From Octopus vulgaris (lineage: Eukaryota), in NCBI GenBank assembly GCA_951406725.2, contig OX597822.1:12462001-12526000 (forward strand): a stretch of DNA of 64,000 nt, written 5' to 3'. The notes beneath the pieces are model-generated. The model was not told the DNA's origin. It ran no database searches and was given only the letters and a program-made list of their open reading frames with translations. The position numbers and the translations under genes are program-made. The first letter of the stretch is position 1; each line of letters starts with the position of its first letter. This document shows positions 1 to 64,000 of this stretch, piece after piece.

Positions 1-14
1 TAGTAGTAGTAGTA

Positions 15-560
15 TTGAGTGAGAGAGCAGCGCAAGCAATCAAAGTGACACTAGGGTACAAATATACGAAGCCAGGGATACTCATCATGACTACCCGTCT
101 GATAACGGTACCCCAGTTACAAGCATCACAACCATATGTGCGTGACATGCTGATCTCATATCAAGATAAACAGCGTATGACATTGCAAGTGGGGCCCAGT
201 TAGAATTGTCTTCATATTGAGTAGCCCATCCTGTTCAAAAGGTCCCTGAATAAGGGTTGTCTGAGGATGTTGAACGAAAAACCCATGTTTCCAGAGGTGA
301 ATTATACAAACCTCAAAGAATTCCTCTCAACACTTGACCACTCTACTACTTCTGCTCATAATTAGAGATGTACATATCGTCAACCACTATGGGAGACAAG
401 CTCAACTGTTTATGGTCAAACAACTAACAAGCAACTCTGTGGTATTGAGCAGAATATTTGTTGTAGCCAATTTTTTACCAATACAAAACAATGTACATGG
501 TAATACTTCAAATCAGTTAAGAAGCCATGAGAGCCACTGCCTGGTACTGCATCAGGGCAT
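15..560. mobile_element. Unclassified interspersed repeat (~550 bp) between microsatellites
   Basis: Complex non-coding island bounded by (TAG)n and (TTC)n. It resembles a repeat I recall from octopus DNA, but there is only one copy here, so this is unverified. Confidence 0.3.
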
Positions 561-1109
561 TTATTTCTTTTTCTTCTTCTTATTTTTCTTCTTCTTCTTC
601 TTCTTCTTCTTCTTCTTCTTCTTCTTCTTCTTCTTCTTCTTCTTCTTCTTTTTCTTCTTCTTCTTCTTTTTCTTCTTCTACTTCTTCTTCTTCAATTTCT
701 TCTTTTTCTTCTCCTTCTTCTTCTTCATCTTCTCCTTCTTTTTCTTCATCTTCTTATTTTTCTTCTTCTACTTCTTCTTCTTCTTCTTCTTCTCCTTCTT
801 CTTCTTCTTCTCCTTCTTTTTCTTCTTCTTCTTATTTTTCTTCTTCTTCTTCTTCTTCTTCTTCTTTTTCTTCTTCTTCTTCTTTTTCTTCTTCTTCTTC
901 TTCGTCTTCTTCTTTTTCTTGTTCTTCTGCTCCTTCTGCTTCTTCTCCTCCTTATCTTCTTGCTCTTCTTATTCTTCTTCTTTCTCCTCCTCTCACTTCT
1001 TCTTATCATCATCATCATCACTACTAAGACCACCATCATTATCGTCATCATCAACACCACCATCATCATCATCATCCTCACCACTACCACCAACAACAAC
1101 AACACCACC

Positions 1110-1140
<31 letters not shown>

Positions 1141-1177
1141 GCAGCAGCAGCAGCAGAAGCAGTAGCAGCAGCAGTAA

Positions 1178-1252
<75 letters not shown>
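561..1252. repeat. Compound trinucleotide array (TTC)n-(ATC/ACC/AAC)n-(AGC)n-(AGT)n
   Basis: Directly visible. Confidence 0.97.
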
Positions 1253-1631
1253 CTGTGTCGTTGTTGATTTTTGCTATTATTGTTGCTTCTTAGTTTCAGA
1301 AAATTATTGTCGATCGTTTCTGCATTATTGATAATCAAGCTCTTCCGAAATAGGTCGTGTAATTGCTGCTTCGTAACGGTGTATATATGTGTGTATATGA
1401 GGAAGGCGAAGTGGGTGGCTCTACGTATGGAGCTGGGAGGGGTGTAAGGGTTATGAGACTGTTTATACATGTATGTATGTATTTATATGCATGCGTGCGT
1501 GTGTGGGGGTGGGGGCATGGGGAACATAATCCGGAGCTCGTATTAACGATTTGTTCTCAGCTGTTTCTTTGAATTAAAATCATACATAGGTTAACGGTTA
1601 AATTATGCCAAAACGTGTGGTATACAAGATG

Positions 1632-1765
<134 letters not shown>

Positions 1766-1935
1766 GTATATATGTAGATATATATATTTGCACGAACATG
1801 ATACAAATGTGCATATGTATATTAGCTAAGACACAAGCAAATGACAGCACACAATTTAATCAAAGACGTACTCATATGCATACATACAAAGATGGATACA
1901 TGTAAACGTATGTATGTATCTATGATACATATACG

Positions 1936-1982
<47 letters not shown>

Positions 1983-2498
1983 ATGTGTGTGTGTGTGCAT
2001 TATCAAGATACAAATGTGCGTATGTATATTACCTGAGAAACTCGTGTATGACAACACACACACATACATACATACATACATTGATGCATGTGTTACGCGT
2101 GGCATGCATGTAAGCTAAGCAAAATGCAAATATCAATAACTATATATTACATGAGCTATTTACACGTGACTGATGCTTCGTATATGTAAGCCTGGCATCG
2201 TATGATTGTGAGCGCAGGTATACAGGACGAGTGAAAGTGGGAGAGGCTGAAGTTATAAAAGATTGGATTGAAAACGAAATAAAATAAATTAAGAAGAGGA
2301 AAGTCATTTAGTTGGACAGAGATCAATATTGACAAGAAGATAAACATGGCGTATATGCATATCGACATTTGTGGCATACATACAGGTGCATAAACTGACA
2401 AACGTAATGGGCAGAGGTGTCGTGTAAGAATATGAACAGCTTATATATATATATATATATATATACATATACATACATACATACATATATATATATAT

Positions 2499-2529
<31 letters not shown>

Positions 2530-2599
2530 AATATACATATATATAGTTTGATATACATATAAATATATAGATAGTTTGATAATATATACCTACATAGCT

Positions 2600-2762
2600 A
2601 GATAGATACGTAGAGAGAAAGATAGATGGATATATATCTAGATAAATAGATAGTTAGATAGGTTGTTTGATAGATCGATAGATAGATAGAGAGAGAGAGA
2701 TTGATAGATAGATTGATAGTTAGATAGATAGATAAATAGAGAGAGAGAGAGAGAGAGAGATA

Positions 2763-2845
<83 letters not shown>
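2600..2845. repeat. (GATA)n/(GA)n microsatellite
   Basis: Directly visible. Confidence 0.97.
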
Positions 2846-2924
2846 CAGACGTACAATCATACAAATATGCCTACATAAACACGCTAACAGTAGCACATAC
2901 GAGTGTGTGTGTGTATGTTTTGCC

Positions 2925-3150
2925 TTTCATCTCTTGCTTGCTTCAGTCATTAGACTGTGGCCATCCTAGAGAACCGCCTTGAAGCATTTTCGGTCGAATG
3001 ATTCGAAACTAGAACTTATTTCCTAAAGCCTGTTACATATTCTATTTTGTCACTTATTCACGTTTGCCTAAACCGGTACGTCACGAGGACGAACTCACAC
3101 CAAGAATGGTTGTTAAGCTATGGTGAGCAACAGAGATAAAAAGACACATG
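2925..3150 (-). mobile_element. Degenerate 3' half of SINE family A
   Basis: ttcagtcattagactgtggccat...ccgcctt matches the reverse complement of the family A tail (cf. 9455-9500). Confidence 0.7.
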
Positions 3151-3293
3151 AATACACATCTTATACTGGCACACACACACATAAATGTATAGTGTCTTAA
3201 TAACCGAAGGGATGCCGGAGCAGATTTCTGTCCTGACACCCGATACTCAGCGTTTTACCATGGCAACTGAATAACTATCGCACATTATTTTAC

Positions 3294-3363
<70 letters not shown>

Positions 3364-3374
3364 GTATGTATATA

Positions 3375-3710
3375 GGAGGCGCAATGGCCCAGTGGTTAGG
3401 GTAGCGGACTCGCGGTCGTAGGATCGCGAAAACACCTAAAAGCTCCACGAGGCTCCGGCAGGGATGGTGGTGATCCCTGCTGTACTCTTTCACCACAACT
3501 TTCTCTCACTCTTACTTCCTGTTTCTGTTGTACCTGTATTTCAAAGGGCCGGCCTTGTCACTCTCTGTGTCACGCTGAATATCCCCGAGAACTACGTTAA
3601 GGGTACACGTGTCTGTGGAGTGCTCAGCCACTTACACGTTAATTTCACGAGCAGGCTGTTCCGTTGATCGGATCAACCGGAACCCTCGTCGTCGTAACCG
3701 ACGGAGTGCT
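3375..3710 (+). mobile_element. tRNA(Arg)-derived SINE family B (OR-type octopus SINE-like), B box deleted
   Basis: A box tggcccagtggttagg, anticodon-like gacTCGcggtc. Homologous to the minus-strand copy at 35698-36073. Confidence 0.85.
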
Positions 3711-3920
3711 TCCATACATATATATATATATATATATATGTATATATGTGTGGGGGGGGGTGTATTACGGAGACGTACTTGCATAGCAAGTGACCTGATT
3801 TCAAATCGTGTGCTGAAACAAAATCAACTGCAGCGTGGAATGTGTTTATAAACCATTAAAAAACAAACAAAAACCGTTAAATTCATTTCAACATTTAAAC
3901 TCCGTGATGCAACAAGGAAT

Positions 3921-3970
3921 TTTGTCAGTGAACAGGTCGCGTTTCAAAGCGACGAAAATATTCTGGCAAA
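3921..3970 (+). ncRNA. Putative minimal type I hammerhead ribozyme, G3-C8 core variant
   Basis: tttgtca-GTGAACA-g-gtcgc(gtttcaaa)gcgac-GAAA-atat-TC-tggcaaa: 7-bp stem I, 5-bp stem II, palindromic stem III (AATATT). Confidence 0.65.
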
Positions 3971-4047
3971 TTAAAATTAAATGTTGAAGTGAATCTAAAG
4001 GTTTTTGTGTGGTTCTTAAATGGCTTATAAACACCTTCCATGCTGCA

Positions 4048-4085
<38 letters not shown>

Positions 4086-4242
4086 TGTATGTGCTATATT
4101 TTGTTGGAATTACAGTGTTAATATAAATAATTATGGGTATATTCATGCATGTTGACTACTAAATGCGTAACATGCCGAAACGTATTGAAACCCTTCCATT
4201 ACTACGTTGCCCCAGCATGGTCACAGCTTTGAACTGAAACTG

Positions 4243-4353
<111 letters not shown>

Positions 4354-4679
4354 AATTATTTATATTCTAATTATTTGTATTAACACTGTAATTCCAACAA
4401 AATATAGCACATACATCTATATATATTTCTGATAAGCAGGCAGTGAACTATAAATTATCTGTGTCTATTTGTATGCATGTGTACTTATAAGTATGCGCAC
4501 ATACAGTCGACTTTTTCTACACACATATATGATTTTTTTATAACATATACATATATTATATACACACCCGAATATATATAAACACATACACACACACACA
4601 TACATATATATATACAAACATGTGTATACATGCACCCCCCTCCATATATATATATATATACATAACTTGTAAATATACA

Positions 4680-4716
<37 letters not shown>

Positions 4717-4771
4717 TGTCGTCAACATATAAATACACACACACATATACAGACACGCACACCATATACCC

Positions 4772-4813
<42 letters not shown>

Positions 4814-5314
4814 ATATGTATGTATGTATGTATATATACACATACACTGTGTGTGTAGCTATTTATGATTCATGTATTTATACAAAAATGTAATAACGAA
4901 ACCACAATTCTAATTTTTAGAATGAGATATATATTTAAAAATTCCTTTCATTTGTGTTCTCCACGAAATCTTAAACTCACAAGAATCTACCAATCTTTTT
5001 TAGCTGTCATTGTTTCCACTTAGCAGTCTCTCCACTTTGCGCTTTCTCTTTTCCCTCTTTCACACTCAACATTTTGTCATTCAGCATTTCTGCGATTCGA
5101 TGACTTTTTATTTCCTTTCTAATAACAAAACCTGCAGAATTCTAGATTTGAGTCGTTCATGTTTATTGATGGAAATGACAGCATATACTGTACGTTGTCA
5201 TAAATTGTGCATCAAACGGAAAAAGTGAAAAAGTGATAGTCTGCGAACAATTCATAATCTTCAATATTATTAAGATGTGTCTACACACACACGCGGAGAG
5301 AGTGAGAGGGATAA

Positions 5315-5730
<416 letters not shown>

Positions 5731-5738
5731 AGGAAAAA

Positions 5739-6309
5739 TATTGAGTTGTCCAGAAAATTCGTGACGATTTTTAAAGGAAAGAAAAAGGTCAATAAATACT
5801 TGCCATTACCCAAGCTTTACCAGGAGATCATGAACGACGGATTTTGATAGGTTGAGTCTTTCTGGTAATTCTCAGGTTGTGCATTATGGGTCATTCTCAA
5901 TTAATGACTTGATTTGGTCTTCATCTCTAGTGGATGGTCTGCCTGATCGCTCTTTATCAATAAGGCTATAATCTCCAGCTCTGAACCTTGCGAACCACTT
6001 CCGTGCAGTTCTATCGGATAAAGTAACATCACCGTAAACTGCGCACATTTCTTTGGTTGCTCGTGAGGCATTTTTCCCTTTACGGAAACAGAAAAAGAAT
6101 CAAGTGCCGAAAATGAACTTTATTATCTTCCATTTTAAAGGGTTACAGAATTAACACAGGTTATAGGAACATACACCTTGTTCCACGAAAAGGTAGCTTA
6201 AACTGTAGAGGTGTAAGTCAAATCCTATTTTATGGACAGAACCATGTTCTAAATTAAGTCGAAATGTAAACTACTATAAATCAGCACAAACTTTCCGGAC
6301 AACCCAATA
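5739..6309 (-). mobile_element. Internally deleted mariner transposon with both TIRs
   Basis: ~30-bp imperfect TIRs (tattgagttgtccagaaa / tttccggacaacccaata) with TA ends. Minus strand encodes a decayed N-terminus: MEDNKVHFRH...RKWFARFRAGDYSLIDKERSGRP...; the catalytic domain is missing. Confidence 0.92.
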
Positions 6310-6624
6310 GATGAAAAAGGCAAAAACAATTATATGAACTTCATTAGCTGATAGTTGTTCCCGCTATTAGACGAGGTGGACTTCATGAGGGGAAAAACCA
6401 TGTGTGATACTGCTATGAATATATAAAGTGTTACGCAATCACTCAACTGTTAGTCCGTCGCATATTCAAATGGAAACAGCTGTAAGATAATAGAGTTGGT
6501 CTGATGATCGTTTATGAGCTTTCATCTGCATTTTTTTTATTACCGCTTTATACCCGATGAACGCTTCAGTTAGAAACCTACGCATGTTGAGTTCTACATC
6601 AAGTTCGTAGTATCGCAATGCGTA

Positions 6625-6851
6625 AATCGTTAGCACGCCGGGCGAAATGCGTAGCCGTATTTCGTCTGGCGTTACGTTCTGAGTTCAAATTCCGCCTAGG
6701 TCGACTTTGCCTTTCATCCTCTCGGGGTCGATAAATAAAGTACCAGTTACGCACTGGGGTCGATGTAATCGACTTGATCCGTTTGTCTGTCCTTGTTTAT
6801 CTGTCCTTGTTTGTCCCCTCTGTGTTTGGCCCCTTGTGGGTAGTAAAGAAT
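6625..6851 (+). mobile_element. tRNA-derived SINE family C (Meta-domain-like), 5' truncated
   Basis: B box gagttcaaattcc and central gcctttcatcct.tcggggtcgataaa.taagtaccag. Homologous to 25903-26131. Confidence 0.85.
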
Positions 6852-6889
6852 AATATATGTATATATATATATATATATATACACATGTA

Positions 6890-8345
6890 TAGGGTGCGTG
6901 AGGTATTTGAGGACAACTTTTTGGGGTCATTGCTGCATTTTTTGCTTTGTTTCAGAAAATAATAATGGCAGACCCTCAGCTTACTCAAGAAATGAAGATG
7001 CAAAGTGTTATTGTGGTTATAAAGGCTGAGTATAGCGATTTTGAAATATCTCGATTTTTGAAGTTGCCAGATCTTCTGTTTACAAAGTTTGTAAGGAGTT
7101 AGAGACTGAAGATGAAAACGTATCACCAGTATCGAAGCATAAAAAGCATTCTAAACGCTCTGAAATCATAAGAACACATGAATTTATCAAACAAATATAT
7201 ATAGGCGCTGGAGTGCTATCTGGTAAGTAGCTTGCTTACCAACCACATAGTTCCGGGTACAGTCCCACTGCGTGGCACCTCAGGCAAGTATCTTCTACTA
7301 TAGTCTCGGGCCGACCAAAGCCTTGTGAGTGGATTTGGTAGACGGAAACTGAAAGAAGCCCGTCGTATATATGTATATATATGTATATGTATGTGTGTGT
7401 ATATGTTTTTGTGCCTGTGTTTGTCCCCCCAACATCGCTTGACAACCGATGGTGGTGTGTTTGTGTCCCCGTAACATAGCGGTTCGACAAAAGAGATCGA
7501 TAGAATCAGTACTAGGCTTACAAAGAATAAGTCCTGGGATCTATTTGCTCGACTAAAAGCGGTGCTTCAGCATGGCCGCAGTCAAATGACTGAAACAAGC
7601 AAAGAAGAAAAAAAATATAGAAAGAAAAGACCATTGATTACAATCCAGAAAATTCATGAGGTCAATTGCAAAAATCTCCATATGTCAGAAGGAACAGTCA
7701 GAAATGTTGTCCAAGAAGACATCAGATGTGAATCTTATAGGGTGAGGAAAGGTCAATTTGTTAGAAAAAGCAAAAGAAACCCGCTATATCAGATCTAAAA
7801 CGTTCTTAAACAAACAGAAAATCCAGCAGAAGATTTAATTTGTTTTTTCTCAAATGAGAAAAACTTCGACCAAGATCAACAGGTTAACAGATGAAATGAC
7901 AGACGGTTTTGAGCTGACGCTCCTGAAATTCTAAGTGTCATACATACAAAATTTCCTGCAACTGTCATGGTTTTAGAAGTTGTCAGCAATGAAGGACATG
8001 TAATGCCTCCTACTTTTTCCACAAGGCCTACATTGAGTTGACTCTACCGCCTACATTGTAATCCTGGATATAATTGTTAAGCCCTGCATAGGTAGTGTAT
8101 GCAATGGAAGGCCATAGGTGCTTCAATATGACTCTGCACTATCAAACATGGCTCTACCAACACAGGAATCGATGGATGAAAATTTTCATCATCACATTAC
8201 CCTTAACATTCGGCCTCTTAATTTCCCAAATCTCAGTCCATTGGACAATTACATGTGAAGCGTTGTTGAGAGAGAGGCCAAAGAACACGCCCACAACACC
8301 AAAAATTCTTTGAAAGCTGCCACTGTCAGTGTAATGTCCAAAAGG
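6890..8345 (+). mobile_element. Decayed maT/DD37D-type Tc1-mariner transposase, interrupted by a SINE
   Basis: Fragments HMSEGTVRNVVQEDIR, FFSNEKNFDQDQQVNR*NDR, FPATVMVLEVVSNEGHVMPP and a PNSPDLNPLD-like motif; many stops and frameshifts. Confidence 0.85.
7204..7616 (+). mobile_element. tRNA-derived SINE family A (CORE-like ccttgggcaagt, internal TA/TG repeat), full length
   Basis: tRNA-like head, internal microsatellite and tail gcatggccgcagtcaaatgactgaaac. At least six near-complete copies occur in the window. Confidence 0.92.
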
Positions 8346-8786
8346 AACTGTCAGAGTAATGTCCAGTTAGTGACACTTTCCGACTTCGTATGTGCTCTTG
8401 CTCCCCTTATTCCATTGTATCCTTCGTCTATTGACCGGCAATCTTTCGTTACACATCGGTGACCTCTTCAATGGACATGAGTTACAATGAGAAATAAAAA
8501 AAAAACGAGTGGATGACGAATATGTTTTGTGTGTGTGTTTATTTAGCAACAAAGAAAATGACCATCCCGAAATACAATAATAGTTACATTCTAAATTAAG
8601 TATATAAGGTCGTATTCAGATTTTTCAAGAGCTTTAATATATGATGGGTTTTTATAAGATGCGACACTACAAGTGTTCTCTGAATGAGCGCTGCACATAC
8701 TTTATCGAAAAAGTGGGTATTCCATTTCAATCTCCCAAAAACATTTTTGTTTTATGCTTTAATTACATACACACACACACACACAC

Positions 8787-8971
<185 letters not shown>

Positions 8972-9003
8972 GAGGTTTAAAAATGCAACTTTAAAGATGT
9001 TTA

Positions 9004-9051
9004 TTCACTTGACCGGTTTCACTTTTTTAGAAAAAGATTGTCAAAAGTAAA
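9004..9051 (-). ncRNA. Putative minimal hammerhead, U3-A8 variant (left arm of fold-back)
   Basis: Reverse complement of the motif at 9237-9284. Confidence 0.6.
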
Positions 9052-9236
9052 ATGTAAAAACTTTGTAAAATATTTGTTGTGTTAAGTACTGGTTGTCACA
9101 AAATATTACATACAATACATACATACATTATTTTGTAATAATAAGAAAATGTAACATTTTTATATTATTACCAAAGAATGTATATATGTATTGTAACCAG
9201 TACTTAACACAACAAAGCTTTTACAAAGCTTTACAT

Positions 9237-9284
9237 TTTACTTTTGACAATCTTTTTCTAAAAAAGTGAAACCGGTCAAGTGAA
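9237..9284 (+). ncRNA. Putative minimal hammerhead, U3-A8 variant
   Basis: tttactt-TTGACAA-t-cttttt(cta)aaaaag-t-GAAA-ccgg-TC-aagtgaa: 7-bp stem I, palindromic ACCGGT stem III, GUC triplet. Confidence 0.6.
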
Positions 9285-9362
9285 TAAACATCTTTAAAAT
9301 TGCATTTTCAAACCTCCTTTCATATATATTTCCACTCGTGCGGCACCTTATATTTCACTTTG

Positions 9363-9432
<70 letters not shown>

Positions 9433-9434
<2 letters not shown>

Positions 9435-9852
9435 TCTTTACTCTTTACTCTTTTACTTGTTTCAGTCATTTGACTGCGGCCATGCTGGAGCACCGCCTTT
9501 AGTCGAGCAAATCGACCCCGGGACTTATTCTTTGTAAGCCCCAGTACTTATTCTATCGGTCTCTTTTTGCCGAACCGCTAAGTGACGGGGACGTAAACAC
9601 ACCAGCATCGGTTGCCAAGCAATGCTAGGGGGACAAACACAGACACACAAACATACACACACACACACATATATATATATACCTATATACGACAGGCTTC
9701 TTTCAATTTCCGTCTACCAAATCCACTCACAAGGCATTGGTCGGCCCGGGGCTATAGCAGAAGACACTTGCCCAAGATGCCACGCAGTGGGACTGAACCC
9801 GGAACCATGTGGTTGGTTAGCAAGCTACTTACCACACAGTCACTCCTGCGCC
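9433..9852 (-). mobile_element. SINE family A, full length, (AAAGAGT)n tail
   Basis: Reverse complement of the 7204 and 18994 copies. Confidence 0.93.
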
Positions 9853-9997
9853 TGTATATATATATATACACATTTGAAATTATAGATGAATCCGTGTAGG
9901 AAACGATATTTTGATTATGTTTATACACCCTTTTGTGTGGTTAAAGAATGCGTATATAGTAATATTCATCTTTGTCATTCTCTCCCCTATGTCGGCT

Positions 9998-10032
<35 letters not shown>

Positions 10033-10808
10033 AGATAGATAGATACAGAGAGAGAGAGAGAGTGATTGGTATGTATAGTTTGTATGTGTATGTACGTGTG
10101 TATGCATCTATGTACGTATGTTCGTATTTGCAGTTATATTTTATACGTTCGTGGGTACTCGCGTCCAAGACACTTTCACTACGAAAACTTTCTCGGGAGA
10201 CAAATTTTCCTCGTGGACAATGTGAGTGAAAGTACACCATTGGAGTACAAATGGTGTTATTGTACAAAAGAATACGTGTTTCTGCATTGTTGCACGTTAA
10301 CTTTGAGGAACAGCCTCATATGTAATACCTCTAAGGAAAATATCCATTTCATGTGTGTTCAAGAACGTGTTGCATATAATTGAACAAAACTATATTTTAA
10401 TACATGGAGCTTCAGGCGCCAGTAGTTTATACATACATACATACATAATACATGCATACACGTATATGCATTGATACATACGTAAACATACTTATATAGA
10501 TACATACATGAAATTGTATATATACATACCTGTAAATGCATACAAATGTATATATGCAGCGATGAACTTACGTGCGTATTGGTATCGGTAAAATATTGTA
10601 TACATTTATATGCATGTCAGTGTATGGCATAATTAGTAAAGTCATCTAACAATAGGCTTTAATATCTAGACAACAAAAGCCATACATAATTATCCACAGA
10701 GCATCGCAGAAAACAGAGGAAAAGAAGACAACAAATGGGCTACAAATGGCGGACTATAGCAGAACAGAACATTAAAACCACCAAAATCACCAGAGATAAC
10801 AATAATTT

Positions 10809-10878
<70 letters not shown>

Positions 10879-11799
10879 GCGTGTACATATATCTACATAT
10901 ATATATGTTTATATATACACATATATATTATATATGTTCATATATATACATATATAGTTTATATATATATATTCATACATACGTGCATACATACAAACAT
11001 ATATTATGTGACAAAAATTAGAATACATATACTTCATAAAGTAAGCCATAAAAATGGTGTAAAGACAGATACAACATGTGTTAGTTTTGATTAAAAAAAA
11101 ACGTATTGCTTGCACTTTTAAAATACCGCAGTTTGTCTCCTCATAATAATGTAAAGGCTAAAAGTTTAACGTAATTGCTAGAGCCGTGGATTATAAATAT
11201 CAATTCTCGTCTGTCGTTAAACCTTTCGTTTAATTCGCATGCAACAAATACACGACACATATACATAGACAAAAGCTTCCTAGCATATATATGTGTAGGT
11301 AAGTATATACATACATGTATGTATACATACATAAATACATACACACATACATACATACATGCATACATACATACATACATACATACATACATACATACAT
11401 ACATACATACATACATACATACAAATGTTTATATGAACATGTACACATCAATTAGAACACATTTTATAAAATAAACCAAAAAACAACAATAACGTCGGCA
11501 GACACAAAAACAGCAAGTGTTAGTTCTGATTTTAAAAATGGTTTGCTTGTACTTTTAAAATAGCTTAGTTTGTCTTGTAACATTTTAAAGACCAAAAGTA
11601 TTTGCCGATTCCTCCAGGTTTACTTCGAAATGTCAGAAGGTAACGACCCTGATCAAACTGCACCGACCATGGTACCAGGTTGTATGTCTAACAGTGTTCA
11701 ATCGCTGGAGTTGAAACCCGTGTAGTTCTCGCAAAGTTGCTGTAAATAACAGTTAAATTAAATTGAGGATATCAAAAATCTCCGTTCTCATTATAATTC

Positions 11800-11852
<53 letters not shown>

Positions 11853-12004
11853 ATAGAGTGTTAGGTGTGGCGTACAGCAATTGAATATTGAAATATATAT
11901 ATATATATGCATTCAGACCATACGACACACACGTATATATGTACAAGCAGACATCTATCAATCTATCTATCTATCTATGTATCTATTACTTAGATAACTT
12001 ATAT

Positions 12005-12478
12005 AGTGGTCCAAGCCATGTCTAAACTTCATAGCACCACATAATAGGATTAGCTTAATCCTTTTTATGTCAAGTTTTTGTAGTATCATGGTCCGTTCGA
12101 GTAGGGAGTTCTTGTTGAGTGATTTGCGTCCAAGTACAGAAGGCTTATCTGGTATTCCTTGCAGAAATTTGTCCAGATTCCGTTTGAAGGTGATGGGATC
12201 CTTTTCCTCTTTTAACTATTTCGGGACAATGTTAAATAGGGCAGGACCTGTTAAGGAGCAGTAATTGTGTGGCAGTGTATGTATGTGTTGTGATCCTGAA
12301 CTGGATAGGAGACGTATAGCCCTAGGATAGATTTTCAAGCTAATGTTGAGGTCGTTTGGGCAATACTGGTGATATATTCTCCACGGCAGCAATGGAGAGA
12401 ATAGTTTCAATGGTTTAACGCGTTTCCAATAATCGAGATCAGCCATGTCCTTAATTATTTTAGTGAATATCTTCTGGT
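12005..12478 (-). mobile_element. CR1-clade LINE 3' fragment
   Basis: ORF MADLDYWKRVKPLKLFS...SLTGPALFNIVPK is homologous to the copy at 20627-21512. Confidence 0.85.
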
Positions 12479-12955
12479 ATAAATATTTAGGCTTTTTTCA
12501 TAAACCTTGCTCGTTCAGACTTAGTTAACTGAATGAAGAGGAAGACTAAGATGGCTACCGCTCTGTAGTAGAGAGAAGCGAATCACAGTGATCCACTTTC
12601 AATTGACAACTTCCCGGTCATCTACACGCCATAACTCATCCCTTATTTAATGATTTGTACTCATATAGAGTAATTGTTTTCAGGTAACTACAATTTTCCC
12701 GTTACCACACAAATTATTTAACACCATTCTCACATTTTATTCAATGAAGAGCATGTCGTTCGAAATGTTTTTAAAGATACACTCTGCACTGGCCTCCCGA
12801 TATCGTTGTTGAATTATATTCTATTTTTACATTCTCATAGATTGATGTGTTGTTACGAAATTGGTTATCAAACTACATGGTATTTTTGTTCCATCCCACG
12901 ACGTGAGACTTAAATATGTGTGTGTGCATGTGTGTGTGTGTATCCATCTGCATAT

Positions 12956-13013
<58 letters not shown>

Positions 13014-13015
<2 letters not shown>

Positions 13016-13419
13016 TAAGTAGATGAATGAATTATCCTAGCATGGAAAATTCGGTTAACCGATACCTGGGTAGCAAATTCACGTCAGAAAACACGGTTGA
13101 AGCGACCTATTAAGGGTAGAAACTCCGGGTTCTTATGTGGAAATTTGTGTGTTTTTTATATGAATAAATGAAAGAATGGAGTTGAACGAAGATTTTAACA
13201 AAATTCCTTTACTCTCGACACATGTTTCGAAGCCGGCATACTTTTAATTCCGAAGGAATAAATGGTGCATTATGCCATCTTCTCATCAGGAAAGATAAGG
13301 AGCCTCTTTCAGCCACAAGACGACCATTTATTCCTACGGAATTAAAAGTATGCCGTCTTCGAAACATGTGTCGAGAGTAAAGGAATTTTGTTAAAATCTT
13401 CGTTCGACTCCATTCTTTC

Positions 13420-13428
<9 letters not shown>
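13014..13428. mobile_element. PLE-type terminal-repeat fold-back element in (TA)n
   Basis: ~105-bp inverted arms (13163-13268 vs 13324-13425) carrying a hammerhead. A deleted sister copy lies at 16067-16210. Confidence 0.7.
13212..13294 (-). ncRNA. Type I hammerhead ribozyme, canonical core, extended stem II
   Basis: Minus strand: ctttc-CTGATGA-gaagatggcata...tatgccggcttc-GAAA-catgtg-TC-gagag. Confidence 0.82.
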
Positions 13429-13492
<64 letters not shown>

Positions 13493-14307
13493 ATTGATTT
13501 ATGTTTTTTGATATCTTTCTGCCTGCTCGATTCTTATATGCATTACTCATATACACCCTCTATTAGAATTTTCTGCCCTTTCTCCCATCTTTTTTCTTTT
13601 ACTTTTTTTTTATTCCTGTTTATTATCTGATTCAAATTTTTAACCCTGTTCTGAAGAATATATTCCAGGATTCCAACTTCAATATATTAACATATCACGC
13701 CTCATATTAATTGATAAAATTTTTGCATTAACTGTGATTAAATATTATGTCATTATGTTGATGTGTTTTCATCATATCCATTGCAGAATTAACCGTTCGT
13801 CGAAGTATTGAAACAGCTGTAAAGAATTATATTCAACTTGTAGAATGATGTGTATTATGAATATTTCTATGAAATATCACATATAACTTATTTACAGCCA
13901 GCCATTACAGATTCTCTTTATATAAATGTATGTGTGTCAGCGTGTAAGAGGGTGTGTGTATGTATTTTCTAAACTTATTAAAGCACACACACACACACAC
14001 TCATATATGCATATACATATTTACGTAGGTAAATATATATATGACAATTTATACAAACGTGCTGTTTTACAGAAAATCTTCATCTAGTACATAAATAAAT
14101 ATATAAACATCCATAAACGCATATGCAAACAGACACACGCACACAAACACAGAGTCACACATGTCTGGAAGTATGAGTATGTATACCACAGTTTATTCAC
14201 ATTTTACCTTTTCATTATTATATGATACAGACATAAATAGATATATACCCATATATACATCATATATCCATATCATAAGTATTACACACACACGCATATA
14301 CACGCCA

Positions 14308-14340
<33 letters not shown>

Positions 14341-15005
14341 TACAAGCGCATACACACACACATATATATATATATATACATATGCGTTTATATGAATGTA
14401 TACAATAATATATAAATATGTATATAAGTATATATTTGTATATCTATACATACATATAAAAATATGTGTATGTGTGTATATGTATATATATATAAAGAGA
14501 AAGGAAGTGGGGGAGAGAATGACAAAGATGAATATTATTATATATGCATTCCTTAACTACACAAATAGGTGTATAAACACAAACAAAATATCGCTTCCTA
14601 CACGGATTTATCTATAATTAAATATAGACCATATCTTTATAGCACGTTAACCTACGGCAAATAGGTCCAGATGAATACCATTCTACGTGCCTTTTTGCAT
14701 TTTTCCTCATAATTTGCACAAAGAAGTATTGAAGACGTCGCAGTCAGAAGACGGTCTCATTAGGGAAGACAATGTTCATTGTTCCAAAGACAACAAAGGA
14801 ACCATTTAATGGTCAAAGAAAAATGTATCCTTACTTTGATAGAGAGAAATGATTTCGCATGTTATCCTTCTTGTTTATTTCTGTTCATATGTATTTGCAG
14901 ATGTTTGTAAGTGGATAATATATATAGTTTTACGTTCATACTTACTACCTACATACACATATACATACATCTATCTATATCTATATCTATATCTATATCT
15001 ATATT

Positions 15006-15062
<57 letters not shown>

Positions 15063-16007
15063 ATATATATATATATATATATATGCTTCTGTTTGTATGT
15101 GTAAATGCGTATGTATGTTTTTATGTGTAGATATATGTATATATATATATATATATAAATATATACATATATATACAGAGAGGGGGAGAGGGACAGGCAG
15201 AAAGAGTGGAAAGAGTAGGATATAATGTGGGAGCGAAATGAATACATCTACATACAAATGTCTATCCGTACTTCTGTTTGAATAAATGGATAACGATTGC
15301 AGTATGTGGAATTATGCACTCGCGCACAAGCATATATATAATTCTAAATCCGACTCTGTTAAAAGGAAAAAACTTTTTATCCATACATCACTGATATTTT
15401 CCGACAATTATGTATACATACATGGCTTATATGTACGAACGTACCTACCTACGTGTACATATATGTCTATATGTATGCGCGTATATATATATATATATGT
15501 ATGTATGTATATTCATGTATGTGTATATATATTTAAGTGTGTGCGTGTGTGCGTGTGTGTGTGCACTTATATATCTTCACACGTAAATGCGTAGAGATTC
15601 ATGTTTAAATTAGATTTTTTGTCGCACTTTTTTTAATAACGTTTGGAATACGTACAAAGTTCCAGATAATTCGCGCATCAGTTGTGTGTGCACTTACCTT
15701 CGCTTGTATGTTGTGTGTTGCTTTCCTATTTTAAATCTATTATTCGCGTTATATTCAAATATGCCTGCGTATATTTAAAGTAAGCACTAATAGAAATATT
15801 CGAAAAAAAATTTTCCGTGGTACAAAGCCAGACGCTTAGTTCTGTGTATTAATGGTTTAATATAATGTCAATGAGTGTCTCCATATGGTGTCGCAGAGTT
15901 CCGTCAGAAATACGTAGCAGGAAACTTTCAGTGATATTAATTGCGTTGGGAATTAATAACTTCATAAATTCATAAGTTCATAAGGTGAGGGACATTATCA
16001 CCCTCAA

Positions 16008-16070
<63 letters not shown>

Positions 16071-16214
16071 AGTAGATGAATGAATTATCCTAGTATGGAT
16101 AATTCGGTTAATCGATACCTGGGTAGCAAATTCACGTCAGAAAACACGGTTGAAGCTTCATGCCAAGGAATTTTGTTAAAATCTTCGTTCGACTCCATTC
16201 TTTTCATTTATATA

Positions 16215-16259
<45 letters not shown>

Positions 16260-16754
16260 TTATACACGCTTTTAAAACATGTCCCTAGTAGAAGAACACG
16301 CCGACATAAACCGCATTTGCAGTGAATGGTATTGAACATTTTGGGAGTCTTTTGATTGCGCTTGAGATTATAGCACTCCCATATTCGTTAGACTTCAACC
16401 AATATTGACATTATATACCTTATCCTGGGTAATGTCAATAGTTTGGAAAGGGCCTATGAGAGGTTGTGCAAGCCTTATTGGTCAAATTTAGGTTAAACAT
16501 CGTAGGTTGTGCAATCACCAGAAAGTTCTGCTGGCTCAAAACCTGGTAAAAATTATTAGGGAAAAGTATATCAGGCCTTGTCTAACAAATGGATCTGGTG
16601 TACTATGTGGAAGACACTTAGATAGTTCAATGGAAGTATAGCCGGCTGCAGCAACCCATTGTTGGGTTGAGAGAGCAAGATGGGGTAAGTAAAACATTTC
16701 CATCCACTGTCATGTTGCCCATGGGTTGTACTTGTACCACATTGAATATGTATA

Positions 16755-16822
<68 letters not shown>

Positions 16823-16826
<4 letters not shown>

Positions 16827-18044
16827 AGATAGAGTAAAAAGTAAACATGAAGAATTTCTAACGGATTTTTGCAGAGTTTTGAATTTTTTAAACATTTTTT
16901 TTTTTGGCAATGCTGATAATAAAGACATAGACTCTCCCAAATGCATCAATAAATTAACATTGATATTTTTTCACCGATGTTACAATCTTCTGAAATGGAA
17001 CTCTTTAAGCGGGATATTCGAGCAATTTTGCTATTCAATTTCAAAAAAAAAAAATAAGACGTAAACTGCTCGCGACATCAACGAAATGTCTCGTGAGTGG
17101 TCAGCTGGAAAATGGTTTAAACGATTTCGCAGTGGCGACCTGATACTTAAAGATCGGGTGCGTAGTGGACGCCGATCTGTCATTGATGACGGTCAATAAA
17201 AGACTGTCATGGAGGAAGATCCACGCAAAGCTAATCGAGAACTGACCAAAGAACTTCCAGTTTGCCAGAAAACTGCCTGCAGCCGTTTGCATGCGATCGG
17301 AAAATCAAGAAACCTCGACAAATGGGTACCACATGATTTGAAGGAAAATCATAAAATACGCAGATATAAAATTTGGTTGTCGCTTCTTCTCCGTCACCAG
17401 ACCAATCCATTTCTCGACCGTATTGTAACTTGCGATGAAAAGTGGATTCTTGGACCAAAATGAAGCACTGAAAACTCTCCCTAACCCGAGCTCTTCAAAG
17501 AGAAGGTTAAGGTAATTGTTTGGTGGTATACTGTTGGGGTTATCCACCATAACTTCATAAAACCCGGAGAAACCATTACTGAAGAAAGATATTGCCATGA
17601 AATTGCCAAAATAAATGAAACACTGATACTCCACCGTCCCAAACTGGTCAACAGAAGAGGCAAATCATTCTTCATGATAATGCTTGCCCACACGTTTCCC
17701 TAATCACGCTCCAGAAGTTGAAAGAATATGGCTACGAAGTTCTTCCACACCCAGCTTATTCCCCTGGCCTTTCTCCTACTGACTACCACTTTTCCAACCA
17801 GCTTGATGGTTTCCTGCAAGTCAAAGAGTTCAGAAATCAAACCGATGCAGAAAGTGCGTTCAAAGAGTTCATCAGCTCCAGAATTCCGGGTTTTTTATGT
17901 TACCAGAATAAAGAAACTGGGAACTCGTTTGCAAAAATGTGTTGATTGTATATATACTTAATTTGATGAATAAACATTTCGGCGTTGTTGAAATACATTG
18001 TCATGAATCTCAGGTTTCAAACCGTTGCTTTCTGTTTACTCAGC

Positions 18045-18050
<6 letters not shown>
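16823..18050 (+). mobile_element. Near full-length decayed mariner transposon
   Basis: Motifs WVPHDL, IVTCDEKWI, HDNA and HPAYSPGLSPTDY; degenerate TIRs ending in TA; stops and frameshifts. Confidence 0.93.
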
Positions 18051-18101
<51 letters not shown>

Positions 18102-18993
18102 AAGTGAATACATTGGGAAAGGCACAGAAGTATAGTTTAGAGAATGATTAATATAATATTACAGGTTTCAATGAGTCCACCATATTAAATATTAGAGATA
18201 TTAGACAGACGTTTTGTGTGAGTCAGTGAGAAAATCATTTTTGGCTTTGTTTTGTTGGGGGTTAACTGTTTGTAGCCAATTTTGAGATCTTAAGAAATGA
18301 AATCGTGGCACAAACTATTAAACCTCACAAAATTGCTTTTTCACTTTGACTGACACAAAATTCGTTTTTATATCTCTAGTATTTGATGTTGGATACATCG
18401 AAACCACGTATATTTTATTAAATATTCTCTAAAATATAATGCTTCCAACATTATTTCCTCATTTTAATTATAATTTTTGATTTGTATGGACTCCTAACCA
18501 CTTTTCGTCTATCTGTCTATCTATTTAACTATCTATCTATCAGTCTGTCTATCTATTTATGTATCTATCTAGCTAGCTATCTGTCTGTCTATCTATCATA
18601 TATCTATTGATCCTTTTTTCCCCTTTTTTTCTTCTTTTTTCATTTCTCTTTTCTTTTGTTCGTTTTCCTTTTTTTCTTTTTTTTCGTTCTTTTTTTTCCC
18701 CTTTTACGATCCTTTTTGATCGAAAACCTACGCCACCTTTTTTTTGTTTCTTTTGTTTTTTTGTTTTTGTTTTTTCATCCCCCAAAAGAAAAGATCTACC
18801 TTGTAACTTGTACCATCTGTGTGCAGCCCTGTGTGGCCAATAAAGAAACTTATCATATATCTATCCAGATACACACATACACACACACAAATACACATAC
18901 ACACACAAACATTTATATAGGAGTAAATAAGCAAGTTAGGTAAGCAGATATATAAAACAATATTAAATGCATTTAATAGTAAAAGTGTACATA

Positions 18994-19400
18994 GGCGCAG
19001 GAGTGGCTGTGTGGTATGTAGCTTGCTAACCAACCACATGGTTCCGGGTTCAGTCCCACTGCGTGGCTTCTTGGGCAAGTGTCTTCTGCTATAGCCCTGG
19101 GCCGACCAATGCCTTGTGAGTGGATTTGTTAGACGGAAACTGAAAGAAACCCGTCGTATATATATATATGTATATACATATATGTGTGTGTGTGTTTGTG
19201 TGTCTGTGTTTGTCTCCCCAACATCGCTTGACAACCGATGTTGGTGTATTTACGTCCCCGTTACTTAGCGGTTCGGCAAAAGAGACCGATAGGATAAGTA
19301 CTAGGCTTACAACTAATAAGTCCTGGGGTTGATTTGCTCGACTAAAAAGGCGGTGCTCCAGCATGGCCGAAGTCAAATGACTGAAACAAGTAAAAGAGAA
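18994..19400 (+). mobile_element. SINE family A, full length
   Basis: Same head, core and tail as the other copies. Confidence 0.93.
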
Positions 19401-19593
19401 AAAGGAGAAAATGTATATATATCAGTCTATATATATATACTTCTCATTCTCCCTCACCCTCTCTGTCTCTGCCTGTTTGTGCGCCTGTCTGTCTCTATGT
19501 ATATATGTGATCTTTTAAATTCTCAAAAGCACGACAATGCTAATATTATAGCCTGAACAAGATAAACTACCCCTAATTTGCAGAAAAAAGTGT

Positions 19594-19671
19594 TGGCGGC
19601 CAGTTATGAGACTCGAACTCATACCCCCAGGATTACGCGTCGCGGTGCGCTGACCTTTAAGCTAACCTTCC
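19594..19671 (-). pseudogene. tRNA-like pseudogene (CGT anticodon) with encoded 3' CCA
   Basis: A box tagcttaaaggtcag, intact T arm atgag-ttcgagt-ctcat, 3' end actggcc-g-CCA; the acceptor and anticodon stems are mismatched. Confidence 0.55.
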
Positions 19672-19886
19672 CTTACCGCAACTTCTTCCGCAAATTTAAG
19701 ATATATAGAAATCTCGCTTTTATGAGACAGTATCGCACGTTAAATTCATATTACGATAAAAGCAAGCAAACAAACGAAGTTTGCTTTAGAAGCGTTGAGA
19801 TGTCTTATAAAGTTAAAGAAGTCATTTTTAAAATTCTCAAACGATGGATAATGCTAATAATATAGCCTGAACAGGATAAGCTACCC

Positions 19887-19933
<47 letters not shown>

Positions 19934-20280
19934 AGAACAATCTTACTTAGAAATGGATGCGTGCTTTCCGTCATATAATATATTAATAAATAAAACATAT
20001 GCATATATATATATACATATATGTACGTACCCACCTCTACATGTATATATACACGCATATATGGGTACAGGGGGATTTTTCCTTGTATTATTTGCCTTGT
20101 ACTCTATTTTTTTGTTCTTTAAGAAAAATGTCCTGTTCCTTGTTTTTGTGTTTATGTTACCGTTTCTCATTGTGTTCGACGTTTTTTGGGGTGTCCTGTA
20201 CCCATATATGCGTGTATATATACATGTAGAGGTAGGTACGTACATATATGTATATACATATGCATATGTTTTATCTATTA

Positions 20281-20359
<79 letters not shown>

Positions 20360-20447
20360 AAACGTTTCAACCACACTAAATTCTGCTCGTACCTAGACAT
20401 TGCTTCGCGATAATGCTTCGTTTTATATATATATGTATATATATATG

Positions 20448-20626
<179 letters not shown>

Positions 20627-21512
20627 ATAAACTTAGATATGTTTCGACCAAAGATTGGTCCAGGCTATGTCTAACTTAATAGCACCACCTGACAGGATTA
20701 TTTGAATCCTGTTTAAGTCAAGTTTTGTTTATGGTCCATTCAAGTAGTGAGTTTTTGTTGGGTGAGTTGTATCCAATTATGGGTGGCTTATCTGGTATTC
20801 CTTGAAGGAATCTATCCAGACTCCGTTTAAAGTTGATGGGGTCCAGTTCCTCTTTGATCTCTTTCGGGACAATGTTAAATAGGGCAGGGCCTGTTGAGGA
20901 AAAGAAATTATGTTTTAGTGTACATGTATGCTGTGATCTTGAATTGGGTAGAGGACGTATGGCTCGTGGTCCCAGTCTTGGATGAACCTTGAAGCTAATA
21001 TTCAGGTCGTTTGGGCAAAGTTGGCGGTATATTCTCCACATCGTACAAATGATGTACCGCTGGAGAGAGTAGAGTTTCAAGGCTTTAAGGCGATCCCAAT
21101 AATCGAGAGCAGCCATGCCTTCAATTCGTTTAGTGAGTGCTCTCTGGGGTGATTCAATCCTCGAGATGTTTTGTCTTGTATGGGGAGACCACAGTGGGCA
21201 GCAGTATTCGAGGTGTGGCCGTACAAAGGAGAAAAGAGGTATGATGACACCTTGTTCTCTGGACCGGAAAGTTCTTAAGAGCCAGGAACTCATCCTACGG
21301 GCTATATCGACCTTTTTGTTGATGTGTGCACTCCAACTGAGATCGTCATCAACAATTACACCCAGGTCTCTGATATTGTTAGAGGCTGTGAGCGGTTCCC
21401 CTGAAGGAAGAGACTATGGCTGTTTTAGTGAGGAATTTCTTCCAAAATGCATCAGCTCAAATATTCCCTCGTCCAGTTGCATTTTGTTTCTGTCTGCCCA
21501 TTGACTCACAGC
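20627..21512 (-). mobile_element. CR1-clade LINE, 5' truncated, with 3' stem-loop
   Basis: RT C-terminus QWADRNKMQL...IRDLGVIVDDDLSWSAHI...VRPHLEYCCPLWSP...DYWDRLKALKLYSLQR; 3' hairpin gacca-atctt-tggtc. Confidence 0.92.
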
Positions 21513-21610
21513 ATATATATATAAAACGAAGCATTATCGCGAAGCAATGTCTAGGTACGAGCAGAATTTAGTCTAGTTGAAACGTTTCTCACACACACAC
21601 ACACACACAC

Positions 21611-21665
<55 letters not shown>

Positions 21666-21676
21666 TACATATATAC

Positions 21677-21707
<31 letters not shown>

Positions 21708-21708
21708 G

Positions 21709-21755
<47 letters not shown>

Positions 21756-21756
21756 C

Positions 21757-21823
<67 letters not shown>

Positions 21824-21938
21824 AAACGCATTATCGCGAACCCATGTCTAGGTACGAGCAGAATTTAGTCTAGTTGAAACATCTCTCACATATTTCAACT
21901 GCTCGGAATCAAATACACTCCAGTTACTGTGAAGAAAA

Positions 21939-22233
21939 TATCTCTCTTATAGTCAAAAGGTAAGAAAACACTCAGTTTGTCCAATGTCGCCATCTATTAG
22001 GAATCGCTTCCTGGTTTACCTCGACCGGGCGATCTATTAGCACAAATCAGTCAACATGGTGAGTGAATTATATATAAAGCTATTTCTTTATAAGTTCGTT
22101 CAGACTTGCCTCTCTTAGGTACATCTCATTCACAAGAGTTATAAAACTCGAAATATCGATGTATGGGATTCCTAATAGATGGCGACACAGGCCGAACTGG
22201 GTGTTTCCACAGCTTTTTACCATCAGAGAGATA
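21939..22233. mobile_element. MITE-like element (~295 bp, ~67-bp imperfect TIRs, TA ends)
   Basis: 21939-22005 is the reverse complement of 22167-22233; the inner 21 bp are perfect. Confidence 0.7.
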
Positions 22234-22289
22234 TGACAAATCTATTTCATGTAGCCTAAGTTCTGTTCATATATATATATATATATATA

Positions 22290-22686
22290 CTAGCAGTATC
22301 GCCCGCCGTTGCTCGGGTTTGTAAGGGAAAAAAATATATAAGAATTTTTAGAGATGTAAAGTATAATAGCCATCTCAATATGGTTAACCACAATGGGGTG
22401 GTGTTACTGTAGCTTTTTTACGTTCTGAGATTTAATAATACATTTTTAGAGAGTTACTTCCCTTATATATGCCAAAAATGCATTAAAAATGGGAAAAAAT
22501 GATGGTAAATTGTTTTTTAAATCGTAGACTCATCGTAGACGCGCGCTAATACCCAGAAGGGCTCGATATGAATCACAACTATAAGATACCCGCTTTTGGT
22601 TACACTGCACCGCAAAATATGGGAGTAGTTAGGAATCTAAATCATAGGAGACAGACAGCACACAACCTCACTTTTATATATAAAGA
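22290..22686 (-). mobile_element. Non-autonomous Helitron
   Basis: Minus strand starts TC and ends with a cccg/cggg hairpin followed by CTAG; inserted between A and T. Confidence 0.8.
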
Positions 22687-23424
22687 TAGATATATATATA
22701 TATATAATTTAAAACGTGAGTCAACAAGAAGGAGCACGGTTGGACATTTAACTTTTTGATCGCTTCAAATTGTTTTCACGCAACTTAGTTCTCCACCCGT
22801 GCAGGTATATGATTATGCAACTATTTACTTGCATAATGAGATCTAGTTGGTTTTCCTCGGTCGATAAGTAAATATTGTCTCCGTAAGTTCCCATTCCTTG
22901 CTTCAAGGACGTCCTCACTCTGTCGTGGTCTAAATTTAATAGTGGTCACTGAGTCTATCGTGGTGTGTTGTTTTTGACTGGTGGTCAGGCGGCCAGGGTT
23001 TGATACCTGGCATAGGAACGCATGTTTTTCACTGGTGGTTCTATAGCATGTCCGCAGCCTCAAGGCTGAAACATATAAAAAGATAAAAGAATATCGCTTG
23101 AGGAAAACCCACTGGAACTCATAATGCAGGGAGATAGTGGCATAATCAAATACCTGCACGCCTGGACAACTACGTTGCGTGGAAACAATTGTAGCGATTA
23201 AAAAATAAATGTCCAAATGTACCCCTTCTTGTTGACTCTAAATGTTTTCAATTATCTTTTCCTACACGAAAGAAGCCCAAGCGCAAACCTGGAAGAACGT
23301 GTGATACTACCAATGGATGGTACAGGGTGAATTCTGATGGTGGACAAGCTTTTATTCTGTACTCTAATACGTTCTTAATAAAATATACCATATATATATA
23401 TATACATATGCATACATACATGCA

Positions 23425-23490
<66 letters not shown>

Positions 23491-23897
23491 GGTGCAGGAG
23501 TGGCTATAGGCGCAGGAGTGGCTGTGTGGTAAGTAGATTGTTTACCAACCACATGGTTCCGGGTTCAGTCCCACAGCGTGGCACTTTGGGCAAGTGTCTT
23601 CTGCTATAGCCTCGGGCCGACCAAAGCCTTGTGAGTGGATTTGGTAGACGGAAACTGAAAGAAGCCCGTCGTATATATGTATATATATGTGTGTTTGTGT
23701 GTCTGTGTTTGTCCCCCTAGCATTGCTTGACAACCGATGCTGGTGTGTTTATGTCCCCCGTTACTTTGCGGTTCGGCAAAAGAGACCGATAGAATAAGTA
23801 CTGGGCTTACAAAAGAATAAGTCCCGGGGTCGAGTTGCTCGATTAAAGGCGGTGCTCCAGCATGGCCGCAGTCAAATGACTGAAACAAGTAAAAGAA
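23491..23897 (+). mobile_element. SINE family A, full length, first 18 nt duplicated
   Basis: ataggtgcaggagtggct-ataggcgcaggagtggct, then the complete body. Confidence 0.93.
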
Positions 23898-25269
23898 TAT
23901 ATATATACATCAAGCTTCGGCCGTAGCAAGAACACCATTATTATCAGCATCTTCTTCACCTTTGTCGAGGCATTTCTAACGTAAGAAAGACAGAGAAGTC
24001 AACATACCCAAGAATGCAGCAGACCACAACCGATAGTGTTTTCATTCTTGCAAAAAGACAAACTATTATTTATCATAAATCATAATTGCACACGAGGATA
24101 TCTTAAACGTAAACAAGTTCGTTATCCCTGCTCTAACTTCACTCCAATGCTCCTATGCTACCACTCTGAACACAACGGCCGACTGCTGCATACGTATTGA
24201 CAGTTCTTTGCACCTCGTCACAAGATATTAAATCACAAGCTATCGTTTGCAATTTTTCTTTTTAATATTCATAGAAATATCCGACATTATCGACTCAAAT
24301 GATTTGTTTGTCACCATGGTGCGAAGAAAACTATGTCAATCTTTTCAAAATATAATATCTCTCTACATTTATATAGACACATTTACGTATGAAATATGAC
24401 CGTGTGTGCACTTTTACATTAATATAAAAACCACAACGTCACACAACACACACACACACACACACACGCGCGCATACACGTATGTATATGTGTGTCTGTG
24501 TCGACCCGGGGAAGCAGCTGAAATTCCAAGAATCTGCTGCCTCAACATCATTAATTGCCGGATATGGTGTTGAGCTGAGAAGCAGAGAAATACGGTGCTC
24601 GATTAAAAATCTTTTCCCTGGAATGAGCGTATTGTGGATGCAAATGTGAGTAAGGGAAGTTAACATAAGTATTAGGATTGATATTTTTCAATAAAAACAC
24701 TTCAAGGCCTTGCTCCAGCATGGCCGCAGTCGAATGACTAAAACAAATACAAGATAAAGGACAACAGTCAGACACTTTTACTGATATTTCACTAATATTT
24801 TAGTGCACCAGCGCTCTAGGGTCTGTCTCTAAGATAACTATCGGAGTAGGGCGTTGATTAGTCAGGCATTGCCGATGCGAAAGCTTAGTATTTACAAGTG
24901 CCTATCTGAAAAGACACGTTTCTCCAGTGTCCATTACGCTTTAGAAGCTTTCTCAGACTTCAACTTATATGCAGCATTTATGGAACAATCCCCAGGTACA
25001 GCGATGCCGAGAAACAAAAACAAGTCGCGTACATTGAAACTTCTCCCATGAACAATACATCTCTTTTGGGGATAAGTGTCAACATGACCGTTTATTTTCT
25101 TCGGGTTTATTTACAGCAGAAATGCGATACAGCCACGGAGGAAGTTCAGTATTTTCCACATATCCTGTTCCGAATGAGCCTCAAAATCTCAATCGTCAGT
25201 ATAGAACGAGCAAATAACGAATAAATGTGTATTCACGTCCTTGATGCATATTTCTAATGGGAAACGTTT

Positions 25270-26610
25270 AGGGTTAAAGTATACAGCTATGTATGTGAGA
25301 GAAATAATTGCGTTATTATTGAAAAATTATTTATATTTGGAAAATGATATTTTCCCATGTGGAAAAAAGAAATAAGTCTGAGTAGGGGGTATATAGCTAT
25401 AGGAATAAAAAAATTTCATTTGAACAAAGAAAGCATTTTTTATTATGTATTCTATAAGAAGGCACTGAAATATATTTCATTAGATATTAAAATTGATATT
25501 ATTATCTTTAAATTCCCAGATAAATTTAACTTAGTCCTGTCGAGTTAGATTTATGTTTATTTCTAAATGTGTATAGGTGGGGCGAAATACGATTTTTTAA
25601 ATATTTCATTTTCAGTAGTTCAAATGTAATAATATTTATTTTCTAGAGTTTTAACTCTACATGGAAATATTATGCTTTGTATTTTGCATGTGTTCTTAAA
25701 TAAACAATTATTTCTAATCCCACAGTAACAATTAATATAAGTATTATTATTTAAATGTGTATTTGATGACGGAGTGTCATATATCATTGTAGTGCTGTTT
25801 CTTCGGGTGCAGTGGTTAGGAGTTGTATTATCATAATTACCAGATTTAATTCCAATAGAATGTGTGTTGTGTTCAAGGCAGTTAAAGCAGTTGCTATTAT
25901 ATGCGAGCTGGCAGAAACGTTAGCACGCCGGGCGAAAAGCGTAGCCGTATTTCGTCTGCCGTTAAGTGTTCTGAGTTCAAATTCCGCCGAGGTCGACTTT
26001 GCCTTTCATCCTTTCGGGGTCGATAAATTAAATACCAGTTACGCTCTGGGGTCGATGTGATCGATTTAATCCCTTTGTCTGTCCTTGTTTGTCCCCTCTA
26101 TGTTTAGCCCCTTGTGGGTAGTAAAGAAATAAAAAATATATTATATGTGTTTCTATTTAAGTAGGGTTTGTCGAGCTTCTTATTGTTTATGGAAGATATA
26201 ATAGTAGATTAGTTGTTGGTTAAACTACATCCAATATTGATGGTTTAATTATTAATTATTTCATATCCATTATTATTACTAAAATGTTTATTAATAATCA
26301 TAAAAATTGATTTAACTAAATTATTTTTCATCTGTTAGCAAATTGGGTTATTAACCAAATTTTATTAGATCTGTCTATATTATTATTAATTATAGGTGTA
26401 CGATTATCTATTTTATATTTATTATATTTAAAGGATTTTTGGTTATCTTTATGATGTTCATTAAAAGTACAAGTTATTTCATTATTATTTAATCTTTATT
26501 ATTTGGTGTAGTGTACATATTTTAATTTTATTGTTATAGTTATTATGTTTAGCATTTTAATACTAGTTATGGTTAACATATTATTATTATTACTATTATT
26601 ATTATTATTG

Positions 26611-26664
<54 letters not shown>

Positions 26665-27100
26665 TTGTTATCATTTATTTTTGTTTTTCATTATTAGTGG
26701 GGTTGTAAAAATTTATATATTTAATTTGCATTTAATTGTATTATTATTAATATTATTACTATTACGTATTGAGTATTTTATTTTATCTTTATATCCAGCA
26801 TTAAGTAAAGCAATATTATATTGGTTTATGTGTTTGTTAAATATATCCTCATTAATGTTCGCCAAATTCCATTGAGCGAACATTAATAAACATGTAGTCA
26901 AAAAATGTTTCTAATTTTTCCTTTCCACAAACTACATGGCACATGTGTTTGGAAGAACCATAAAAGAAAATCGGTTTATTAAAATGTTCATACATTTGGA
27001 AGATAGATATGTTATTCTTTTTTTACTAATATTATATATAAGTGCGTTTTTTAGTGATCTTGGATGGTAATTTGAAAATGTATTTATTTTAAATTACAGT
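25270..27100 (-). mobile_element. Decayed Penelope-like element (Naiad-like): RT thumb, Asn-rich linker, GIY-YIG endonuclease
   Basis: Minus-strand fragments INTFSNYHPRSLKNALIYNISKKRITYLSS, NEDIFNKHINQYNIALLNAGYKDKIKY, CYCGIRNNCLFKNTC, YYYI*TTENE, NSTGLS..FIWE, KKCFLCSNE. Confidence 0.75.
25903..26131 (+). mobile_element. SINE family C (Meta-domain-like), nested in the PLE
   Basis: Homologous to 6625-6851 and includes the 5' head gcgagctggcagaaacgttag. Confidence 0.88.
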
Positions 27101-27162
27101 AATTTCGATTATCCCAAAGTGGTGAATTGTAGCTCAACATATATATATATATATATATATAT

Positions 27163-27440
27163 ATTTCGTTTTGGGATTTGCTTTGCAAGATTCTTTATAT
27201 GAGTTCGTGTGTTGAAGCATATTCTGTTGTGTCTGGGGAGAATCATTCTCTTTTAGTACCTTATTATTTAACACACTCACCGGTAAAATTTCCACTTGTT
27301 TCTTATTTTTATTTTCAATAGTCAAGACTATTGAAAAGGTTGCAAGACGCAAAGAAAAGTTTAGAAAATAAAAATAAGAAAAAGTGGAAATTTTACCGGT
27401 GAGTGTGTTAAATAATAAGGCACTTTCCCCAGACACAACA

Positions 27441-27441
<1 letters not shown>
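27163..27441. mobile_element. Palindromic PLE terminal-repeat element in (TA)n
   Basis: Arms fold about ttcaatagtc-aa-gactattgaa (centre 27324). The same repeat flanks the RT fragment at 58430-59040. Confidence 0.72.
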
Positions 27442-27484
<43 letters not shown>

Positions 27485-28129
27485 AAAAATAAAAATATAT
27501 ACTCCTTGTATAATTTCAATATATTTGAAATAATTTATATTGTGTTTGTTGACCGGTTTCTCTTTCGCTAATCGTCTCATTGAGATTATTGTAATTTCTT
27601 ATTTTCTTAACAAGATTTTAGTCTATGTTGTGCGTGGATAGGGCAGGTAATTCTTCATCTTTTAGGGAGGAGATAAATATACACAAAACTTCAAAAGCTA
27701 AATAGGCAATGATGCGTAAATGATCTTGTATTGAAATATATACTGAGATCAAAGCTGGTTTTGCGTTCACATTCAGACGTTTTCAGTATTTTTTTAATTA
27801 AAAAATTTCTTTATTTAAACCTTCTTAGATAGAAATTGTTTCTTTGCACTAAAACATGGTGAAAATTGTGAAGTTTGGTTGGATATCACCTTCACATCTC
27901 TCTATATGTACACACACACAAACATACACACACACACACCACGCAACATATATCATTTCGGCAATCGTAAAATATCAAAAGAACTTTTTTCAAATTATCG
28001 TCCTTCGATACGAAAAATTCCACAACCTTCAGTCTCAACAAATTACTATTGTCCCCCGAGAGTTGTTTTTATATTTACTGCTGATTGCTTGAAGCTAACT
28101 TTCTTCATTCACCTCGATCCTTGGATCTT

Positions 28130-28200
<71 letters not shown>

Positions 28201-28547
28201 GTAAATGTATATATATATACCTATATATATATATATGTATATGCGTTTACTAATTAATTTTTATTCTAGACTATTAGCTAACATTTGACGTAAAATATGT
28301 TTTAGTGACAGGGGTATGTTTTACACTAAATTATTACAAATAATACAAGTTCTATAATATTTATTTAGATATATTATAGGATTTGATATGTTTCTAATTT
28401 AAACATTAAAATCTCCTTAGGTAGAGCATAAGATATCTTCATTTTACTTTAGGTATCTAATATTTTTCAAATATATTTGTAATTTTTTTTTAATATAATT
28501 TTTTAACTTGTAATTTTCAACTTTCCCTGTACATAATAATATACGAA

Positions 28548-28625
28548 GCCTGGGGACGCACTGGCAGATTTATGTATTAAGTATAGCCTTACTACACACC
28601 CCACTAGTGCAGAAATACGTGTAGC
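28548..28625 (+). ncRNA. Degenerate hammerhead with long stem II loop (A6G)
   Basis: gc-CTGGGGA-c-gcactgg...ctagtgc-a-GAAA-tacgtg-TA-gc. Same family as 51289-51368. Confidence 0.55.
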
Positions 28626-28802
28626 GGTTACTAGTACTACCTTCTTTCCCCACAGATTAATAATAGGCAAGATATATTTATTTAACTAAATTTATGCAAT
28701 GTTATTTTAATTATTGTATTTGATTTAATTTTCTCTGCGTATACCATACCAGGCGTTTATCGTGAATCGGTGCTTATCGGTAAATATCCCAAATTTGTAG
28801 TA

Positions 28803-28849
<47 letters not shown>

Positions 28850-29662
28850 CACACACGTATATATATACACACACACACATATATATGCATATATTGTATG
28901 TATGTTTTTATGTATGTGTGGTATGTGTGTATATGTCTTTGTGGATATATATTCTCTAAGGAATATTTGATATTCCAATATATGTTCTATAAATTTAAAC
29001 ATTCTAAAATTGCAATGATAAAATCTACAAGCATTCTTATTCAAAATTATTTCTTGTATTTGATTTATTTTATGTTATCACCACTCATGCACATACAGAC
29101 ACGTTTCGTGTGTTACAATACCGCAGTGTCGATAGCATCATACAAAATTGTATAAAGCACAATCGTTCTTCGAATTTATTTACTGTTTTACTATTCCGTA
29201 TATATTTCACACTTTCAACAATATTCTACATCACATACACGCAAAATGAAATAGAATTATAATAGCTTTTTGAGACACTCAACGTATATTACGTCATGTA
29301 ATATCTCATAGATGCGCCTAATGTAATTTTATTGCAATAACTTTCGCAATATTTGATAAATATTGCGGTAAGAAAAGCAATTGTGTTTCCTATAAGAGGT
29401 CCCTTGCAGTATATAATATTTCACGGTAACACATTTAAAAGAATTGCGATATTATTTCTAGGTAATAATCTGAGTCTTGCGTATGTATATGTATATATAT
29501 ATATATGTGTGTGTGTATATACGTATATAGATGTACACACACACATATATATATATACATATGTACATGCATATATTTACTTGTATATATTTGTACATAT
29601 GTATATATATATATTTACATATACATGTATACATATGTATATATATTTATGTATACCTGTAT

Positions 29663-29720
<58 letters not shown>

Positions 29721-30546
29721 GTGTGTATATGTGTGTGTGTGTATGTGTGTGCATACATGTGTGAATGTGTTGTATATCTGTGGATGCGTGTGCGTGTGCA
29801 TTTATGTAACTTTCCTTTCATTTCATACATATATAAAGCAGATAGAAATATGTAGCAACACCATGCACCCAAGCAGCCGAAAATATTAACTATGACAAAT
29901 TCATTTATACTTAAAAAGGTGCCATTCTTTTCTTTGCTCTGCAGATTGTTTTAAGATTTATTGCATTCACAAGAATAGTTGTGCCGCATATCCAAAATGT
30001 AGAAGGCTTTTTTCACCGTTTGTATTTCACTCTTAATTAGGCCATCTACAATAAAGTCTTCATTTCTATTCACTGTGTTTTATGTATTATAAAGGCATAC
30101 ACACGCATGCACACACTCATGCACACGCTCCTTTATTATCCTAATTCAAGGATGACCCCCTTTGAAAGGCTTTCGGCGAACATATCGACTCCGATTATGT
30201 ATTGTTTTTAAGCCCGGTACTTATTCTATCGCTTTCCTGTGCCGAGCAGCTTGGTCTCGTGAACCTAAACCATCCAGCACCGGTTGTGAGTGAGGAGGCA
30301 AACACAGACAAAGAGACAATGACAAGAGAGATAAAAACGTATATACACGCACACACACGTTTCCAGAAAATCTGCGCTACATAAATAACCAGCATTCGAA
30401 TATGAATAATTGGGTTCACTACCAGCAGTATATTGGATAGGCACTATCCCTTCGTTGGTTGCTTTTCCAACCTCTAAGTCTCACAGAAATATATATATAT
30501 ACATACGTACATCCATACGTACATACATATATACATATATATACAT

Positions 30547-30614
<68 letters not shown>

Positions 30615-30618
<4 letters not shown>

Positions 30619-31380
30619 AGGGTTTTTTGCAACAAGTTGCTTAAACCACATACCGAAAATATTAGAAATAGCAGTCAAAGGGCTACTATTTCTTTTACTA
30701 CAAAAATAAGTCTCCACAAACAACAGTATTTGTAACTCACATAAGGTTTTTTTGCAACAAGTTACAAATACTGTTGTTTGTGGAGACTTATTTTTGTAGT
30801 AAAAGAAATAGTAGCCCTTTGACTGCTATTTCTAATATTGTCGGTATGTGGTTTAAGCCCCAGGAGAACGTCTCCTCCAGCTGGCTTTAGGCACACTTTC
30901 TGTGCCTTTCGGTATTTGCAAGGGGATGTCATCCTTCCCTCGTCAACCTAAGTGGCTACCAAGCTACAGTAACACCCACCCTTAGTGGTTAGCCATATTG
31001 AGATGGCAAATATACCTCACATTGTCGTGCAGTTACTGTTTATACCTCGTTCAGAGATTTATTATTGCTTGCATACACTTTTTCAAGATCAGTGACGAAT
31101 AGTTACTGGAAAAAGGATATAAATATTTGCATTGGGAACTCCTTTTATCGAAAACCGGTGATTGTCGTACGCTGATGACGGGCCAAGACCCAGAAACTGC
31201 AGTCCGTGCGTATCACTTAGGTTCACGAGGGAAGGTTGACCTCCCTTTGCAAATGCCGAAAGGGCACAGAAAGTGTGCCTAAAGCCAGCTGGAGGAGATA
31301 TTCTACTGGGGCTACAAGCTACAGTAACACCCTCCCTTAGTGGTTAGCCATATTGAGATGACAAATATACCTCACAAGAT
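30615..31380. mobile_element. Complex PLE-type terminal-repeat element with nested inverted and direct repeats
   Basis: IR 30639-30737/30760-30858, IR 30858-30945/31224-31313, DR 30955-31020/31310-31377; contains a hammerhead. Confidence 0.7.
31166..31210 (+). ncRNA. Minimal type I hammerhead ribozyme, canonical core
   Basis: cgtacg-CTGATGA-c-ggg(ccaaga)ccc-a-GAAA-ctgcag-TC-cgtgcg: 6-bp stem I, palindromic stem III. Confidence 0.8.
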
Positions 31381-31499
31381 AAGGACAAATATCCGTCAAA
31401 TGTAAATAATGTAAATGTATATATATGTATATATATTGTAGTGGACTACTGTATGAGCCTTGCGTGTGAGAAACAACAGTGCTCTGGCTTTACTGTAGC

Positions 31500-32275
31500 G
31501 CTAACTCAGAGCAGTTGGGTCAAGGCTAAAAAGATATCTGATGCTGAATTTGGTGACGACAGGAGCAAACACAGTGCGGGAAGCAGAGGTGTTGATGTAG
31601 GATGTGGACACTGTGTCGATGTGTGTGGGCTGAAAATGAAGGAGAATAAGATGAAATATCTGATAGGGAAAATTTAGAATCCAGAGAGAATTTTGAATGT
31701 AGGCGGGAAGCCAACAGAGTTTGTTGAGGACTTCCTGTATCTGAGAGCAAATATTGGGAAGACAGAGGGTGATATAGTTGAGAGGAAGAGCAAATCCTGG
31801 GCGGCATCACACACCTTGAGAACTGTGTGGATGTCAGACCGTCGTAAAGGCTTGAAGATCCGTCTCTTTCTTGCTGCAGTGGAGTCTGTGCTATTGTACG
31901 GGTCTGAGACTTGGACACTGACCAAGAAACTCATTCAGATGGGGCATGTGTGCTACACGAGAATGCTGAGGATGACTCTAAACATTAATCAGTATACACT
32001 GAGGATGAACTACTCAGAGCTGTACGACAGCCTCCCAGTGGCTCGCTCGAAAATAATAAGGAGGTGACTGAGATTATCTGGGCATGCTCACTGTCTTTCA
32101 GAGTTGATACTGCTCCCACTGCTCCTGTGGGAGACTCTACAAGGACACATGAAAACAGTGAGACCGAGTATAACATATGTTAATGCCCTAAGGGAAACAC
32201 AGGATTTGGCAGCGATGATGAAGGACAACGACTGTTGGAGATAACTCGTCCTTGGATCTCGGTAATTGTACCCGC
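31500..32275 (+). mobile_element. RTE-clade LINE RT 3' fragment, decayed
   Basis: ISDAEFGDD, VEDFLYL, KIRLFLAAVESVLLYGSETWTLTK, YTRMLRMTLNI. Confidence 0.88.
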
Positions 32276-32280
32276 CCAAG

Positions 32281-32298
32281 ATATATATATATATATAT

Positions 32299-32359
<61 letters not shown>

Positions 32360-32402
32360 CAGACAGATAGATAGACAGACAGACATATAGATAGATAGAT
32401 AT

Positions 32403-32481
<79 letters not shown>
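32281..32481. repeat. (TA)n-(GATA)n microsatellite
   Basis: Directly visible. Confidence 0.97.
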
Positions 32482-32585
32482 TACCTTGGTCGGAGGGTTG
32501 TTAAAGTGAAGGTAGCAGAGATGCTACCCGCAGTGGACACCCCCTTACTGGCAGCGACAGGAGAGAATTAAAATCTTAGAAATAC

Positions 32586-32898
32586 AGAGGAGTGGCTGGG
32601 TGTTAAGAAGCTTTCTTCTCAAACACATGGTTCCCGGTTCAGTCCCACTGCGTGGCACCTTGGGCAGGTGTCTTCTACTATAGCCTCGGTCTGATCAAAG
32701 ACATATGAGTGCATTTGGTAGGTGGAAACTGAAAGAAGCCTGTCGTACACACACACAAACATATGTATATATTTGTATGTCTGTGTTTGACCCTTCACCA
32801 TTATTTTACAATCGATGTTGATGTGATTACGTCTCCGTAACTTAGCGGTTCGTGAAAAGAGAACGATAGAATAAGTACTAAGCTTCTAAAAGAATAAA
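32586..32898 (+). mobile_element. SINE family A, 3' truncated; an inverted 5' half follows at ~32955-33100
   Basis: Head and core match family A. Confidence 0.85.
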
Positions 32899-34504
32899 AG
32901 ATCATACATACTTATACATACATTCATATATATATATAAATATATATATATATGCGATGGACTTCTATGGGTTTTAGGTCTACGAAATCTAACCTCAGGG
33001 CCTTTGTTGGCTCGAGGTTATATTAATAGACGCTGGTCCACGTTTCCATGCTGTGGAATTGAACACGAACCATGCAGTTGGGAAGTCAACTTCTTACCAC
33101 AGAGTTGAATATATCCATGTGAATTTCAGCTTGTGATATTGTATGGTTACTGCTAGTGATTTCTAAAGAAACATGCGTTCCATATTTATACGAGGAACTT
33201 CTGTACCAGCATAAAATGTAAGAACTAAAATCTATGTTCTACAAAACACTCCGAGGCGATGCTCAGGCCTGGCGGCACTGTATTGATTAAAGGGGAATAA
33301 AGGACAATTCAGGAGAGTAGGACGTGACCCATAACGTTTATTTTCCCGAATCGCCGAGACACGTCAGAAAAAATAAACATTTTCATTGAGGGGACAGACC
33401 TGGCCCGGAATTTATAGCCCAAAACTGAGGGGTTAAAGAACTCGGTCCATAACTGCAAACTACTTCGTCCGACATGAACAATATTGCCGAAACACAGCCT
33501 AGGGCTTGTAATATATCTTATCGGCCCTTAAAGGTTGAAAGGCAAAAGTGATAGCGACGGGATTTGAACTGTAAGCAAAAGAAAAGAGGGAACAAATAAA
33601 AAAAGGTATTTTGTTACACACTTCCATTATTCTTCCAATCCGGCGCCTAATGTTACTTCGATCACAGAAATCTGATGATGAGAGAGGGGGAGCAAGAGGG
33701 GGAGAGAGAAGGAGAAAGAGGGAGAGAGAGAGGGGGGAAAGGGGGAGAGAGGGAGAGAGAGAGAAGAGTGGAAGCTCGTGCGAAGATGAGTTGTATGCGC
33801 TTTCAAGTCGTGTGTTTGCGTGTGTGCGTGTATGTGTGTAAGAAATGGGTGATACGCTTGGGTTGTTTGATTCAAAAATATTTCCTCCAGTAGAGATCCA
33901 ACCCTCTAGCTATCTGTCAGTTTTCCCTCCCCTCCACACTCTCTCTGGGTACATATATATATATATGTGTTTGTGTGTATGTGTGTATATGTATTCCTCT
34001 CTTTTTATCTATCTATAGATATAGAGCTAGATATAAATATATAGGTATCTATCTCTTTCTCCCTATGTGTGAGTGTGTGTGTGTCTGTGTGTCTGTGTTT
34101 GTGTGTGCGTGTGTAATTGTGAGTGTATAAACACGTGTAGATGCTTGAATGTATTAATACCCGCATATACACAAACAGATGTTTGTTTGTAGTCACCAAG
34201 TGCAGAAGCCAAAATCCGAACATACATTAAGCTCCACTTTGGGCATTCAAATATTTACGCATTGATTCCATTATTTGGGGCGGAGGATGCGGTGCAGTTT
34301 AAAATCCCATTTACTTAGCTTTTGTTTTCAGGTTTTAGTTTTACTCTACCCTATTGATTTGTAAAACTATTTAAAAATATATTCAGAAAGATCACGTATT
34401 AAACGGTGTGTTGCATGCACACTTGGTATTTTACGGAATCCATACATTTTTATAGGCATATAAATGTGTGAGTGTGTATGTGTGTATGTGTGTATATTTG
34501 TGAG

Positions 34505-34552
<48 letters not shown>

Positions 34553-34722
34553 TAAGAGCATATATGTGTGTGTGTCGGTTTGCACACAAATACACATGTA
34601 CATTGATATATATATATAGATGAATACATATATATATAATATATATATATACAGAGAGAGAGAGATAAATATATAGATAGATAAATATATATATATATAC
34701 ATAAATATAATAGATGCACATA

Positions 34723-34779
<57 letters not shown>

Positions 34780-34893
34780 GATGCAATTCATCTTTTGTAT
34801 TTCTCCTGTGTATGCATAAACTCTGCAAATACTTATAGATGGAATGATATTAAGGTAATCGTATATCTATGTATCTATCAATCCATCTATATG

Positions 34894-34949
<56 letters not shown>

Positions 34950-34987
34950 CATACATACATGCATGTATGTGTATGCATGTGTGTTTT

Positions 34988-35031
<44 letters not shown>

Positions 35032-35697
35032 ATATATACACATGTAACACACCACAACGCGCTCATGCAACGCCCATGAATATTCACTCATATTTGCATT
35101 AACACGTGTTTCATTTAATATAATACGACATCGGATGCGTTGCTTACACATTTTTCCGTATCTTACAACAAAAGGTAATTCTCTCTAACTAATATTATTC
35201 ACATCTTCATACAAAATAAAAACAGCTTAATGGCGTTCTGTGACTTTAAACGTTTTATCACGTTACATAATATCTAATAGATAGCTTCGATATAGTCATA
35301 GTGCTATAAAATTCGCAAAATTCGATAAACATACTGTGAGCGATATAGTTTTATTTCCTATAAAAAGTCCCTTAGCATATATTGTTTCAAGGGAATATAT
35401 ACTACAGAAAAATTATATCCTGTGGAAGTAATAATCAGAAAAGTGTATGAAATTTTCCATAGTATTTCATATATTTATAACTATATAAGCACGCCCATTA
35501 GCACAAAAGGCCATATACTGGCGAAGTTATTGGTAGATACTTAAGTATAGATGTTTTAACTGGTTATTAGATCACATGTATACATACTGGTAAACACAAA
35601 TATGTACATTTGCGCACGCACATACACATACGCACACAGACACACACAGACGCGCACACCTGCACACAGAAGCATACTCACACGTACACATATCGTG

Positions 35698-36073
35698 GCA
35701 CTGCGTCGGTTACGACGACGAGGGTTCCAGTTGATCCGATCAATGGAACAGCCTGCTCGTGAAATTGAAGTGCAAGTGTCTGAGCACTCCGCAGGTACGT
35801 GTACCCTTAGCGTAGTTCTCGGGGAGATTCAGCGTGAAACAGAGCGTGACAAGGCTGGTCTCTTTGAAATACAGGTACAACAGACAAAGGAAGAAAAAGT
35901 GAGAAAGTTTTGGTGAAAGATAACAGCAGAGATCCCCACCACCCCTTTTTGGAGCCTCGGGGTGCTTTAGATATTTTAGCTCAATAAACGCTCACAACGC
36001 CCGGTCTGGGAATCAAATCCACGATCGTACGACCGCGAGTCCACTGCTCTAAACACTGAACCATTGCGCCTCC
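35698..36073 (-). mobile_element. SINE family B, full length
   Basis: Reverse complement of 3375-3710 plus the B-box segment missing there. Confidence 0.85.
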
Positions 36074-36084
36074 ACTACTTTGTT

Positions 36085-36421
36085 TTATGCTTGTTTCAGT
36101 CATTTCAAAGTGGCCATGCTGGGGCAACAGCTTTTTGAATTTTTAGTTGAATGAATCAGTCCCAGTACATATAATTGCTTTTTCTTACCGATCTAATTCC
36201 GAAACGCGTACATGGTTAATCAATTATCGATTCATTTTCGTTACTGCGTGGATTGTTTTCGAGTACTTTGTTTTTGTCCGGGAATCTCTTTTTAAAGTAG
36301 AGGAGATAGCTAAGGTTCTTTGACTACTATTTCTAATCTTCGGTATGTGGCAAAGCAAATCTTTACTGAACCCTAATTATAAAATATGTATATATATATA
36401 TATACGTATATACATATATAC

Positions 36422-36493
<72 letters not shown>

Positions 36494-36965
36494 GTATATA
36501 TATATATATATATTTATGTATATATATATATATGTGTGTATGTATGTATGTATGTATATGTGTAAATATATAAAATATATACGATAGGCTTCTTCCAGAT
36601 TTCGTCTACGAAACTCACAAGGCTTTTGTCGATTCGAGGCTATGGTAGCAAAGACTTGCACATGGTGCAAAGCAGTGGGACTGAACCCGGATCCAGCGCC
36701 TTTAAATATATGTAGCATATATGACATATGAATACCCAGCATTGTGTATATTTCTTTTGAGACACTGGAATGCGGCAATGCTGGGATACTGACTTCTTGA
36801 AGGTTTCGTCCAATAAATCAACCCCAGGATTTCTTTTTTTTTCCTTTTTAAACCTAGTATTTAACCTATCAACTCATTTGCCGAACCGTTAAGTTGCGGC
36901 TACATGAACAAACTAAAACCGGTTCTCAATCGATGATGGCTGATAGCTAGAATTACAGACACAGA
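36085..36965 (-). mobile_element. Fragmented family A SINEs interrupted by a PLE-type repeat and microsatellite
   Basis: Tail at 36085-36170, 5' half at 36583-36700 and a second 3' half at 36765-36965. 36320-36350 matches 30818-30851. Confidence 0.6.
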
Positions 36966-36990
36966 TATGGATATATAGATGTAAAGAAAA

Positions 36991-37123
36991 GCGCAAGAGT
37001 AGCAGTATGTTAAGTAGCTTGCTTACCAACTACATGTGTCTGGGTTCAGTCCCACTGCATGGGACATTGTGAGTGGATTTGGTAGCCGGAAACTGAAAGA
37101 AGCCGATCATATATATGTATATA

Positions 37124-37221
<98 letters not shown>

Positions 37222-37437
37222 GTGTGTGTATGTGTGTGTGTGTGTGTATCTATGTTGGTGTATCTGTGTTTGCACCCCACCACCGCTTGACAACCGATCT
37301 CGGTGCGTTTACGTCCCCATAACTTAGCAGTTCGGCAAAGAGCCCGATAGAATAAGTACTAGGCTTTCAAAGAATAAGTGCTGTGGATGATTTGACTCCA
37401 GCATAGCCGCAGTCAAATGACTCATTCAAGTAAAAGA
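36991..37437 (+). mobile_element. SINE family A with expanded internal microsatellite
   Basis: Both halves match family A; the internal repeat is ~140 bp. Confidence 0.88.
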
Positions 37438-37523
37438 ATGAAACAATGCAAACATAATGTATGACGGGTTTCCTTCAAGTTCCTCAACCAATTTCACTCA
37501 CGCAGCTACACACACACACACAG

Positions 37524-37568
<45 letters not shown>

Positions 37569-37932
37569 CCAGTGTATGATGGATAGCAAGAGCGCGACAG
37601 ATAACTAGACAATATAATGGATGAAACACTCACAATCACGTGTATAAAACGAATATTTGTATATAATAATTTGAATGCGGCAACATAACGGTAATGCAAA
37701 AGAAGACACATATATAGAATTGCGTTATTCTATCGATTATACGCTTTGTAATGTTTTATATATACATATGTGTATATGCATATATGTAGATATATACATA
37801 TGTATGTACATATGTAAGTATTCATGTATATATGTACATTTATATATATGTATATATATATATACATGTATATATATATGTATATATATATATATATATG
37901 TATATATACACATATATATATATGTATATATT

Positions 37933-38022
<90 letters not shown>

Positions 38023-38125
38023 TGTATGTATATATAGTTGTATACATATTTATATATGTCTCTATCTTTGTGAACATGCATGTCTAAATGGTCGATATAT
38101 TTATGATATATTTATGTATATACAA

Positions 38126-38220
<95 letters not shown>

Positions 38221-39078
38221 TATGTATGTATGTATGTGTGTGTGTGTGTATATCATTAAATGTCAGAGATAAATGTATTCCTAGATGCAGAAATAGTAAC
38301 TGAGACATGTCCGCATACATGTTTTTTAATATCTCTACATATACTCATCCTTTGATGTCTCACTATCTTACCAACTGGTTTAGTAGTCTACAACAATTGT
38401 TATGATTCATGCTTACTGGACCTCTGGGATGCTATCGCTCTGATACGTGTAGTGTGATGTAATGGAGACCAACTCAGATGATTTATCATTTTTACATTTC
38501 CATCCAATGATTTCACAACTCGTATTATTATTTTGTTTTGTATATATATTATTAATTCATTGTTTTGTTCCATTTTTTGTCATTTTTATCCCTATATTCC
38601 CTGCCAATTTCCTAGTCTTTTATTGCTATTTGTCTTTTTCAATACAATCCTCAACTCCTCTCCGGTTGGATTTCAATTTTGTTTATCCTGAACCACAAGC
38701 GATATGTAACGAATGCTAATTTAAAAATTATAGAAACGGGTAAAATCGAATACGGTTTTGCTGATTCTTTCCCAGATATCGTTTATTTTTCTCTGTTATA
38801 AAACATATACATGGCGCATATATATGTTTTATATAGCATCATCATCATCATCAACAGAAGCACCAGCACCACAACCACCACCAGCAGAAACAACAACTTT
38901 TAGAACAGCAGTAGTATTATCAATAAACATGGTGATAATAATATATACAATTATAGTTATTTCAAGAGGGTTCCGCCAACATTTACTGGATACCAAAGAT
39001 CCAACCGTGTTCCGTATATTTTTACAGCATTGTATTTTTGCAAGATAAAAAAGTTGTTTTTTATATATACATCATATG

Positions 39079-39130
<52 letters not shown>

Positions 39131-39758
39131 TCCAGTAAAATTTAGATCCAGTTGGTATGGTATTATCCATATAATTCAAAATGGGGTGAATACAATCTGC
39201 TTATTTTGATTGTATGTGTGGGTGTGTGGGTGTGTTTGTGTGGGTGTGTGTGTGTGTGTGTGTGTATTATATATATATTACATCCGATTTATCAAAAAGT
39301 GGTTTAAAGTTAAATTTCTTGACCTTTTTATATAGAATTTTTTTTCTGTGGGGTTTGCCAAGCAAGGGAGAAGAAAGACGAAAAAATTTTGAGAAGGAGT
39401 GGGAAATAGAGTGCCGTGGCTTTTTTATTGGTATGGTCAGACTAATATGTTTAGTACTTAGTACCCTTTTAAGGTGGGAAACGAAAAAGAATATTTTTGC
39501 ACTTGAACTGATCAAGGTTTTAAATGAAAAACCAGATGTTGTTTTTGACTTTCTTCAGAAAAATTAGAATTGCATTTCCAGGTCTTGTCCTTTTGTATTC
39601 GTTAAAGAGAGTTGTAATGATGTGGTCAACGTCATTTGATTGAAATTCTAGATGTTTTCGAACGAGTGATTTTTCAGTTCACTATACACTCACACAACAA
39701 ATATACATATGCTTGTAAATACATGTGTATACATATGCATATATACATACATGCATAC

Positions 39759-39792
<34 letters not shown>

Positions 39793-40161
39793 GGGGTTAT
39801 GATAGGTAATGGTGTCAGTAAGACCCAAAGTTGTCAGGTAATGCTAAGTGCTATGGATACACCATAGTTAAGCTCCAGGTACGTTGATTATGCGAGCGAA
39901 TAAGGAAACCAACGTTAGGAATATATATCAATGTGTGTATATATAGATTTGTTTTCAGAATGAGATAAAAAAAAACCAAGGCTGTGAAGATTTTATCTAA
40001 ATTATATGTAAGTTAACTATTGCTTAACTATTTTCCCACACCGTCTCCGCTGAAGGGTTATAATAAATAAATATCCTGGAAACAACCGTAAGACCTATTT
40101 ATAAGTGTTAACAGCGTTGGTTTTTTATCTCATTCTGAAAAAAAACTGTTATATACATATT

Positions 40162-40200
<39 letters not shown>

Positions 40201-40342
40201 CCTTAAATCCTTAAAAATGTGATAGCCCGAAGGCCGCGGCCATGCTGGGGCACCACCGCTGAATGAGCTACACTAATTTGTGAATCCACCTCTGATACGT
40301 ATATATATATATAAATGTATGAATATATATATATAGAGAGAG

Positions 40343-40443
<101 letters not shown>

Positions 40444-40454
40444 TACATACATTT

Positions 40455-40495
<41 letters not shown>

Positions 40496-42215
40496 GCTAC
40501 ATACATATATGTATATAAAATTAGCTACAACACCACGAATAAAAGTGTCTCAATCAGTTAGTCTAAATTAATGTTAAATGCAAAGAAAACCTCTGGGATT
40601 CTATCGTCTACGCAATTAAAAGCTGCATGTGTACACGAAAACAAGCGGCCATAAATTGTATAATTTAGTTATAAAATAATGTAAACACCTGAACAGTTTT
40701 CTTTGCATAAGAATTGAAAATGATATTATAATGAAATGGCTGCAAAAATACACACACATACATGCATACATGTGTATATACATTTGTGTGCTCGCGCGTT
40801 TGTGTGCATGTACCTACACAGCGATTGAGAGATAGGTACAGGTCTTAAAAGATAACATGCAACTAATCTATCACACACACGCGCGCGCGCGCATATATAT
40901 GCATGTATTTTCTTGTTCGGTTGCATAATTCTGTTCCCCACCGCCAGCGTGTATCAAACTGACGACGACTGCAGTGATGGAGATGATGAAAAGGTGAGGA
41001 GTATAAAATAATTGTTCATCATGGTCATCATGATCATAATGATTATCATCATCATCGACATCATTGTATCATTTACTGTCGTCTTCTTCTTCTTCGTCAT
41101 TTTCCCTATCACCAACAACATCGTTATATGAAATAACCATCGTTAGTATCTCTTTTCAGTTTCAATTGGTGTTTTGTTGGTGACAATTTAAAACAATTAT
41201 TTTAGAATTACAGTAGGAAATCCACTGGGACAGATTCGGAAGGCCTCCAGTCCAGTAAACAAACGGTAAACAATTTATACAACAACATCACAGCATACAC
41301 GATATTTCCATCCTTCAGGCAAACTTCTCGCCGATCTCTCCACGTAAATCTCTAAGATATAATTATTCTCATTTTGTTTTTACCTAAACAAAACACATTT
41401 AAAGTGGCCACGTATCCTTACAACACCGATCCCATTTTCAAAAAGCTGTTATTAAAGGGTTTTGTTTCAGTATATACTTTTTGTAGCTTGTAGAAGAGAT
41501 TAAAGACCCTAAATCCGATTAACTGAGTGAAGCTTTAAAATAAGATTTACACGTCGCACTCATTCGATGTGATCTAGTTACAAATACAAAGGCCATCATT
41601 TTCAATATAAATTTAACTTTTACAGCAGTAACTATGGTCACATATGAAAAATTAGAACTTTTTCAACGGCATCAGATTAAATTGTTGTCAGATAAATTTG
41701 TATGTAAATGCAATAAGTTGGCCTTGTATCATATCATAAGCTTGTATTTTGTGGATTTTGAAATGCAGAGGATTTAAATCTAAAGTCAAAACATGGGTGA
41801 ATTTCAACCGAAAAAGTTTTATCTAAAATTGAAAGAAAACCACCAGTTTTCATTTTCAATAAGGCTTGGTATACTGTTAAAGACAAAATGACATATTGCA
41901 TATTCTTACCGAAACGTTTTGTGTTAATAAATGAAAACGTAAAACAAAAGCCGTATGTTGACAGTAGAATAGTTTTCATGCATAAAAAGGAAATGACGAA
42001 CGCTTGTTGGAACATGCATTCGGAAAACTTAAGATAAGTCATTCGCAAAATTACATATTTGTATGCACACGCACGCACATACAAACGCACTCGCATTCGT
42101 ACACATAGAAACACGTAAAAACAGACACATCTGCACACATATAAATAATTGTTTGAATGCATGTGCATGTGAGCTTTGGCGTTCGTGTAAGCAAACGCTT
42201 TTATATGTATATAAG

Positions 42216-42432
42216 TACGAGGTCTGATCAAAAGGTAACGGAACTCGAGAACGCAGATTGAAGCCACTTGGTACAGATTGACCTTCAACGCTCTTACGCG
42301 TGCAGTCTAAATAATATAGCCTCGCTCATTTCCATCGGTTAAAACAGAGCTTGAAAGTAACGGGTGTTGCATATCATCACACAACAGAGCTTCCATCAGT
42401 GACCATGGCAGAGAAAAAAAATGTGTGTGTGC

Positions 42433-42499
<67 letters not shown>

Positions 42500-42828
42500 C
42501 GTGTGTGCGCGAATGTATCTGTGAGTTTGCAAGGAAAAGACACAGTTTGACGGTTATTACGAGGCAACGGATCCCTCGAAAAATCAAATCCCAATTGACA
42601 GGAAGTAGATTTCAGGAAGTCGAGGAAATACAAGAAAATGCAATGGAGCAGATGCTCGCTGACCCCAAAAAGGAGTTACAGGAAAGCTTCCATCAAGGGA
42701 AAAAACGCCGGATAAAGTACGCAGCGTACGAAAGGGACCAGGTCGAAGGAGATTAAGTGACGAATTGGTATATGATATAGTTTTCTTCTTTTAACGCCAT
42801 TCTCAATACCTTTTCATCAGACCTAATA
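42216..42828 (+). mobile_element. Internally deleted mariner element with both TIRs
   Basis: TIRs tacgaggtctgatcaaaaggta / taccttttcatcagacctaata; C-terminal remnant KIKSQLTGSRFQEVEEIQENA...VEGD. Confidence 0.85.
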
Positions 42829-43208
42829 TATTAATATGTGTAATATCATATATACGAGTAATGTAGACGTAATATATGTTTGTATGCCTCTATGTATGTA
42901 TGTATGTATGTATGGATAAATGCAGAGATATAGGTAAGTATGTATCGATGGTTTTATGTTTGTATGTATTGAGGGATGGATGAATGGATGGGTGTGTATA
43001 AATATGTATGTGTGTATATGTATGATTTAACAATTAATTTGATATTGTTTTTAGTACCTTGTCTGGTAGTATTTTTTGCGACTGTCCAGTAACTTAGATT
43101 AAACTTTACGATATATATATATATATATATATATTCATAAGGAGAGAGAAATAATCTATATGCAACTGTATATATTAATGTATGTTTATGTTCACATGTA
43201 TAAGTGTC

Positions 43209-43260
<52 letters not shown>

Positions 43261-43261
43261 G

Positions 43262-43314
<53 letters not shown>

Positions 43315-43614
43315 CACATAGATATGCTGACATATATTTATACATAGATAGAGAACAGCTTAACTACCAACGTTTCAATGACTGACGGCGGCGTGTTAAT
43401 TATTATTTAACAGACACGGGAAATAAGTTGTAGCCTTGTAAAAAAAAACCCACATACAAATACATAAAAAAACCCACCCACTAACAAACACAGTTATATA
43501 CATACAGGTATACATACAAATACACACATATACCCGCACACATATGTATGTGTATGTATGTATAAATACACATATGCATATATATATATAAGAAATTCCT
43601 CTTTTCTGTTACTG

Positions 43615-43656
<42 letters not shown>

Positions 43657-44306
43657 GTATACATCCACTAGTTTACGTCGTCTCTATTTATCTTCTTCCA
43701 GAGGCTGACAATAATTACTGCTACGTTTGTGTTATATTTACTTTTATTTCAGCTCTGAGGGTCAACCATGTTTGATGGTAACTCCATCCGACATCTCTTG
43801 CTCTATCGTATCGTCTGCTCACCTACATCACTGCTGTCGCCATTTTAGTTATTGCTGTTTATGTTCGTGTTAATTCTGCTTTCGGTGTACTACTTGTTTT
43901 ACTTCCTAATTATCCTTGCTTTCAATAAAATGACTTCTGTCTCCTCTATATATAATTTTATTGTATGTTTCTACTTTATTTGATTATATTATTAATTGGA
44001 CATAGAGTTTTGATTTTACGATCACCCATCAAAAATAACCATCTTTATTACTAAGGTTTACACTCGTTTTGGTTACGTCAATTGATTTTTCGCTTTGGAC
44101 ATGTTCCGAAGTTGTATATATCTATTATAAGACACTGTTAATTATTACAGGATTTTATACTATTTTATTTTCATTATTTTCTTTTAGTATCGATGAAATG
44201 TTGTATTACCTGTTTGAAGAACTTATAAATTTGGCATATAAGCAATTGAACACACCGGCATGATTACATGTAAAAAAAATGTGTGGATATGTAGCTATAC
44301 AAACAG

Positions 44307-44368
<62 letters not shown>

Positions 44369-44384
44369 TTTTATATATATATAT

Positions 44385-44600
44385 AGTTAATCCAAAAATG
44401 AAAACACAAAGACAAAACACAGCAAGGCGAGGATGTGGACCAAGTATAGTGTTATTGGGAGCTCAGGAAATGAAAGAAAGAAGGAGGATTTGACGTTTGG
44501 AGTGGAGCTCTTCGTCAGAAACATAGAAAAAGGAAAGAACCAAGGAAGGGAAGAGGGGGGAAGAAAAATCGCCAACGGTACACACGCGGTCACATCACAC
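44385..44600 (-). mobile_element. PLE-type terminal repeat with degenerate hammerhead (44488-44522)
   Basis: Minus strand: gttt-CTGACGA-agagctccactc-cAAAC-GTC-aaat; abuts (TA)n. A diverged copy lies at ~48980-49145 (+). Confidence 0.6.
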
Positions 44601-44791
44601 ATGTTTATACTAGAAAAGGGAACAGAGCAGGAGCACACACGACAACGGAAAATGTCGCTGAACAGGTCGACGAAAGATTTCCGGGCGATGGACATGAGTT
44701 GGAATAAGAACAGTAATAAACGAGTGAAGAACGAAAATATAGTGCGTGTGTTTATTTGGCAAGAATAAACATCATCCTGAAATAAAATGTA

Positions 44792-44869
<78 letters not shown>

Positions 44870-45195
44870 TGTATATTGTAGTATTTCGTTTAGGCATAGC
44901 GAGATCAATAACATGGTATAGAACTCAATACACATATGTTTCAGAATACGATATTATATGATTATACAGTATTAAAATCCCCAAAATGACACCGGAGAAA
45001 ACAAATGTTGTGTAATGTACTTCATTCGCTCACAGCAGGTGGACTCTAAGTTGAGTTTCAGGATAGCTTTTTGATTCATCAGCGCCATGAATATGAAGTG
45101 TGCTTTATTTTGGACAGTTACATTCTTAGAACATAAGGGAGTTCAACGAAAACTTTCTCACTCATAACACCTCTTTATTTCTCTCTCTCTCTCTC

Positions 45196-45279
<84 letters not shown>

Positions 45280-45290
45280 TACATACACTA

Positions 45291-45360
<70 letters not shown>

Positions 45361-46055
45361 TCTTTGATTAGGAAAAATTTACAACCTCCCGCTTCAATGA
45401 AGCACTTTTGTTCCTGAAAGTTTTATATTATATATTTTGTACGGTTTGCTTGAATCTAACCTTCTTCCTACAACTCGATCGTTGGATCTTACACTTATAT
45501 ATATAAATATATATGTGTGTGTGTTTGTGTATGTATATATGTGTATATCCATATTGATATGTGTATATATTATTTAATCGACTGCAGTACTCATTCATTA
45601 CCAAACCCTAAGTTATTGGGTTGTAGACAAACCAACGACGGTTGTGAAGCATTGGCGGGGTGGGGAAACAAACACAGACACAAAGACACACAATTTAAAT
45701 ATAAACACGACAGCCGGTTTTCTTGTAGTTTCCGCTTAGCAAATTCACTCCCAAGTATTTGGTTGGCACAAGGACATTGTAGAAGGCACTTGGACATTAA
45801 TCCACCGGCTTTTATAATGTCAAACTATCACTGTATTGCCCAGACAATCGGATGTTGTTTTATACCGATGGTCACAATGCGCCGACATGTATTGTTGTAG
45901 CTTTAAAATCATGCTACCCTGCTGGCTAGCGTGAGCAGGCCAATATTCTAACTGAATGGAACAATAGGCCATCACCCGCTGACCGGACTGGGCTAATGTA
46001 AAATGAAGTGTTATGCTGAAGAACACAACGTAACTCCGATCAGAGAATCGAAACC

Positions 46056-46099
<44 letters not shown>

Positions 46100-46370
46100 T
46101 AATTATATGAATATGTGTGTTGGAAAATCTCGAACAGAATGCGTGTTGGAGACACCAGAGTTGGGGATTAGTGGCTATTAAGAGCAACGATTTGTTAAGG
46201 GAGTCTCTGGTTATCAAATATAATCTCCTTGCTGGTCTGTTCTGGAAGAATTTTATTCAAGAGCCTGAAGAATTTCTGGAAATTCATGACCTTGCAATGC
46301 TAATGGGGTAGGGCACTGAACTTCGAGATAAAATATTCAATGTTGTCAACCGGGAATTGCAAAGATCTGT

Positions 46371-46885
46371 GCAGTGAACAGTTGAAAAAATAACAAAATA
46401 ATCAAAAATAGCAAAATAATCAAAAATAACAAAATAACCAAAAATGACAGAGAATACTGGAATTATTTAATATTTAGCGCGAAGCCCTTTAGCTTCAATC
46501 ACACTTTGACATCTTCGACTGCATGATGAAATTTAATTTTCAATTTCTTGCTGGGTGATATTATTCCATTCTTCCTGAAGGGCATTCCATAATTGCTCGG
46601 TTGTTCTAGGATTTCTGGCTTTTGAACGTTCTCCTAGAAATTTCCACACATTTGCAATAGAATTGAGGTCTGAGCTTTGAACAGGCCAATCCATAACAAT
46701 AACCTTTTCAACCTTGAGGAAGTTCATGACCATCTTAGCCTTGTGACATGGGGCATTGTCCTGCATGAATATGGGTGGTCGCTTAGTTGAATTTCTCAGC
46801 ACAGGCAAGACATGATCTTTTACCTCTCCATGTAATCGCACCAAAGGACCCACGCCATCTCCAGATATCATACCCCAAACCATGG
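46371..46885 (-). mobile_element. Tc1 transposase C-terminal fragment
   Basis: MVWGMISGDGVG, FMQDNAPCHKAK, DWPVQSSDLNSIANVW. Confidence 0.9.
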
Positions 46886-47699
46886 TCCGGGGTCAATACA
46901 ATAATGTTCCATTGACGTACGGCTGTTGAAGCAACCCGACTTATACGTCCCCTTAATACTGCTCGTCTTGAGTCAAAATTAGAAAGAATTATCATCACCA
47001 TCACCATCACCATCACCATCACCATCATCATCATCATCATCACCATCGTCGTCGTCGTCGTCGTCATCATTATCATCATCATCATAATCATCATTGCTCT
47101 TTATAAAGTTAACTTCCTTCTGCTATCTTTTCTTCTCCTTTATTTCTTTTTCGTCTTCTTTTTCTCTAATTCCGCCTGCAGTTCGATTGAACCGATAAAG
47201 TTATTCAAGGCCTCACATTCATTAGCTCAATGCCTTGGAGGTTATAGCAAATCGCCACAGCAATTTTCTACGACAGATTTTCCTTTGCACTTTTAAAGAA
47301 TGCTCTAATTAGTCATGCGACACCATCTTCTTGTTCAAGTTGCTGCTGCTGTAATGCTTCTCATTAATATTCTTGCCCTTGCTCTTGTTGTTATTTTCAT
47401 TATTTTGGATTTTTTGTGGTTACATTTTTAATTGTTATCTGATAGGTTTTTTTTCTTTTTTATTACCGGTTTTAGTTGGACGCTTTGGTTGCTCCCGCTT
47501 GTATTTTTGCAGATGATACTTCAACATCTCCATAGACATGCAGGAAGTAAATAGAGACATTTCATTTTTAAAACTTCTGATCTAGGCGCTTTAATATGTT
47601 TTCCGCGGTGTAGAATTTACAATATAATTATTCTTTTTCATTCCAGGAACCATTATATCAAATATTTGCAAAGAGTAACCATACCGCGCACAAAAGATT

Positions 47700-48047
47700 C
47701 AGCACAACTGTCATATTTTCAAAGCGGTCGTATTTTTGGGTAATCTGAGGCGAAAAATTGCCGAAAATCTTCAAATTCCTCTTGCTACTATTATTAGGAT
47801 TAAAGTGCATTTAAAAAGCAAAGGAAAAGAATCAACAGATTCTCTTCCCGGCCGACCTGGACCCTTGGAAAAGAAGCTTCGCTGTTTGAAGAGAATTGTG
47901 GAAAACGAGCCCCGTTCAAAGGCTTCTGACATTGCAAAACAGCTAGAAGTTACTCCAAGAACGTGTTTTACATATCTGCATAAGCTTGGATATTATGGAC
48001 GAGCAGCTAGAAGAAAACCTCTCATTCAACCAATTGATATCAAATAA
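47700..48047 (+). mobile_element. Tc1 transposase N-terminal (HTH) fragment
   Basis: RKIAENLQIP, PGRP, ASDIAKQL, LHKLGYYGRAARRKPLI. Confidence 0.85.
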
Positions 48048-49139
48048 AAGATTGTGAAAAGCAGAGGAGTCTATTTACTTCCTGCATGTCTGTGCATACC
48101 CATCCACTTGTTTTCCAGTTAGTTTTTTTTTGCTATATTATAAGCATTTTCTATTCTAATTTTGTTGTTGAGCACACGTTATCCGGCACTTTTGCTCCGG
48201 TTTCAGTTTTGTCTGTGTAGGAATGAGGGAGGTTTTAACTAATTATAGTACGAGGAGTTATGTCCAATCGGGCAACAACTACAACGCTATGGTAGTTGCA
48301 ATGAAGCTACTTAGGGAAGTGTTACATTATTGAAATTTATTATAATTGCTGACTTCTTTAAGCCCTGGGCTCTTTCGAAACGGAGGGAATTCATAAAGGA
48401 TATTTCGTAAATACTACATGTTTTCAACTATATTGAAGTATGTGATCACATGGGAAATTTATGCGAACAAAACGAGTGTATATATCGAGAGATATTCATC
48501 ATGGGATACGTAATATTGCAGCTTTAACGGATGTAAAATAATTCCCAGTATTACTAAACTAGTTATATATACACACATACACATACATATATACATATAC
48601 GTATATATACACATATAAATATACATATATATACATATATACATATATACATATATAAATATACATATATACATATTTATATATATATATGTATATGTAT
48701 AAAATATAGTTAATATTCGGTTGAATTAGGTACTTTTATTGAGGTACATTGCTAGTTCGGCATAATCTCACGCCAACTATATTATTTGAATATTGACTAT
48801 CAAGACTCTGTGTAGGGGTGTATGTACCCAATATTGTTGTTGGGTGTGTAGACAAGGCAACCCAGCTAATTGAAGATATCCGTCCTTGGTAATTTAGATA
48901 TATATACTTCCAGAAAGGTATTAGAGAATAGTGTTTCCGAAGTACTGATTCCAAGTCAGGTGAACGGACTGTTCGCAATTCTTTCTTCCTTCCTTTCTTT
49001 TTGAACTTTCCTATGTACTTTGGTTCCGAAGGAGTGTTACGCTCGAAACGCAAAACAACCACTCTTTCCGTCTCTGAGTATCTTATTAATATTTTGCCTG
49101 TGCTACGTTTACTCGTCTTTTCTTCTTCCGTTTTCTAAT

Positions 49140-49186
<47 letters not shown>

Positions 49187-49690
49187 TGTGTGTGTCTGTG
49201 TGTCTGTGTGTATACGTACGTTATAGTTATCTAACGAACGAGGATGGTGGGTTCAGTACATAGTGTGTAGGAGACGGGTTTTTGAATTAAAAATGAAACT
49301 CGTGACACTAGTTTCACGGTCATGCGATCATTAGATGAAACTAAATAAATTCTGTATAAATTGTGTATTTATAACGATTGCTGGAATGTTAGTGTTCTGC
49401 TACTTGTATTATTTCACCGATTATATGTTCTATCTATGTTGTGGTGTTTGTATTTTAGGCAAACGTAGGTGAGGGAATGCTATGAATTTGTTTCTGGAAA
49501 TATTAATTGAGGAAGTATTACCTTAGTCACCTTTTATTATTAAGTTTATTTATTTATTTACAGGAGTAAATGTAGCTTGCACGTGGAGTATTTCAGTTGC
49601 TTGAAAGTGTTTCCTGCAAGAAAAGGGTGTACATTTTCCTATAGGGCTGTGTGTCTATATGCATGTATGTCCACGGGTGTATGTGTAGGG

Positions 49691-49754
<64 letters not shown>

Positions 49755-50172
49755 GTATATATATATATATATATATATATGGAGAGAAAGAGAGAGAGGG
49801 GGAGAGAGTGTGGAAGAAATGGAAATAGAGAATGTATCTGTGTTTGTGTTTGTAACGACTAACGCTAAACAACCGGTATCAGTTTTGTTATGTCCTCATA
49901 TATTATCATTTCAGTGAAAGTGATCGATAGAATGAATACCAGAATAGAACAAATACATACAAGTGTTGATGGTTTTCGACTGAACTCTTCAATGCAGTGC
50001 CCCAGCACGGCCACAGTCAAATGACTGAATCAATTAACAAATAAATGATACACGTACTTTCACATGTAAATAGCCTTCAGTGATTACAATCTAGAAATTT
50101 ATCTTTCTCTCTTTATATATGCGTGTGTATGTAAATGTAAATATATATACACATATATATATATTATATGCA

Positions 50173-50231
<59 letters not shown>

Positions 50232-50821
50232 GCATATCGGTATGTATACGTATATATATATCTGTGTGTGTTTCTTTGTATTTCTTTGTCCTACACCATG
50301 TTTTGGCAACCGGTTTTGGTTTGTTTATGCTCCTGTAACTTAGCGTTTCGGCCGGCAAAATGGGCGACAGAATAACAAAATGTCAGTACTGATGTCTATT
50401 GTTTCGGTTAAAGTCTTGAAGACAATCCTTCATCAATGAGTGAAGCAAAGACTAGATATAAGATAAAGGTTATACACCTCTCTTGTAGCTCGTCTAGCTT
50501 AAATAACAAATTTACTAATTTCAGGAAACCAAAATTCCTGGCTTTAAACTTCGATAAAATTACATGGGAAAGAGGATTGATCAATGTTTTCGATAGTAAT
50601 TCTAAGTTTGCGAATAACGTAAACCATGAAATCGGATCAAACACATTCTATGTATCGATTATATATAATGAACGCTGGCTTGTCGCGAGCGTCTGTTATA
50701 CGTATTTATTACTGAACTAATGTACATCTTGAAGAGAAATATTTCTTCTAACACATCACAGGAATGTTTTCTATAAGCAAGTTAGAGGAATATATTATAG
50801 AAATCGGTGACGGTATGCATA

Positions 50822-50863
<42 letters not shown>

Positions 50864-51199
50864 ATACGTATAAGTATAATGCACGTATGCATTTGCATAC
50901 CATTTAATATAATCGTGTGTGTGTGTATATATATATATACGTATGTATATATGTGTGTGTCAATGTGTGCGTGTGTGTATGTATCCGTTATATATATATA
51001 TATATATATAGATATATTATTATTATTATTATTATTATTGTTATTACAAATTTAGGATTTTACCAATAGGACCACAACTTCCGTTACAGGACAACTTTAT
51101 TTTCTGGAGTACACATAGAATGTTATATCCAAAATTCTATTCTAATAATATAAGCATTTTAAATCCTATTATAAGTATAATAAAATAAAGTACAATAGA

Positions 51200-52855
51200 A
51201 TTAATTAAAATTTATTTAAATATATTTAAAAATATATATATACGTTACCAGTTATTAGTATGTGGGAAAAGAAGATAATATTAATCAACGCTACACGTGT
51301 TTCTGCCCTGACGGTTTGTTTTACCAGGCTATACCTACTACATAAATCCACCAGTGCGTCCTCAGGCTATTTTTCTTTTTCTCTTTATTATTATTATTAA
51401 CGGATCCAACTTAATCCCACAAATTCTAGGTTATCTTCTTTAAACATAAGAATAAAATGAAAAATATATTTATAACATCCTAATATATTTTTACAGAATT
51501 TAAAATAAATTTTATATTACAAAATTATAAAATTAAAAAGACTCTTAAAATTTTCATAAAATGAATCGCCTAAAAATACAATAGCGATATATATATATAG
51601 AAATTGCTAAACATAAAGAAACTCTCATCGACTATTATATAAACACGTCAAATTAAACCGCCTACCTATATAAACTTTACGTGAATTAATAATTTATTGT
51701 GAAATTTCCCCTATCAATAGTAGGAAATATTACCATTTAACTATCTTCTTCATAATTGTTTAAGAGATTACATTCTGGTGGGGGCTATCTTTTCATATAT
51801 TTTCATTTTATTATACGTAAAGCTATTTTCCTGTCGGCATTTTTTTCCCTTCTCTTTTGTACTGTTCATTAATACTTCTTTCGACTGGAGTATTTCCATA
51901 AACTCTGTAATGCATAACAAGCACATTTTGTTACGTATTCAACATGACTTTGCTCTACTAATGATATTCCAATTCAGGGTGTATTCTATTTTTTCCAGAT
52001 TTCAATTCCCATATATATTTACTTAGACCTGTCGAATTACTTAATTTGGGTTTTTTTAAGGATTGGTAATGCTGGGAAATCCTTCTTTTAATTTCATTCG
52101 CTGTGGATCCTATATATTCTTTTTCTTATTATTATTAGAGGTTACAGTACATTTATAAATTACATTATTTAGGTTGCAATTGTTATTAAGCCTTCATTTT
52201 GATTTATCTTCACATGTGCATTTATTTAGTATAAGGTTATGCTTTTTGTTTGTTATATTTCTTCGGTAGCTATTATTGATAATAGATAAATTATTATTAT
52301 AGAATTTATTTAATTTGACGTTGTTTATATAATATTACTAACGTTTCTTGTTGTCGAATATCCAACTCTGATAGTTTTGTTTTTTTTGATAATATTTTCG
52401 AATACGCTTTATTCTTTTTAAAGGATATTTTAATTATGTTCAGAATTACTTTAAGTTAGTTTTGATTTGGACCTCATAAGAGACGACTAACCTTATTATT
52501 TCCTTATGCTTTTTTTATTATTAATATTACTATTATTATAATTCATCTTATTATTGTTATTTGTCATTGTATTCCTCGAGGGTATATAATAATTATGTTT
52601 ATTTCCATTCGTTTCCTTTTGGAATTTTCCTTACTATGATTATTTTTATTAATATTTTTATTTATACTTATTTTTATATTTATTTATTTCCTTATATTGT
52701 TTATTATTATCTTTCCTATTACCTCTATAGTTAGTTTGAGTGTTAGGATGATTCCTAGTATTATTATTTGGTCCGTAATAATTATAGAATTTAATTTAAG
52801 TATTATATCCTGCTTCTTTTAATGCTCTTTTAATACTTCTTTTAATTTATATATA
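51200..52855 (-). mobile_element. Decayed Penelope-like element (Naiad-like) 3' half with GIY-YIG endonuclease
   Basis: ALKEAGY, NKTIRVGYSTTRNVSNII, CTCEDKSK*RLNNNCNLNNVIYKCTV, EYIGSTANEIKRRISQHYQSLKKPKLSNSTGLSKYIWELK. Confidence 0.85.
51289..51368 (-). ncRNA. Hammerhead (canonical core, long stem II loop) at the PLE 3' end
   Basis: Minus strand: gc-CTGAGGA-c-gcactg...cagggc-a-GAAA-cacgtg-TA-gc; stem I is short. Confidence 0.65.
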
Positions 52856-52859
52856 TGTA

Positions 52860-53637
52860 AACAGTGTGCGGTGAATAAACTGTCGTCTAAATTACGCAAA
52901 AATGAAAATATCACTGACATTTCATGTTAACAGATATATTTACCAAAATTGCATAAAAATATCTTGAAATACTAAAGAGTAAATTTATTCAATAAAACCG
53001 CCATTGGCTTCAACCACAGTTCTCCTGTCCAGACGACTTCGGAATCTCCTGAAACTCTTCTGGATCATCTCCTTGTTTAAGCTGGTGTATGATGTCATAA
53101 TCGTTGCCTTCAGTTCATCTTTTGTGTTACAAGGAATTTTGTTGGTCTCTTGCTGAACTGCGCCCCACACATAAAAATCAATGGGGTTAAGGGTGTTAAG
53201 GTGACGTGGTCGCAGAAATTGTCTGACAGGCATTACTGGGTTCTCTTGATTGTGTGGCATGGTGCAGATTCTTGCTGCCAGAAATAGAGTCTTCTAACAA
53301 CCACAACGCTTGACCTGGGGCATCACTAACTTCTCCAGGCACTTGATGCAGGCCTCCGAGTTGAGTCACTCCAAAGACAATGATGTTCACTGGATTATAA
53401 TTTTTCCCTCTCTGTTCATGCATTGTAATCAGTGAGAAATGTTTATGTTGGGATTTCCAATGCGAATGCCAAGCCGTACAGTATGTCGTTTTAAAATTTC
53501 TAGCAGAGTGAATTGCAGCATGGTGCTCTTTTTCTCACTGAACCTACTTATATTGTGTAGTCGACGAAATCAAAAACAAAGAATGTGCATGCACGAAATG
53601 AAAAAGGAAAATGACGAAAATTTACCCATCGCAGTCT

Positions 53638-53640
<3 letters not shown>
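52860..53640 (-). mobile_element. Internally deleted maT/DD37D element with TIRs
   Basis: TIRs acagtgtgcggtgaataaactgtcgtc / gacgaaaatttacccatcgcagtctgta; LNPIDFYVWGAV...RFRSRL...VVEANGGFIE. Confidence 0.88.
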
Positions 53641-53681
<41 letters not shown>

Positions 53682-53784
53682 GAGTACGAGCCATCTGTAT
53701 TTACTGCATTTTTTGTAGCTTATTAAAGATGTCCTCGTACGAAACAATTGTACCGAGATTTTAATCCATTCTTGTTGCTTTTTT

Positions 53785-53865
<81 letters not shown>

Positions 53866-53904
53866 ACACATATATACGTAGGCATATGTAAACACACATA
53901 CACA

Positions 53905-53942
<38 letters not shown>

Positions 53943-53980
53943 CATATATGTATATATATCAAGCTCTCGCTTTCACTCAA

Positions 53981-54020
<40 letters not shown>

Positions 54021-54452
54021 TCTCTCCCTATATAAACACACATACACAGATATGCATAGATGAATCGATAGACAGATAGATGAAGGTATTAAAAAGACTG
54101 AATAACAGAGAAAATTATCACCTCTCTTAAACATTCCCGGTAAGATTTCGGGTAATGATTACGTCGTAACTGCTTCTGCCATTATTACCACAACTCAAAG
54201 ATGAGAATTAGAAAACAATGCACGAACCTACTGGCTCACAACCCACATTTGTGTGTGTGTGTGCGTGCGTGCATGTGTGCGCCAGTGCGTTGTGTGTAAA
54301 TATGGATATACGAATGTGCGTAGATACATATGTTTATGAAGCCCATTGAAACACACATTAATTTATACTGTGACAGCAATATCCTCCTGTTTATACACAC
54401 ACATACACACACACACACACACATATATAAATATATATATGAAATATGTATA

Positions 54453-54502
<50 letters not shown>

Positions 54503-54504
54503 CC

Positions 54505-54550
<46 letters not shown>

Positions 54551-54700
54551 CACCTGTATATATATACATTCATATATATTTATGTATTTGTACATGTATA
54601 TAAATGTATGCATACATTTATACATACATATCTATCTATCAATCCATCTAACTATCTCCCGATATGTATAGGCACACACACACACACACACACACACACT

Positions 54701-54737
<37 letters not shown>

Positions 54738-55014
54738 GTAAGCGGAAGCCCCTGTGTGTATGTATATGTGTTCACGCACACCTGTACATGCAGAAACAGG
54801 TGCCAAATAATGATGGAACATCGTAACCTCCAGGTTCGTTGCATCTATTCGAAATTAAAATCGTAAAAGAGGTGAATGGAAGATTTTATATTTTTCTTAT
54901 TTTTACCGTTTCTAGAGAAACTCTATTGCACAGATACATCATTGCTTCCTATTTATGGAATCGATATTGCTTAAAGTCTTAACTGATTTTCGAGCTAGGC
55001 CTGCTAATACGATC

Positions 55015-55064
<50 letters not shown>

Positions 55065-55279
55065 ATATATATACATGCATGCATACAAGAATAAGCATGC
55101 TCATGTATAGTAATAATAAACAACAAAATACGTATTCTTATGGAAGTAGAAGTGAGGAGGGGCGTTCTTGAATATTTCATGTAAGGCTTACACATGTGTT
55201 TCATTCTCTCTCTCATCTGCTGTGTATGTGTTTCTGTGTGATGGGTGTGTAAGTGCATGTGTATATATATCTATCTCAC

Positions 55280-55312
<33 letters not shown>

Positions 55313-55467
55313 GTTCATGTATCCATCCTTCTATTTATCTATATATCTATATCTATATGTCTATCCATCTATTTATTTATCAAACTATCTGTCTGCCTGT
55401 CTATCTATCTATCTATTTATTTAATTATCCCTCAATACATTTATCTACCGCTCTGCCTCTCCTCACC

Positions 55468-55520
<53 letters not shown>

Positions 55521-55621
55521 GAGAGAGAGAGAAAGTGAGGGAGAGAGAGGAAGAAATAGATAGATAGAAGATAGTTAGATAGATATAGATATAGAAATAT
55601 TTTCATATATATAAACAAATA

Positions 55622-55683
<62 letters not shown>

Positions 55684-55823
55684 CACATTGATACACACAC
55701 ACACATATATATATATACGTGCATAGATATACAAGTGCATATAATTATATATGTGTAATATATGAATGTATTGTATAAATATATGATATATTCGTAGGAA
55801 TGTGTTATACAGATATATATATG

Positions 55824-55869
<46 letters not shown>

Positions 55870-55941
55870 TTATAGGTTCTAATTATATATGCATATATAG
55901 TTGTATATGATACATACATGCATACATACATATAGATATAC

Positions 55942-55976
<35 letters not shown>

Positions 55977-56634
55977 CGTATTTGTGTCTAATTATGTATG
56001 CCGATACTTAAACATACTTGCACTGTGAACTATTAATTAGTAGAATGTATAAAACATGAAAGAGCTTCATAAGTAATATGCTCTCGTGATTTTGATAAAC
56101 ATATAATTCGCCAGACACACAATACCCCCGCACACACACACACACACATACACAGACACACACACGCAAATATACAAAAAGAAAAACATATACACGTACA
56201 CACGCATTCATTGGAAGAAGCACATGTAGAATTTGGCGCATAATCATCGCCATCGTCGTCCTCTCTGTCATCGCCTTCGTCCCTCTCCCCCTCATCCTCT
56301 TCCTCATCATAATCCTCGTCACAACAACCATCATCATTATAGTCGTGGTGTACTACCTTTGCCTTCGCCAATTCATGTACCACGGCTGAGGTTCGATACG
56401 CTGTGGCAGAAAGCCATGGATACTAAATAATTTGCTATTTCCGATTTGTATGTCGACCATTGTGATCCGATCTATAGCTGCAGGAAGGTGGACAGAGCGC
56501 CAGGAATTCCATTCGTTTCATCAGCACAATAATCAAATGCGCATCTCCTTTGTTTCAATACTTGCTGTGCGTGTCTGTGGCTTTGAACTGGTTGATCCCA
56601 ATCCTGAATTTCCTGAAATGGCCCCGAATAATTA

Positions 56635-56889
56635 GAATCCGTTCCCCAGCATGAAAAAACAACAACACTTGGCTGGAAACCAGTATCGCGCTGATGATGA
56701 CGTCATACTAGTAGAGGGAGACATTTTTATCATTAAAAGGATGAAAGATTCTTCATCAATGGGATGCAAGCGCTGCAACACCGATGGAAGAAGTGTATAT
56801 GGTGGAAGAGAGAATAGGTCGAAAAGTAAACCTCATTTAGTCACATTCCAGCAGAGTCTGTCAACGTGTGAAGCTTTCAACCGATCCTC

Positions 56890-56892
<3 letters not shown>
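56635..56892 (+). mobile_element. Mariner 3' end fragment
   Basis: FPSMKK..HLAGNQYRADDDVI, FFINGMQALQHRWKKC and a 3' TIR-like tttcaaccgatcctcata. Confidence 0.8.
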
Positions 56893-56920
<28 letters not shown>

Positions 56921-56976
56921 TGTATGTATGTATGTATATATGTATGTATGTATATGTATGTATGCATGTATGCATG

Positions 56977-57010
<34 letters not shown>

Positions 57011-57409
57011 TGTATGTATATATGTATGAATGCATGTATGAATGCATGTATGTATGTATGCATGTATGCATGTATGTATGTATGTATGAATGTATGTATG
57101 TATGTATGTATGAATGCATGTATGCATGTATGTATGTATGTATGTATGTATGCATGTATGAATGTATGAATGTATGTATGCATGTATGTATGTATGTATG
57201 TATGCATGTATGCATGTATATATGCATGTATGAATGAATGTATGTATGTATATATCTATGTACGTATATATGTATGTATGTATGTATGCATGTATGAATG
57301 CATGTATGCATGTATGTACGTATGTATGTATGTATGTATGTATGCATGCATGCATGTATGTATGTATGTATGTATGTATGTATGTATGTATGTATGTATG
57401 TATGTATGA
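56893..57409. repeat. Degenerate (TATG)n array with CATG/AATG variants
   Basis: Directly visible. Confidence 0.97.
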
Positions 57410-57498
57410 ATGAGTGCTTGTTTTATATATACATATTTATGCTTATTTGTGTATGTAAGTGATGCGTGTGTACGTGTGTATATCTATATTTATAACTA

Positions 57499-57529
<31 letters not shown>

Positions 57530-57543
57530 ATATATATATATTT

Positions 57544-57579
<36 letters not shown>

Positions 57580-57589
57580 AGAGAGACGC

Positions 57590-57870
57590 AGGTTTCAGTT
57601 CAACCAATCAACGGAACAACTCACTTGTTAAATTTACGTGCAGTGGTGAAGCAGTCCACAAACACGCGCACCCCTAACTGTTCTCAGAGGGATTCAGCGT
57701 GACACAGAATATGAACCGGCCCCTATTGAATTACGTGTATAACTAATCTTCGCCAGCTGAGTGGACTGGAGCAACGCAAAATATAGTGTCACAAAACGCC
57801 GCCGGGAATAGAACACACCGTCGAACGAGCGTGACCCGTTGACAGTAAACACTAAGCCACGGGTCTTAAA
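57590..57870 (-). mobile_element. SINE related to family B (shared 3' part, different CORE-like middle)
   Basis: Shares caacggaaca...gattcagcgtgacacag with family B; the middle is cagctgagtggactggagcaacg. Confidence 0.65.
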
Positions 57871-58242
57871 CGAAACAGAAAGCCACTCAGCAAACTTAAC
57901 AGGGTTGTATATGTTATTTTAAAGCCTTTGCCTCGGCTCCCTGCGACTTTGTGATGCAGCTTCTAATAGAAACCTAGCTGGTTCAAGCTTAGCTTATCGA
58001 ATTCGGGAAGCTAAGCGTGAATGGACTCGGCTTTTGTTACAAACTTGAGAAAAGGTAAATCACATGACTCAGCAAAGATACCCTTCTCCAGGTTTCTTGG
58101 AACTGATATTATCAAGTTCATTCCAAGTATTCCAATTTCTTAACATTAGACACACAGACACTCACAGTCAATGGCACAGATATACATATACATATATACA
58201 TACACACATATGCATATATATATACACAGACTCACACACACA

Positions 58243-58315
<73 letters not shown>

Positions 58316-58429
58316 TTTTGGGATTTGGTTCGCACCAAATTTTTGTGCCTTATAATTTAACACACTCACCGGTAAAATTTCCACGTATTTCTTATTTTTA
58401 TTTTCCTTAAATTTGCGTTGCATCTTGCT

Positions 58430-59040
58430 ACAGGTTGAGTAGTTGGTAGTATGGATGTGATTTCATTCTACCCAACCATAGACATAGATTTTGACGTGCA
58501 GAAATGTATTCAGGTAATCTGTGAAAGTGGGGTGGAGTTCCGTAAGATCAACACGTGGGAACTGAGCTTCCTCCTCAGGCTAAGCTATGACAGTAGCTAT
58601 TTAGATGACCATGACCTCAGTAGATTCTGCCCCACCAGGTCCAGAGAGGAAGACCAACCACCATCACTTCAGCATTGAAGAAAAGCACCACAGAGCGCTG
58701 GAGTGGCCAGAATGCACCTACCCAAAATCCTGAGAACAACAACCAGGTGAAAGAAATGATTGCACATGTAATAGGGGCCAGCGTAAAAACCACCTCTAGT
58801 AAAGTTTAACAAAAAAAACTATACATGCAGTTTCAAGGTGCAGCCATCGGTGTCGGTATAGCTAGAGATGTGGCTGGCCTCTTCATGACCTGGTGGGACA
58901 GAAGACTTAAACAAATCTTAGCAGAACAGTCCACAAGTCTTCTACTCTACACTAGATATGTAGATGACATTAATATAATAGTTAGAACCAACTCTAGTGA
59001 CGGTAATGTAGAGACTGAGACATGCACACACAGGGGGACA
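58430..59040 (+). mobile_element. Penelope-like RT fragment between inverted terminal repeats
   Basis: GSMDVISFYPTID, QFQGAAIG, YTRYVDD; flanked by 58312-58430 and an inverted copy at 59058-59125. Confidence 0.8.
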
Positions 59041-59499
59041 GAGGTATACACATATCTGTTAAATTATAAGGCACAAATAAAAATGACTCTCCCCAGACAC
59101 AACAGAATATGCTTCGACACACGAAGTATTAGGAGTTCAATAAAAACCATGCTTGTTCGGTAGTATATATATACACAGGAGATATATTTAAGCGTTTACA
59201 AAGAATTTGAGAGGAACCAACCAGTTTTCCTAGCATTTTTTGCTATGAAAACAGGTTGGCTCCTCTCAAATTCTTTGTAAACTCTTATATACAATTCCTT
59301 CTGTGTATATATACATTACTACCAAACAAGCATGATTTTTATTCAACTCCCAATACTTTTTGTTCAATATTTTCTTGAATACTTTCATGTAAACTGTTTT
59401 TGACATTTTCTTATTATTATCAAAGTATGTATATCTGTATTTTAATACTTTTATTACAACCAGTACTTAACACAACAAAGCTTATACAAAGATTTACTT

Positions 59500-59547
59500 T
59501 TTACTATTGACAATCTTTTTCTAAAAAAGTGAAACCGGTCAAGTGAA
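59500..59547 (+). ncRNA. Third copy of the U3-A8 hammerhead
   Basis: TTGACAA-tctttttctaaaaaagt-GAAACCGGTC-aagtgaa; one stem I mismatch. Confidence 0.55.
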
Positions 59548-59864
59548 TAAACATATTTAAAATTGCATTTTCAAACTATATATATATGTAGTATTTGAAA
59601 GCGGAGAGACTCTTCATCACAAGATCACTAGCCAGTGATTTTCTCACAATGAGGATGGGTAACTAAGCAGAAACCTAGGTCTGTAAGTATACTATACATG
59701 CACAACCTGTGTGCCGTTAACCAATTGGAACATATATGGTTTCCTGTGTCTAAATAACATCGTCCTTATATAGAACTGCCACATTATGTTGGCAAGTTGT
59801 TTTTCTCTTTATATATGCATATGTATCTATGTATATGTGTGTGCGTTTATAGTGAGATAGAGAA

Positions 59865-59897
<33 letters not shown>

Positions 59898-60179
59898 AAG
59901 AGAAAGGAAGAAACATGGATTTAAATAGATAGATACCTGGATAGATAGATATACTAACGGTAAAGACATATATTCTCTAATTAGCCAAGCACTAAACCAA
60001 AGTTACTTCATATATCATTGCACAATCTCTCTCTCGTCATTGAATTATTTCATTCATGTTTTATACAAATATTTGTTTTATTTTATTGACGTAATTATAA
60101 TTCGATTGGTGTTTATAATGATAATGATGATTATGATGGTTTTTTGCGGAGGACGGTGATGGTAGTTATATAATCCTAG

Positions 60180-60344
60180 TCAACGTTGCCGTCATCGTCA
60201 ACATCATCATTATCATCATCATCGTCATCATCATCATATTGATCATCATCATTACACCGTCGTCATCTTCATCATCGTTACCACTTTTATCTTCATCATC
60301 ATCACCTTCATCATCATCGTGATCATCATCATCATCATCATCCA

Positions 60345-60381
<37 letters not shown>

Positions 60382-60555
60382 GTCATCATCTTATCGTCAT
60401 CTTTTTTCCTTCTACGATTTGTTTTCACACTCCCTCATCCTTTTCTTTTTTCTGTTTTTTTTTCGCCTTTCTTCTTCTTCCTCTTCCTTTTATTTTTCTT
60501 CTTTTTCTTCTTCTTAACATTATTATTATTATTATAAATAGTAGTAGTAGTAGTA
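60180..60555. repeat. Compound (ATC)n/(TTC)n/(TTA)n/(TAG)n array
   Basis: Directly visible. Confidence 0.93.
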
Positions 60556-61215
60556 CCAATTTTAACGGTACCGTTTTTCTTCTCGTTCTGTTCTTGCTGC
60601 TGTTCTTTTTCTTCTTCTCCTTCTCCTACATTTTCCTGTTTTGTTGTTGTTGTTGTTACTGCAGCTGCTGATATTGTTGTTGTTGTTCAACGTCATTGCT
60701 TCATTTCCTTTGCTCCAAACCGTATACCTTCACCCACTTTATAACTTCCCCTTCTGAATCCTCCTCCACTTCCTCATTCTCATCTAACTTTTTCGTACAT
60801 GGAGATCTCATTTTTCCACAAGTATTTTTAGTGTAACATATATTGTTCCTCTTCTTCTCGTTTTTTATATCCCTTTCATTCTGTAGTTGCTGATCATGTA
60901 CACTTCTTTTCCTTCTACTTATTATTGTTTGTCTCCTTGATCTTCTTAATTACCTGCTAATTAATTATATTTTAGCGTGTAGACATTTGATCGATGTATC
61001 TTCTTGCCAGTGACAATTCTGTCCTATCTTACATCACAGACAGCATATTTGGCAGTGAATTCTATATTTAAGACTTGTAGTCTTCTGATTTGGAGACTTT
61101 ATTCTGCTATATATATCGCCAGAACCCAATGTACAAACACTTCCTGGTGACGTCATAGAAACTATGCATATACCGTAGCAATCTGAAGTGCTTTCTCGCT
61201 CTGTCTCTCTGTCTC

Positions 61216-61356
<141 letters not shown>

Positions 61357-62005
61357 GATAGATAGATAGATAGATAGAGAGTGGAAATGAATTAAAGCCA
61401 CGTGGTTCATTATCCAATATGAAGCTTATATGAAGATATTCATACTTTAATAAAGTAATCAAAATGAGCGAAGTTAACTTGTCAAAAATTTTTACTTTGG
61501 TCATAATATGCCTCCTTACTTGCTTCAGCGGATATGACTTTTATTCTTTTACTAGCTTACGAGTAACAACCATTCCACAGCAGTCAGCCATGGTAGGACT
61601 CTGTCTTCAAAGGTTTAATCAATAATATGGGACTCCATATTTAGTTTCTTAAACGTGGTAATTAATTGTTCGATCGATAGTTGTCGAGCAACGAGATTAC
61701 AAATAGATAGCAAAGAATAACATTGACATATCCTATACACGTATACGTTTCTATGTATGTATGTATGTATGTATGTATGTATGTATGTATGTATGTATGT
61801 ATGTATGTATGTATGTATGTATGTATGCATGTTAGTAAGTAAGTATGTATGCATATATGTATGTATCTATCTATATACCTACCTATATATCAATCTAAAT
61901 TTATAAATGTATATTTGTGTACGGTATGTCTGTGTGACGGTATGTATATATATGTGTGTATGTATTTATATGTATATATATGTATATGTATATAGTGTAT
62001 GTATG

Positions 62006-62036
<31 letters not shown>

Positions 62037-62185
62037 ATGTATGTATATGTGTATATATGTACATATACAGATATATGTATATGTATATTTATATATATAT
62101 ATATGTATTTACATGTATATATACATATGTATATATATATATACATATATGTATATGTATATACAATCACATACACACATACACT

Positions 62186-62229
<44 letters not shown>

Positions 62230-62230
<1 letters not shown>

Positions 62231-64000
62231 CCCTACCAAGGGAAAGAATAAAGCCTTAGACCGCTATTGTGACTACATAACTAATTTCCCTTTTCAATTC
62301 ACCAAGAAACAAAAACACAGCCAAAACTTTAACAAAAGAGAATGGAACGACCTCATCAAACTAAGAGAAGACAAAACAATAACAATTAAGGAGGCAGATA
62401 AGGGCAACGCGGTAGTATTAATGAATACAAACGATTATAAAAATTTGGTGCTATCCCTATTAAGAGATGAAACGTATTATGAAAGGGCCGAACAGTATAA
62501 TCAGCCAAAAATAATGTATAACCTCAGGACATTAATCAACAGATACCGCGAAGGACTCACGGACAAGGAGTACGAATACATCACTAACTTTAAGTGCAAA
62601 TCAAGTTTGTTCTATGGTATCCCTAAAGTCCACAAAAGCCAAATAATTAGTGAAACATGCAAAACATCTACCGATATACTCATCAAAATCCCTTCACCAA
62701 ATGATCTTAAACTTAGACCGATAATAGCAGGCCCAGCATGTGAAACTCACCGCCTCAGCAATTTCTGAGACACACTTCTTAAACCTTTCCTAAAGCACAT
62801 CAAAAGCTACGTAAGAGACGATATAGACATGCTTAACCAACTCCCAAAAACAGTTAATGAGAAAACACTTCTAGTATCCTTCGACGTAATTAACCTTTAT
62901 TCAAACATCCCTCACACCCTAGGAATAGAAGCGATCACTTTCTGGCTAAATAACTACTTCTTTGAACTCCCAACTCGCATAAATAATGAACTTATAATAG
63001 AAGGACTTAGATTTATTTTAGAAAACAATTACTTTATTTTTGACAATAATTTCTACAGACAAAGATCGGGAACAGCAATGGGCACGCGTACTGCGCCTTC
63101 TTTTGCCAACCTAGTGATGGGATACCTCGAGAAAATACTCTACCAGAAAACACTCGAGAAATATGGAAACACCTTCTCCACCTATATCCAGAACAACTGG
63201 AAAAGATACCTCGATGACTGCTTTATCCTCTGGGATAAAAGTATAGAGAAACTTGAGGAATTCAAAACACTATTAAATGGAATAAATGATAATATTCAGT
63301 TCACGATGGATAATAACGAAGAAGAACTGCCATTTTTAGACATCCTCATTAAGAAAGCCGGCAACAAAATAGAGACAGATATCTATTATAAACCGACAGA
63401 CTCCAAGCAGTACCTACGCTTTGATTCATGCCACCCAAGACACACTAGAATAAATGTCCCTTTTTGTTTAGCTAGAAGGATTTGCACCATGATATAAGAC
63501 TCAAACACCCGACACACACGTCTCCAGGAACTTAGAACTACACTCATAAATAGAAATTATCCACAGCCCCTAATAAACAGTGCAATCCAACGAGCACTTA
63601 AATTAAGCATAGAAGACCTGAGACAAACAAAACCAAAAAAGAAAGAAAAATTAAAAACCCTTCCCTACATCTCTACACACAACCCACTTAACAATGAGGC
63701 CTTCAGCACCATACTACAAAGCACAGCTATACTAAAGGGAGACCCAAAGATGAACCGGATCCTCGAAACACACACCATCATTAAAAGTAAACGGCAATCA
63801 AAATCCTTGAAAAGGATTTTAACCCAAGCTAAACTGCACTCAACATCAACCATAACACCAGCAGTTAGAAAATGTGGAAAGCCCAACTGCGGAATCTGTG
63901 TCATCTTGGTAGAAGGTTCAGAATTCATATTAGAACAAGGCCATCAGTTTACCATCAGAACAAACTTCACCTGTGCATCATAAAACTTGATTTACGTCTT
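62230..64000 (+). mobile_element. Penelope-like element (Neptune-like): RT, Cys linker and start of GIY-YIG; 5' truncated, runs off the window
   Basis: One reading frame with three stops (62766, 63495, 63981): KEADKG, FYGIPKVHK, LRPII, SFDVINLYSNI, GTAMG, RYLDD, LPFLD, SCHP, CGKPNCGIC, C..*NLIYV. Confidence 0.95.

Follow-up and report, generated by a model that had tools for sequence, protein, structure and literature searches.

Organization of the Locus

The window, meaning the whole stretch of 64,000 nucleotides that was analysed, consists of eukaryotic DNA rich in microsatellites, in which decayed retroelement frames are found and the repeats may resemble those of an octopus. Near its left end, two truncated copies of one repeat end lie head to head between (TA)n runs, the forward copy carrying a hammerhead fold, and a short G run (3752-3760) stands between the left (TA)n and the end of the element. 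The features, numbered from the first letter of the window, are as follows.

3718-3748: left (TA)n-rich microsatellite, from the sequence
3763-3898, minus strand: copy of the last approximately 136 nt of the family 3' end, inverted and 5'-truncated, without hammerhead
3763-3824, minus strand: tail, approximately 62 nt of the family 3' end, present in the inverted copy only
3825-3898: left arm, with 64 of 74 columns equal to the reverse complement of 3977-4051
3899-4051, plus strand: forward, 5'-truncated family copy with the hammerhead, matching the family from about 3906
3921-3970, plus strand: minimal type I hammerhead fold, from a descriptor scan and predicted pair probabilities
3921-3927/3964-3970, plus strand: stem I, 7 bp with one U.G, predicted pair probability 0.64-1.0
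3928-3935, plus strand: core strand G3 U4 G5 A6 A7 C8 A9 and an extra G, all family-majority letters
3936-3940/3949-3953, plus strand: stem II, 5 bp, predicted pair probability 0.98
3941-3948, plus strand: loop II, from the descriptor scan
3954-3963, plus strand: G12 A13 A14, the palindromic A15.1-U16.1 segment and N17, from the sequence and run contigs
3977-4051: right arm, ordinary family sequence 3' of the hammerhead, from alignment and contigs
4052-4084: right (TA)n target microsatellite, from the sequence

The hammerhead fold, of type I and located on the plus strand by scanning the window with a descriptor, has its GUGAACA core at 3928-3934 (G3 at 3928 and C8 at 3933), followed by the extra G at 3935, GAAA at 3954-3957, the palindrome AAUAUU at 3957-3962 and N17 at 3963, which is C here and U in the family, the predicted scissile bond being 3963/3964. 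The original prediction had described a stem I of 7 bp, a stem II of 5 bp, the GUGAACA core, the extra G and the AAUAUU palindrome, and all of these are borne out at their coordinates. The hammerhead consensus letters are present at U4 G5 A6, A9, G12 A13 A14, A15.1-U16.1 and H17, and G3928 and C3933 are complementary, so that a Watson-Crick 3-8 pair is possible, although as a tertiary pair it is outside the model of the folding program. Meanwhile, the literal consensus of C3 and G8 (or U3 and A8) fails, as the locus has G3 and C8, and it is therefore filed as a variant and not as a standard member. The G10.1-C11.1 pair is present, and the nucleotide following A9 is a G, outside the consensus at that place (A, C or U).

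Regarding chance, no equal motif (stem I of at least 7 bp, stem II of at least 5 bp and any Watson-Crick 3-8 pair) was found on either strand when the whole window was subjected to 150 block-wise dinucleotide shuffles. The stretch 3800-4080, which includes some (TA)n, folds with a z of -13.4, none of 200 shuffles being as stable. Rfam gave no hammerhead match at the gathering score in the whole window and none up to E=10 in 3700-4300, and the folds with canonical cores elsewhere in the window likewise lack an Rfam match at the gathering score. The top sub-threshold Rfam match, MIR8562 (40.5 bits vs 211), was set aside, as it reflects the long hairpin only. In the predicted monomer, stem III is absent, with a probability of 0.0 for A15.1-U16.1. 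Taken as a whole, we are confident that the motif derives from a hammerhead or functions like one.

The Repeat Family and Its Core

Among 24 public runs listed, 14 contain part of the stretch, no RNA run being listed among these 14, and four were analysed through contigs at least 80% alike: X1, X5 and X10, which are three of the 14 and bear the organism labels A, C and E, and X16, whose identification as RNA is a guess. The contigs matching the stretch number 6040, 3455 and 3639 under the labels A, C and E, respectively, and the presumed RNA run X16 contains 988 family contigs, which show neither transcription, strand nor ends and give no site rich in molecule ends, a feature that contigs cannot reveal; these figures count aligned contigs, and summed depth is not taken as copy number. 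The stretch is a very abundant repeat common to related organisms, with independent support coming from X5 and X10, X1 possibly having the same source as the window.

In the contigs of the four runs, G3 and C8 are the majority letters of the family, and GUGAACAG is its standard core. No difference at 3917-3938 occurs among the 40 listed of 49 difference rows, and the tallies of all four runs are free of G>C changes; therefore, G3 is not replaced by C in 3% of the depth or more. The C>G tallies (2, 1, 2 and 2 across the runs) are accounted for by positions 3802 and 3945, which in X1 holds only if a row of 2.7% is counted as 3%, and no C3-G8 subfamily reaching 3% was found in the four runs. In X1, rows outside the core suffice to explain all A>C, A>G and A>T tallies; thus, no core A varies at 3% or more in that run. 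The original prediction had considered a complete swap of the 3-8 pair unlikely to be decay, naming a different core in most copies as the observation that would speak against it. The contigs carry no such majority and, as G3 and C8 are family-wide without any tallied G>C, the swap was inherited and is not decay of the window copy. Letters common to all copies of a repeat show shared descent and not activity, and no C3-G8 relative of the same family was found, so that covariation within the lineage is not demonstrated.

As for variation among copies, three of the eight loop II sites are variable in X1 versus two of the 42 other hammerhead sites (Fisher p=0.024), and the non-loop hammerhead (2/42) also varies less than the flanks (22/118; Fisher p=0.042); both tests are modest, treating sites as independent and using 40 of 49 difference rows from contigs, which drop rare variants. 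Loop II additionally has two insertion sites among copies. The variant at 3966 (A in 71-89%) turns U.G into U-A and keeps stem I, and the one at 3939 (5-9%), a CpG site, breaks one stem II pair. A pseudoknot between the core and loop II (3929-3932 with 3943-3946) is possible in the window copy; it was rejected as a family trait, 3943 being C in 63% of the X1 depth.

Outside these runs, the family 19-mer had no match in viral sequences. Three metagenome pattern matches were discarded, being located in GC-rich bacterial-type DNA without stem I or flanking likeness, as was one match in a bacterial genome, without GAAA or stems.

Origin of the Fold-Back

The arms 3825-3898 and 3977-4051 align over 74 columns, with 64 identities, 10 mismatches and one gap, their limits falling within two bases of the 3826-3900 and 3977-4051 proposed at first, and the (TA)n expected beside the fold-back starts at 4052. 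The inverted copy (3763-3898), which holds the left arm and the tail, is recognized by the family depth over 3768-3837, by contigs that cross from the right arm to 3822-3826 on the opposite strand and by the arm alignment. The forward copy stops approximately 62 nt before the family 3' end. In other copies, the end of the tail at 3763 abuts (TA)n (45 contigs in X5 and 11 in X16), the loose end behind 4050 in X5 continues into the tail sequence of 3763-3824, and contigs leading from the right arm past 4050 continue, on the opposite strand, with the 3763-3825 sequence. On the upstream side, pieces 3905/3906-4031 are seen in several contigs, and the family continues above 3906 with other letters.

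Joints between opposite strands also occur in other copies, at 3863/3998, 3865/4007, 3897/3945, 3904/3967, 3920/4000 and 3942/4004, supported by one or two contigs each and belonging to the 15 of 52 joints listed. Considering the arm mismatches on the plus strand, two of the ten stay paired as G.U, eight break the pairing and none is compensatory, and in predicted folds stems I and II are formed just as well when the arms are absent. That the hammerhead and the fold-back are specially linked, as suggested by the original prediction, is not supported, since the arms are the same repeat end, their decay is uncompensated and the joints are scattered among copies. The fold-back itself is ordinary and very probably a by-product of insertion.

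Other Elements in the Window

Other families in the window also have (TA)n-flanked fold-backs, which hold C3-G8 or U3-A8 hammerhead folds. The one at 8960-9328, with 154 of 163 arm columns identical and a third copy near 59507, contains two inverted U3-A8 folds (9244 on the plus strand and 9044 on the minus strand) with the palindrome ACCGGU and C17, the base of stem II being a U.U mismatch. A C3-G8 fold is located at 31166-31210 on the plus strand, having an 8-nt palindromic stem III, ACUGCAGU, and C17, in the loop of the fold-back 30856-30954/31214-31313, with a second fold-back (30639-30858) adjoining. The fold-back at 13157-13432 (arms 106/110 identical) also holds a C3-G8 fold, with its core on the minus strand at 13289, a stem II of about 12 bp and a GUC site, and a related fragment is found at 16068-16217. 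Further unrelated fold-backs, most of them near (TA)n, lie at 21938-22234, 22704-23255, 27219-27446, 39921-40172 and 59124-59358, where a loose scan gave no clear hammerhead.

Directly to the right of the locus, a short element (4075-4426) encloses a long (TA)n between inverted ends (4075-4133/4368-4426, 98%), and hammerhead-like remnants (a hairpin and GAAACGU) without an intact core are seen at 4150-4195. To the left, 3375-3709 is a dispersed repeat of about 340 bp with copies at 35698-36073 and 57585-57743, beginning with a tRNA-like box sequence and probably a SINE. Decayed frames recognized by eye at 20718-21413 (minus), 31678-32067 (plus), 46533-48047 and 58810-59163 (plus) resemble the ends of non-LTR reverse transcriptases (RTs), a fragmented Tc1/mariner-type transposase and a further piece of RT; Pfam gave no match for the three that were scanned.

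Position 17 and the Predicted Cleavage Triplet

In all four runs, U makes up 99.2-99.9% of the depth at position 3963, the family triplet being UUU, and the C17 that makes the triplet UUC is private to the window copy. Cleavage after UUC, as originally predicted, is consequently not supported as a family trait, considering both the family U at 3963 and the predicted G3-C17 pair. With C17, helix I is predicted to be extended by G3-C17 (p=0.985), and with U17, G3 is predicted to form a weaker wobble (p 0.46-0.68). The predicted G3-C17 pair mirrors the C3-G17 trap proposed for minimal hammerheads, described as inhibitory in the available part of PMC3884650, where a G3-C8 variant is also said to be more active with G17 than with C17, the data not being shown there.

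In terms of secondary-structure energies only, the dimeric hammerhead fold is at +2.0 kcal/mol relative to two free monomers with the family letters at 3963 and 3966 and at +6.4 kcal/mol with those of the window copy, and it is placed 3.3 and 7.7 kcal/mol above the dimer minimum, respectively. Because C17 is predicted to trap G3 and the dimeric fold to be costlier, the window copy probably has a lower capacity for cleavage than its parent. U17 was rejected as proof of co-adaptation with the swapped pair, since by our own count it is found in 24 of the 56 published PLE hammerheads of PMC4209133, nearly all of them C3-G8, in the portion of that work at hand; the UUU triplet occurs in one of the 56. 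Regarding other natural G3-C8 hammerheads against which a rule for positions 3 and 17 could be held, a scan of viral contigs with a degenerate core had 119 loci among the matches listed (about 380 estimated), and none of the 119 passed a three-helix filter.

Comparison with Known Hammerheads

The most suitable place for the motif is as a variant among the minimal dimer-type hammerheads that Penelope-like elements (PLEs) carry. As far as the accessible text of PMC4209133 describes them, it shares with these the layout of type I, a single additional nucleotide separating A9 from G10.1, the G10.1-C11.1 pair, a stem III region that is palindromic and has, as in Drosophila, a loop of 2 nt, an NUH site with U17 (in the family), U-rich 5' and AU-rich 3' flanks and an occurrence mostly as solitary truncated copies with some inverted pairs. 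Both the extra nucleotide and the palindrome are published traits of PLE hammerheads. However, there are differences: our count from Fig. S3 of that source gives 53 C3-G8, three U3-A8 and no G3-C8 among 56 motifs, the extra nucleotide is G here, where the consensus is H with G in 1/56, and the 7-bp stem I is longer than usual.

The same swapped pair is known from engineered C3G/G8C double mutants (PAc of Anolis, PMC11167929; PMC8495972; PMC3884650), in which cleavage is partially rescued, including in a PLE hammerhead (PMC11167929). These are laboratory mutants, whereas the pair described here is natural, family-wide and accompanied by U17. Within the literature searched, which was not exhaustive and partly in excerpt, no report of a natural G3-C8 hammerhead was found, G3-C8 being found there as laboratory variants. 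Natural covariation at 3-8 is represented by U3-A8 (Perreault et al. 2011, PMC3088659, as far as its excerpt goes; Schistosoma PLEs), which is also present in the window. Nevertheless, U3-A8 keeps a pyrimidine at 3 and a purine at 8 through transitions, whereas G3-C8 reverses both and needs two transversions.

The Parent Element

The parent of the family is, in our judgement, highly likely to be a PLE, a membership that rests on anatomy, namely truncation, inverted copy, tail and (TA)n. PLEs are described as having inverted copies with 5' truncation, tails on one side and targeting of (TA)n (PMC8557442, in part), and inverted hammerhead pairs 100-700 bp apart were already noted in 2014 (PMC4209133, in part). 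At the locus, the element is 5'-truncated and carries at this end an inverted, likewise truncated copy, and the family has the (TA)n insertion bias and a dispersed high copy number, with thousands of contigs per DNA run. A one-sided extension is present too, but of approximately 62 nt versus the 30-40 bp given for PLE tails in the relevant section of PMC8557442. Compared with the insertions of the endonuclease-bearing PLEs Neptune and Naiad, as presented in that section (Craig et al. 2021), the locus has the same 5' truncation, inverted copy, tail on one end only and (TA)n target, and it differs in measuring approximately 290 bp, lacking an ORF and having the longer tail.

No ORF with RT and GIY-YIG linked to the family was found at the locus. 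At the right end of the window, 62244-64000 (plus strand) holds a broken PLE-type ORF, in pieces amounting to three frames' worth with stops between and cut by the window end; it matches the RT family PF00078 (E=2e-7) and has, near the window end, a C-x4-C-x2-C motif like the linker described for the Neptune clade. This ORF shares no DNA with the repeat family. Exact short terms from the family gave no matching context in the published Naiad consensus sequences, where line breaks could hide a match.

Proposed Mechanism, Activity and Alternatives

The explanation that we favour, and hold to be fairly likely as a whole, is a pair of truncated insertions of PLE type whose G3-C8 motif is the standard of its family and at most a slow cutter. 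The PLE endonuclease would nick (TA)n and the RT would copy the RNA's 3' end, with two start sites for copying, so that one cDNA would begin approximately 62 nt further 3' and give the tail; copying of PLE RNA 3' ends from two start sites is indeed reported to produce a tail (PMC11167929, in part). Two short cDNAs joined in inverted orientation would then form the fold-back without the need for an RNA hairpin. In a parent tandem transcript, two motifs could pair through the AAUAUU palindrome to form stem III, G3-C8 would take over from C3-G8 the task of placing the residue-8 2'-OH, and slow cleavage would follow behind U17, probably requiring a dimer or a helping protein, perhaps that of the element, as shown for PAc (PMC11167929, in part). 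The swap would have been fixed before the family expanded and kept because the 3-8 pair was preserved. The window copy would be a decaying passenger, solitary, with uncut upstream sequence copied and with C17 locking G3 into helix I.

As reported for PAc in excerpts of PMC11167929, the single mutations C3G and G8C abolish cleavage and the double swap partly restores it. Furthermore, in the CChMVd hammerhead an extra G after A9 is strongly harmful, and an extra C likewise (PMC3705267, in part), the latter being often carried by PLE hammerheads (PMC4209133, in part). Judging by other hammerheads and by prediction, the family has three features that lower activity: the swap with its partial rescue, the extra G and the G3.U17 wobble. 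We lean slightly towards measurable cleavage by the family version, and we consider cleavage of the window copy in vivo improbable.

The reading that survives best beside it, though unlikely, accepts the PLE end as described and takes the motif to be a hammerhead that no longer cuts, fixed by drift in a master element, amplified since transposition needs no cleavage and with its stems kept for protein binding or for folding at the RT start site. According to the part of PMC11167929 at hand, hammerhead mutants of PAc show no reduced insertion in vitro, which would allow an inactive motif to travel with the element, and in vivo the hammerhead site showed no RNA ends. PLE minimal hammerheads are described as cutting weakly, with other functions not excluded (PMC4209133, in part), eight of nine Xenopus dimers tested did not cut (bioRxiv 10.64898/2026.07.22.740005, in part), and the three weakening features of the family core add up. 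On the other hand, two transversions that exactly restore the 3-8 pair are hard to obtain without past selection on the catalytic core, and the other core letters are intact, with the variation shifted to loop II.

The second alternative, quite improbable, supposes another kind of non-autonomous element, either a non-LTR retrozyme monomer spread via circular RNA or a MITE-like fold-back DNA element. It agrees with the absence of an attached ORF, with the great abundance of short copies, with a joint from 4052 back to 3947 seen in one contig each in X1 and X10 and with the derivation of animal retrozymes from PLE ends (bioRxiv 10.64898/2026.07.22.740005, in part). However, the family extends upstream of 3906 and ends on (TA)n; a retrozyme is opposed by the single motif and the lack of head-to-tail tandem units within the window, and a MITE or fold-back DNA transposon by the lack of fixed terminal inverted repeats, the arms being internal family sequence with scattered joints.

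Finally, a single selected RNA structure, with the fold-back as a rod presenting an active ribozyme that cuts after UUC, is scarcely credible: the motif is set apart by the arms, and the minimum-energy fold does contain stems I and II, but these stems form as well without the arms, most arm mismatches (8/10) break the plus-strand pairing with none compensatory, the joints vary between copies, no listed contig spans the whole stretch (a gap that by itself proves nothing), C17 is private and predicted to be inhibitory and no partner motif for stem III lies nearby.

Significance of the Swapped Pair

Returning to the favoured pair of PLE-type insertions, the purine-pyrimidine reversal at 3-8, a standard rescue in the laboratory, is here the standard form of an abundant natural repeat, and the thousands of contigs per run under three organism labels make the consensus, subfamilies and decayed copies comparable. 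It also exposes a gap in what hammerhead descriptors and Rfam models detect. The family bears on the question of whether cutting is obligatory for PLE hammerheads: if a core with these three weakening features cuts, catalysis would be under selection, and if it does not, the fold would be kept for another role.

A stronger and rather doubtful version sees in the family hammerhead a working G3-C8 ribozyme, naturally selected and adjusted to slow cutting, with U17 kept since C17 would pair with G3 and switch it off. If true, pairing between positions 3 and 17 would be forbidden as a rule, and one animal genome would hold PLE families with C3-G8, U3-A8 and G3-C8 cores. Surveys based on CUGANGA would then have missed a very abundant class of retroelement ribozymes, perhaps including PLE clades that are now said to lack hammerheads.
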